Source of the DNA: Vezdaea acicularis | Lineage: Eukaryota | NCBI GenBank assembly: GCA_026025075.1 | Contig: JAPEUI010000073.1 | Coordinates: 1 to 64,000 of the forward strand | Direction: 5' to 3' | Length of the DNA: 64,000 nt | Part shown: positions 1 to 64,000 of the stretch, piece by piece | How positions within the stretch are numbered: position 1 is the stretch's first letter | Layout: each line of letters begins with the position of its first letter | Translations under genes and position numbers: made by a program | Notes under the pieces: model-generated | Database searches by the model: none | What the model was told of the DNA's origin: nothing | Seen by the model: the letters and a program-made list of their open reading frames with translations, nothing else

Positions 1-410
1 AATTGCCGGCGTCTACAAGGTTCTTCGTATGGACGGAGGCTGTATTTTGGCGATCCTGGTTTGGAATACTTTCCCACAGCCATGAACATTGCTCATGAGA
101 TACCCTCTGTTGCTGAAATCAAAATCGGCATTCTTTTTTGCTGCTCCTATAGTTTCAAAGTGCTCCTCGTGCTCTACACACTTGGGTTGGCATTCAACGA
201 CATATTTATCGAGCCACTAAATAAGGGGAAGTCTGATTTGTCCCCGAAGCATCATTCACGGCTTGTTGTTCATGGCACTCGTCTGATACTATCATAATGC
301 TAGTTCTCAAAAGTTACAAACTTGATTAATACGTGTCTAAAAATGGCTGAATGGGGCTCGATTGTAATTCGGAGTTCGGTTGACCATTCACACGTGCCAT
401 TAGCACCATG

Positions 411-464
411 CGCGAAAACGCGGCTTTAGGCTTACCGAAGTTTGGGGCGCGTCACTGGTCGCGT
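411..464. promoter_or_regulatory. Cluster of MCB/SCB-like CGCG elements upstream of RNR1
   Basis: CGCGAAA 411-417, ACGCG 418-422, GCGCGT 447-452, TCGCGT 459-464; RNR1 is a classic MBF target. Confidence 0.55.
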
Positions 465-693
465 CTTCCTATTCAAACAAATCTCCCCACCTCTCTCGCT
501 CTACACATTGTCCTCCGCATTTCCTTCTTTACCAGCCTCTAAATCTCTCACACCCTTGAGCAAGCTGCATCGCTAATCTATAAGCTGAGAATACCCTCTG
601 ATATTCTTTCAGCCAACCTGATCTGAGTTTGTGGTCAAACTTGCACGCTCCATTTTATTCTCAACTCCAGCTTTCCAAGTGTTACAGACGATC

Positions 694-3600
694 ATGTTCG
701 TTTACAAGCGGGGTGAGCAATGGTCTAGATGTTATCCTTCCTTTGTGATCATATGAAGCAACAATTGCAAAACGCTATTAACTCTAAGTCAATATTCTTC
801 ATGACCCAAACAATCCGTAACGCGTTCAGAGCTCGTTTCCTAGAGCACTCAGCTACCGTAGATCATGAAAGCTGACAAGTACTGCATTGGACTAGATGGA
901 CGTAAGGAGCGCGTTCAGTTCGATAAGATTACGGCACGAGTATCTCGTCTATGCTATGGACTCGATGCGGAGCACGTCGATGCCGCTGCTATCACTCAAA
1001 AAGTGATTTCCGGTGTTTACCAGGGTGTCACAACTGTCGAGCTTGACAATTTGGTATGCTTCTTGATCCATAGCTTGCTTTGCCTAGCATGAAGTCAATG
1101 TGGATGGGCCCTCCTTCCACCGAAAGATCTTACAAATCTATGGCAAATATTTGAGGCTAACAAGTCTGTCCATTATCTAGGCTGCCGAAACTGCAGCATA
1201 CATGACCGTCACCCACCCGGATTACGCCATTCTAGCTGCTCGTATTGCAGTCTCGAATCTCCATAAGCAGACAAAGAAGCAGTTCTCATCCGTCATCTCC
1301 GACTTGTACCACTATGTCAATCCAAAGAATAACAAGCCCTCCCCCATGATCTCACATAAGACATATGAGACGGTCATGAGGCATGCGGAAGAGCTGAACT
1401 CGGCGATTGTCTATGATCGAGACTTCAACTATCAATACTTTGGCTTCAAGACTCTCGAGCGTTCATACCTACTGCGGGTCAGTGGCAAGATTGCCGAGCG
1501 TCCTCAGCATATGATTATGAGGGTTGCTGTCGGTATTCATGGCGACGATACAGAGCGGGTCATTGAGACATACAATCTAATGTCAAGCAGATACTTCACT
1601 CATGGTTCGCCCACCCTCTTCAATGCTGGTACTCCGCAGCCCCAGTTGTCATCCTGTTTCTTGGTAGACATGAAAGAAGACAGTATTGAAGGCATATATG
1701 ACACTCTGAAGACTTGTGCAATGATATCTAAGAGCGCTGGAGGCATCGGTCTCAATATACACCGCATTCGTGCTACTGGATCATATATTGGTGGCACCAA
1801 TGGATCTTCCAATGGCATTGTACCGATGCTGCAGGTCTATAACAACACTGCTCGTTATGTGGACCAAGGGGGCAACAAACGTCCTGGTGCTTTCGCCATC
1901 TATCTCGAACCTTGGCACGCGGACATCTTTGAATTCTTGGACCTGAGAAAAAATCACGGAAAGGAAGAACAACGGGCTCGCGATCTGTTCTACGCTCTGT
2001 GGACCCCTGATCTTTTCATGAAACGAGTAGAGAAAAATGGGGACTGGACGCTTTTCTGTCCCAGTGAGGCACCAGGCTTAGCTGATGTGTGGGGAGAGAA
2101 GTTCGACGCCCTTTACGAGAAATACGAGAAAGAAGGCCGAGGTCGTAAAACCATAAAGGCTCAAAAGCTTTGGTATTCTATTTTAGAAGCTCAAACCGAG
2201 ACTGGCAATCCTTTCATGCTTTACAAGGATGCTTGTAACGGCAAGAGCAACCAACAGAACCTTGGCACGATTCGCAGCTCTAATCTCTGCACAGAGATCG
2301 TCGAATATTCTGCCCCGGATGAAGTTGCAGTCTGCAACCTGGCTTCGCTGGCATTGCCAACATTTGTGGATATCACTCGAGGCGAATATGATTTCAATAA
2401 GCTCCATGAAGTCACTCAAGTGGTCGTAAGAAATTTGAATAAAATCATAGACGTCAACTACTATCCTGTGGAGGAAGCTCGGCGAAGCAATTTCCGCCAT
2501 CGCCCCATCGCTGTCGGTGTACAAGGTCTGGCCGATGCGTTCTTGGCGCTACGACTCCCTTTTGAGTCGCCTGAGGCCAAGCACTTAAACATCCAGATCT
2601 TTGAGACTATATATCATGCATCCTTGACTGCTTCGTGCGACCTTGCTAAACTCGAAGGCGCATACTCCTCGTATGAAGGATCGCCGGTTTCAAAGGGCGT
2701 CTTGCAGTACGATATGTGGAAGGTTACTCCGACGGACCTTTGGGACTGGGCCGCGCTCAAGCAGAAGATTGTCAAGCATGGAGTGAGAAACAGTCTGCTA
2801 GTGGCTCCCATGCCGACAGCTAGCACGAGTCAGATCCTTGGTAACAACGAGTGCTTCGAGCCATACACATCCAACATTTACTCTCGTCGCGTCCTTGCTG
2901 GAGAGTTCCAAATTGTCAATCCTTGGCTGTTGAAAGACTTGGTAGATATGGGTCTTTGGTCTGATAACATGAAAAACCGAATTATTGCAGATGGTGGCTC
3001 AATTCAGAATATTCCGAATATTCCTGCGGACATCAAGGCTTTATATAAAACAGTTTGGGAGATTTCTCAACGCACAATTGTTCAGATGGCAGCAGACCGA
3101 GGCGCCTTCATCGATCAGTCGCAATCACTCAACATCCATATGAAAGAGCCCACGATGGGCAAGATTACAAGCATGCATTTTGCCGGTTGGAAACTCGGTC
3201 TCAAGACCGGCATGTATTACTTGCGTACCATGGCCGCTTCTGCCCCCATTCAATTCACTGTAGACCAGGAGCAGCTTAAGGTGGCCGATACGAACGTCGC
3301 CCGCACCATGGGCCAAAAGAAGCGTACTAGTGGTGCAATCTCGTATTCACAGTCTGCAGTACCTCGTCCAATGTACGAAAAGCAGCCCTCAGGCTCTAAC
3401 ACTTCGAATGGTATTCCCACTCCGGTCGCGACGCCACCCGCCAGCTCAGAGAATAAGAAAATATCTTCCTCTGGAAAACAGCCAATTCCTTTCAAAGCGG
3501 ACGTCGAGGAAGGGGACAGTCCGAAAATATTGACAACGGAGCCTCCCATTAGCACGCCTAAAGATGAGAATGATCTTCCAGAGCCAGCCGAAAAAGTGAA

Positions 3601-3766
3601 GCAAGAGGAAGACGCCGACAACAGCAAAGATCGTGAGAACGATATATATGCAGATAAGCTATTGCAATGTAAGCCATTTATCCAAACCCCAAAATATACC
3701 TCAAATGCTGACAAGTTGAAAGGCAGCATTGAGAACAAAGACGCTTGCGAGATGTGCTCAGGTTAA
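694..3766 (+). CDS. RNR1: Ribonucleoside-diphosphate reductase large subunit
   Basis: Exons 694-712, 896-1053, 1181-3668, 3723-3766 (GT-AG introns). ATP-cone start [18 protein letters not shown], catalytic [15 protein letters not shown]-terminal CEMCSG. Confidence 0.97.
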
Positions 3767-5355
3767 GCCTGAGGCATGTGTACTATACAAATAGGCAAAA
3801 GCAGAGGTAGATTCATATTACAAACTCACACGAGTTCACTATAGTACACCTTGGCTCTGGGGTGCAATGGGGGTTCATTTGTTTAGTCACGGCATGCATG
3901 TACTATAACGTCATGAGTTGGGTAATGAAGTTTCTCATTTGATTCACGTTAGTTCCAGTATGGTCATATTGTCCTGGAAGAAAAAGCATACTCAATAGTG
4001 GCCTGTCGCAAGTCTCAAGAATTGCTGATAAGACTAAAACAGCATTCATTCCGAATAAAAGTGATACGTACTCGTTGCTATGCACTTTCGTTATATAAGT
4101 GCCCAGCACGTGTACCATCCCTTAGCCCTAGATTAACAACCCTTACCACTCTGAACTCATTCACTTAGAACAGCTCTACATCACAAATTTCCTCCCACCA
4201 GTAGCGCCTATATCTCCTAAGGAATTCTGATAAGGAATTCCAGATCAAATAGCGTAACGAAGCTGTTATCTTTCGCCTTCAGGATCTGACATAGCGTCGA
4301 TCGTAGACACACCAAGGCTAGCCTAGAAGAGGTGGCGATTGTGATGCAATTAAAGTGCCCAACGGATACATCACTTGGCAAGCCATGTGGCACGTTGCGA
4401 AGATATACAGATGCAGTGGTTCCAACTGTACTCTGGTATAATTGCCTGGGAGAGACCGCTACGAATCGATATCAATATCAGATAGTGAGCTGACATATAT
4501 TGATGCTGTTCTCGTCAAGAGCAGAAGACAGGTCGTGGTAAAGAAGGATGAAATTCCTGGTAAAGAGAAAGACAGAACATGGAACGGGGTCTACCATCAT
4601 AATGGATTGCAACTTGAGGCTGAGCCGGAGCATGGCTAACCTCCTTCGCCGGGAAAGAAGGGCCAAGACCAAGCTGGAAACAAAATCTTGACAGGCCAAG
4701 TCAAACAAAGGGTTAAGAACCTCCAAAGTCCAATCTAGTCAAGTCTAGATGAGCTACAACCCCTATTGAATGCTAAAAGCATCGAAGGTCATAAAAAGCA
4801 AGGACGGAGTCCGGACATACTATTTGCATGTATGAACCAACAATGTCGATAGTTAAGCTTGTTTTAACTCCTAGTAAATGCATCGCCAATTGACTGCTAG
4901 GAGTCTGAGGTTAGTATCGCAATATCCCCTTCTTAAAACTCCTGGCTAAGTTGACACTCTCTTCTCAGAACCAACCCTATCATGTCGATGGTATATCCTT
5001 CCTGATAACGCATCCGAGTAAAGCGACTGATCTTCTATGCTAGCCCTCGACTGTTTGCGCGACTAGATCTTCCTTCAGAGGTACTCTGTTTCCTACCTTG
5101 ATGCTTCTGTTGATCCTAGAAATTGCTGTAAGTAACCTAATTTGGCGGCGGACTGTAGGACGAGCCCCTATACCTCGAGTCCGCATGGATAGAAAGCTAT
5201 AGACTGGTCGCGAGGATACGCTCCCGCCGTGTGGTCCGTCATATTATCATAGCTACACACAACGTAACCAACAGGAGTTCGGAATGACGAACATCTTGCA
5301 AAATCGAATTTTTGCTCGTAACACTGGAATTTAGGTCGCTAAAATCCACATGCGT

Positions 5356-6532
5356 TCAATGGTTCTTCGCATGAGACCCATGAGTGGGATGAGTGTCTTC
5401 TTCGGCTTCGTTTTCGTATCCATTCACGCCCTCGCTTAACGCTTTCAGAGCCCCCGAAGCAGCCCTCCCCACGTCTCCGCCCTCCTTCTTGGCCTCATTG
5501 AGCTCTCTTTCCATGACCCGGCAGAACCCTAGCTCATGAAATACGCGCTGCCTCTGCTCGACCCAGGGATACATTTCTCCTTCGGCATCTCTTGCAGCCC
5601 CAAAGAGATTTAGATATGCAAATGCATTCGGCTTCCTAGGTATTTGATGTGACTGACGGCCATAAAGAACCTGTAGGCCGGGCTCAAACGAATGATCTTC
5701 CATCTCCTCTTCAACTTCCACTAGACCTGCACGCAAAAACTCCCCTAAAACAATGATAGCATGAACAACAACCCTACCCTCTTTTCCAGTCTTACCCAAT
5801 GACCCTTTGACGCTCGTCCAATTTGAGGTGCCACCAATCCTGTCCCATTCCCACCCTAACATTGCAGTAAAGCACTTCAAAGTCTTTACCCATCCTCCAG
5901 GACACTCCACGGCATCTCCAGGGATTGTCTGAAGAAACCAACTAAGCACATCGAGAGCAGATAGGCGAATGTCGTGTGAGAGGTGGGTCATTCCGGCGCG
6001 GATATGGAGAGAAAGCTTCTCAGCATGCATGGAGATGGCATCCACCGGAAGGATACGGAAGAGCTTGAGCAGTGATGTGCGGACAGACAATGAGCCATCG
6101 AGAATAAGGGGTACGGCCTTTGAAAAAAGATCATGAGAATTGAAAGAAGAATCATTGGCAGAATTAGAAGCACTTAAGAGCGCTGTGAGGTGTGCCAGTG
6201 AGTCATGCCGCTGAGTTGAAGTTTTCGAGCCAAGCAGGGAAATGTGATGTCTAAGCTGGTCGTGTGCACTGGGGGCAGTCTCCCGCAGAGATTGTGCTTT
6301 GAGACTTATAGCTGAGAGGACGTTAGACACGCCTCATATGTCCACAAGCTAGTCTTATGCATACATTTAGATTGAAAGGAAGTGCTAGTAAAATTTGCCG
6401 CCTGTGGCTTCGCTTTGCCCACTTTAAACTTTGGCTTCTAGAGTATGCGTTAATACGATGTCTAACCTTCCTTCGATGACCTACTTGAAAGTCCTTCTTT
6501 TTTTCCTTCTTTTTCTTCGAGCTTGAGCCCAT
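5356..6532 (-). CDS. IPI1: Pre-rRNA-processing protein Ipi1 (Rix1 complex)
   Basis: Spliced N-terminus MGSSSKKKKEKKKDFQ|KPKFKVGKAKPQAANFTSTSFQSK|SISLKAQSL; HIRAGMTHLSHDIR motif; two short GT-AG introns. Confidence 0.9.
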
Positions 6533-7058
6533 TATTCAATCCGACTAATCACATATACGTGGCGAAAGGGTCCCTCTTGAATGCCGGAAGACAACGCTTA
6601 AGATTGGACAGAAATCTAAGTGAAATTGACGATCTATACTTTTTCACAAAGCGCCAGGATATTCGACGATTGACGCCATATCTTAGAACATGCGTTCGAT
6701 GGCTAAGAGAAATATGTTGATAAATCTGTAGTATCATGTCTGCACAAGTGCGTAGAAGTTCAGTTCCGCCTCAATGGCAGAGGATCTTCCGGAACAATTT
6801 CCGCCCCGCCAATCGTGGCAGAATTTGGGCGGAGTCCGCGAACTTGAGCCAAATGCCCCCAGGAAGTTTTGCTCCGTTATAAAACTTAACCAAATGACAC
6901 TCTCAAACGACAGGAGGTATAAATTCCAGAGCCCTATCACTGAGAAGCCTATGTACCCTTCCTTGACTACATCTCACGACCTTCTTCTCCCTATTTCGCT
7001 CGACCGCTTCCGCAAAGAGGAGCAAGCTACGTTTGGCATCTAAGTGGGGAGCTCCAAT

Positions 7059-7591
7059 ATGACCCAAGTAACAGTAAGATATCTTCTATCTCCATGCGGT
7101 AGCCTCCGTTCTAAAATCTTTCAGGCTGACGAAACAACCCTTGCACATCTTACACGACTTTCGCAGAAGCCTGGAGTGCAAAGCACACTCGTCCTCGACC
7201 GCAGTACCGGCTCTATTGTACGAAGCACTGGATTACTCTCGGCCCCCACCCCAAACCTCACATCTTCAGCCTCCTCAAATCCTTTGTCAACCTCTGCTAC
7301 TCCTCTCAAGAGCCAGAGCGGATCCTCCAGAACAGGCCATACAGCGGAAGAGGTAGCAACACTGGCATGGAACTTTGTTAAGGGAGCTGAAGGCTTGGTA
7401 GAGGGCATGGCAGAATCAGATGCAGAAGGCCCGGATGAATTGAAGCTTCTAAGGGTACGAACAAAAAGATTTGAATGCGTTATCGTACCTGGTAAGCCGA
7501 TACTCTACTGAGTCAGAGTGCACGAATGCTGAATAGCTTTTAAGATTCAAAGTTCTTGCTTGTGGTTATCCATGATACCCCTGCGGCGTGA
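7059..7591 (+). CDS. Roadblock/LC7-type dynein light chain
   Basis: Exons 7059-7073, 7125-7491, 7545-7591; RLSQKPGVQSTLVLDR and LKLLRVRTKRFECVIVP|DSKFLLVVIHD are typical of the roadblock fold. Confidence 0.8.
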
Positions 7592-7725
7592 AAAGCTCAT
7601 CACTGGACCTGGAAATGGAGAGCCATACTGGATAGAGTTGGCTTCAGCAGTTCCGATTATCCAGGGGACGTCATCAGTTCTCGTCATGGTGCATTAAGGG
7701 AGGCAATACCTGCAGGTCACTTTCC

Positions 7726-8447
7726 TTAGAGCGTATCTGCTAGTATCATAGGGCCAGAAATCTCGTCCCTTTTCTCCTTACCCATAATTACTTCTACGAT
7801 GGTCAATGAGAATAGCATCGCTGTTCCAGGCCTACGTTCGTAGATCAAAGTATTAGTACGACATCTACCCTATTTTGTGGAAACTCTTTGAATCCTTACC
7901 CGCGACTGGTTATAACCTTCTCCTTTTCATCAACAACTACCCTTTCCCCATCTCCAGCATATTCCCAGCCTTTTGCTACAATCTCATCTTTGACACTGGG
8001 ATGACTTGTGACTCTAGCTTTCCACCCCCCCAAATCCCCTGAAGTTCCTGCCGCAACCACAGCCGTTGTGCCAGCGCAAATACTAGCTGTCCAGCCTCCC
8101 ATCATCTTGACAAAATCCAGTAGTTGTTTGACATCTCTTGATGCCGTTAGAGTCTTGGCGCCTGGCCCGCCTCCGGGAACGATAACGATTGAAGGCACAG
8201 CTGAATGCGAAATCTCTATCGTGCGCTTGTCGGGGACAATCCGGACATTTCGGGAACAACTTGGGATCGTTAATCAAGCATTCCTTCATGAGAAGCCAAC
8301 AAAAGGTTACGTTGCATAATATTCCTTGAGATCAATTCCGACAGATTCAACTTTAAACCCGGCACGAGTCAGGACATCATACGGCGTCACAAACTCGATC
8401 TCTTCTGTACCGTCGGCAATGAGGATCAAAGCAGTTGGCTGAGACAT
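7726..8447 (-). CDS. DJ-1/PfpI family protein (ThiJ-like glyoxalase/deglycase)
   Basis: Three exons: MSQPTALILIADGTEEIEFVTPYDVLTRAG, VPGGGPGA, catalytic ASICAG, TSRG|PGTAMLFSL. Confidence 0.9.
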
Positions 8448-8656
8448 AACGAGGGCTCAATTGCTTCTCGATTGGGGGTGGTACGAACATTGTGCAACGG
8501 CACATATCTGCATCGCCAATGAGCTTATGGCGGGGTTCGGGGGAGCTCCAGATTATGTCATGTTGCATCTGCGGCCACGCGTAAACGCGTCTCTTTACCG
8601 AAACTCTTTTTGAATTTCAATGTAAGTTGAGGTGCAAAACTGGACGTGAATGCCCT

Positions 8657-11359
8657 TCATGATATGCTCTCCCACCTTGCAAGGCGCCCAAAATGTTGCC
8701 CCGCTTCTCTTACAATGCACAGAAACATCTCACTCCCCTTGCCCTCTCCTGCCAAAACCTTACTAACTAACACGGAGCCAATTCCGATCCCATTTCCCTC
8801 CGAGAGATTGAATCCTCCCTCGGTCACAAAGCCGATCAAATCCTCTTCGCCTGGAACAACCGGATATGTTTTGTCTCCAGGCTTTGGCGGGCCAGCCCTT
8901 TCCCCAACTTCTATCCCTAACAATGAAGCAGCCAATTTCTGGCGGCGGACTTCTGGAGGGTCTGAAGGCTTGGGCCGGAAATATCCAATATCTCGTTTAG
9001 AAGTTCGCGCTAGCTGGTTTCTTGGCACTAGAAGAGAAACCCATCGTTTGTATAGTCCTCTATCCCTGCTTGGTAGTCGATAGATGCGGGAGCAAGGCGG
9101 TGACGTACCACGAGGAAGTAACGTCAACTTCACTGTGGTCAGAGCTGAATTTAGCTTTAAACTTTCAATAGTCTCGGTAAGGTTTGCTGCGGATGCTTTT
9201 GAACGCTTGAGCAGCTCCAAGAACTCGGATGAACAGAGATGATACAGCCTTTGTGAGGGCTTGATTGCCCCCTCGGGAATCTCATTATCGGCATTGACAG
9301 TGTCATCTTTGATAGCTGTATCTTTCGGTGTGAGCCTAGACGGAGGCGCATCTGGCGGTGGTCCATCAATTAAACGTTCCCATGCACAGGCCCAACCTTC
9401 TCCTAACTCGCCCTTCTTCCCATTCCCTAAATTCAAGCTGCTCCATTCAACTCTTTTACCCTTAGGTCTCCTGTCCCATTCTGCCTTTCGCCTTTCTCTT
9501 TCGACTAATTCCCATGCCCAGCCTGCTTTTGTGCCGGGGAAATCACCAGGAAACCAAGCTTTCCCTTGCTCGAATGAGAGCTGCCTCGTTTCACGTAGGC
9601 CACCAAATCGAGGATTGCCGCCAGTAGAGAGCGGAATATGCATGAGCATATACCAGACTGGCAAAACGCATTTCCATGGGATAAGAACAGTCCAGGATCC
9701 CTGCCCTCCATGGCCACTTTTGTTTCGAGAAGCTAAGAGCAGGATGGGTATATTGGGGTCGTGAGGGATTGGAGTAGGATAGTGTCCTGCAGGTGCAAGA
9801 CCCTTCCGGCGATTGATCGATTTCTGGCTCGCTAACCCACGAGAAGCCTCAAGGCGCGCGTCTTGCGAGAATATTTTTGCTGGTCCTTGAGTGGCATCAA
9901 GGGGCCAATCCCTCAAAGTTTCTAGAAGTCTCTCTTCATCCAGCTCAGGAGGCTGACTGCGCTCCAATGGCCAAGGAGGATGATGAAGGCGAGGATCTGA
10001 GATTTCGAATGCCAGTAGAGCACCTTTGACCAATGACGCGGGATTGGTAAGAGCTCTTAAGGAGATCCAGGTTCCCGCAGGCGTATGTGACGACCTTTCC
10101 AGCTTGTTAGTGATACCAAAGGGCCACAAGGTGCTTTGTAGGGCCTCCGTAGATCCAGGCCCTGTTATCTCAATACTACCGATTTCAAAGCGGAGGTCCT
10201 CAACCATGACCTGGGGTCGTTGTCTCTTTCCAATTTGCAATGATTTGGTCCATAGCTGGAGGAATGCTGATGGATGAACTCTGATCATCACTGCCCTTTT
10301 CCCGCCCGCTCCAGATTTTATAGAGCCATGTTTGGTCTTGTTAGCTGCGCCAGCGCCAGAAATATCGCTTGATTCTGACATCCCTTGAACGCACCATATG
10401 ATAGTCACTGGAGCAATAGGATTCTCAGTAACGTTTTCATAAACCCAACCTTGCCAGCTTCGCACCCCTTTCCTCCATTTTGCACCTTTTCTGCCCCATG
10501 CTTCATCCCCAACAACACCCAAAAGCTGCAGTAAGGATGTTATACTCTCCTCAGAACTCTGCAATCCGATAGTACTCATATAGCTTGTATCCCAGCCCAC
10601 AGCCCCCCTGAGCTCGCTTGCTCGGTGGGTAGGTCGATAGCTTTTTTCGGTTGGTGTCAATGGCAACGCAAACCGCCAAAAGGGGGCTTTAGGCTCCGTC
10701 ATGCGCGCGCGCTTCGAGTGAAACACGTGCGTTGGGAGCCAGGTCTTATTTAGCTGCCTTTTACGGAATTTCGACGGGGGCTTGGGAGGACAACTAAGGG
10801 CACCATTTTGCATTTTGATCCTGAGCTTTCGAGGTTCGACACGGACTGCATAGTTGGGATCAACCCCTAGGACTTCCGAAGTATTCGAAGCCTTCTTCTC
10901 CCTCTTCTGCCGTGCCCTTTCACCCAAAACCTCCAATCTCTTTGCGGTCTCAGCTCTAAGCCACCCTCTAGATGTATCTGGCCTTCTCCTGCTCGCTTTC
11001 ACTACGGGCGTGTTATCTTCTCTCATCTCTTTCCTTGCCCTAGGTCGCATCCTCTGCGGAAGACGTTTGACATTGTGACTGGCAGTCCTCCTTCGCAAAT
11101 CTCGGGGCAGACTTTGGTGTGCACGAGTACTCATTGCTTTTCTTGAACCCAGAATGCTGGCTTCCAGAGCGCGAATCTCAAATTCTCGCGCCTTAATAAA
11201 GGCACCAACATCAATGGCGCCATCTTTGAAGGCCGCATCGTTCGGCTGAGTTGCAATGGTACGAGCATCTTGTCGCTTACTACGCTTTGCAGGTCGCTCC
11301 TCTGATGTCGGATTGACAGCAGGTGTGCTCCTTCTTTTTTGATTTATCTTCGGCGGCAT
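8657..11359 (-). CDS. POP1: RNase P/MRP protein subunit Pop1
   Basis: Intronless 900-aa ORF; LPRDLRRRTASHN and WLPTHVFHSKRARM (POP1 domain), FEQGKAWFPGDFPGT (POPLD), IGFVTEGGFNLSEGNGIGIG. Confidence 0.93.
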   Translation of the reverse strand: MPPKINQKRRSTPAVNPTSEERPAKRSKRQDARTIATQPNDAAFKDGAIDVGAFIKAREFEIRALEASILGSRKAMSTRAHQSLPRDLRRRTASHNVKRLPQRMRPRARKEMREDNTPVVKASRRRPDTSRGWLRAETAKRLEVLGERARQKREKKASNTSEVLGVDPNYAVRVEPRKLRIKMQNGALSCPPKPPSKFRKRQLNKTWLPTHVFHSKRARMTEPKAPFWRFALPLTPTEKSYRPTHRASELRGAVGWDTSYMSTIGLQSSEESITSLLQLLGVVGDEAWGRKGAKWRKGVRSWQGWVYENVTENPIAPVTIIWCVQGMSESSDISGAGAANKTKHGSIKSGAGGKRAVMIRVHPSAFLQLWTKSLQIGKRQRPQVMVEDLRFEIGSIEITGPGSTEALQSTLWPFGITNKLERSSHTPAGTWISLRALTNPASLVKGALLAFEISDPRLHHPPWPLERSQPPELDEERLLETLRDWPLDATQGPAKIFSQDARLEASRGLASQKSINRRKGLAPAGHYPTPIPHDPNIPILLLASRNKSGHGGQGSWTVLIPWKCVLPVWYMLMHIPLSTGGNPRFGGLRETRQLSFEQGKAWFPGDFPGTKAGWAWELVERERRKAEWDRRPKGKRVEWSSLNLGNGKKGELGEGWACAWERLIDGPPPDAPPSRLTPKDTAIKDDTVNADNEIPEGAIKPSQRLYHLCSSEFLELLKRSKASAANLTETIESLKLNSALTTVKLTLLPRGTSPPCSRIYRLPSRDRGLYKRWVSLLVPRNQLARTSKRDIGYFRPKPSDPPEVRRQKLAASLLGIEVGERAGPPKPGDKTYPVVPGEEDLIGFVTEGGFNLSEGNGIGIGSVLVSKVLAGEGKGSEMFLCIVREAGQHFGRLARWESIS

Positions 11360-11741
11360 TCCGCTTATCCGTTTGTGACGCGTTTACAGGTTCGACGCGT
11401 GTGAACTTTGAAGTCGAACTCTCTGGTAAATGCAATTGGTGGAAGCGATTTAAGCTTTTAAAGAGCCAATGGGAAGTGAGGTGTGGTAAAGGCGGTGAAA
11501 ATATTCTGTTCCAGCGTCCACGCTTAGCGTCAGGGCTGACGAATGCCTTGCCGGCATTGGCGGCTACTTGTGCCTGGAACCCATAATTCGTAACCGGAAC
11601 AACAAGAAACTATCACAGCGTTAGCCTTCTCCCATCCCTTGGTTCTTTAATCTATACTGGTTACCTGTAGCTTCTTTCTCAACCATTACGTTTATTACCA
11701 CGGAGACTCATCGACTTCCATCTGATCACAACCAGACTCAA

Positions 11742-12818
11742 ATGAACCGCTACCGCGGTCCGGCATTTGGTGGTCCGTCGAAGGCTACACCTCAGACTCT
11801 TTGCCAGAAATGCCTCAAGCGAGATAAGTTCAAACTTGCGTGAGCTAACTTGCTCTTACTTACCTTATATTACGGCACTATAGTTATGAGTGCAAGGCTC
11901 AGACACAGGAGCGTCCATACGCCTCTCGTCCTTCTCGAACTCAACAGCTTCTTAACCCTAAATTAGCACCTAAGCTGACGAGCGACCTGCCAAATGCGTT
12001 GCAATCGAAGCAAGTCCCTTTCTTCCATTGGTCGCCATTCAGTTTCTAGGGCTAATTATTGGCCAACACTTAGGAAGGATTTGACGGAGGAAATTCTCGG
12101 GAAAGACAGGTCAAACCGCAAGTCAAAAGGCGATGATGGAGATGGCATGGATTACATCGGTGGTCGCCGGCGATCCATCTCGGCCTCGCCCTTCTCATCT
12201 GGCTCGGCTACTTCGACCGATGACTCCAGAGGATCATCGGTTAGGGGCGAAGACAAGTATTATCATTCTCAGCAATCACCGAGCATTCTTAGGAAGGAAA
12301 TTGGCACTAGGAAACGGCGAAGAAGCCTGACATCTTCTGAAAGGTCCCTTTCCTCAGAACCATCCGAGCGTGAGGCTAGACCGATATCCAGAGACCAGGA
12401 GAGAAACACAAGAGCTAGACGCGGTCTTCTCAGTCCAGATGAGCGTGGTCGACGACGAAGCCGTTCTAGGGAGGGTCGCAAGCGTGGAAGGAGTAGGAGT
12501 AGGACGCGTAGTGTTCATCGAGGTCATACCACTCGTGTTAGCCGCTCAGTAACCCCTCATCGACCCACTCGACAGGATGCTTTGTTTGATAGTCCTAGAG
12601 AGAGGGGACATTATGACCGAGAGATCGAGCATATCGGTCGAAGGAATCGTAGTGACCAAAACCGTCATGACTCATATGATGAAAGAGGCCGTAATAATGG
12701 GAGAAGAGAGGAAGAGAGCCGAAAGGAGAACCAGACCCGCCCACCCCCGAAGGAGAGGAGCTTGAGCCCGTTCAGCAAACGCCTTGCGCTTACGCAGGCC
12801 ATGAATATGGGGAGGTAA
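11742..12818 (+). CDS. ZCCHC10-like CCHC zinc-knuckle protein with RS-rich tail
   Basis: Model 11742-11823, 11874-12009, 12074-12818 gives CQKCLKRGHYSYEC...RPYASRPSRTQQL, then an Arg/Ser-rich region ending SPFSKRLALTQAMNMGR. Requires one AT-AC and one GC-AG intron. Confidence 0.82.
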
Positions 12819-13059
12819 TGGGGTTTATCTTTGCATTAAGCGCTGGCGTTTGGATGGCGCATTTATTATTATACCTATGCTGGTTCATCGAACTCGAAGG
12901 CGTACCGGGGGAAAAGCTTGATACTTTCTGTACTGCTGTCAAAGCGCAGGCCTACTCTCCATGTTCATGATACAACTCAATGATTCGGTTTTGAGTCAAA
13001 ACTCTGATACTGAACTCGCTCTTAATGCGCCTAACACCGCATTCAATGGGAAATTTTAA

Positions 13060-13683
13060 TCATGCCATCTCTTCATCCTCCCTATCCCTCCTCTCCTCTT
13101 CAGCCTCTTCTCTCTCACGCTCACGAACACCTTCAACCAACATGCCGCCCTCCATCCCAACTGCTTCCCCGTCAGCACCGTCTATTCCTGCTTTAGTTTT
13201 CGCTCTCTCCTGTGCGGCTCGTATCCTCTCTCTTACGAGCCTCGCAATTGCGTTGTCTGTCCTCACATTTAAGATCTTCATTTTCTGATCTACGTCTCTT
13301 TTCAGATCCCAGTTCGGCTTCTTAGGCTGTAGTGTGAACAAATCAATCGGCTTGTCTGTTCCATCCCTCTTCGCCTTCTCAGCTGTCTCTCGCGCTATTT
13401 GAGCAGCTTGGTCTTCGAGGGTCTTTAGGTTTTCGTTGGGTAAAGTTTCGAAACCGAGTTTGGGGCCCCTGGTCGCTATATCATAGTTTCGTCCGGAGAG
13501 GTAGGTACTTGTTACGTCGGGGGTTGTCTCTTTCTCTTCTCTAGGCTCAGGTGAGGTTGCTTTCGTAGTGTGATCTTCCTCATCGTCTTGTGGAGGCTGT
13601 TTGCGTTTTAGAGATTTAAGCTTAGCTAGGCGTGCTTTGCGCTCGGTGGCTGCAGCGTCGAGAGAGGCGTGAGTTGAAGCCAT
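13060..13683 (-). CDS. cwf18: Pre-mRNA splicing factor Cwf18 (CCDC12-like)
   Basis: ERKARLAKLKSLKRK, LSGRNYD, IDLFTLQPKKPNWDLKRD motifs; intronless. Confidence 0.9.
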   Translation of the reverse strand: MASTHASLDAAATERKARLAKLKSLKRKQPPQDDEEDHTTKATSPEPREEKETTPDVTSTYLSGRNYDIATRGPKLGFETLPNENLKTLEDQAAQIARETAEKAKRDGTDKPIDLFTLQPKKPNWDLKRDVDQKMKILNVRTDNAIARLVRERIRAAQERAKTKAGIDGADGEAVGMEGGMLVEGVREREREEAEEERRDREDEEMA

Positions 13684-14708
13684 ATTAGTGGGCTTTCGAA
13701 TAATAAATCTCACACCTCCCTGATCTCCGTACTATATGTTTCAAAGGGCCGTGGGGTTCTGGGGTCATTTCGATGTGTAATGGTAGAACGAAAACATTTG
13801 GATTCGCAAGCGAGACCAAGGTCACGTCTAATTCAAGGTCTGGATGGTACCAATTTTGAAGAATGAAGGCTTCTAAGAATGGGGCACATTGACACATAAC
13901 CCCAATAAAGTAATTGAATTGCTCTGGTAGTAGAGCATTTCAACACTTAGGAAGCTCTATATCATAACCCTGTGACTATCATATCATGGTAAAGATCCCC
14001 AAGAACGAGCGAGTTTATAAAGGGCTTGTTGTAAATGTTCATACTGCAGTCCAAAGAAACAGAAAACAACCATCCGCATGCCATGCTATCTCTTCTTGTC
14101 TCATCAGGTACATTTCGCTATAAATACATCGACTAAAGCCCTCTAACCAAGCGCACCAGAACCCTAGGTGGAACGCCTCGTATTGCGTCCTTCCGTATTG
14201 TACGCTCACTGTATAAACAGAGTTACCTTCTAGAAATTAGTCTTGCCAATATTTAGACTTGGGATCTGGTGTTTCACAGCCATAAGTACACAGCATATGC
14301 TAACGTAGGGGCTTAGCCGCTCTCCTACCCTTGCGCATTTCCAAAAGGACCCTACGAAGACACTGTTAAGATTAGCCTTTGCGGTTGAAAGACTGAGGAA
14401 GTGGTTGATTCTAGTATTACCCGTCCTTGTTACGATCCATCCAGCCCGGAACTACAGCATGAGTATACGTGGAAGTACAAATTAATAGTAGAATCACAAG
14501 AAGAAGTGATTGAAAGTTAAAGAGTGCAGACTACCGTTATACCAAGTTAGAACATCTTCAAAGGCAAGCTCAATAGACGGTTGACTTGCCATAGTATTCC
14601 CTCCGTTCTGAATTCTGAGATTGTTGTCGTTGGCGGGCTTGACTTGAGCAGGCGCAAAGGTTGATAATTGGCCAGATTTGTGAAGTTCGCGAACGCCTTT
14701 GAGTTTCG

Positions 14709-14732
14709 CCGACCTCCGACCTCCGACCTCCG
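14709..14732 (+). repeat. (CCGACCT)3 short tandem repeat upstream of TAF13
   Basis: ccgacctccgacctccgacctccg read directly. Confidence 0.7.
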
Positions 14733-14801
14733 TCATCCACCTCCATCTCCATCGACCAGTCAACTTAAGCTTTTACATCTCAAACTCTGGTCTATCTCAG
14801 T

Positions 14802-15406
14802 ATGAACTCAAGATACCAAACTGCGCCTATAGCGGATTATAGACCACGCGCTAGCGGACGCTCCAAGCTCAACTTTGAGAAAGATGGTATGTATACACCG
14901 TGCCGCCTTGCGACAGGATTCAATAGCTCACCTCAACTAGCCAAGGCGCTCCTCTTCGCCTTTGGTGATGATAAGGACCCTTTACCAGGGACTGTCCGTG
15001 TTCTTGATGAAATCATGACTGAGTAAGTATCTACATCTCTCATTTGGCTCTTTTCAGTACTCAAGATCGCCTTAGCTATATACTTGAGGTTTGCCACAAA
15101 GCAGCAGCCTATGCGTCGTACGGTCGACGAACCAAGCTGAAGGTCGACGATTTCAAGTTCGCTGTGCGAAAGGATCCTATCAAATTAGGCCGGATACAGG
15201 AACTTATGAATGCTGCGGCTACGTTGGCAAAGGCGAGGAAAGTCTTTGATCCTAAAGACGATAGCTTTGGAGCCGCGCAACAGATACTCATGGAGGAGAC
15301 AGAGGCCAAGCCTAAAGACGGGAAAAGCAGTAAGGGAAGGAGGAGTGGGCTAGCTGGAAATAAAGTTGGCAAACGCATAGGCAGACCGCCAAAATCAGCT
15401 ATGTGA
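14802..15406 (+). CDS. TAF13: TFIID subunit TAF13
   Basis: Exons 14802-14886, 14941-15022, 15076-15406; LLFAFGDDKDPLPGTVRVLDEIMTDYI and KLKVDDFKFAVRKDPIKLGRIQEL histone-fold motifs. Confidence 0.88.
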
Positions 15407-15698
15407 TATTAATTGCTTTGAGTGGCGGGATTTTGGGTCTCATTGACATTAGGCAGGCGTACGGGAAATGCTCATTTACATGCGTTGGGTTGGGATGTTT
15501 CTTCAAGCATACAGATACCCTAGTTAGGCCTTTCTAGCTGCAACAAAATGCTTCGTGTTGAAGTCAATGTCTATTCCTTGCACTCCTTCCGAACGCCATG
15601 CTTTTTCACCCTTGGAAGATATGCCATATGCTACACAGACAAAGGGTGAACAACGCGTACCCCTCTCACAAGCTGCTAGAGTCGAGGACATTGATTCA

Positions 15699-16838
15699 CT
15701 ATTGCTCGTTATTCCGTTGTTGGCCTCGTCCTTTTCCGCCACGTTGCTCTCGACCACCTTTCTGGCCACCCTCGGCGCCTCCACCGCTTCCTCCTATGCC
15801 ATCCCCTGTGCCTGCTACGAGCGCTGCAGTAGCTAACCGGTTCGATAAGTCGATTTGTGTGCGAATAGTATTAGCCAGGTATGAAACTACCAAGACATCT
15901 TGTATGTGATTATTGCTATGACATGGTTAGTAGCGTGCACGATTAGATAGTCTATAAAGGCGACTTACAAATCCCGTTCGATATCAGCGTGATCAACTTT
16001 GGGCGCAAGTGAGAGAGCATTCATCAGATATTGTCCAAGAGCACTAGATGGCCGCGCCTCCTCATCTAGTACAGATCCCACGTAGTCTGATACTCTTTCC
16101 AACATCTCCAAAACCTCCACGATGGCTTTCTCTAGCGACTCGACATCAGTGATTACTTGCGCCATCCTATCTTCGCGATCTTTTGCTCCTGCGATAAGCT
16201 CAAGGCCACTCTTCTCATTGTCGCCATACTTGATCTCGTAGGGTACGGGGATGAACAAACAGCTATCCTGTGCCCGCTCTGGTGTAACGCCCACCGGCGA
16301 AGAGATGAATGTCCTGCACTCAATATCTTTACCCGGTATAGTGGAAACAGTGAGATGTACCGCTGCATGAGGCCAAGTTCCATCGCCCTGGCTGCTGTAG
16401 AAATTTTGTATCAGGGCTGAAAAGGTATTCAGCTCCAAGCTTGTAGCATACCAGCCCACCAGTATCTCTCGCGGGTTTGCTTTGAGATGCTGCGCCAGCA
16501 TAGCCCTTTGATAGTCCATATCTACTTCTACTTGCTCTTGCGTTTCGGTGTGTCCAACGGCGAAGCAATTTCTGATCTCTACTTCCATACCATCTTCACT
16601 CCGAACTCCAAGGAGGGTACCGATGACACGATCCTGGCGCTGTATCCGACGTAGAGAGTGATCCAGGATGGAAAGGAGAGCCTACAAACAGTGTTAAGAT
16701 TAGATATATGAATCTCAGACATAGCTTGCTTACAGCCGGCTGTATGACGACCGTTAGTGGAGCGGTTGTCGGTTGAGCTCCTACAGCAGCTTGACTAAGA
16801 GGCCTAGCAAGATGTAGGAACGGGTCGTGATTTGCCAT
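15699..16838 (-). CDS. eIF3f: Translation initiation factor 3 subunit F (MPN domain)
   Basis: Three exons; [53 protein letters not shown]. Confidence 0.92.
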
Positions 16839-17053
16839 GCTGGGCAAAGAAACTCTGTTCAGTAGCCAAAGTCTTAGCTTTGGCCCGCAATCAAAATCAA
16901 AGTCCCTGATGATATGCGGTTGTCCGCGGGATGCGGCACAAGAATCTTTGTGGGTAGGTAGCCGAGCCCTAGAATTTCGCGCTAGCGATAAGATCGACGA
17001 AAGACTAGTAGAAATTTAATGGAGCTTCCACAGTTAAACAACAGCACCTCACC

Positions 17054-19337
17054 ATGTCACGACCGTCGTCATTTAGAGGGAGAGGAGCTCGTGGTAACTT
17101 CAGGAGAAGGGGACGAGGTCAATTTCGTGGTCCAAGGCAAACCTCATTCTCTGCTGTACGCATAAAAGAAGAAGCCGAAGAAGAGTGAGAAACCCTGGTA
17201 TTTGCCCACGGCGTGATGAATGTTGGCGTTTATTGATGCAGTTCATTAGCCCAATTAGACCCTCAACAGATGAAGAAGCTTCGGAAGTAGATGGTCCAGA
17301 AACAGAGGGCAGTATTAGTGATGTTACGAGTGATGAAGGGGACGAAACTCGTCTCGCTCGGCCGTATAATACTCTTCTCCAATCTCTCAAGGGTTCGGAA
17401 CCGGGACCAAAGCGAAAGAGGCGAAAGCTAGATGCTAATAGGGAGAAGACCGAGTCTAAGGATGCTATAGCTAGAGGAACGCTACGGACGAATACTGCGG
17501 AAATGGACATAGATCTGATTGACGAAAACGAGGAAGATCCCACAATCGAGATGAAAGAAGTTGAGCTTGATCAAGAAAACGATGAGGACGACGAAATTAG
17601 CTCAGATCCTTTTAATAGTCATTTTGCCAATCCGGAGGAAACTAAGCTCTCTGACCACATCAAGTCGGTTTCTCTAGATGAATGGGCGTCCTCTAAATAT
17701 GCGTGTGGCAAAGCTGGGAAATTAATGTTTTCCATTCCGAAATCGGACACTAAGAAGGTGCAATCACATCCGTTACGAATTATTAAGGGTCCGGGTGCTC
17801 TCAAGCTCAAGGCAAGATTGGTTGAATCCACGAAGAAGCTCCAGCCGCAGTTCGATGAGCTTGAATCTACACTCGCTGCAGTCATCTTCAACTACGAAGA
17901 TCTGCTATATACTGGCCGTGATACAGTAAATGCAGACTGTCTCAGGAAACTGTTCTGCCTACATGCCTTGAACCATGTCTTCAAGACTCGAGATCGGGTC
18001 ATCAAGAATAATGCGAAGTTAGCACAAGAAGGGGGCGATGAGCTGGAGCTTAGGGATCAAGGGTTCACACGGCCGAAAGTCCTAATAATCTTGCCCACAA
18101 GGCAAGCATGTGCAAAGGTTGTTGAGATTATTACCCAGTTATGTGATCCGGAGCAACAGGAAAATCGGAAACGATTTGTGGACGGTTTCCTGGATGATGA
18201 AGAAAAGTTCTCAAAAGACAAACCAGAGGATTTCCGCGACCTCTTCGGCGGGAATGATGATGATATGTTTCGGCTTGGCATGAAATTCACTAGGAAGACC
18301 ATAAAGTATTTTGCGCAGTTCTATAACTCCGACATCATCTTTGCAAGTCCGCTTGGTCTTTGGATGGCTTTGGGTAGTGGAGAGTGAGTCTCCCTACACG
18401 TATAGTACGATCTCGGCTAACAGTACACAGCGAGAAGAAGGCAGATTACGATTTCCTAAGCTCCCTCGAACTCGTGATTTTGGATCAAGCAGATGCGCTC
18501 CTCATGCAGAACTGGGAACACGTGAGCCATATCTTCAGTCATTTGAATCACCAACCTAAAGAAGCCCATGGCTGCGACTTTAGCCGAGTACGGAACTGGT
18601 ATCTTGATGGCAACGCAAGGTATCTCCGGCAAACCATTGTGTTATCTGCTTTCAACACCCCGGAGCTTAATCGACTGTTCCTGAAGGACATGCAGAACGT
18701 TGCAGGAAAAGCTAAGCTTTCTCCAGAGTATGACGGTGCGGTGCTATACACTGGCATTCAGCTAAAGCAAACCTTCTCCCGCTTCGAGTCAGAGATACCT
18801 TCGAATGATCCCAACATGCGCTTCAAATACTTTACGACAGCAATCATTCCATCGCTTGCTCGAAATTCTAAACCTTCAACGGTACTAGGGATCCTTATTT
18901 TTGTCCCTTCTTACCTTGACTTTGTTCGAGTACGGAACTACTTTTCTACCTCCGCCGCAACTCAGAACATATCTTTTGGAACCATATCGGAATACAGCAG
19001 CGTTAAAGAAGTGGCTCGGGCGCGGTCACATTTCCACAATGGAAAACATTCAGTATTGCTATATACAGAGCGAGCGCATCATTTCCGACGATATCGACTA
19101 CGAGGAGTCAAGCGAGTGATCATGTATGGGCTCCCGGATAACCCCATATTCTATCAAGAGATCGTTGGCGGATTTCTGGGTCAAAGCCTTCAAGATGGGA
19201 AGGCGGATATTGGCGAGATAGGAGTCCGGAGCCTATTTTCGAAATGGGATAGCTTGAAGCTGGAAAGGATTATAGGAACGGGGAGGATTGCGCCCCTCCT
19301 AAGAGAAAAAGGGGGTGATACCTTCGACTTTGTCTAA
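17054..19337 (+). CDS. UTP25: U3 snoRNA-associated protein Utp25
   Basis: Introns at ~17185-17249 and 18384-18430; [57 protein letters not shown]. Confidence 0.93.
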
Positions 19338-19534
19338 TCACAGCACCGCTCTGATCGACCGATTCACAATGCCAAAAGCTATGCCGATCGCCTCGCCTCG
19401 CCTATACCTGCCCCGCGATAGCTCTTGCGCCCTATGACATGGCTTTCGTCATTGTGTATTCTTTCTCATAAGTTCTATGATTTCCGCACCTGCTCTATAT
19501 CCCACCTCGAACCCATCACACCGTTCTATACATC

Positions 19535-20041
19535 ATGGCTGAAAAAGCTTCAACAGACGTCCGCTCTCCTCTTGTAGGCGGCTGCCTCTGTGGCTCAGTC
19601 GCCTACTCCATCAGCTTCCCGGCGGGTGCCAAATGGCCCCCCGACTCTCACACTTGCCAATGTCCGCAATGCCGACGCCAAACAGGCTCTCTCGTCGCCC
19701 CTTTTATTCTTGTGCATCCCTCACGCGTCACCTGGGATCACGCGTCCGACTCACCAACACTCTCAGAATATAACTCAAGTGGTACAGCTACCCGCGGCTT
19801 TTGTAAGAAATGTGGCTCGCCTTTGTTCTGGCGAGATAGTTGTCTTCCGGACGAAATTGAGATATTCTTGGGCAGCGTGGATAAGAAGTTTCTGGTAGGG
19901 AAGCAAGGAGAGGAGCTTTGCAGGCCAACTGGGGGTGAGTTCTGGTTTAAATGTGCTATCAAGGGTGTTACGGATTTGGGGCCGGGCTATGGGGGAAAGG
20001 GGAGGCTAACGGAGGGGACGGGATCGGCGAAGGCTTTGTAA
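19535..20041 (+). CDS. GFA/Mss4-like (CENP-V family) Zn-binding protein
   Basis: GGCLCG, CQCPQCRRQTG and RGFCKKCGSPL cysteine pattern. Confidence 0.85.
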   Translation: MAEKASTDVRSPLVGGCLCGSVAYSISFPAGAKWPPDSHTCQCPQCRRQTGSLVAPFILVHPSRVTWDHASDSPTLSEYNSSGTATRGFCKKCGSPLFWRDSCLPDEIEIFLGSVDKKFLVGKQGEELCRPTGGEFWFKCAIKGVTDLGPGYGGKGRLTEGTGSAKAL

Positions 20042-20481
20042 TGCATTGGGGATGGCCTAGCTTGTCGTCATTCAAGAGCCAATTGATTCTTTATATTCAG
20101 TGTTACGCACCGTTGTAAGGCATATCCGAGGCTCCTGCCCTTGATTGCTGTCTCCCTCGAAGCGAGTGCATTCCTAAGCATCTACGGTATATCAATTGAT
20201 GGCTCGCATTTTGCTCGTAAGGGACCCCCAAAGCTTTCACGAGAAAATTGCTATGCGCGATAGGCCATGACCTCCATTAGTCCGGCGACCATCTTCGTGT
20301 CCACACCTGCAACTCTATACATCATGACCCAGAAGTAGCTCAACTTCCCAAGTCCGCCCCTCTATATTCTCCTATAGACACCAATCTCCTGCCGCACAAT
20401 CCACCACCAACTCCGACGCACCAGATCGTAAAAGATCGCTTCACAACCCACCCTCCCCACCCTCATCGCCAAAAAACAAAA

Positions 20482-21312
20482 ATGGACATCCTGCCCCTAA
20501 CGCCCTCACTCCTCCCCCTAGTGCAAAGCACGAACATCTCCAACCTGCCTGAAAACTACTTCCTGAAATACTACCTATACCACGCACTCTCATGGCCACA
20601 ACTCTCCTTCGTCGCCGTCGACATCTCGAAGTCGACGACCCACCCACGAGTCGTCGGGTATGTGCTTGCGAAGATGGAGGAAGAACCGGAGGATGGGGTT
20701 CCGCATGGGCATATTACGAGTTTGTCGGTTATGAGGACGCATAGGAGGCTGGGCCTGGCGGAGAGGTTGATGAGGTTGAGTCGTAAGTTCCCCCGGCCTC
20801 ACATCCCTTCGGAGGGTTTTGATATGGTGTCTTTCACGGCTGCTTTTATTCGTCCCCTTCCTCCAGGGTTGATGTATGAGTATTAACAAATAGAACAAAC
20901 AGAACGAGCCATGGCCGAAGTCTTCAGCGCGCACTACGTAAGCCTACACGTACGCGTCTCCAACACAGCCGCACTGCACCTATACCGGGACACGCTGGGG
21001 TTCAACGTCGCGGCCACAGAAGCGAAGTACTACGCCGACGGCGAGAACGCATTCAGCATGAAGCAAGAACTAGCGTTTCTAAAGAACCTTGGAGACGGGG
21101 AGGAGAGCGAGGGGGAGGAGGATGGGGCGGAAGCTAAGGGGGGGAAGGGGAAGGGGGAGGCGGATGAAGGGGAGGAGGTGGGGGAGGCGGGGGAGGAGGA
21201 TGGGGAGAGGAAGGAGAATGGCGGGAAGAAGAAGATGAGAAGGGTTAAGGTTGGGAGGGGACTGGGTGTGGAGGGATTGGTGGAGAGGAGTGAGATTAAG
21301 GCGGGGAGTTAG
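20482..21312 (+). CDS. ARD1: N-terminal acetyltransferase A catalytic subunit (Naa10)
   Basis: [60 protein letters not shown]; intron 20783 to 20893 or 20902. Confidence 0.95.
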
Positions 21313-21711
21313 ATGGGGGACGTAACCGATCCTTAGAACTGGAGGCATTGAACTTGACATTTCAGTCATTAGTTCTTTCTTACGAAAGGCTAAAGGACAA
21401 ATAGTCTTCTCAGTGTCTAATGATAGTAAATCGGATCTCGAGTAGATACCTTTCTTAGAGCTTACGAAGGATTGACTAAGACTTAAGACTAGTGACATAA
21501 TTTTTGGTAGCATGTCTATGCCATGACAGTGCCTGCCGCTGCCTAACGCGAACCTTGCAGAAGTGCAATATGGTACAAAGTCTGACCGCCAACACCCCCC
21601 GAACGAGCTAATTCCACGCCAAGCCTGCCGGTCTAGCCACGTATAAAGCCATGCAACCCAAGTATCAATAACCGTATACCAACTAATTGTAATATAGAGC
21701 ATCCATTCCCT

Positions 21712-23876
21712 TTATCTCCTCCCACCACGTCTCCCAGGGCCTCTCGTGGTCCGCGTGGTCCTTGTCGGGTTTTCAAACTTGACGTGCCGCTCGACCCTCC
21801 TCCCTCTTGTCCTAGCACCTTGTCCTCTCATCGCGCCTCTTCTGGGTTTCGTGACGGGTACTTCGCGTGTTATCTCCGGGTCTGTCGCTGTTGTCTCGGA
21901 AGCTTCGTCAGCATCCTCCACATCAACGTCGACTTCTTCTGGCTCGTGTGTAGTAGCGGAAGAGGATGATGGCGATTCGGAGCCTTCTTCGTACTCCTCA
22001 TCTTCCTCATCGGAAATAAGCGAGGGTGCGTCGATTGCAGGCGGTGAGAGGGTTGTGGCTTCCACCATTTGAGTGTCGGCATTTGCTTTCGTGCGAGTAC
22101 TGTGTGACTTGGATATCGTGGCAGATGATAGTCGGGGCGAGATACTACTGACGCCGGGCTTACGACCAGGCTTCTCAATACCTTTTGAGGCTCTTAGGCC
22201 TAGTGGAGCAGGAGACATGCCGGAACGGGCGGGAGTGCGGGACTGTTGCATGTCTTCGCTGGGCTCTTCGTACCTATGCTCGTTGTCTATCTCTTCATCG
22301 CTTTCCTCTTCACTCGAGTCATAGATGATCACGTCGTCTTTGCGCTTAGTCTCTTCGACGAGAGCGGCGAGATCAAGACCGATACCTCTCTTTTCCAGGT
22401 AAGCAGAGAGATGTGGGGTGATTGAGGATGGGATGAAGGCTGAATGGACGGTCGCGTTGTTGTTCTTTGCCATCGCTTTACTATTCGATCTCTTGCGCTT
22501 TCCTCCGCGAGGTAGTGACTTCTGATTATGCAGAGTGGGTACGGGAGTGGGAGGTGGAGGAGATTGAGGAATTGACCCGCTCGCTAAGGTCCGTTCACCA
22601 ACCACCTGACCAGGATCTGCCCTAATCAGCGGGTGGACAAGCGCTGGCCCTCCTACTGAATTCGGCTCTTCAGATCCTACGATTGCCCCATTTTCGTCAA
22701 ATTCGACGATCTGGCCGCATGCCATGGCTGCTGCATCGTGCGACTCGAAGCCTCGATGATGAGCAATACGGCAATGATTTATAAAGCCCTGAGCGCTGGA
22801 GAAATCGCCTCGATCGCAGTCTATGCAGACGAGCTTGACTAACTTGTCGTCGGCGGTACGCTTGATGATCAGGGGACTGGACTTGTCCTTTGGCTGTGGA
22901 TAACCACTCGAGAGAGCATGTAGCTTTGTACCGGTGGAGCCCCGATGAGGGCGTGACTTGCCGCCGTGGCTGCTGTCCCCAAAAGAACCTCGAGTCGACC
23001 GTGGATCTGTCGGGCTATGGGCGCTCATCGCTCCGTTAATTCCCGTATCGGCAGGTAAACTTCCGTCGAAAATGATATCTGGGATCAACCATCGTGCGTA
23101 GTGCCGGGTGTATGGACCGTCCACTACGGCCCGGGGTGTCATATAAGTACCGCCAGTAGCGTTCATAATCTGATCCTGTGGCTGTTCTTGAGACGATCCT
23201 GTCGCCATCTTGGCCGCTACGACTGTGGACTCTGTCGTAGATGACTCTGAGGTAGGATCGATATACGGTATTATTGTGCACCGCCTGAGTTGTTCGAGAG
23301 CTATTTGACATTTTGCAAGTTCCTGCTCGATCAATCGTAGCTCTTGATGCTTCAGAAGGATTTCGAGACTGAACTGCGATTCGATCTTTTGTTTGAGGAT
23401 GAAGGGAGTGAATATCTCTGCTGAATCTGGAGTTTACAGGTCAGTTTGCCGGGTATTTATTGTCAGCTGGAGAGATCGGATCACGAACCTGAGTGAACTG
23501 GCGCCACTTCCTCTTCCTCCACTTCACTGGGGACCTCTGATGGTTCCACAGACGCTTTCGCACGTGGAAGTTGTGAATTGCCTAACTTTATCTTCTTCTC
23601 CCCATTCCTCAGCATTTTCTCCATGGGAGGACCCGTCTCCTTCACTCCACGCTTGGCTGGCTTCATCTTCTCCTTCGGAGGTGAGACTGGCTGGCGCGTG
23701 GGCCGGCCGTTCGGTATATCTTGATGATCCTCCCCCCTCTTTCTCTTCAGCTTGTTCTTCACTGGTATCTCGACCATGGGCATAGGCCGTCCTTTGGGAG
23801 CAGGCATGGAGCCTACTACCTTGTCAGCTCCGTTGGTGCCGATGGGCGAGTAGCTCCATTTGATGAATCGCAACAT
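21712..23876 (-). CDS. AHC1: ADA HAT complex component Ahc1-like protein
   Basis: Two exons; QFSLEILLKHQELRLIEQELAKCQ and C2H2-like CIDCDRGDFSSAQGFINHCRIAH. Confidence 0.78.
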
Positions 23877-25790
23877 GCAATTTGACTCATAGGGGCCCGC
23901 CGACAAGTTTTGCCAAACTTTGTCGACGTCAAAGGCAGGCCGGAGGACAAGGGACAGGCCCTATATACGCCCTCAGAACCGTGGTCCTGTGGTGGGACGG
24001 CTTCTCACGAGACTTCCTGACGTCGCTAGGAGCAAATGACGCGTAGGAGAGAGATGGATATATGTTTTGACCGTCGACCATGTATGAATGGCTTAAGAGA
24101 AGTCGCCCAAAGAGAGCTACCGGATTTCCTCCCACTCGAAGGCTGTCCTGCCGTGGTCGGCGGTGAATCTCGAATTCGTAGAGGTCGTCACGATTTGCAA
24201 GTCGCAGGGCGAAGCGAGGAATAGATTGCGTTACAGGTGAGATTGTACGGTCGGAAGAAGCGGTATCAGGCCTAGGGGTGTTTCACCGATAGGAAGATTC
24301 TGGTTTCAAGGATCGGACGAGAGTTTTGAGGACAACGAGCGACAATTTCCAAGCGCTGTTGGAGTCGCAGAGAGCAATTTGAGGTCGAGCGAGGTCTGAG
24401 AGGCGAAGGGCAAGCTAGGCGGGCGGTTTGACAGCAGCAGCGCGACAATCGCTCATCAGGGAGGAACAGGACGGAATTTCGAGGGGAAGTACGGGCGGCG
24501 CGGAAGTCCAAGAGCACCACGGTACGTACGCCTATCGGCACGCAAGACGCAGACCACCACAACAGGCAGGGTCGATGGTGCAGTTTGAACCTGGCATGTC
24601 TGGATGGTTCAAAGGGCGCCAGTGAGTATCCGCTGGCATTTTGCAGGAGGCAACAGGCGGACCACGGATGGGGGCAGAACGCAGGGAGAGAATGGCAGGC
24701 ACGGCGCTCCACTCGCTCTTGCCGTCGCTCTCTGCCTTTTTCCGGCTTCGGGTCAGCAGAAGGCGGAAAAGGCGAGCGATGGCTGCCACACTTTTCTCCA
24801 GAGAAAGCCCATGCGCGCTTTGTGATTGGCTAACTCCACTTTTCAGGTGATAAACACGCGAGAAGCGAGGGAAATGACGGACTGTCGCCGTTTGCCGATG
24901 CGGAGACAGGCACAACTGCGAGGAAGAGCATGAGCAGGATACGAAAAGGTGCATGATGATGCAGTCCAAGCCGCCTATTTGACGTGGTCTGAAAGGTGGT
25001 TGAGAGGGAGGTCTCTATGGATCGATCACGTCTTAGCTCTGCGCGCGATGACATCGCCCGGCTTAAGGAGGTCGCGTTGCCCTCTCCGCCGCAGTCATGC
25101 CTCCCACCATCGCATCCCGTTCAGACCTATGTTCTAATATACTTCCGCTGAAACGTGTTTTGTTCTTAGTGCCCTGCCGTAGAAATGCTCGAATTGCGAG
25201 ACAATCAATAAGGATTGAAGTGCGGCACCTGATATTGATGACTAAGCAAAATGCTTGAGAGGTACAGCCAATCAGTAACGCATCTACAACAGGGGTTAGA
25301 ATAAGCGAAGGGCCTGACGCGCTAATGCAGTTGTGACCAGGGAATGTTCCGGCTTGGCAGCCTACATAACGAGCCTCAAATGTTGGAGAGAGAGATGGCA
25401 GCCAGATACGCTGCACCGGCATCTGAGGACCCAAGAAGTAATGGGAATAAGTGAGGCACCAGGAGAGGGGGCATTTGGTCGATCTATTTGTGTAGGGGAT
25501 ATCACAGGCTTGTTGATATGCTTCAATTCTCTTGCCAATACGTAAGCTGGTCCCCCCTGCAATAGGGTCCTCACGGTGACCTCAAACGAGCATGGGTGTT
25601 GAAGCTCTCGAGGAAACTCTTTTTCTCATTCCAATTCTTCTTTTTGAAGAACTCAATCACGTTACTTCTCAGAAGCTCATCCCCTTCGCCTGCTTAGCCT
25701 CAATTCATACTGGAGAAAATTCTGTTTTTGAGATCCACCATAAGGATACTCTTTCCCACACCGACCACACATCCTATGTAATATCGCAAA

Positions 25791-26907
25791 ATGGCGCGTA
25801 CCAAACCACGTGGTCGTCGGGCAGCCCAGAAAGCTCAAGGAGAAGTTCACCGAGACGCCAACACTGAAAGAGCAGCCGGCGAAAAAGTAAATGGTGTTCA
25901 AGCCAAGCCTTCACCATCTCGAAACACATCAACAGAAGTAGCAAAAGAGCTTCAGTCAAAGCTACCTGTAACTTCAAAAGCAGCACTTGAGCCCCAGGGT
26001 GGTCTTAAGCTGCAGTCTAAATCCAGTAAAAGAAGAAAATCCAAGCAATCGAAGGGACTTGTTGTTGGCAAAGAGGCTTATAGCTCTGTGGATATCGCGA
26101 ACGCCGCACCTAAAGACAACATGGACCCACCAGCCAAAAGAGCTAGACCAAATTTCTACCAGGGAAGCTTCACATTTCAGGGCCTCAACTCTCAACCCTC
26201 GGTCGAGCTTGGGAAGCAGTCCGATGCGGTACCGGATGAAGTAGACAATGAGAACTTGACAAAGAAACCTCACCTCAACCTCCCGCAAGACTTATCACAA
26301 TTCAACACTATTTACATGAAGATCATCTCCTCTTCGGCGATACAAAGCAAAGTCACACGAATAATCTCCACGCTTGCCGCCTTCAACTTCGGGGAGCCCA
26401 TCAAACCTAGCGTTGTCGTCCTTCAAGCGATGAGTAGTGTGGCGTCAAAACTTATTTCAATTGTTGAGATAGCAAAGAGAGAGATCGCAAGAGAAGGCGG
26501 GAAATGGTATCAATATTCTCAGGTCGACGGCGTTGTCACCGAATTGAAAGACCAAGGAAAGGCAAAAACTGACAAAGGCGGCAAGACTCTTTTAGAGTGG
26601 GAGAAGAAGATATGTATAGAGGGGCCACAGGCTATTGGAAAAGATCAGAACGTTAGTTTGCAAGCCAGTGAAGCCCCTGAAGATACTGAAGAAGATGCAT
26701 TTGAGGTCATGGAGGGATTGCAGCAGGATCTCAACCGTCCCAAAGTCAGAGCAAAACCCAAACTGACCATCTTTCTTTCTCGTGTAAGAGTTCCCAAATT
26801 AGAGGGGTGCTATGGGTGAGTGTAGGCGCAGTACTATCTAGGTGAGGGAAATAGCTAATATCAATCATAGGGAACAAACAAACGATCATGATCCTAGAGG
26901 AATATAA
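25791..26907 (+). CDS. Alba-like DNA/RNA-binding domain protein
   Basis: IISSSAIQSKV, ASKLISIVEIAKREI, KWYQY, LTIFLSRV; terminal intron 26816-26870 gives YG|EQT. Confidence 0.7.
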
Positions 26908-27441
26908 GCTTGAGCCAGCCAAAGAAGCGAACGGACTTTCATAAAGTTCTCTGAAAATACGCAATCCTCCTGCTATATAGCATCTCGGGGCTCATGCAGG
27001 CTAGGTATATTGGTAGTTTGATACTTTCACTCTAATTTTCTCAAGGGAATAAGCCCATTTTCCAGGCATTAGCGTCGTCAGAGATTGAGAATTTCTGGCG
27101 GATATCGACGACGTGTAACGATACAAGCTTTTGGGCAGGATATTGACGGGTATTCTGGTTCACCTTCACCCAAGATTGCGAGTAACCACAAGTACAGGGC
27201 AGATCAAGATCAATTTATGACCATGCATAAGATGGGTTGTAAACATCTGCAGGTATGAGAGATGCACTATCTTGTAGAAGTGCAATCTGATGAAAAGCGA
27301 ATGAGTCACTCATCCCCAGAGCCTGGTGTAGCAAATCCTGAACGTTGCTTCTCCGGTTCCCCCTCTCTTTCAAGACCACCTAACAATGAACATCCTCCTA
27401 CTGGTGTGCATTCTCCAACCACGCAACCTTCATTTTATCCC

Positions 27442-27899
27442 TTACTTCCCACCCTTTCCTCTGCCCCCTTCTCTAATCCTCAGCGCAAAGTTGACCACCA
27501 CAGCCGCTAGCAGTATAATCGCCAAAACCGTTGGCCCCAATCTATCATCAAACCCAGATTGCCCTCTTTTCCTTATACTCCTTGCCCTCCAATGGAACGT
27601 GACCAGCGCGTATATCATAGTCGCCATTGCGACGAATGTGAATAAACCAGCGCTGATTCGCCCGACCTTATCACCGAAGTTGAGCAGGCCGATTGCCAGG
27701 CCGCCCAAGATAACCGTGAAGTTGAGCCATGAGAGGAAGGTCCGCTCATTGGCAAAGAAGACTTTCGGCTCAACGCGCGTGGGAAGAGCGATGCGTTTGC
27801 CTATGACGTATAATTTTAGAGAATACGAAGGCTTTGGGTGCAATTGTGAGGAGAGGGGAACGGACCCTGTGTGGTTTGGAGGAGCGGTTGAGATGACAT
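27442..27899 (-). CDS. VTC1: Vacuolar transporter chaperone 1 (polyphosphate VTC complex)
   Basis: [39 protein letters not shown]; three TM segments; one intron. Confidence 0.95.
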
Positions 27900-28280
27900 C
27901 TTGGAGTCACGCAACTCTGCACTGCTGCCTTCAAGCGGCTCTGGTCTTACGAAAGCTCCAACCCAACGAATTCAGAGCCTCGGTGATAATCCAAAGGCAA
28001 ATGTTCGTCTCAGAGGCCTTCACGCAAACTTCGAAGCTGTGGTGGAACCATCAAACCTAGATCTCGAGCTCGACTTCTAGCTCGGTCCCACCTCGCTACG
28101 GCACTGCTCGTAAAACGTGCCCTAGCGATTGGCCCGGTTCGCCCGCCGAGCCTGCGCGTGACAAACAGGGCCATCCCTCGAACTGCAAGTGCCTGGAATA
28201 ACCGCATCGCATCAACAAACCCTACCGCTATTAACCATCTATTGAAGACCGTTGTTGCTTTTAAGGAATCGTCCCGCATC

Positions 28281-29032
28281 ATGGCGGACGCAAAATCAAG
28301 TGCTTCGGCGCCGACAATGACGCCGGTGAGTCTCTCCGCGCGGCCGCTGCGGCGATCATTCTTCTTCTCCTGATCGCGTGCCCCGCAAAGTCCGGACGAA
28401 GCAGGGTGCTAACGAACGGGGAAAATAGCCAATTCCGTACACGCGCATGAAGCAGATCTCACAAGATGTATGCATCTCCATCCCCCCCTAGCACGGCGTC
28501 CATACCCCTGACTTTCGGGCATTTAGGCATGCAACGCAGCGTTCGAGAATGTAGAGTTCTACGAGCACAGCCGATCGGCGGAGTGGAACAGCGCCATTGT
28601 TGTACGTCCTCTACGCATTAGCTCTCCTTATTCCAAAGCTTCCCAAAGACAGGTTCGGATAGCCTGCTGACCCCAGCGCAGAACCACATACTCAAACACC
28701 TCATCTCGGAGTCCTCGACGCCAACCTCTCCCCCAAGCTACAAATATGCTGTGAATAGCACCATCATCCAGCACCTCACCCCTAGTGCTCAATTGCGCAA
28801 GCCCACAACTACCACGTCTAGTACGGGCACGGGTCCAGAGGGCAATGGGACCGCTAAGGCCGCAGCGGTCAAGGAGAAGGATACGAAAGCTGTGGGGCGA
28901 AGAGGCATGCATAGCGCGACGGGAGCATACTGGAATAACGAACGGGATGGCATGTGGAGCTTTAAGTATGAGGGAGGAGAAGGGAAGGGACTGGATGTCG
29001 TGGTCAATGTTGTCTGGATGAGCATGAGTTAG
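28281..29032 (+). CDS. Tctex-1 type dynein light chain
   Basis: Four exons; YEHSRSAEWNSAIV|NHILKHL, YKYAVNSTIIQH, GMHSATGAYWNNERDGMWSFKY. Confidence 0.85.
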
Positions 29033-29392
29033 GTGTTGAGAGGAAGCTGAAAAAGGCTTGTGGCGAGAGGAACCTTGCATTGCAAAGTCAAATCTTGAGA
29101 TATAAGAAGGTATCCTATTCCGGTTGGTACGATATGCATGGGTTTTCTAATGGCTACAAGCACTGCGTGGTGGGGTGAACGGTACTAGAAATTTCTCCTG
29201 GAGACTGGAACTTTTTACATGTACTTTCAGAAACCAATCAGTGCATAACATTGGAAGAGAAAATTCTGCATCGACCAGCATTACTTGGGCGTATCTTGTT
29301 GCATTGGCAATACGTCAGTGTATTCGTTGCTCTAGGCCGGTGTAAAGATGAGGCTGTTGGTTCGCTATATGTCAGGCAAAGCACCTAACCAT

Positions 29393-29824
29393 GTGACTGC
29401 ATTTTTCCATTGCATCTGCTAGTGGACCGCGCCGTTTTATTGCTCACGAGATGGAGTTTGCATCAGGTGACATTGAGTTTTCTCGTTCGAGGTTGAAGGT
29501 CGGCCACGCCGATTTTCGGTGGTCGCGTCAGAACCTCACCACCTCGAGCGCAAAGGCCAGCCCCCTAAGGAACCTCCATCAGGTGACTGTGAGTTTTTGT
29601 GTCGAGCCTTGCTAGCGTACCGCGCCGATTTATTGCTCATGAGACGATACTTGAATCAGGTGACATTGAGTTTTCTCGTTCGAGGTTAAAGGTCGGCCGC
29701 GCCGATTTTTGGTGGGTGCGTCAAAGCCCCCCCCCCCTCGAGCGAAAAGGCCAGCCCCCCCAACGAACCTCCATCAGGTGACTTTGAGTTTTTGTGTCGA
29801 GCCTTGCTAGCGTACCGCGCCGAT
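29393..29824. repeat. ~194-bp tandem repeat, ~2.2 copies, with internal sub-repeats
   Basis: GCTAG..ACCGCGCCG anchor recurs at 29418, 29611 and 29806; ATCAGGTGAC recurs four times. Confidence 0.9.
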
Positions 29825-29891
29825 TCTCCATAGGTGAATCAGTGCCTCTCCCTACCGTAGGGGGGGAGATGTAGGGCTCCTCATTTTACCC

Positions 29892-30807
29892 CTATATGCT
29901 CATTCGCAGTCCTCCATTCGCGCAAATTACGCTTCCTGTGCACCAGGCCGACTCCTCACTCACCAACATTCCCACTATACCCGCAATTTCCTTAGTGGTT
30001 GCTCTTCTTCCGCCCTCTATTACTGCCCTCTTCTCGATATTGGCTTCATCCTCTGCCCTCACGGCCATTAGTGGTGCCTGCTGGGCAAACGGTCTTAATT
30101 GCTCCACGAATTCTTCATTTGCTGCGTCGTACATTGCTGTATCTACAGGTCCAGGATTGATGGCATTGACCGTGACCCTCTCGGCGAGCTCTCGCGCCCA
30201 GGTTCGCGTCATAGCTTCGAGCGCAGCTTTCGTGCCACCATAGACGGATTGAGTCTTAAAGCCTAGTGAGCTAGATACACTGGAGACGTTGATAATACGT
30301 CCAGATCGATCATGTGGAAGGTAAGGTAATGCAGCCTGCACTAGAAGTAGTGGACTGAGAACGTTGATGGCATATTGCTTGTGGAAGTCTTCAGCCGTAA
30401 CATCTTCTATGGGAGCGTTGTTTGAGATTCCAGCATTATTGATGATAATATTGATCTCCTTTCGGTCAAACCACGTTCGTGTATTTTCGACGATCGAGAC
30501 AGTCTCATGAGGATTTGCAAGATCGGCTTGCTTGGTGTGAACTTTAATATTATAAGTATTAAGGAGAAATTCGGCAATCTTCTCGACGGCCGGACTTGAC
30601 GTAATAGCGCTGTAACACAGAAGAAGGTTGCATCCTTTCGAGGCCAGATTTTCAGCGATGGCTGCGCCTATTCCTGGAAGGCATCAGGATTTGCTGAACA
30701 TCGAGTAGTGCACGACGATACGTACCGCGAGATGCACCAGTGATTATACCTGTTTTGCCTTCGAGTGAGCGGTTAGATCCACTGGATTGGGCTGGGAGAG
30801 ATGACAT
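29892..30807 (-). CDS. Short-chain dehydrogenase/reductase (3-oxoacyl-ACP reductase-like)
   Basis: ITGASR|GIG, IINNAG, INVSS, YGGTK, VNAINPG; one intron. Confidence 0.9.
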
Positions 30808-31835
30808 CTCGGCGCTATGAGAGCAAAGAGCGAAGTAGATTAGGAAATCTAGCAAAGAACAGACTAGGAGAAGATGACCAAGACAACGCTTGCCGATGTC
30901 CCAGGATCGCGTAGCTATATAAAGGTCAATGTCAGCAGGATTTGTTAATTATTCCAGATGATCTGAGGTTGAATGGAGCGATGAAAGAGTACATTAAATG
31001 CGTATTGTGCATAGGTGACAATTGAAGGGCTCAAGGCTCTTTTGCGTTGTGATGGAACTTTAGCACCAACCATGATGTCACCGGCGATATGATAATCCAG
31101 CGGCCCGAAGTCAATCCTGGTACTAGCTAGGTGAGAGAATTCGTTTCTTTCGAATCTTTGCTGCTGTCCTCCAAATCCGACCAAAATGAAGATAAACAAT
31201 ATAATATTCAAGATATTAGACAGAATAGTACATTCGACCATAGGTATTGGAATACTGGGCATCCCGTCCGCTCTGCCATACATAAGCCAATAACCGACTG
31301 ATTAGTAGTTGGGTGGGTGACCACCAGCGAATCCCAGTTGTTGAATGTTTTTGACCATCCTTTTTGCCCACCAATCGCACCTAGGATATAGCACGTGATA
31401 TCGGCGAAAGATCATTCGTAACCACCGATAGGCTAGGATGCGGCAGCACTGCCCCAGATGCAAGTCTTGCCGTGCGCCCTGCTATTACTGCTGCATTCAG
31501 TGAGCGTATCCCGCCCAGCCCGAGCGGTGCATCAAAAGGCCGCGTGTGCTTGAACGAAGACTTCTATTGTCATTGGATGCAACATCGCACACGGTCTGCA
31601 TGACAAGCTTTGGCGGATTGGACTTAGTTTTAGTGGCTGACGACTCATCGTCATCACCGCCTTATGCCCTTGACATGTATGGCCTTGTCAAAGAAGAAAC
31701 AGTTCTAATATCGCTTACATCTCGTAAACCCTCAGGCACAACTTTATCCCTTCTGCCTATATCTTCCCTCGGTCAAACGAAGATAAACCTCTTCACCTAA
31801 ATCATCTTCTGATACTCATCTAATATCGCTCAACC

Positions 31836-33386
31836 ATGGGTCCTTCCGTTGAGCCTCCTCCGCCTTATACTAGGCACGATCCTAATTCCACGCCTTCTAC
31901 GAGTACGACGACACCATCGCTAACGGTCACAACCGCTCCATCTCATGACTACTCATCTCATTCGCAAGCTTCTCCGAGTCTAGTTGCCGATGGCTTCCAG
32001 TCGCCCGCGTCGTCTACGGTGGTGACCCCACCTGCTTCTCCCAGCCCGTACGACGGTCAAAATGGTCATATTGGAGACAGCAACGACGAATCAGCCACTG
32101 AGCTCTACTTCCGGTCTCGACCATGTATGTTCCAAATCTCCGGCGCAAGGGTCATTCACACAATACAAATCTCGCCCGAAACAAATCCAGAGACTCTTCC
32201 ATTCCCTTCACCTTCACATAGGTTCCTTTCGCGAGATGTGACAGAACAAGATTGGGATACATTCAGGAACTTCTTGTTTCCCGAGTATCAAATGATGGCA
32301 AATTTGGCAATAGTAGAGAGGAAGATGCAAGCCGAGCTCGATCGACGAGAAGAAGAGTTACCCGGCGCGAATATTAACGAAGCTCCCGCTGATCTGCTCT
32401 TACCGGCCCAGCTTTATGTAGTTCCAGGAGTAGAAGCAGCTGCCGAGAAGCGCTCTGCTGGACAGAATGTTGCACAAGCTGATCCCAACTGGCAAGAGCG
32501 AATCGAGTCGATGGTATTGGAATGGAATGAGGGTTTCTTCAATCCTCGAGGGATTGTGCTAGATGCTATCGTTATTCCTCCATCGCCAGTTCTACCTCGA
32601 CACACACCAGCGACATCAGACTTGAGTCCTGTCGAGCTTCCCGCCAGCGTACCGTCCTACGAACCGGTAGAACTTCCGATTAGGGGTACCTCGCCTCGAA
32701 GCTGCGATAGCTTGCCACAAACCTGCATTCGTCGAAAACCACTGCCTTATCGAAGTGCAACCGCACCGTCGTCTTCCCGACCGGACCCTGTCCGGACCTC
32801 TACAGAGTCTATCATATCCCCAACTTCTCCTCCAGGATTGATGGGCAATGCAGATTCAGAGAATCCGGCATCTAACCTCCGAACTTCCATAGCCAAAGCT
32901 CTTCTAGCGCCAAAAGGCGAAACTAACCGTGCGCTTGAGGACCTGTGGTATGAGTTGATGGATCAAAAAATGCACAACATCCAAGCGATCAAGAAGGAGC
33001 TTGGCGCTCTCAAAAAGGAGAAACTCTCTGGCTGGCAGGAGATCTATGCCGGGTTAAAAGTGCTTGCAAAGGAAGACAAGGAAAAGCAGAAGGCCGAAAC
33101 AAAACGGTGGCAAGATTCGTGCAAAGCAGACAGGAAGGCGTGGCGAGATAGTATGAAAGAGACGCATAAATTGAAAAAGAAGGATCGGGATGAGTATAAG
33201 AAGAGGGTGGATGAATACAAGAACATTCAGAAGCAGAGAGTGGATGAATTTAAGAACATTCAGAAGCATTGGACTCGAAATCCGAGGTGTGCTACAATGA
33301 TGGAAAAGTCGAAACGTGATTGGGGTTCATGCGGAAGCCCTGAGGCTGCCGCTGGGTTGGACACAGGCGTCACAGGGAGTGACTGA
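31836..33386 (+). CDS. Uncharacterised fungal protein with PPPPY motif and charged coiled-coil tail
   Basis: Intronless 516-aa ORF; RDVTEQDWDTFRNFLFP and WNEGFFNPRGI blocks look like a conserved domain; function not recognised. Confidence 0.75.
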   Translation: MGPSVEPPPPYTRHDPNSTPSTSTTTPSLTVTTAPSHDYSSHSQASPSLVADGFQSPASSTVVTPPASPSPYDGQNGHIGDSNDESATELYFRSRPCMFQISGARVIHTIQISPETNPETLPFPSPSHRFLSRDVTEQDWDTFRNFLFPEYQMMANLAIVERKMQAELDRREEELPGANINEAPADLLLPAQLYVVPGVEAAAEKRSAGQNVAQADPNWQERIESMVLEWNEGFFNPRGIVLDAIVIPPSPVLPRHTPATSDLSPVELPASVPSYEPVELPIRGTSPRSCDSLPQTCIRRKPLPYRSATAPSSSRPDPVRTSTESIISPTSPPGLMGNADSENPASNLRTSIAKALLAPKGETNRALEDLWYELMDQKMHNIQAIKKELGALKKEKLSGWQEIYAGLKVLAKEDKEKQKAETKRWQDSCKADRKAWRDSMKETHKLKKKDRDEYKKRVDEYKNIQKQRVDEFKNIQKHWTRNPRCATMMEKSKRDWGSCGSPEAAAGLDTGVTGSD

Positions 33387-33707
33387 CGAGTTATGATGGC
33401 AAGGAAATATGGATTTTATGATTTGGCATCTTACGTTCTAGCGGGCTGGCTTAGTTTGGGGGCCTGGATGGCGTTATACATAAACTAAATTTCACCATCG
33501 ATCAATCACATTTATAATTTGGGCTTTAGGGTAATGTCTTTTTCCCAATCTCACTCGCTCTCGCACGTTCTATTTCCGAAAATTTCTACCAAGGGTGAAG
33601 AAGAGCAACTCTACATTTCCAAACGCCGAGCTAAAATGCCGCTGATGAACACCGCAGAATGCATGCGCCCGATGTCTATATACTTTGCTAAGATTTTCTG
33701 ACCCCTC

Positions 33708-35036
33708 TTATACGCTACTGCCAATCGCAAACATAAGCAGTAAAGTAAGGTATAGGCTCGGCGCTAGCCTCCTCCCTAGAGATTTTACGAGGCCGCAACA
33801 GCTCCCATGATATGTGACATTATTATGCAAGGCGGCCACTTCGAAGACGGAACCGTTGGACGGCTCATTGTAGAAGTCCACGAGCAAGAAATTTGGCGGG
33901 CGATCCCACTGAGTTGTACATGTATTTGCCATGAGCCCCAAACTTCCAAAGCCCTCCACTCCATTCGTCTGGTTAATCTGCACGGTGTTTGGAATGAGCG
34001 CACTTGTTCCCAAGATTGAGAAATTGATGTTTAGGTTGTGGTTGGCCATGTACAGCCTATCCATAGCAGCCGCGCCCTCGAGAACTGGTGGACGTTGGAC
34101 ACTGCAGGGGAATGCCTCGTCGGTGGGAGAAAATGGCGTCTCCCAGAGTTGAGAGAACTCATCAAGTATATATGGCACTTTGGTTTGGTTGGCCATATAG
34201 TCCATGAAGATCACTGCGCGAAAACCGGATATGATCATAGACCCGAGCGTAGGCCAGTCCTTTAGACTCATTGGTACATGCGTAGGAACGTAAGCCCATT
34301 TCTCTAAGCCTGAGTTTCGGATTGGCGCGACGTAGTCGGTTACATCTAGGTTGTCGCCATTGCCAATGAGGATTGTTATGACGTTGTAAGGGTTCTGTTC
34401 AATCCATGAAACTACGGTACTTAAATAGCTCTCAACTGTGCCTGCATTGAGTAGGTCGCAGCTTGTGTGGCAGTAGTGTAGAGTTCCGTTCACCTTCAAG
34501 GTTTGCCCCTGTAACATTCGGATACCATCATCTAATTGTGTTATGACATCAAAATCTTGGTTACTTCCAGCATTCCTCTGGAGTACGAATGGAGAGTTAT
34601 GCGCAGCGACCTCGGTGATGTTACTATATCTGCGATCGCAGAATTCTGGGTAGCCATTGCAAGGCTGCGTGTTGGTCGCCTGAGGAGCGGTTGAGGTACC
34701 GGCTAAGCTTGTGTCGTTCAAAGTCTGAGTACCATTGATTATGGTAGCTGTGACACCTACTGAACCTTGAAGTAAGGTCACCGACTCCGTGGAGCCAGTA
34801 GCAAGGGTTGATGTCGCTGTTGCGTTCCCACTCGCGGTACTACTGGAGAAGCCACTTGAAATGGGACTAGATTCGGTATATTAGAGGACAACACACGCGT
34901 AAGAGTGGCTAACATACGTTGTTTGTATGGACTCAATACTGGAAGTGCGTGCTGTGTTCGATCCAGTAAGTATTATACTTTGAGCATTGGACCAGATTGG
35001 AAGCAGACAAGCTATGTAGAAACAGCTTGCAAGCAT
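33708..35036 (-). CDS. Secreted/GPI-type PLC-like phosphodiesterase
   Basis: Signal peptide MLASCFYIACLLPIWSNA, one intron; CNGYPEFCDRRYSNIT, AAHNSPF, QLDDGIRMLQ, PNFLLVDFY; hydrophobic C-terminus. Confidence 0.85.
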
Positions 35037-35715
35037 TACGTGGACGGTTCTGTGGAAGGATCCACTAGATCAAGAGGAGAGCAATGCAGGATCAAGATTA
35101 TAGGTGAGCATTAATTGGGAATGGAAGAAAAATCATATGCAAAGAAGCTTGCTTTGCACAAGTGTGCAGATTTCAACACACGCCAAGATGAGACTGTGGA
35201 GATCCGCAATGTTGACCAGGAGGTTGCTCCGCCTGGTCGGTTGGGGCATCATAGTGGTCTTAGGGACGCAACACAGAAAGACGGCGTTTCAATAGCCGTC
35301 TTATTCATTCTTGCAAAATATCGTTACAGGAAATCGCCTTTTGTCACCGTGCTGAAGCGAAGGGCCGAGAGGGGACCAATGCGGCAAACTTCACATGGGC
35401 GGAGCCATCCGAGTATCCGGTCGGACAACGTCTCAAAAAGCCTTTCCTTGTCGGTGGATCAAACTATGTGATGTCAACACGGCCTTCACGGAATCCCGGA
35501 TTCTGATAGGAGATGGCCAGAATATCACCGGAAGCTATTCCTCTTTCAGACTCTCGGGGCTTGCGCTGGTGACGAGCGAGTGCCTTGCCGGCAGTGAGGT
35601 GCCGTCAAAAAATGATGCTGCGGCTATATGGCCGCGCAATCAATTCTCTCACGGACCACGAACCAGATTTTAGCGGAAGGATCCGATATCTTCCGCTCAT
35701 TCATTTCTACTAATT

Positions 35716-35758
35716 AGCTCCTATAGTGTTCAAGTCTGACTTGAACACCATAGGAGCT
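35716..35758. repeat. 43-bp near-perfect inverted repeat (21-bp arms, 1-nt spacer)
   Basis: agctcctatagtgttcaagtc T gacttgaacaccataggagct; 20 of 21 positions complementary. Confidence 0.92.
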
Positions 35759-35840
35759 CTTTCAATCTCGGCGGCCGGTGAAGATGGCCTTTGCGTAATT
35801 CTTTTCTCTTACTGCACAATGGAGCTCTAATGCCACAAAC

Positions 35841-36818
35841 ATGATTCTTTCACAATTAAAGTTCGCACAATCGCCTTCAGAAACGACTAGCCGTTCACCA
35901 GAGTCTTTTGTCAACACTAATCAAGGCATCGTATCTTCAAAAGCCAAGCCTGGCGGGAAGGCGGTCTCACTGGCTCTCATTAACCATGCAACTCGCACCC
36001 GGCGGGGGTTTCTTATAGCTAGCTCCTTTTTCTTTCTGATATCCATTATCTTCTTGACACTGGTTTTGATTGGAAACACCTACATCAAGCCTGCTCTTAC
36101 ATCCATCTATTTCTTAAAGATGGACCTTTCCAACATAATACCCCACAGCGTCCCCAATGCGACTCTCATCAACTCAATCGCTAGGTCACTTGGACTGCAT
36201 GACTTCTATCAGGTGGGATTATGGGGATTTTGCGAGGGGTACAGCAAGAGTGGTGTCACGAATTGCAGCACGCCAAAACAGCTATACTGGTTTGATCCTG
36301 TTGATATCATATTGAGTGAGCTATTCTTCGGAGCAACAATTGCGCTACCAGCAAATGTGGTCAACATCTTAAAGATTGTGAAGAAGGCATCAAATTGGAT
36401 GTTTGCTCTCTTCTTCACAGGGACTGTTCTCACATTCGTCTCTCTCCTTGTCTCTTGGACATCAATCTACAGTCGATGGGCTGCGCTTACCAACGCAATC
36501 CTCTCATTTTTAGCGGCGCTTACCACAACGGCAGCCACAATTATCGCAACGGTCATGTTCATCATTTTCAGGAACGTTTTTGATGGTGAACCACAGATCA
36601 ACATCAAAGCTAGCCTCGGGAAGGAAATGTTTGCATTCATGTGGATTGCTGCTGGCTCTGCAATCCTAGGCTCCTCTTTTCAGATTGGAATGTGCTGCTG
36701 CTGCACAACAAGGCGGGATGTAACGACTGGTAGGAAGAAGGCGAAAAGGCCTGAGGCGGCTGGAGGAACGATAGAGGAGAAGGCTGGAATGAGGAGAAGG
36801 ATGTTCTTCCGCCGTTGA
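35841..36818 (+). CDS. SUR7/PalI family membrane protein
   Basis: SLGLHDFYQVGLWGFCEG claudin-like motif, four TM segments, CCCC cluster; true start uncertain (upstream ATG at 35784). Confidence 0.85.
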   Translation: MILSQLKFAQSPSETTSRSPESFVNTNQGIVSSKAKPGGKAVSLALINHATRTRRGFLIASSFFFLISIIFLTLVLIGNTYIKPALTSIYFLKMDLSNIIPHSVPNATLINSIARSLGLHDFYQVGLWGFCEGYSKSGVTNCSTPKQLYWFDPVDIILSELFFGATIALPANVVNILKIVKKASNWMFALFFTGTVLTFVSLLVSWTSIYSRWAALTNAILSFLAALTTTAATIIATVMFIIFRNVFDGEPQINIKASLGKEMFAFMWIAAGSAILGSSFQIGMCCCCTTRRDVTTGRKKAKRPEAAGGTIEEKAGMRRRMFFRR

Positions 36819-37043
36819 TTGTGTACTGTATATGTACATGGACTAGAGCCCATAATTACGTAGGCCTTGTTACAGCGCCTCAGAGATCCTGCAGTAATAG
36901 CGCAGGTTATGACATGATAAATAGTAAATTTCTAACTTATACAAATTGTTTGTGACCACGTGATGCCCCGCATTTCTCCAACGGTTCCGTTGCTGGTGAA
37001 CCTTCCATGATCTAAGGGCGTCCACTGGCATCTGCCCCACACG

Positions 37044-38220
37044 ATGAGCGTAATTCTCTGTACTGGTGAGTAGCTTAAATAAACGTGTGTGCTTGCTTGC
37101 GAACTCTGCTTATGTTTTGCCAATAGCTGGTTACGATCATACAATACGATTCTGGGAAGCACTCTCGGGAATATGCTCCCGTACCATCCAGCATCCAGAT
37201 TCCCAGGTCAACCGCCTTTGCATCTCACCAGATAAGAGATGGCTTGCTGCTGCCGGGAAAACATCTGTAAAGCTATACGATATTAAATCTACAAATCCGA
37301 ATGCCGTCCTTACTTTTGACGGTCACACCAACAACATTACTGGCGTCGCTTTCCACTGTGAAGGCAAATGGATGGTCACTAGCTCCGAAGACTGCACAGT
37401 TAAGATATGGGACACCCGGACAGGCACAATCCAACGAAATTACACTCATGACAAGCCTGTTAACGACGTGGTCATCCACCCAAATCAAGGAGAGCTTATT
37501 AGCTGTGATCGTGGCGGCAACATCAAAGTTTGGGACCTTGGCGAGAATAAATGCACCCACCAGCTGATCCCTGAGGATGATGTGTCTGTTGCTAGCGTGA
37601 CAGTGGGCTCAGATGGCCTGATCCTCTGCGCCGGTAATAACACAGTAAGCTTTCCTGAACCTGAATCAATAGGGCTTTCTAACGTACCGAAGGGTAACGT
37701 CTACGTCTGGCGCATTATCACGGACAACGATATTACATCCCTCGTACCTATCACAAAGTTTCAAGCCCATCATCAATACATATGCCGAGTTCTTCTTTCC
37801 CCTGATGTTCACCACCTGGCGACCTGCTCAGCCGACCATACTGCCCGAATCTGGTCCGTTGAGCTGGGAAAAGAAGGCGAAGAGGTTGAAGAGACGCAGC
37901 CACGACAAATCACTCAGCCTGGGCAACCTCCTATCCCCCCAACATCGCCAGGTGCTTTCCCGTTAGAAACCACACTGCACGGACATCAGCGTTGGGTATG
38001 GGATTGTGCTTTCAGCGCTGACTCTGCCTATCTTGTAACCGCCTGCTCTGACCATTATGCACGATTGTGGGAGCTACAGAGCCAGCAGGTTATACGACAG
38101 TACAATGGGCATCATCGCGGCACTGTGTGCGTTGCCTTGAATGATTACTCTGAGCGTCAGTTGGTACCGAAATCCCAATCTTACAGGGCACCTTAGCTTA
38201 TGAATTCACAAGATATATAG
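37044..38220 (+). CDS. LST8: TOR complex WD40 subunit Lst8
   Basis: MSVILCT|AGYDHTIRFWEALSGICSRTIQHPDSQVNRL, GHQRWVWDCAFSADSAYLVT; introns 37066-37126, 37645-37692 and probably 38156-38212 (otherwise stop at 38196). Confidence 0.95.
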
Positions 38221-39405
38221 AAAAGAAGAAAGCGGCTGTGACTTGGCAAGAGGAACTCTTGGAAAGGCGCCCCTAGATATATTATGCGGGAAAAAGGGAC
38301 GGGAGGTTTAATGCCATTGTCGATACCCGGAAGTTTACCTCTCTCATTGGGGCGTTAGGGGCTAATCAAGCTTGTGGGAAGCAAATTCTTCAGCGCTGTA
38401 GGATACAGAAGCCTACGTAGACCTAATGAGTCATATTCTAGCATCTGCTCCAGATATGTGGATATTGTAGGCGAGTGAATGAACAGCTATCAGGTCTGGG
38501 CCTACGTTCTCAAAGGCTACATCCATAGCCTCCATACTCTCTCGCACAGCTGACTGCTTTTCCAAATCCAAAACAGGTACTAATCCAGCTATGACCAGCA
38601 CAGGATCTGCACAAATCAGCTCCTTACAACCTAAAACGAAGGCTGAGGTTTAAAGCACCATATCACGTTGGATACGAGCAAGCTATCAGGCCTCAGTTCC
38701 AATTCCAACTTATTCAGTGGAAAGTAAAAAAAGGTGGTTGGCTATGGAAGCACAATGCCATGATTCTGTAAGGCTGGCGGCGTTCAAAATCGCAACGGAA
38801 AGTCGCATGATGTTTATTCAAGATTCCTTCGTTGACCTTCACCTTGCCACTACGATTCCAACTTGGCCGAATTCGAGAATGGGTTTACGCAGGTTATCCA
38901 TGAGTGAAACGGGTTTGGTGGATGAAAAGGAGATCAAATACGCTCAGGGGTAGGCCAAAGTTGATGTTTACTAACATTTGTCGATCAAGACGAGAAAACT
39001 CACGATCACGTTGATACACGTGATTCTTCCGTTTTCCTGTTCTAAACTGCACTTGAGTAACACCATTGTTCCCCATGTATATAGCTGTGATAACTCAGCC
39101 AGGCGTGAGGGTGAAAAGGGGGTCCCAAAGTATCAAGGGTTAGGGGTATGATGTTGATACCAAACACCGACCACGACGCAAAAGCGGAACATCACGTGGA
39201 GATGATGAGAAGTACGTGGTGAATGAGATTTCCTATAACACTTTCACCACGACAGAATCTTGTGTGGGAACGGCGCGCGAAGACACGATACAGCCGAATA
39301 TAGACGGCATTAGGAACTATCATCATAAGATTCGACACGCTCTACCAAAATGCTCTAAGCCGCTTTAAATAAGCCTCCGAACGCCTACAATGCATTCATA
39401 CTCCC

Positions 39406-42174
39406 TTAATTCCAAGCACTCCCCCAATCGTCCTCTCCTTCCGCTTCGTCCTTCGGCTTGAGATCCAATTTCTTCTCTACAGCCTTCGTCGATTCCTTCT
39501 TTACTCCCACCACCTTGTTCAAACTCCCTGTGGTACTGCTCCTCACCTGGGCCGGCCTCCCACTCGCCGCCACCGACGCCTTCGTCAGCCCTTTCGGTAA
39601 GGGTTTTTTTTCCCTACTCTTCGCCTGCGCACCGAGCCAGCCTGCAAAGTCGGGCTCGCCCCCGTCATCAAACGCTATGGGTGGGCTAGCGGGCTTGGTT
39701 GGTGCGTCGAAGAAGGAGTCATCTTCCATGTCGCCCCATGCTTCGGTTTCAATGTCGTCATTCGGTGTGTCGTCCCATGAAGCGCTCGTGCCGTTGGTGA
39801 TTGAGCTTGTCTTAGGTTGGGAAGGGCCGGTAGAGGTGCTGGGCGGTGAAAGAGCTTGCCGCCGAAGATCTGAGGAAGTTGTTGGTGCAGATGGATTACG
39901 TTGGGTCGGAGGCGCGGAGGTGGAACGGTGGTCAGAAGCTATGTTGGGTTTGGAGGATGGTATGTTCTGGATGTCGCCAGTTGCAGAGGTGAGTTTGTTC
40001 GTAAAGGAGGAGATGGCCCATCCGGCCCATGAGTTCTCCGTTTGTGGCGTCGACATACGAGGGGCTTGGCCGGTCATGGCGTTTATAGCATCGGAAGGTG
40101 GGAGAGCTGAGTCGGCAAGGGTAGCAGCGTACTTTCGGACGCGAGTGAGGTAAATATCGAGGGCTTTATTAGCTTGTTCACGGACGAGTCTTCGAATAGT
40201 CAGCATCAGGAATGATATCAATTTGCAATAACCTTACTTTTCCTTGTCGACTAGGGATGGAACTATGACTGGTAGGATCTTGTTCGCGCAATCATCTTCG
40301 GTAAAGACATCAGCAGTTGCTGCAAGCGCCAATAGAGCAGCGTTTCTGGCGTGAACAAAAGGATCACGTAGTGATCTGGAAAAAGCTGCGACAAGGACTT
40401 TTGGTCTGGTCTGGGATTTCATATTAGCACAAAGCAAGTAGCGTAAAATGAGGTCATCTCACGCTGGCCCCTATGTTCCTTGCGATCTTTCCAAGGCATA
40501 TAGTTGTGTTAGTCCGAATACCTGGCTGCTCATCGTTCGAGGTCTTCGCCAGGTACCTCAGAAGGTCCCCATTAACAGTCCGATCAGATAGCTTTACTAT
40601 GATTGTCAAGACAGCCTTGACGGTCTGCTCGCGGACTATAGGAGCAAGGTCCGTAAAGCCAGTTACCTAATAGACATTAGCGCACGGCAAAGTAGGGGTT
40701 AGACTGTAGCTCTCTTACCATTTGAGGGAAAATCTTATCATTCACAACCTTCTGGGAAAGATGGTCAATCATCAAGGGCAAATTTTCGAGCAGACACACT
40801 CGCATTGCTCTATCTGGTAGTGAAAAGAGGCGCACAATGACAGGGGTTATCCTAGCATCGTATTCTTCTTCCGTGATTTTGCTTCCAATCTTTAATACGA
40901 CTCCAAGCACTCGGGGTCCACCACCGCCAAATTCGAGCGATTTGAGAAGCTCTGGTAATATCTTCATCTTGAAGAAATCCTCGGGGAAATCATCGGTGAC
41001 TTCATCGAGTTCACTAGACTAAGTCAGTAGCGTCGTATCACTACCTGAATTCTAATCATACCTTAGGAACTCCTCGCGCTCACCCTCGCTCTTTACCCCT
41101 AGGCTTTCGATTCCCTCGGTGATCTTGACCAGAGGTATGTCCAAAAAGCCTCCATTTCGCTTTCCTTGCTCGAGGAAGTGACCGACGCTCAATCTGTGCC
41201 GGGGCTCGGTATTCGTCATACGCTTTAAGGAAAGATGCATGCTAGGTGGGACTGCCTTTGGTTGACTCAGCTGATCCTTGCCCATAAAGCTCCCATTGAA
41301 GATCTCATAGATCATTATACCAAAATCCCAAGCATCAGGGGCTGTCAAGGGGCTTTTCTTGACAGCCGACCATCCCGTTGCAGCCGTCTCAGGGGGCGCA
41401 TATCGATTTGAATCAGGGATAAGCCCACCGTGATTCTAGACTAGTAATCAGTGAAGCCCCTAGACGCACCAAGTAGAAGCAGTGGAAACCTACATATATC
41501 ATAGCGTCTTCATCTCTCATGGAGCTCAGAATCTCAAACCCGCCAACCTTCCACTCTCCACTTTCGGCTGTGTATATCGACGAAACTCGAACGTTGCCAT
41601 GTACCGATGACGCTTCATCATTGATGAAGCTTACGGTTTTCTAGCATGCCTTAGCGTAAGCTTAGGGCTATGATGAGTAGGATCGGGCATACCGCAACAC
41701 TGTAGAGGCCCCATTTTATTGTCTCTGGGCTTAAGCTCTTCCGCCGCACGTGCCACCCTAGTGGTACAAGGCGTTCTGTTGCAACATATATGTATGTTTC
41801 TGTCTACGTATGTCAAATGTCAGAGCGTGAAACCCAGTATGATCTAAACTTCATACCTCTACCGTATCAAAGACCTTTACAATGCCAGGATGGCGCAACG
41901 TCCTCAACTTCTTGACCGCATTCCGCGCGAGGGGCAATGTGGACCTATTTACTATGGTGTCGAAGGAAAAGATGCTACAGTTAGATCCATCCTCCTAGAA
42001 GTCGCCCACAATCAGCTAGTCCCATGCGCATCGCCTGATAAGCTGGCGTACTCGCTTTGTGCCGTTGTATAAAGTCCAGATTGATTGATCCACGTCTACC
42101 CTATCACCGAACGTATACGGAAAGGGCGGGCCTTTTGATATCGCAGAGGCGACGGCCGACTTCAGGAAGTCCAT
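39406..42174 (-). CDS. CEX1: SCY1-like pseudokinase with HEAT repeats (Cex1/SCYL1)
   Basis: Nine exons; MDFLKSAVAS, LRTLRHPG, VHGNVR, GEWKVGGFE, DEQPGIRTNTTICLGKI, SLRDPFVHAR. Confidence 0.9.
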
Positions 42175-42455
42175 TGCTTGAAGGTTGAACAACAGCCACT
42201 ATTGAGTCTAGTTGCATCTTAGACGCGCCCCACCACTGCTGTTCCTGCGCAAGCTGGATTTATTTCGCGGGAGAGCCTGATTTGGTCTAGCGCCAAATTA
42301 TCGCCGGACCCTAGTCGAAGCTCTTGAAGGTCATATCAACATAAAATCGGCTACAATGACTTATTTCTTGAGAAAAGTTTCTGCGGATGTGGAGAGGCAA
42401 TCCGCATCATGACTACCTCACATGCAGGCAAGATCTCTCAACGTCAATTAGCATT

Positions 42456-43246
42456 ATGGGTCCGTTTTTAAGCTTCATCGGTCTGATGCTTTTCGTTCTA
42501 TTTGTAGGTTCACTTCCTTCGGTACGTGCTATGCCAGGGCCATTGACTTCCAACAGCTTCGTCTTCTCTACATCACTCCAGCGATAAACCCCAGTCCGCC
42601 TTACAGGCGAAAGCGTGGTGATCGATGCTGGCTTATGGTTGTGCTAGGCTCTGGAGGGCATACAGCGGAAATGCTAGCATTGCTACGAAGATTGGATACT
42701 TCGATATACGCCAACCGTACCTACATAGTTAGTGAAGGTGATGCTTTTAGCGCGGATAAAGCAAGAGAATTTGAAGCAGCAATGGTGAGCCAAACAAAAC
42801 AAAATGCAGATGCAACGTCATATAACATTATCACCGTCCCACGAGCGCGGAAGATTCACCAGCCATTATACACAACCCCCTTTACGGCTCTCCGCTGCCT
42901 TCTGCAATGTATTGGCGCTCTAAATCTACGCCAATCTATGGTGGCTCAAAACTTTCCGGACAAAGCAGTATCAGGCTTGTCGAGATATCCCGATCTTATC
43001 CTCGTTAATGGGCCCGGTACGGCTGTCTGCCTCGTGTTCGCATGGCTACTTCTTCATTTTTTCGACATTAGCTACAATAGCGACAAACCCAAAGCACGTA
43101 CAATCTATGTAGAGAGCTGGGCACGGGTGCGAACACTCAGTCTCAGTGGCAAGATACTACTCCCATTTGTGAACCGCTTTTTGGTCCAGTGGAAAGCGCT
43201 TGAAGGAGTTGGCGGCAGAGCTGAATACATAGGAGTCTTAGTATGA
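42456..43246 (+). CDS. ALG14: UDP-GlcNAc transferase subunit Alg14
   Basis: TM first exon, then VVLGSGGHTAEML, VPRARKIHQ, PDLILVNGPGT, IYVESWARVRTLSLSGKIL. Confidence 0.93.
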
Positions 43247-43517
43247 GCATCAAAGTGTGATTTCACGCTCCTGGATCACATTTCGAAGCCTGATTGTCCC
43301 ATGCTGGACGTCAGCAGTCCAATTCATGGTCACCCAACAACCACGACATAGTTTGAGATATGTGATCTGCTCCAATAGGCCATCAATAAATGTGCTGTCA
43401 CAGGAGCAGCAGCATATGAGCTATCCTAATCCCCATGGCCCAAAGAGTCTAATTCAACCAGCTATACATCCCTCTGGCCATCTAGATCTATGCATAGAAA
43501 GCGCCCCATCAGCCAAT

Positions 43518-43889
43518 CTACAGAGCATCGAGCTTCTTCACCTCATCCTGAACCCACTGAGGCTCTTCCTTCCCCTGCGGCCAGCCCTCCGGGAACTTCT
43601 CCATGATCTTCTTGGTCAGGAGATCATACTGCCAATCCTTCCAATCCGCGTATTCCCTGGCATACTGTCCAAGCTCCCTCTCAGAAAGCTTTGTGCCGAA
43701 CTTGTGATTGAACTCGCCTGCGATCCATTTGCTCAGGCCCGGGTGTACGATATCGAGATCTCCATAGTTCGATTTTGAGGACGCTTTGATGCTCTGCGTG
43801 TTCGCTGTTTGGACTTCTTCGAGCCATTTCATTTGCTCTGTCGTGATAGGGGGCTTGTAGGAGGTTGGCTTGTAGATTGGGGGAGACAT
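43518..43889 (-). CDS. Small uncharacterised protein (123 aa)
   Basis: MSPPIYKP...VKKLDAL with coding-like codon use, pyrimidine-rich leader and TATA-like run near 44044-44051; no family recognised. Confidence 0.65.
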   Translation of the reverse strand: MSPPIYKPTSYKPPITTEQMKWLEEVQTANTQSIKASSKSNYGDLDIVHPGLSKWIAGEFNHKFGTKLSERELGQYAREYADWKDWQYDLLTKKIMEKFPEGWPQGKEEPQWVQDEVKKLDAL

Positions 43890-44360
43890 GTTTCTTGAAG
43901 TGATGGTTTTTGGTGCAGGAGCTGGGGCAGTTATATAAGATTGTGGATGAGGAAGAGTGCAGCGATTTTGGGCACGGAAGTAGATGTGGAGCTGTGTGTG
44001 TAGTGGAGAAGGAAGAAGATGCCGCGGTGGAGGAGGGAAGGGGTATATATAGCAGATCGTGGGGGCCTTCACTGGCAGTGCTCACAGAAGGATGTTCAAG
44101 CATTCACGGCCAAATTTACCAGCAAGGTAGAGAAGATACATGATTACACGCGCCCAATGCTATTCACTCGTTACCCATGCCATTATGCAATCATGCAGCG
44201 TCTATAGGATACTCTCGATGCAGGGGGCAATCAAACCAAGCCCCCAAATGCGCTACATAAACGCCTCATCCGTCTCATAGCTTCCAAACTCCAGGGCAAG
44301 TCCTACTCAGCCTCATACCAGACATTGCCCGTTACAAGGAGACTTCTAATGCTGCATATC

Positions 44361-46005
44361 TCATACACTTCCAGGACCATCTGGCTCACTTTCAGCCCCA
44401 CCGCCTTCATCATCTTCGTGATCTCTCCGCTTCCACCACTTCATCTTCCACCACTCAATGCCGCGCCCGCCTTGACTGAGGCTGCTTCTCCTGCCCTCAC
44501 TTGCCTTTCTTTTTCCCTTATTCCGTATACCAAAGGCGAAAGTACTCGCCCGTCCTAAAGCCCCATAGCCCGGACTTGGGCTATTGCCTTTTCTTGCTGG
44601 ATTTCTGGAGAATGTCATAGTGCTCGCCCTCCTCTTCCTCTTGCCTTGCGGGGTGAGCGGACTCCAGCCCCGCTTCGTACTTGGAGAGTCTTCGTCTGCG
44701 AGTTCGCCCCAGATCTCTGCCGCTTCGGTGATACCTCGCCGCCGCCCTTTGGTTGCAGCAAGGATATTTTCTGCGCGTGTGGTGGGAGTGAGGGGCTCTT
44801 GTGGCCCAAGTAGCGGGCGCCGCTCCCCTTCCGCCGCGGCGGCTTCGGCATCGAGGATGTAATCCGAATCGATACTGGAGGTAGGTGAGGGGTCATCGAC
44901 GAGGCCCATACCTGGCATAAGAGCAGACTGGGTGACTTGAGGCTGAGTTTTCGAATTATCAAGTTCGAAAGGTGCGTGGAGGCGCCATGAAAGGGCGAGA
45001 ACGCCGCCAAGGAGGATGACGGTGCCGAGGGCAATGAGGGAAGCGTGGAGTGATGTTAGTAACGAGATCTGATGGAAGTATATAAGGCCGTCTAAGATGG
45101 CGATGATGTTGTATATGCAGAAGACAAGGGGGTACAGCACGCTTGTTGAGCACAGCTTCAACCCGCGATGGAGGTAGTAGAGTTGTGTGAGAGCGAGGAA
45201 GATGAGCAGGAGCAGAATCATCCAGCTTTGCCAGCGATTGAACTGATTCACACGATCGACGATGGTGCGAACGAGGAGTTCGACAGCTGTCTTAGCGACG
45301 AGAAGGGAGTGTGCGGATAGGATGCCACTGATGCAGCCGTAGGCCGTTCCACGCAGCAAGCGGAGTCGTGGCGACTGAACAGCATGAGGATTAAGATATT
45401 TAAGGGATTTCGCAAGACCGATTATGATGAGTACAAGGATAGCTTGCGCAATCATCCATAGGATGAAAGCCTGGCGGCCGAGCAAGTCCAGTAGCTGGTC
45501 AAGATTATGAGCGGGTTCCGGAATGGCCCCGAAGAGTGCAATCAGTACTGCGCCAGCGCAGACGAGTATCGTGCCTCCGAGCGACCATCTTGTAAAAGGT
45601 TCGCCAAGTACAAGAGTTGCACAGATGGAGTTGAAGACCAGCCCAGAGGCTTGTAGGGTCGAGAGAACAGGAAGCGGCAGCGTCGTAATTTGAATACTAC
45701 TCCCGGCGAGGTTGGCGACAACGAACATGAGCATTCCCATTTGCCATCTTCTCCGCCGGTAAGGAGGACGTCGAGCTATAGTCGAGGCCTTCTCATCTTC
45801 AAGAATGTGTGACTTTCGTTGAAGGGTGAGGCCGACGCTTTGAACGCTTGTGGATATCAGCCCAACAACGATACCAACCTAGTCGTAGAAAATGATGTCA
45901 GCCGTGCTTCTCAGCTAGGTTTTCCAGAAGAAATATCAGAAGGCTTTTCGGCGTCTAACTTACGGCTACACTGCCCTCCGGTGATAAACCTCCAAGTTGA
46001 CCCAT
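44361..46005 (-). CDS. NIPA/DUF803 magnesium-transporter family membrane protein
   Basis: GLTLQRKSH, ITTLPLPVLSTLQASGLVFN, multiple TM helices; one 5' intron. Confidence 0.85.
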
Positions 46006-46565
46006 TGAAGTGACCGTCAAAACGAAAGACTCGAGCAATGCGCCCACACGGATTCCGGCCTATGTTTCTCTAGTGGTCGGATAAAAGATCACTATCCACA
46101 TTCCTCCGGCATTACCGTATCCTCATACTGTCGATGTCGCTGGGATTGAAAAACTTGTGTTGGGCCAGGAAGGGCAGGGCTGGCCACTTGTTGTTAGAGA
46201 TCGCTTGATGCAGTTGTGCTCGATTTGGCACCCTGGTGCGGGTCTATTTCGAGTTTTCCGAATGCGGCAGCATGCGAAAGGCTGAGCATAAAGTTTTACG
46301 GTTTTTTCAGGTCAAGGACTGAGGTGTTACACTTAAATTGTCCAGGGTGTGTCCAGGACTTAGATCTTGCGGTCAATTGCCATGATCGATCAGATGACAG
46401 TATGGTCTGACTATGGCCAGTTAGACCGCGCTAAGCTTTCCAGCGATGATTGGCGCAAATAGCCTTGAGCCGGATTTGGACTCTCCAGGTACACCCTGAT
46501 GTGTATGGTAAGAGCCTCACAAGATCGCAATGAGAATTTACCAGCAAACAAAAAATAATGTAGTT

Positions 46566-48082
46566 TTATGCCTTCGAGTACCCTGCATCTTTAAGGCATG
46601 TTTCCAGCGCCTCTAGCGCCTTATTTACATCGGATCGCTCTGGGTCTACACTAACGCCCATGTGGCCAATCCGAATGTATTTCCCCGCAATCTCCCTATG
46701 TAAGCCACCGGCAAAGATGACCCCTTTGCTCAATAAGTTTGGTAGGATTTCAGGTCCCTTGATGCCTTCAGGGAGATAAATCGCCGTCATTCCGTTGGCT
46801 TGATCTGCAGGTTCAGCCGCAAGCTGTTTCAACCCCATTGAGGTAACCTTTTCCTTCACTCTCAGCGATGCTTTGCGGTGTGCAGCAAACCGTTCCGACA
46901 AAGGCTTCGACAAAATTTGCTCCAGAGAGGTATGTAATGCGTGAATAAGCTGTGGCGATGGAGTTGCGAAATAGGAGGGTTTCTTAGCCTCGTAGTTTTG
47001 CATGATAGGGAGCCAATTCTTGAAAGATGCAAAATATGAAGCCGGTGGAGTCCTACGACTCTTAAATCTTTCGATTGCCCTTCCGCTCGTCATGATTATG
47101 GAAAGACCCGCTGGGCAGCTGATCCCTTTTTGTGACGCGGTAAGAACTACATCGAGGCCCCAGTCGTCGAAGCAGATCTCTTCGCTACCAACACTACATA
47201 CGCCATCGATAACAACTAACGTATCTGGAGATACTTCATGAACAAGCTTCGAGACTTCTTTAATCTCGCTGAGTACACCTGTCGAAGTGTCCACGTGAGT
47301 GACGGTAATAATCTTATACGATTTCTCCTTTAAAGCTTTTTCTATTTCGGCATGTTGCGGCCTAGATCCAATAGGAGCTTTCAATTGTGTAGCATTGACG
47401 CCATATGTCTCAAAGCAATCAGCGAAAGAGTCGGCAAAGTAGCCTGTATGGAGAACAAGGACGTCGTCCCCTCGTTCGACGAGGTTTGCCGCAACCAGGT
47501 CCCAGCCCAGCGTTCCAGAGCCGGATATCACGAAAGGCTGAGAGGCTGGGTTTATTGTTTGAAACAGCTTGCGAAGCATGCTAAGGACATCTCCGAAAGT
47601 TGAAACAAACGGTGCTCCAACGTGCGACTCGCTGTTGGCAAACCTTTAGTATAGAACCTTTAGAACGGTGATTGATGTGTATTCTACCTGTAGTGGCTCA
47701 TGGAATGAAGTACAGCATCATCAAATTCAATTGGCCCCGGTATAAGCAAGGTGGGATGTGGTGGCTGACTCGACATCTTTGTGGCTCCCTGTCTTGCGCC
47801 TGTGCTCAGTCTCCTCTTCTGGGATTGCGTGGGATGAGAGACGACCGGTCCCTCCGTTTGAGTAAGTCTTTTGGTAACGACTTGAACTTTAAGGTCACTT
47901 GCAGGATTATGATGCAGGTGTCTTGAAATAAGATTAAGACGAGCTGCTGTGCGTGTAGGCGCCACGATTGGAGTCCTTACCGGATGGTGGGGGTAGAATG
48001 TGGGGTTCAGGGACGAGACGATGCCGAGAAGCGGCCACTGACGTGATGGATGAGCGATCGGAAATAGGTACTTTTTGGACAT
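46566..48082 (-). CDS. AGX1: Alanine-glyoxylate aminotransferase (class V PLP)
   Basis: LLIPGPIE, THVDTSTGV, VIDGVCS, PLP lysine in TASQKG, IRIGHMG; one intron; in-frame ATGs at 48082 and 47776. Confidence 0.92.
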
Positions 48083-48676
48083 GTGCGTGGAGGTATCTTT
48101 GAGTCTTACGAGGAATATCTGGATCAGAAGAACGACAACTCAAATCTAGATGGGAGACTTAAGATAGTGTGCTTGTCGTCCGTTCGGGGGAAAAATGATC
48201 ATGGTCAAAGGCAGAGTTAGTCAGCCGTTATATTTCTGTAGGCTCCTGCTGTGGATCTCCTCCAATAGTCGGGACACAAAAAATCACTACATATCAACTG
48301 CTCCAACGAATTGCATGCCAACATTATGATCCTGAATTATTATGACTGCGCACAGACATCATCCCCTTCGTCATTGATGGTGGCTTTAGTAGGAACACTT
48401 TCCTTGCTGTACGGCCGCAAAAGAGACAAGAAATCTTTCGCTCTACATATCCCTTCATGCTATGCGCTGAGACGAAGGAGATGCATGCAACTTTCTACAA
48501 GTGCCCGAGATCTAGAGGTATAGGTGTAGCATGAGAGATCCGGCTCTGGATCACAGCTCATATAGATCCCACGTATCAAACTCGGGAGCTAGCTCGGGAA
48601 GAGCGTTCTTGGCATCTCTAGCGTTTGCTTCATTATACCTGTACGGAGCATACTCATTTCGAAGCTCTTCATCCAG

Positions 48677-51600
48677 TCAAAGCTCCTCTTCTAGCTCCGA
48701 TGGTTTCAATAATCCACCAACTTTCATAGCTCTCTGCCGTTCTGCTTCTGCTGCTTCCTTCTTCTCTCTCTCGATATCTTCTGCGTATAGTTCCGTATTA
48801 TCGTCGCTGAACTCTTTCAATTGAATGAGGAAATCTCGAAGGTTCAACTTGAATTTCGCATGATCGTTGGTCAGGAGGAACAGGCCGTCCACGAATGAAG
48901 AGATCTGTAGCCTAGAGGTGGTTTAGTACCAACACATGTGTGAGGCGAGTATTTCACGTACGGCTTAAGGTTTTGGAATGCAGTTGTGAGAAGGTTACCA
49001 ACGAAATTGCGTAGAAATTCTTTGTTCGATGTCCCTGGAGGAGCTTGCTCAGGCGTATAAAGAGGGGTTTGGATCTTACCGGACTCTACGTAGCTGAACA
49101 TCTGAGAGAGTAACTGCGACTGGAGTTTGAAGCCTACGGCCATTTGTCAGAAGTTTATCACTCAATGCTACGTTTGAATCAAGTCCCTCACCTGCTTTGT
49201 GGTCTGTATCTGTCAAGACGAAGAAGACATCCTGAAGAATTGAAATGAAGTATCTCTTGAAGAATTCACTTGACGTCTCTAGGTCCGTTTCCGCTATGTT
49301 CTTTATAAGCTCACTACACATGCTAAGACCGGCACTCTCGACCTCTCGGTTATCGTGCTTGCTGGCCCACATGCATGAGTCAATGACGAATTTGAATTGC
49401 CGGTCATCAAGTCTGAGAAGAGCTAGATCATTAGGTCAGACAGACCGCAAGGAACCAATCATCCAGGAACTTACCAGGAAAGCAGTACAGGTTGATGGCC
49501 CTCAATAATTGGAAAAACTCAACCCGATGCTCAGGATACTCTGAAAAGTCTTTGTTGATCATCTCTAGTGTGCATTCAAACACATTCTCCATGATAATTG
49601 GAATTTTGTCCTCCATCATACTCTGTCCATGGTTAGCTACGTCTAAAATAGAGTGGAGAACGAGTCGGACCATGAACCTCGTTCTTTGAGGGGTCCAACG
49701 TACTTGAAGCTTCGTAATGATAGTTGTCATCACGTTTAAAACCTCCGCATCTCGTGCGTCAGGAACGTTTCGATTATAGTCGACAAGAACAGCCTCGAGC
49801 AAAGGCGGGACTATGTTGGAGTTTACCATGTCCAGATCATCGGCCTTCTGAACGTATATGTTGATAAGCTTGAGAATCTCGCGTTTAATAGTTCTCAGCC
49901 CCCGGACTTCGGTGAATTTCGTGGCGATGACGCCTAGAGGTTTCAGTCTTAGGTTCTCCACTGACCGATATAAATTGACTAACCTTTACTCGCAACCTCG
50001 TCAGAGATCATTTCGCTCGTCGCTCGGTACATATTAAGCATGTCGAGGTAAATTCGTCCTATTTGAGGGTAGAAATAACTCCCGATGGAGCTACAAGCAG
50101 ACACATTTGTCTTCATGATGTTACCAATGACCTTTATAATCTCGCCATCTGAGAGGATCTTAGGATCGCGAGCTGCTTGCGCAATAACGTTATCCCACTA
50201 GTCACAGACCATCAGCACATCATATATGAATTTGAGTTCAAGAAATCCTACCGCTGCATTTGCATGATACATGAGATCATGGATCAGCCTCTCTTGTATC
50301 GACTTTTGACCCTGAGCACTAATCATATACCCACATGCCTCGTAAAAGGTATGGACCTGTTGAGGTGACAAATCCTCAGTAATTTTCCGCATTGTTCTGA
50401 CGATCTCATCAATGAAAGGTTCATTTTCTCCTTGCTGGAGAGCAACGAAGTGACGCTTGCATTTGTTGGCGATCTTGATAAATGTGTCACAAGCCATATC
50501 TTGTACTCCTACATCGCTTCGTCAGAGTGATCCTATAGTCCTGAGCAATGCTCGACATTGTGACCTACCTTCATGGGTCTCATGCATAAATTCGAAGAGC
50601 TTATTGACTACCGTTTTCAAAAATTTCCAATGCGCCTTGAGAAACCTGGGGTATTGACCGACAATATACATTATGTTGCTCGCGACAACAGCCTTATTGT
50701 CCTTCCCCCTCTTCATCTCTGTGAGCCCCAGAAGATCTTTGATGACAGTAACGAGAAACCTCTTTTCCGTTTCCTCGTTCATAGCACCAGAGATTGAACC
50801 GATTGCCCAGCAAAGGGTATTGCAATTTGCCCAAGACCATTCGGAACCGTCAACTTGGCGAGACAACTTGTCAGACATGATGCTTTCTGTATCAGCAACG
50901 TCCAGGTGGGTCAGATACACAAGGCATTCCCGGGTAGTCTTATAAAGCTGTATTGTGTCACTCTCTTTGACAAATTCTCGAACAATTTCCCCTTCGTCGT
51001 TCTCAACTATCAGAACTTCTTCTGGTCGTACCATCTTCTCGATCATTACGGTTCGCAGATTCGAAAGCACATCCTTGTATTTGTTCTTCCGGAGTGGGTA
51101 ATTAGCCATCCCGGTCTGACCAAGCACGCCGCCATTGGAGAGCCCGCCCATTGTCACGAGTGGGTTCGCATCACCAATTGGAAGTGCTTGCATCTCTTCA
51201 TACAGTTCTTGGACCAACCTAGTCCAATATTCCAGGCATATCTTAAAGATTTCCCTGTCATCAATTTGGCTAATCCGAATGAGATAGAAGTGGGCATGAG
51301 TCAGATAATCCTGGTTGGGAATTGCTTCGATAATCTTTGAATATATCAGCATGACGGAGAGAAGATATTACATTGATGTTACAAATCACAGCATACCTTG
51401 AGATGGACTCCGAAAAAGTTGCAAAGGAACAGGGCAAGGTTCTGAACGAATTCCTGGTCTCTCGAATTGCTCGAAGCATATGTATCTTTTAGGTCCAGTG
51501 AAAGAGGAATAATCTTCGAAATAGTCGTCAATACTTCTGTAAACATCTGCACCAGTTTCTCGTCATAGGTATATCTTTGCTCAATGTTGAGACTCCCTAT

Positions 51601-52586
51601 TTCAGTAAGACATTTGAGTGTGATATTTCGAAACTCGGGCGTCTCTAGGAATCGGGTGCGCATCACTTCAATGATTGGGGTCTCAAAGATGTATCCGAGA
51701 GGGATCCAATTTAAGAATCTTAGGAGAGTCTCCAAGGTAGCTTTGATGAGACTGGCCTGATTGGCCGTATTGAGGACCTCTGAACAGAGGCTGAAGATTG
51801 CTGAGAATTCGGCACACATCGTTGACTTTAAGTTCTTGGTCTTGGCAGAAGTCATCTGGTCTGCCGAAAAGTCGAAAACTTCTTCTGATAGGAGTCTCAA
51901 AATCGCCATATTGTTTTCGCAAATGGACAGACTTGTATGACAAGAGGATACGATCTCGTTGATGAAGGTAGGCCAGTTATGAGGCCATTCTTGCTTGAGT
52001 ATGGAGACTAGAACAAGATTGAGCTTGTTGAGTAGCGTTCGCTGGCTTCTTAGGCTCTCTTCGGAGCTTGATGTTTGGATTATGAAGTTAACAACGAAGT
52101 TCCGAATACCTTGAAGTTGACATTAGCAACGGCTCAAGAACAGAATGTCATGACCACATGACCACTAGCTACCTTGACACTGTTCTCGCGGCAACACCTT
52201 CCATCTCGTCATTATCACGCTATCCAAAACCTGTAGCCCAAGATCTGTATTACTTTAGCTAGAATCCTCTAGAAGTCCTTGGAGCTTGAACTAACATTTC
52301 GTCTGAGGGTATGTCGCATCTTGTAGAATTTTGTCCACAAGAAGCCAAGCTTCTGGGTTTTCTTTGAACTATTGTAGTATGAGTATCGCCCCAGCTCGAA
52401 AGCTACGTCGGCTTACTTGGTTAAGAGTCTGCTCGGCATGCTTTTGCTGTATGACGTCTTAGTAATCATTTTCAAAGAAGCAGGGCTTCACTAAAAGCCA
52501 AAGTCAAGAGGGGGACTTACTGCTTCGCCTCTACCTTCATAGAAGGCTCGGACAGTAGTGTCCAAATCTTCGATGGACATAGACAT
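48677..52586 (-). CDS. CRM1: Exportin-1
   Basis: About 13 exons; [72 protein letters not shown]. Confidence 0.97.
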
Positions 52587-54558
52587 GGCTCCTGAGTTCG
52601 TGAGCGTTTTTGCCCAGGCGGGCACGGCCAATCTATACTGTCTCGCAAGAGAACCTGAGCTCTATGGAGGGTACTCTTTGATTGAAAGTAGCTTGACTAA
52701 TGATATTTACTAGAAGTCCTGCCAGTTAAGGCTTTTTTTTGGAAGAAAGCGAAAGGTATCGAAGTTGTAGTGGGGGTGGCTTTGGAGGGGTCAGGAAGAA
52801 CGCGTCAAGATTTTGGGCCGCTACAGTGACGGTCTAAGCGTAAGAGCTTCAAGCTTCACTACAGTGCTATCCAAACCTCATAGCGTGCACTGTTAGAAAA
52901 CGATTTTTAGAGCTTTTTCATTTTAGATGCTCAGCAGCAAATTCGATAGCCGGGCTATGCGCTTAAATGTTGCCGCCTGAAAATGATGAAGGCTGACTAA
53001 TGAAATTCATTTGCATTGCCACCAATCAAGGTACGCTACATGTATGGTGGTTTCAAGTCACTATTGAATATCCCCTTAAATTATTCTCATTATTTTGGCT
53101 GACAAGACCTCAAACATCTGAAATGCTGAATCGGTTTTGGGATGTCGCCAGTGGATAGCTATAACTTCACTCGTCCATGGCCGAGATGAACTACGTGGGT
53201 AACTCCATCCGCTAAATATCTGTTGCCCCTTAGTATTACTAAGTGGTCGTTCATCTCAATCACTCTCATTTTTTCTTTGGGATCTACTAAGCGCAATCGT
53301 CCTTCCGGAACAAGGACGCGAATTCGATAACGTCCCCAGAATTCCAGAGCTTCGAAGTTCTTACCGAGCGAAGGGGGACAACGATCAGTAAGCTTAATTC
53401 AAAGTGTTCATCACATGATGGGGGGTTGACATGCGAGTTCAAGGCGCAGTGAGCGGTCCCTTTTACCCGTGCATGTTGGGGTTTGGAATACTGTTGTATA
53501 TGGAGATCGCTCGTGATGGAGATTTTACCGCGCAAGACGTGGCGGCGATTGGCGTTTGCCGCCACTGGTATCAGCACACACCATTCAATGTTGGGAGTCA
53601 GGTGATGTGAAAATTCTAATGGTGCGTGTGTTTTTGGTGATATGAAGTGAAAGGGATCATGTCCACGGCGAAAATTACCTTCTATTCATATATGCCGCAA
53701 CTCACTCTCCCGCTATGGGACGTCAACGCATCGCGACGAGCGTGATCCAGGCGGGCGTCAAAGAGGATTTGGCGAACCCCTAGGACCAGCGCTTCACCAC
53801 GGCTGTTCCTGAAATTCTACCGAAAGAAGCATCCGCTAACGTTAGCCGAGCGAGTGATAATCTCATGTGCCTGGCAGCCACTGTGAAGGTGCGTCGCTGC
53901 AGGAAAGGGTGCCAGAGATGGCCGTGAATCGTCCGCCATATAGAGTCGTGGGCATTTTCATGATCATCACCCTCAGAGGGCTTCTTTTCGAGTCCTGCCC
54001 CATGTTAATAATCAGTGCGCACGCGCTCCAACGTTGGTGAAGACGTCGGGGTCCTTCCGAGATTTTTCCAGGTTCCCCCCTGCCATCTTCGAGCCGTATC
54101 TCGCTTCCTTCCTCCCGCACCCACACCAGTTTCTCCTCGTTCTACCCGTCTCCTCGCTTCTCCTCATCTCGCAATCCCTTCGTTGGATACCTATCTTTCA
54201 TTCTTGTGTCGTGTCGTGCTCCATCGTATCGTCCCTACCACCGTCGCTCCTTACTCGATGCTCCTGTCACTCTTTTGTTGATCTTCCTCTAGTCGCTCTT
54301 TGCCTACTCTGCGACAGCGCGTGTCGCTCGTGGTTCGCACCTTCTCCAAGTGGCCGATCAAGCCAACGTCGAATCCTGCGAAGTCTGACTCCGCCTTCTG
54401 ACTACGATTACAATCAGCCAACACTACCGACAGCGAGATATCTATGAAGCTTTGCTCGGGAGTCACGTTATAGCAATCTCTCAGCCTGTTGTGGCTGGGC
54501 TTCCGCACCGATCTTGCGATCTAACGCGGTTGTTATCAGAAGTCGATCGCTGTCCCGC

Positions 54559-57036
54559 ATGATGCATCGGTCACATCAGAAACACCACCATGCTGGCTTT
54601 ATTCCTCGAGGGTTGTTGCCCAGGTCATTGAATCCTCTTCATAAATCAGATGACACGTCCGATCCGGGACAGGATCCAACTCTTGTTAAAAGGACTCCAC
54701 CACCGCCTGGTGGAGGCGGAAGCGGATCTGGAGGTGGATCTGGAAGTGGCTCGGCGAGTACGACAACCAGCTCCTCAAGCTCATCTACAACCTGCGCTCC
54801 GGGTGATGATACTGGAATATGCCAAAAGCCAACCGATACAGCATCTCCCCTGCCAATCGTTCTTGCTGTAGTGTAAGTACTAAAGATCCTGACATTCACG
54901 TTAGCTGGCTAACGGATGAAAAAGTATTCCAATTGTCGTCATTTGTATCGTCTTCTATTTCTTACATCGTCGGCATCTGAAGAAGCTCCAGAATGAAGCT
55001 CGCGATGATAAGTATAAGTCGTATGATTTTGGGATGGACACAACCAATGATCTAAAGGGGGAAAAGCCAGGACGTAAAGGGAGGAAGAACAAGGGTCTAC
55101 CCGAAACAAATGCTCCAGATATGAGTTACGAGAAGAGCATACGCGGTGGGAGAGGCATGTCAATTGATATGGGTAGTCCCTATCTTCTCCCACCCGAACT
55201 TCATAATTCGAGAGATTCACTCCATTCTCTTACGAGATCAATTCACTCTCATGAGGACCGTTACAAGCCGGCAACAACCTTTGTCTCAAACGACACATCC
55301 TCTATCCGCTCATTTCCAAGTAAGCGTGGCATGGACGACTCTTCAATATATACCGGCTCGAGTGGCATTGGTCTGGGGCATCAGGACGGGATGCATGACG
55401 AGCTTCTGAAGAATCCACAACGAATCTCGAGGTCAAGCTTACCTCAGCGAGGCGCATCTTTGGCAAGGCACAAGAATCCAGATTCTAGAATGAATTCGCC
55501 TACAGAGCCGATGCCTGAGATGCCAGAGCTAGCTCATACCCTTTCGCCGAAAGATAGCCCCGGTGCCCCAACTCCACCCCCAAAGTCCGGAGGCCTTGTA
55601 CCACCTTCTGGGGAAGAACCACGCGATTCCTACATAGAGAAGGATGGAGGTGACATGCGACGAAGTAACAACTATCTTGGGACTTTCATCAATACAAGAG
55701 AATCCTCTGTTGCATCCGAAAAAGACACCTCGAGTCGAAATTCCCCACAGGATCTTTCCATGCCTTTACCTCCGGTTCAGCATAACGACGATCGGAGGTC
55801 TCCCACCCCTGTAACATTGGTTCATCCCGATGATGCGAACCTTGGACGACAACTTTCCCATAAAGCACCTGTCATTCACGTCTCCGAGGAGAATCATTAC
55901 CCTGGAGGTAGTGGCGACTTCAGCAATGGCTTCAAGGTCACACCCCCATCGTTGCATCGAACATCGGATTCAGACTATGAAGACCCGCATGAGCAGTATC
56001 ATGATGGTATTGGGATGGCTAATGGGCCTTTGGAAGGCGCAGAAGTCCACGACGGGGAGGACTATGGAGGTCTTGATGCCCCAGCTCTAGGTTACGACTT
56101 GCGAAGATTATCAATGGGTTTCCGTCCTCTACCCCCTGAAGATCCTACAGATGATCCGGAACAAAGGGCAAATCGCATTCGCTCATTCTACAAAGAGTAC
56201 TTTGATGAGTCCAAGCAAGCCCAAGTCAATGAAGACTACTTCGGTGATTATGGCGACGATTATTATGAGGACGCAGCTTTCTACGACCCCGAGACTGGCG
56301 AATACATTATGGCAAACGCGCCCTACATGGACCCGATACCTCGTCGCGCGATGACGCCACCTCCTCGAGCACCTCCACGCTTCCAGGGCGCAGCAAGACA
56401 CGGTCCTTCTATGAGCAGTGGCTTCTTACCTCCTGGACCACGTGCATACTCCTCCCAATCAGGCCGAATGCCTGGTGGCTTAGGTGGGCCTGGCGGTCGT
56501 CGACCCCCTCCAAAGAAACGGCTTCCACCACCATCGCCATTAAGAAACCTTCCGACACCTCATTTGCTCAAGGAGGACTCGTTCGCCCTTCCCATTGATT
56601 TCGCTCCTCCCCGAACATATAAGGAGAGGCGAGAAGGACGCCCAGAATCACCGGTGGTTGGACTTCGTCCTTATTCGCCTGCGCTTCCCGCTCATCTTCC
56701 CCTTGCGTCTTCATTTGATGATCTTGCCATGATGCCTAGCCCGTACGTATCCCTCAGCAAGCTAATAATCGTGAATGCTAACAGCTGTCCAGCCATGCTC
56801 TACGAAAGTCCGGTACATTTACCGCGCTCGACTTCGCGCCCCCACCACGCTTCCGAAATGCCGACACCGGTAGCGATGCTGGTAGCATCCGGAGCAATCG
56901 GAGTGCAATGTCGGCCACACACCTTCAAAACATTCGAACCGGCGCATATCGCGTCAGCCGCCTGCCAAAACAGACCGTCGGCACCAAGGTCGACCTCATG
57001 GCCGAATTGAAGCCGAAATGGGACATGCGTCGATGA
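54559..57036 (+). CDS. Skg6/Tos2-like single-pass membrane protein
   Basis: Exons 54559-54872, 54925-56742, 56793-57036; C..C-QKP motif, TM LPIVLAVVIPIVVICIVFYFLHRR, EQRANRIRSFYKEYF. Confidence 0.75.
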
Positions 57037-57816
57037 GCCACGGGGATGACGTTAAGAAGATTATTATTTCCATTCCATGCTTATTAGCCACTGCATAGCT
57101 CGTACTTGGTAGACGGATGGGTCCGGTCGTTTGTGAATTTGAGTTGCTATGTCGGTAGGGGAACCAATGGTGGTTTCTACTAATATCATCGACCATTTGT
57201 CGGATTTGTTGGGGGTGTGCGACACTTTAGCATCGGCTTAGGCGGATAGCTTCCACGGTATGGGAATGGCATTGATCGGGCTACGCTCCCTCGAGAACCA
57301 CATTGTCTTCTCCACGCAGTCCAAGCCTTGTTCGCCATGCTTCTTGATCGGCAGACCTCCGTGTATATAGACGGGTATATGGATCCGCATGTAAGATAGA
57401 TAGAGGGCAAGGGAAGCTGGACGGGTTGCAAGCGATGTCCAGCCAACCGACGTTTCCAAATGGTCAAGTCTTCGCTGGCATACGCGCTCCGGCCCACGGC
57501 GGTGGTGGCATGCTAGCCCTACCCAGCGTTGCATCGTCTCGTCGTTCTCGTATCCTGCATCGACCGCTGCGTCTTCACGTGATGTTCGATTTCGGGTTTA
57601 CGAGGACTGGCACGCACCAAAAGCCGCCTCTTTCCTTTTCCCCATTCCGACGCCTTTCGGCCCATCTCTCTCCACCCGGCTGGCCAAGGCCGGTAGCTGC
57701 ATTCGTAACCGTATTTCCCTCCCACGACTCGACCATCGCGCCATGATTCTGTCGTGGTGTCTTGCGTATCAGCTCCGGGAGTTCTCCGTTGGGCGTTGCT
57801 ATTCTTGGGCGGCGAT

Positions 57817-57846
57817 CGCATGCCACCGCATGCCACCGCATGCCAT
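57817..57846 (+). repeat. (CGCATGCCAC)3 tandem repeat
   Basis: cgcatgccac cgcatgccac cgcatgccat read directly. Confidence 0.8.
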
Positions 57847-58716
57847 CCCGTGGCCGTCGCTGAAGAGCCGAGACCGCCCGAGCCCTTCGGGGCAGTTTGG
57901 AGGGAGCGCGGGTGGGCCAATCAGCGCGGCGCAATATCCATGGGCAGCCTAATTTCCCCCATCGCTCACTGCAGCACTGGCACCCTCCCCGACGGCGTGC
58001 TACTCGCTGCTAAGCTGCTGCTCACGGCCGGCCGATGCGTGCCCATGCCTGCCCCATGTCGGCGAACCCTGCATCGCCTCCGCCAGAGCCAAGCCTGCCG
58101 CAGTAGCCCCAGTCACGCTCCGCTCACCCCATTCCTCCTCCCGACCACCTCCGCCTGACATCTTCTCCAATTTTTTGCCAGCTCCCCATCGGACTGCCGA
58201 CCCTTACACACTCTCTTCCCTTTTCAACATCGCACGAACGCTCCTTCAATCTTCACCTGTCGTCCAGTGCATGGTCACGGTCATCCGCTGCCAGCGCGCA
58301 TAGCACACACGGCCGTATTTGAAACGACGAGACGCGATCACACTGCTGCGAGGGTCGCCGTCGCCTGTTTCAGACGCAAGCGAGCTGGGCAAGTCGAACA
58401 GGAGACAAGCACTTTCTTCGAACCGACCATCAATCCTTTCTCTGGAACCCCATCACCTCTCTCCCTCGCGACGTGAAGGGCACCGCCTGGCCAGCCGCCG
58501 CTCAACGCGAACTGGATCTTTCATTCATTCACTTATTCCCTAAGGGTGCTGGACTTCTCCCAGCATTCACCAACACGAGACCTTTTACCGAAAGTCAAAA
58601 AGGGCCTCAAACCTACGTCCGAGCCCGCCTGACGCACCCTCTACTGGCAATACTTTACTTTGACCTTTGAACGACAAGCCGTTCCCTATCACGCAGCATT
58701 CTGTGTATCCTTCGCG

Positions 58717-59999
58717 ATGGCATCGAGCATCAATGCTACCGCAGGTACGTGATAGCAGCCTTTGAGATAGAATGCCTTGAACTGACCGCACGACACCTTC
58801 TAGGCTCATCAGCTCCAGGTTTGAGTACCGCGACTTCAGCTCCCTCCGCGCCGTCAGCTACTCCATCGAGTACGCCAGCCAGCACCCCGTCAGCCACGCC
58901 ATCAAGCACACCATCCGCGGTTTCAACGCCAGCTTCGACGCCTTCAGCTACCCCCACGCCTTCCTCCACGCCGACGCCGACGCCGACTCCGTCATCAGTC
59001 TTCACTCCCTCCTCCGTTTTCACGCCTAGCTCGGCCGCACCAGTAGCTTCATCACCCGTAGCACCTAGTGTCTCGACGCCTGGAGCCACAACGGTTGTGG
59101 TCACATCGACGTCGACTCCATTACCTACTGCCACACCCGTCACATCGACCCCGGTGACGTCCAGTTCCACTACATCATCGTCAAGCTCCGCCGTCGCGAG
59201 TCCCACCAGCACGCCAGGAAAGTCAGGGCTCTCAAGTGGTGGTAAAACCGCCATTGCAGTTGTTGTACCGGTTGTGGCCGTTGCTCTCATCGTCCTTGCC
59301 TTGTTGCTGTTGTGGAGACGACGGAAGCAACGGAAGAACGCTGAGGAGCTCCGACGAAAGGAAGTTGAGGAATATGGCTTCAACCCGAATCATGACCCCA
59401 CGCTTCCTGCCGTTGGCGGAGTGAGCAATAACAGAGAGGATGTCAGTGAAATGCAGGAAGACAGTGCAGGCTATCGAGGATGGGGGGCCACGCCGGCCGC
59501 TAGGAAACCATCAACGAACATCTCAAGCGGTAGAGGTGGCATCGGCATGGCATATTCTGAAGCCGATGGTGTTCCCGCCGAGGGTGCACGCGGAGGATCT
59601 CCAGTGGATGGAACGGTGGGCAGATCGGAGGCTGATTCAGGGGAACCGCTGGTGAACAACCCAAACCATCTCCATGACGACACAATAGGAGAGCTTGGTG
59701 GTGCCCCTGTTCCTGGAAACAACCGCGAGATGGCACGTGGCCCATCCAATGCCTCCTCCTCATATTCCGCCGCCAATCGATCCGACGGCTCCGGCGATGC
59801 CCCAATTCCCGTGGGCTCGTACGACGCAGGAAACCCCTATCACGAAGATGGCCACCTTCACGCCGGTCCCTACGGTGATGGATCATATGGCGGTGGTCAG
59901 CCGGTCATTCGGGATGTGCAGGCGCGAAGGAATACACGGATTGAAAATCCATCAGTTGTCCCTCAACAGCAAAACGCTGGCATCGCTCAGAATTTCTAA
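58717..59999 (+). CDS. Ser/Thr/Pro-rich single-pass membrane protein (cell-wall sensor-like)
   Basis: MASSINATA|G (intron 58745-58803), STP-rich ectodomain, TM IAVVVPVVAVALIVLALLLLW then RRRK, tail VIRDVQARRNTRIE...GIAQNF. Confidence 0.8.
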
Positions 60000-61511
60000 A
60001 ACAGGCAACCACTGACGCGAGCTGGAGAATTGCATTTGATCACTTTCCAAAATCGTCTCACCCGAGACACAGGGCCATGCACTCAGTGCGTCCCGTTCAC
60101 ACGAGGCATTCGCCCTTTTTCCTTTGAGGTCATCGACGGCGTATCGGCTTCTCAGCGTACATTACTCTTTAATCCTTTCCTTCTTCGTTCTTCGCCAACG
60201 GCCTCTGTTCAATTGCCCCGTCCGTTGCGATCTTTTTTCCTGCAAAAGCCGTATGTGTGCCAGCTCTGGTCTCATCCACTTGGAAAACGACAGGAAGCTC
60301 GACCTTCTTTTAATCGATCTATGCCCTTGTACATATTGGTAGTGGCTGGTGCGCCGTTTTAAGCCTCCGCTGCTTTCCAACTGTTTCTTGTTTAGGGGAG
60401 GGAGAGGGGGAGGGGGCTTGTGGTTGCTCTTTGCGTCGGTCTTGAAGCTGGGGTGGCATTGAAAGAGATACTAGATAAAAAAGGATAGGTAATGATAATC
60501 AAGCAAAGAACATTGCCAGAGAGTTTGCCTGCACGTGCTTTGCCGGGGCTGCCGCAGACATTGACATGCAAGTGAAATGTTCCACCAGCTGCATCGGGGC
60601 AACAGCAGCAAGAAAGCTTTTGAAGGTGCAACGTTGTAAGCATGCAAAGGCGAGAGTGAGAATTGTAGAGCAATGGAGGAGGGACCCTGCGGAAGCAACA
60701 GCGAGAACCGGACGCAGGATTGTAGAGACTGCCGTCCGTGCAGACGTCGCAAAGTGAGGGGAGTGCGTGAAGGTGTCGTGAACGTATCAGACGGAGGCTC
60801 GAATGAGGGGAGCTGCAGAGACGCGCGATCCGCAATGGCGGAGAGACGGGGGTCGCGAATCTGGGTCAAGCCCTAGCCTAGCCGGGACAGGAAAACGTGC
60901 TGAGCGGTAGCCGATGATTGGTGGCCCGGGACGACGATTTTACCTTTTGGGGCCCCGCGGTCCCCAAGGCAAAGGCTGCCCGTGGCTGTCTTTGGCCGAC
61001 GAGCTCAGGCCAGCATAATGGCTTGCTACGTCGTACACGTACCGTGCGCTCCGGACTCACCAGGGCCGGCCATGTTCCCGCCCCGCCTGCCTGTCGTCGC
61101 CGCTGCCCCGGATTGAGGACATCTCGACGCCCGCGCCGGGCCTATCATCTCGAACACCCACCCCGACCCATCCAGACAGCACCAATCGCAGTCCCTCTCC
61201 CCAATCCGATTCGACTGCTGTAAACAATCTCCGCAATCGGCTTAACCCCATCAGACATCCCTCCGCCATCAGCCCTCAAACCCCCATCTCCCCCATCCTG
61301 TTCCCGACGTCAGAGGGGTCGGCCGTCACCCAGCGACTGCAGCGTTCCGGAGCCAGGGACCGACGCGGACTGACCGACGGATGCTCCTCCCTTTAATAGT
61401 AATCCCCGGACTCTCTGTGCTGTCACTTTTGCCCGGCGCAACGCCCGTCAGGGCTCGTCCAGAGCTCGAGCGTTTCCTGACTTTTTCCGTTCTTCTTCTC
61501 ATTCTCTCAAT

Positions 61512-64000
61512 ATGTGGGCATTGCTATCTTCACCCCTTACGGCGTGCCACGGCTATGCCTCGCTGGCCGACGGCCTCGTGCCCGCTTGCTTGGCCGCTCT
61601 GACGTTGCTATGTGCAGGAAATTCGGAAAACACCTTCAGAAGCGACAGCTGGACATCCCGGAGTATGGGGCCAGCTTCGTGAACTACAAGGCGCTCAAGA
61701 AGGTTCCGTCCCCCTTCCCCGACTGGGCCAACTCTTCTGCGCGGCTCCCCGACTGACTGCAGACCCAGCTCATCAAGAAGCTGAGTGCAACTCCCGTCTT
61801 GAAGGCCCAGAACAACACCAGCGAGCCCACCGATGTTCTTGACCCGCAAGCCTCGCTCCAGGCCAATAAGGCCACCTTCTTCTTCCGACTCGTGAGTGCT
61901 CCCTGGCTCTGTATGAATCACTTTACGAAAGGCCCTCTCACGCCTCCCTAGGAACGAGAATTGGAGAAAGTGAACGCCTTCTACCTCCAAAAGGAGGCGG
62001 AGGTATGCCCTCTCCGATTGCTTTGTGTTCGTCACAACCGTCAATTGACCCCCTTTAGCTTCAAGTTCGTCTCAGAACGCTGCTTGATAAGAAGAGAATG
62101 ATGCAATCACGACAAGAGACAACTTCCAAGGTCTCCTCGACTTTCATCACGCTCGAAGAAGGCTTTCAACAATTCAACAACGACTTGAACAAGCTTCAGG
62201 TGGGTTCCGTCCGCCAAGCGCTGCAAGACTACGCACTGATTCGCACAGCAATTCGTCGAGGTCAACGCGACTGCTTTCTCGAAGATTCTGAAAAAGGTTG
62301 GTCGAAGAATCGAGAGCCATTCTGACTATGCTGACCATTTTCAAGTGGGACAAAACCTCCAAGGTCGGCAATGCGGTCGTGTTTGCCTGGCAGCTTCGGC
62401 TGACTCCTCTCCTAGTCCCGAACCAAAGAGCTCTACCTCTCTCGTGCCGTCGACGTGCAGCCTTGCTTTAATCGGGATGTCATCAGCGAGCTCTCAGACC
62501 AGGCGACGACCAGCCTCTTGGAATTAGGGGCATGGGCTGAGGGAGAAAAGGTGAACTTCGGAGCGCGCTCAGCTGATCACACTGTAACCAGCCAGCGAAT
62601 CGGGACCGAAGAAAATGACACAGACTCCCATCTGCTGGATGCGATCAATTCAGGAAACCTTTCTACCGTACAGGATTGGATTCGAAGGCTGAGGGAGTCA
62701 CCAAACGCAAAAGAGCGCGTTACGAGGACTTTCCTGACGACGATCAATGAAGCACCGGAAGACACGCTAGATTTGCTACTTGCAACAGACCTTGTAGACA
62801 TACAATCGGAAGACGAGATAAACGAGAGGAATGTCCTCCACGAGGCGGCCATCTCTGGGCGCATGTTCCTCTTGAGGACAGCCCTCTCGAAGGGCGTTAA
62901 AGCCTCAAGGGTTGATGTGTATGGCCGTATCCCTCTCCACTATGCCTGCATGCATGGAAGAGTCGACATGTTGCAGACTCTGGTCGAATCGGACCCGCAG
63001 ACTGTCAACATGATGGACCACGATAATTTCACACCACTCATACACGCCGTCGTACATCACCAACTCAGCTGCGTCCAGCGATTGATTTCCTTTCATGCGA
63101 AAGTAGATCCCAACTCCGATTCCGATCACATCCCGTTGAACCTTGCCTGTCAGCACGGGTGTACATCAATCACAGAGGTCCTACTAAAGGAGGGGGCAAA
63201 GGTTCTTCCAGATGCCGAAGGCCTTTACCCACAACATCTCGTTGCTCGTTCGGGCAAGACCCCTGAGCTCCTTTTGGTCTTGAAGGGCTACGGTGTAAAC
63301 CTGAACGAGATAGATAAGATGAATCAGTGGACACCTTTGTTTCATGCGTCAAGTGAAGGTCATGTAGCTTGTTTGCAGACTCTTTTAGACAATGGAGCAA
63401 GGGTGGATATACTGGATGAGAAGGGGCTTTCGGCAATGTACTACGCTGCCTGGGAGGGTTACCTCGAGTGTATGAGATTATTAGGTATTGCTGGAGCCAA
63501 ACCAGATCCTGCACGATTGCCCCTTTCTGCAACTCTGATGCCCACGAGTGTCACACCTGAGCCGATGAGTTTGGAGGCGGATAGCATCCCTAATCTCGTA
63601 CTCCCTCCCCCGATACTTCCTCTCCGACGATACGGACACAACTTCCTGGACAACAAGACCTTTGTTCAAATCAATTTCGAAGGCATGGGCTCAGACCCGA
63701 TTATCTTCTACCACGACAGCAAATATCCCGCCGCTCGTCTCACCATATCTTCTAAACATTCAGACCTCATCCCCCGCAACGTTCTCCTCCCCTTCCAAGA
63801 AGATACGAAAATCATCTCCTTCCAGATCGACAACCTCGAATCGTTCGCCATCGACTTCGACGTCTTTCCTACCTTCGGTGCTCGTGTCATCGCGAAGACG
63901 GTCGCCCTTCCGAGCATCTTCTCTGCCCTGACAAGCAGCTCAGGATACTGCTGCCTGCCCCTTTTCGACCCACGCTTGCGTGCCATTGGCCAGGTCAGCT
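61512..64000 (+). CDS. PHO81: SPX-ankyrin CDK inhibitor Pho81/NUC-2 (5' part; runs off the window)
   Basis: SPX motifs KFGK, NYKALKKLIK, FFFRLERELEKVN, FSKILKKWDK; ankyrin repeats; LPLRRYGHNFLD; 18-nt micro-exon 62346-62363. Confidence 0.93.

What the first reader, a model, noticed from the sequence alone, without database searches (positions are those of the whole stretch)
11824..11873. AT-AC intron splitting the zinc knuckle of an RS-rich protein in an ascomycete
Seen: the exon ends tgc ctc aag cga g, followed by ATAAGTtcaaacttgcgtgaGCTAACttgctcttacttaccttatattAC, then gg cac tat agt tat gag tgc. Removing exactly these 50 nt gives CQKCLKRGHYSYEC, a perfect CX2CX4HX4C knuckle. Unspliced RNA stops at TGA 11841-11843. 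Known: ascomycetes are regarded as lacking the U12 spliceosome, and ATAAGT and GCTAAC match U2-type signals (GTAAGT with G1 changed to A), not U12 ATATCC/TCCTTAAC. Inference: this is a major-spliceosome AT-AC intron, possibly a converted U12 relic (CCTTAT lies near the 3' end), acting as a splicing-fidelity-dependent switch on a probable splicing-related protein. Standard gene finders would mis-annotate it.
Basis: partly seen in the sequence, partly recalled or inferred. Interest (0 to 1): 0.88.

Follow-up and report, generated by a model that had tools for sequence, protein, structure and literature searches.

The report
Conserved AT-AC intron splitting zinc knuckle
A 50-base intron with the rare AT...AC ends, apparently removed by the ordinary spliceosome, interrupts the zinc-binding motif of a splicing-associated protein gene in a lichen-like fungus; it has kept those odd ends in many distantly related moulds and lichens and is often mis-read by gene-prediction software.

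Summary
Window 11824-11873 (+) is a 50-nt stretch, ATAAGT...TTAC. Removing it joins G|GG and restores CQKCLKRGHYSYEC, the CX2CX4HX4C knuckle of Pfam zf-CCHC_3, in a ZCCHC10-like, RS-rich protein (ATG 11742, stop 12816-18). The organism is Vezdaea acicularis or a very close relative.

It is not a one-off. Of 80 orthologous metagenome loci plus the window, 52 carry an intron at exactly this phase-1 Gly codon (32 distinct sequences). Thirty are AT-AC, 2 are AT-AA and none is GT-AG. Twenty-seven loci lack the intron.

The signals are U2-type: /ATANGT, a CTRAC-like branch 10-12 nt from the 3' end, and no U12 motif. Intron 2 of the same genes is ordinary (35 GT-AG, 3 GC-AG).

Same-species protein pairs in Aspergillus fumigatus, Histoplasma and Coccidioides show the intact knuckle beside models broken at this intron. 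Many public gene models are broken here, including the public Vezdaea model.

No RNA data exist for this organism. The U12-relic and regulatory-switch ideas remain untested.

Verdict: a real, deeply conserved major-spliceosome AT-AC (type II) intron, and a new member of a known kind.

The parts
11742..11823 (+). Exon 1 of the ZCCHC10-like gene: MNRYRGPAFGGPSKATPQTLCQKCLKR plus the first base (G) of the Gly codon. It carries the first half of the zinc knuckle (CxxC).
   Evidence: The N-terminus is identical to the public Vezdaea acicularis model P0130 and similar to orthologues.
11824..11873 (+). Intron 1: 50 nt, AT-AC ends, phase 1 inside the Gly codon of the knuckle's Gly-His. Retention gives a stop at 11841-11843.
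   Evidence: The position, phase and AT...A[C/A] ends are shared by 32 of 32 distinct orthologous introns.
11824..11829 (+). 5' splice site ATAAGT, which is the fungal U2-type GTAAGT with G1 changed to A.
   Evidence: Across 32 distinct introns, +1 A 32/32, +2 T 32/32, +3 A 32/32, +5 G 32/32, +6 T 28/32, exon -1 G 32/32. None of the 32 starts [AG]TATCC.
11844..11849 (+). GCTAAC, a perfect U2-type branch consensus, with its A (11848) 25 nt from the 3' end. It is one of two candidate branch sites.
   Evidence: Orthologues do not have their branch at this distance.
11859..11863 (+). CTTAC, the second candidate branch site. Its A at 11862 lies 11 nt from the 3' end, the spacing kept in orthologues.
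   Evidence: a CT[AGT]A[CTG] motif with its A 10-12 nt from the end occurs in 31 of 32 distinct introns; a ~94%-alike contig in run X5 has T>G at 11861, which makes this motif CTGAC.
11872..11873 (+). 3' terminal AC of intron 1.
   Evidence: -2 A 32/32; -1 C 30/32 and A 2/32; first exon base G 32/32.
11874..12009 (+). Exon 2: GG of the Gly codon, then HYSYECKAQTQERPYASRPSRTQQLLNPKLAPKLTSDLPNALQS plus AA. It carries the second half of the knuckle and the conserved RPSRTQQL segment.
   Evidence: (zf-CCHC_3 positions 15-41 of 41, E 2.5e-11).
12010..12073 (+). Intron 2: 64 nt, GC-AG (GCAAGT...CTAAT...TTAG), phase 2. It is the only frame-compatible junction between exon 2 and exon 3.
   Evidence: (frames). 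The same position holds an intron in 38 distinct orthologous sequences: 35 GT-AG and 3 GC-AG.
12074..12818 (+). Exon 3: the RS-rich tail ending ...ERSLSPFSKRLALTQAMNMGR, with stop TAA at 12816-12818.
   Evidence: 247 of 247 residues are identical to residues 34-280 of P0130.

Best explanation
Window 11824-11873 is a genuine spliceosomal intron of the rare U2-dependent AT-AC class ('AT-AC type II'). It sits in phase 1 of the Gly codon of the CX2CX4HX4C zinc knuckle of a ZCCHC10-like RS-rich protein.

Inferred mechanism:
- /AUAAGU is recognised like /GUAAGU by U1 and then U6.
- A CUNAC branch about 11 nt from the 3' end (or GCUAAC at 25 nt) pairs with U2.
- At the second step, A(+1) and C(-1) replace the usual G(+1)-G(-1) non-Watson-Crick contact, so an AC rather than an AG is used as the 3' splice site.

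Because each end is only tolerated together with the other, single changes towards GT or AG are selected against. The pair has therefore stayed 'locked' across many Pezizomycotina lineages, the only common exit being loss of the whole intron.

Shown here: the sequence, conservation of ends, phase and signals, and the intact knuckle in orthologous transcript-like ORFs. Inferred: splicing in this organism, the snRNPs used, and the A-C pairing.
For: (1) Only removal of exactly 11824-11873 restores the Gly-His of the knuckle. The Pfam profile is split 2-13 | 14 | 15-41 between the two exons.

(2) Orthologous DNA. The scan found 182 relatives and kept the best 80. Of these plus the window, 79 could be classified. 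52 have an intron at this codon (32 distinct sequences): 30 AT-AC, 2 AT-AA, 0 GT-AG. 27 have no intron and read GGN there. Two loci cut by contig ends also end ...AC|GC.

(3) Invariant +1A, +2T, +3A, +5G and -2A in 32/32. Meanwhile four-fold sites are 27.9% identical, the intron interior 30.2%, and the lineages form 27 groups below 90% exon-2 identity.

(4) Read-through is impossible in 28/32 (frameshift in 23, in-frame stop in 18). The alternative GT at +5 together with the AG in the Ser codon is present in only 23/32.

(5) Internal control: intron 2 of the same genes is 35 GT-AG and 3 GC-AG among 38 distinct sequences.

(6) U2-type, not U12-type: 0/32 have [AG]TATCC, and there is no conserved TCCTTAAC. 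A CT[AGT]A[CTG] motif lies with its A at -10 to -12 in 31/32. Published surveys find no U12 snRNAs or minor introns in Ascomycota/Dikarya (passages read).

(7) Orthologous expression evidence. In A. fumigatus the Af293/A1163 model reads CLKRDNYEC. 305-aa uninterrupted ORFs on Logan contigs of at most 2.1 kb read CLKRGHYSYEC and are otherwise 297/305 identical. In Histoplasma G186AR the older model starts inside the intron and the newer one has the intact knuckle, with 281/281 identity after the His. Coccidioides immitis shows the same contrast between records.

(8) In all 37 'mis-spliced' or read-through database models in the three search sets, the residue after CLK[RK] is Asp (GAY = G|AY). 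The intron therefore starts with A there too.

(9) Rescue of a G1-to-A 5' end by a last-G-to-C change in yeast and human U2 introns is stated in Sheth et al. 2006 (section read).
Against: - No RNA run was available for this organism, so the 11823^11874 junction is not observed directly.
- In the window the perfect branch consensus GCTAAC lies 25 nt upstream. Two nearer ACs (11858-59, 11862-63) would be out of frame if used. The branch at the conserved -11 spacing is the non-consensus CTTAC.
- The Logan/JGI ORFs are inferred to be transcripts from their short contigs and uninterrupted frames. Their library type was not visible.
- 'Never GT-AG' holds only for the 52 DNA loci among the best 80 of 182 relatives. 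For database proteins with an intact knuckle I cannot tell whether the intron is absent, correctly annotated or converted.
- The snRNP dependence is inferred, not tested.
Confidence: 0.9

Rival explanations
1. It is a U12-type (minor-spliceosome) AT-AC intron, implying a cryptic minor spliceosome in this fungus.
For: AT-AC ends are typical of U12 introns. The branch-to-3' distance of 10-12 nt resembles the short distance of U12 introns. CCTTAT lies near the 3' end of the window's intron.
Against: 0/32 orthologous introns start [AG]TATCC. The best match to TCCTTAAC in the last 40 nt has 1 mismatch in 1 intron, 2 in 9, 3 in 12 and 4 in 10, with no fixed position. Intron 2 of the same genes, a plain GT-AG intron, also has short branch distances of 10-18 nt, so the short spacing is a trait of these fungi. 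Surveys report no minor snRNAs or minor introns in Ascomycota/Dikarya. Rfam finds no snRNA in the 64-kb window. The whole genome could not be searched.
Confidence: 0.02
2. The real mRNA uses canonical sites, as gene finders propose. Either exon 2 is skipped (donor GTGAGC at 11840 to the acceptor at 12073, as in the public Vezdaea model), or a 56-nt GT-AG intron (11828-11883) gives CLKRDNYEC. The protein would then lack a complete knuckle.
For: Both models use GT-AG and keep the frame. 21 database models of the 'D.[YF]EC' kind exist.
Against: Both destroy the His of the knuckle. The public model has no Pfam hit, whereas an intact orthologue matches zf-CCHC_3 1-41 of 41 at E 1.9e-19. Exon 2 (HYSYEC...RPSRTQQL) is the most conserved part of the protein. 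The GT at +5 and the AG in the Ser codon are both present in only 23/32 lineages. The 27 intron-less loci all encode Gly-His. Transcript-like ORFs in A. fumigatus carry Gly-His-Tyr-Ser-Tyr where the Af293 model has Asp-Asn-Tyr.
Confidence: 0.04
3. Assembly or sequencing error: the true ends are GT and AG.
For: None found.
Against: Contigs from three further runs (X1 and X2 95-99% alike, X5 about 94% alike) cover the intron. None of the listed differences falls on 11824, 11825, 11872 or 11873, while four listed X5 differences fall elsewhere in the intron. However, 43 differences were not listed. Thirty-one other distinct orthologous introns from many records have the same ends.
Confidence: 0.01
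4. Origin hypothesis, compatible with the best explanation: the intron is a former U12-type AT-AC intron. It kept its ends but acquired U2-type internal signals when the ancestor of Dikarya lost the minor spliceosome.
For: The intron is old, being present in lineages named as Eurotiomycetes, Lecanoromycetes, Dothideomycetes, Geoglossomycetes, Candelaria and Vezdaea. AT-AC ends are far commoner among U12 than among U2 introns (table). Sheth et al. regard type II AT-AC introns as relics.
Against: No U12 motif survives in any of 32 lineages. No orthologue from a U12-retaining taxon could be examined. A search for papers holding both ZCCHC10 and U12 gave one irrelevant hit. A de novo G1A plus G(-1)C double change is an alternative origin.
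Confidence: 0.15

Closest known systems
U2-dependent AT-AC 'type II' introns of animals (SCN4A/SCN5A sodium-channel genes, TAF2), as surveyed by Sheth et al. 2006 (PMC1557818, sections read)
   Same: AT-AC ends combined with an otherwise U2-type 5' splice site. The ends are conserved in orthologues over long distances (human to pufferfish, human to Drosophila). They are extremely rare (15 of about 186,000 human introns).
   Different: This one is in fungi that lack the minor spliceosome altogether. It is tiny (47-67 nt), with a branch 10-12 nt from the 3' end. Its splicing is not yet shown experimentally.
Engineered G1-to-A plus last-G-to-C double mutants of yeast and human U2 introns (cited; the primary papers, Parker and Siliciano 1993 among others, are recalled and were not read)
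   Same: The same pair of terminal changes on an otherwise consensus U2 intron. It gives the mechanistic rationale for why AT needs AC.
   Different: Those are laboratory mutants that splice less efficiently. This is a natural intron kept in many lineages.
Hypothesised AT-AC II introns in xylanase genes of filamentous fungi (one sentence in Sheth et al. 2006; primary source not seen)
   Same: A proposed U2-type AT-AC intron in Pezizomycotina.
   Different: A different gene family. I could not retrieve any details (one search found no further paper).
U12-type AT-AC introns
   Same: The terminal dinucleotides. AT-AA variants also occur among U12 introns (recalled).
   Different: No /ATATCC 5' site, no TCCTTAAC branch site, and the host group is reported to lack U11/U12/U4atac/U6atac.

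Membership tests
U2-dependent AT-AC (type II) intron | Intron begins AT and ends AC | tested here: met
   (11824-25 AT, 11872-73 AC). 30 of 32 distinct orthologous introns are AT-AC and 2 are AT-AA.
U2-dependent AT-AC (type II) intron | The rest of the 5' splice site matches the U2-type consensus (GTRNGT with G1 changed to A), not /ATATCC | tested here: met
   ATAAGT in the window. +3 A and +5 G 32/32, +6 T 28/32. 0/32 have [AG]TATCC.
U2-dependent AT-AC (type II) intron | U2-type branch site (fungal CTRAC) rather than TCCTTAAC | tested here: met
   GCTAAC at 11844-49 and CTTAC at 11859-63. A CT[AGT]A[CTG] motif has its A at -10 to -12 in 31/32.
U2-dependent AT-AC (type II) intron | Precisely removed from the mRNA of this organism | not testable with these tools
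   No RNA run was available for this organism. No whole genome or transcriptome is held.
U2-dependent AT-AC (type II) intron | Precisely removed from mRNA in orthologues | tested here: met
   A. fumigatus: uninterrupted 305-aa ORFs on contigs of at most 2.1 kb with the intact knuckle, versus a genome model and a read-through ORF broken at the intron. Histoplasma G186AR and Coccidioides immitis have paired models. That the short contigs are RNA-derived is inferred.
U2-dependent AT-AC (type II) intron | Requires U1/U2/U4/U6 and not U11/U12/U4atac/U6atac | not testable with these tools
   Only indirect: literature reports no minor snRNAs or minor introns in Ascomycota/Dikarya.
U12-type (minor) intron | 5' splice site [AG]TATCCTT | tested here: not met
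   0/32.
U12-type (minor) intron | Branch site TCCTTAAC 10-15 nt from the 3' end | tested here: not met
   The best match in the last 40 nt has 3 or more mismatches in 22/32 and no fixed position.
U12-type (minor) intron | Minor snRNA genes in the genome | not testable with these tools
   No genome is held for the window. Only a 5S rRNA was found in the 64-kb window.
Pfam zf-CCHC_3 (PF13917) / ZCCHC10-like protein | Match to the profile above the gathering score | tested here: met
   Exon 2 alone scores 43.7 bits against a cut-off of 27. The intact orthologue P0254 matches 1-41 of 41 at 69.7 bits.
Pfam zf-CCHC_3 (PF13917) / ZCCHC10-like protein | Complete CX2CX4HX4C knuckle | tested here: met
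   Met only after removal of 11824-11873.
Pfam zf-CCHC_3 (PF13917) / ZCCHC10-like protein | Orthology to human ZCCHC10 | not tested
   RefSeq names several Aspergillus orthologues 'zinc finger CCHC-type containing 10'. No comparison with the human protein was run.

The most novel reading that the evidence does not exclude
The AT-AC pair is not merely frozen but kept by selection as a sensor. The encoded knuckle protein is the fungal counterpart of ZCCHC10, which in human cells was detected only in the catalytic (C) spliceosome. Its own pre-mRNA carries an intron whose second step depends on the unusual A(+1)-C(-1) contact and on a fixed 10-12-nt branch-to-AC spacing. The amount of productive mRNA would then report, and feed back on, second-step or proofreading activity. 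The unspliced form ends at a premature stop.
Probability: 0.1. Interest if true: 0.8.

Novelty: new member of a known kind. Interest (0 to 1): 0.6.

Why it matters
- Natural U2-dependent AT-AC introns are extremely rare, and few have been examined. This one gives a family of at least 32 diverged natural versions in organisms with no minor spliceosome. Several of these are genetically tractable moulds. It could therefore be used to study how the major spliceosome pairs the first and last intron bases, and how it picks a non-AG 3' site (here at a fixed 10-12 nt from the branch).
- It is a clean example of two splice-site bases locked together over long evolutionary time. Whole-intron loss (27 of 79 loci) was the only escape seen; conversion to GT-AG was never seen.
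- It has a practical side. A large share of public gene models for this conserved protein are wrong at the knuckle, including models in Aspergillus fumigatus Af293, Blastomyces, Paracoccidioides, Penicillium and lichen-fungus MAGs. They can be corrected by allowing /ATANGT...AC/.
- The host gene's link to the catalytic spliceosome makes an autoregulatory role worth testing.

Tried and rejected
- RNA evidence for this organism: no RNA holder listed. The one run guessed to be RNA (X7) only touched the conserved ends of the gene with a distant relative's contig.
- Whole-genome search for U11/U12/U4atac/U6atac: no genome is held for the window.
- A matched cDNA/genomic pair among the 80 metagenome loci: none. 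The best ungapped exon identity between an intron-less and an intron-bearing locus was 74%.
- Earlier findings of this scan, by sequence and by words: nothing.
- Whether human ZCCHC10 has a U12 intron: the paper search for ZCCHC10 plus U12 gave one irrelevant hit. Supplementary U12 intron lists that I could not see may therefore bear on the relic hypothesis.
- Literature on this particular intron: searches for 'AT-AC intron' + fungi + U2-type, AT-AC + Aspergillus + non-canonical + intron, AT-AC + filamentous fungi + xylanase + intron, and AT-AC + Pezizomycotina found general surveys only.
- Branch-to-3' spacing as a U12 hallmark: rejected, because intron 2 of the same genes has 10-18 nt.
- 'First AC after the branch' as a strict rule: holds in most lineages but not all (for example L020 has three ACs and L019 two).
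- Independent check of the four terminal bases in other runs: only partly possible, because the difference table hid 43 rows.
Full report
THE OBSERVATION. An ORF starting at ATG 11742 encodes MNRYRGPAFGGPSKATPQTLCQKCLKR and runs into a TGA at 11841-11843. From 11876 another frame encodes HYSYECKAQTQERPYASRPSRTQQLLNPKL.... Between them lie G (11823), the 50 bases ATAAGT...GCTAAC...TTAC (11824-11873), and GG (11874-75). Removing exactly these 50 bases gives CGA GGG CAC, that is CQKCLKRGHYSYEC.

Pfam places the exon-1 peptide on positions 2-13 of the 41-position zf-CCHC_3 profile (weak, E 0.048). It places the exon-2 peptide on positions 15-41 (E 2.5e-11, 43.7 bits against a cut-off of 27). The one missing position is the split Gly codon. 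No AG lies between the branch region and the His codon, so no canonical acceptor can rescue the His.

THE GENE. Exon 2 ends at 12009. The only frame-compatible junction to the long RS-rich ORF is a 64-nt GC-AG intron, GCAAGT...CTAAT...TTAG, at 12010-12073. Exon 3 runs to the TAA at 12816-18.

A protein of the same 90% cluster carries the NCBI name 'MAG: hypothetical protein [Vezdaea acicularis]'. Its residues 34-280 are 247/247 identical to the window's exon 3, and its first 33 residues equal the window's unspliced ORF. The window is therefore from Vezdaea acicularis or something extremely close (Pezizomycotina, Vezdaeales).

That public model joins ...CLKRDKFKLA to KDLTEE, which means donor GTGAGC at 11840 and acceptor at 12073. 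It skips exon 2 entirely and has no Pfam hit.

The flanking genes are POP1 (8660-11383, minus strand) and the splicing factor cwf18 (13063-13731, minus strand).

ORTHOLOGOUS DNA. I aligned ten exon-2 peptides and scanned the metagenome contigs. The scan found 182 relatives and kept the best 80. For each locus I read the DNA between the CxxC codons and the His codon.
- Two loci are cut by contig ends. Both still end ...AC|GC before the His.
- Of the other 78 loci plus the window, 27 have no intron and read GGN (Gly) there.
- The remaining 52 have an intron at exactly this place and phase.
- These 52 comprise 32 distinct intron sequences of 47-67 nt: 30 AT-AC, 2 AT-AA and none GT-AG.

Across the 32:
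- The last exon base is G in 32.
- +1 A, +2 T, +3 A and +5 G are each 32/32. +6 is T in 28 and A in 4. +4 is any base.
- -2 is A in 32. -1 is C in 30 and A in 2. -3 is a pyrimidine in 27.
- The first exon-2 base is G in 32, so the codon is always G|GN = Gly.

These lineages are far apart. Four-fold degenerate sites of exon 2 are 27.9% identical over all 496 pairs, intron positions +7 to +20 are 30.2% identical, and there are 27 groups below 90% exon-2 identity. The invariant ends are therefore held by selection, not by recent common descent.

Read-through cannot be the normal product. 23 of the 32 introns shift the frame, 18 carry an in-frame stop, and 28 do one or the other. The canonical-looking alternative used by gene finders (GT at +5/+6 with the AG of an AGY Ser codon 10 nt into exon 2) is available in only 23 of 32, and it deletes the His.

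INTERNAL CONTROL. Intron 2 of the same genes, at the same position as the window's GC-AG intron, has 38 distinct sequences: 35 GT-AG and 3 GC-AG (the window, L051 and L076). Four further loci could not be parsed automatically, but they begin with GT. L059, close kin of L051, has GT where L051 has GC. Ordinary introns in these genes thus behave ordinarily. Only intron 1 is AT.

WHICH SPLICEOSOME. None of the 32 introns starts [AG]TATCC. The best match to the U12 branch box TCCTTAAC in the last 40 nt has 1 mismatch in 1 intron, 2 in 9, 3 in 12 and 4 in 10, without a fixed position. Instead the 5' site is the fungal U2 consensus GTANGT with G1 changed to A. A CT[AGT]A[CTG] motif lies with its A 10-12 nt from the 3' end in 31 of 32, mostly CTGAC or CTAAC.

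That short spacing is not a U12 mark here, because intron 2 has 10-18 nt. Two surveys state that U12 snRNAs and minor introns are missing from Ascomycota including Pezizomycotina, and from Dikarya as a whole (passages read in PMC2846911 and PMC10639083). Sheth et al. 2006 define exactly this class as 'AT-AC type II': 15 human, 6 mouse and 3 fly cases, conserved in orthologues and hypothesised in fungal xylanase genes. They note that a G1-to-A change is rescued by a last-G-to-C change in yeast and human introns (sections read). The structural reading of that rescue as a first-base/last-base contact at the second step is recalled from the primary literature, which I did not read.

THE WINDOW'S OWN BRANCH SITE. 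The perfect GCTAAC (A at 11848) lies 25 nt from the end. With that branch, two nearer ACs (11858-59, 11862-63) would compete and would break the frame. At the conserved -11 spacing the window has CTTAC (A at 11862). A contig about 94% alike in run X5 has T>G at 11861, which turns this motif into CTGAC. I therefore think the -11 site is the ancestral branch and probably still the one used, but this is inference.

IS IT SPLICED? No RNA run was available for this organism, so there is no direct evidence here. For orthologues there is good indirect evidence.
- Aspergillus fumigatus: the Af293/A1163 protein reads CLKRDNYEC. A 91-aa ORF on a 19-kb Logan contig reads through the intron (CLKRDKYRDF...VRHYSYEC). 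305-aa uninterrupted ORFs on Logan contigs of at most 2.1 kb, identical to newer NCBI A. fumigatus proteins, read CLKRGHYSYEC. One of them is 297/305 identical to the Af293 model. The differences are the knuckle, three residues at intron 2, and one substitution.
- Histoplasma capsulatum G186AR: the older model starts inside the intron (MTSVDRTTRHYSYEC...). The newer one has the intact knuckle, and the two are 281/281 identical from the His on.
- Coccidioides immitis: the same contrast between records.

That the short contigs are transcripts is my inference from their size and uninterrupted frames.

EXTENT AND ANNOTATION ERRORS.
- First search: of the database proteins that reach the RPSRTQQ motif, 10 of 27 have an intact knuckle and 17 are broken (5 'D.[YF]EC', 3 read-through, 3 starting in the intron, 5 'YEC only', 1 other).
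- Search with an Emmonsia protein: 57 of 104 intact and 47 broken.
- Search with an Alternaria-like intron-less locus: 99 of 101 intact, 6 of them judged by eye after my pattern missed them, and 2 broken.

In all 37 'D.[YF]EC' or read-through models, the residue after CLK[RK] is Asp (GAY = G|AY), so the intron begins with A there as well.

Named carriers of the signature include Aspergillus, Penicillium, Talaromyces, Histoplasma, Blastomyces, Paracoccidioides, Emmonsia, Coccidioides, Cladophialophora, Icmadophila, Sticta, Squamulea, Loxospora, Candelaria, Glutinoglossum, Lepidopterella, Phyllosticta, Lasiodiplodia, Cenococcum, Amniculicola and Lojkania. Most Pleosporales appear to have lost both introns; for example L042 is 96% identical to an Alternaria protein and is a single ORF. 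For proteins with an intact knuckle I cannot tell whether the intron is absent, correctly annotated or converted to GT-AG.

WHAT I CONCLUDE. The stretch is a real intron of the known but very rare U2-dependent AT-AC class (confidence 0.9). It is new as an example. The four literature searches I ran turned up no description of it. It is notable for its depth of conservation in a group without a minor spliceosome.

The simplest account of that conservation is mutual locking of the two ends, with intron loss as the usual escape. This is inference.

No U12 motif survives, and no orthologue from a U12-retaining taxon could be examined.

The switch idea is speculative (about 0.1). The facts that make it worth testing are that human ZCCHC10 was found only in the catalytic C complex (passage read in PMC3923134), that it is treated as a spliceosome-associated protein in an interactome paper (PMC10048706), and that the convergent neighbour cwf18 is found downstream in 24 of 80 loci, the others mostly ending too early to tell.

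UNEXPLAINED. Two distinct introns, carried by L015/L041 and by L025/L030/L035, end in AA rather than AC. In L025 an AC lies two bases upstream but would break the frame. Whether A(+1)-A(-1) is tolerated by the major spliceosome is not known to me.

LIMITS.
- The independent check of the terminal bases is incomplete. None of the listed differences in runs X1, X2 and X5 falls on them, but 43 differences were not listed.
- All 'never GT-AG' statements rest on 52 loci from the best 80 of 182 relatives.

Noticed in passing
window 12010-12073 (+): The second intron of the same gene is also non-canonical: GC-AG (GCAAGT...TTAG). Orthologues show ordinary GT/GC switching at this site (35 GT-AG, 3 GC-AG; L051 has GC where its close kin L059 has GT).
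   Followed up: yes
window 11742-12818 (+): The public NCBI model for this gene (returned under the name Vezdaea acicularis, 280 aa, P0130) joins 11839 to 12074. It skips exon 2, and so loses half the knuckle and the most conserved segment of the protein, and has no Pfam hit.
   Followed up: yes
window 13063-13731 (-); loci such as L012, L015, L031, L067: The convergent downstream neighbour is a cwf18 (pre-mRNA splicing factor) gene. A cwf18 match on the opposite strand downstream occurs in 24 of 80 orthologous loci. Most of the others hold too little downstream DNA to tell. This may be conserved pairing of two spliceosome-linked genes.
   Followed up: partly
window 8660-11383 (-): A 908-codon open frame with POP1_N, POPLD and POP1_C domains (RNase P/MRP subunit POP1), divergent from the knuckle gene.
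   Followed up: no
window 31230-31349 (+): A 5S rRNA gene (Rfam RF00001, 77.7 bits), the only Rfam match in the window.
   Followed up: no
L015/L041 and L025/L030/L035, intron 1: Two distinct versions of the intron end in AA instead of AC (AT-AA). In L025 an AC two bases upstream would be out of frame. Both lineages also use a TCC Ser codon, so they lack the downstream cryptic AG.
   Followed up: partly
window 11861 (run X5 contig): A relative about 94% alike has G instead of T here, turning CTTAC into the consensus branch CTGAC exactly 11 nt from the 3' end. It also has changes at 11827 (ATAAGT to ATACGT), 11839 and 11868.
   Followed up: partly
Aspergillus fumigatus proteins P0224 and P0254: The Af293 gene model also differs from the transcript-like ORF by three residues (LGS) at the intron-2 junction. 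Its second intron is therefore probably mis-placed too, perhaps because the true donor is non-GT as in the window.
   Followed up: no
proteins P0262, P0164, P0206, P0208, P0220, P0232, P0111: Several public models start with MLEKRYV..., MLETRYV... or MPE... By eye this looks like the out-of-frame reading of the ...AAATGCYTGAARMGAGATATGT exon-1 end, a recurrent artefact caused by this intron.
   Followed up: partly
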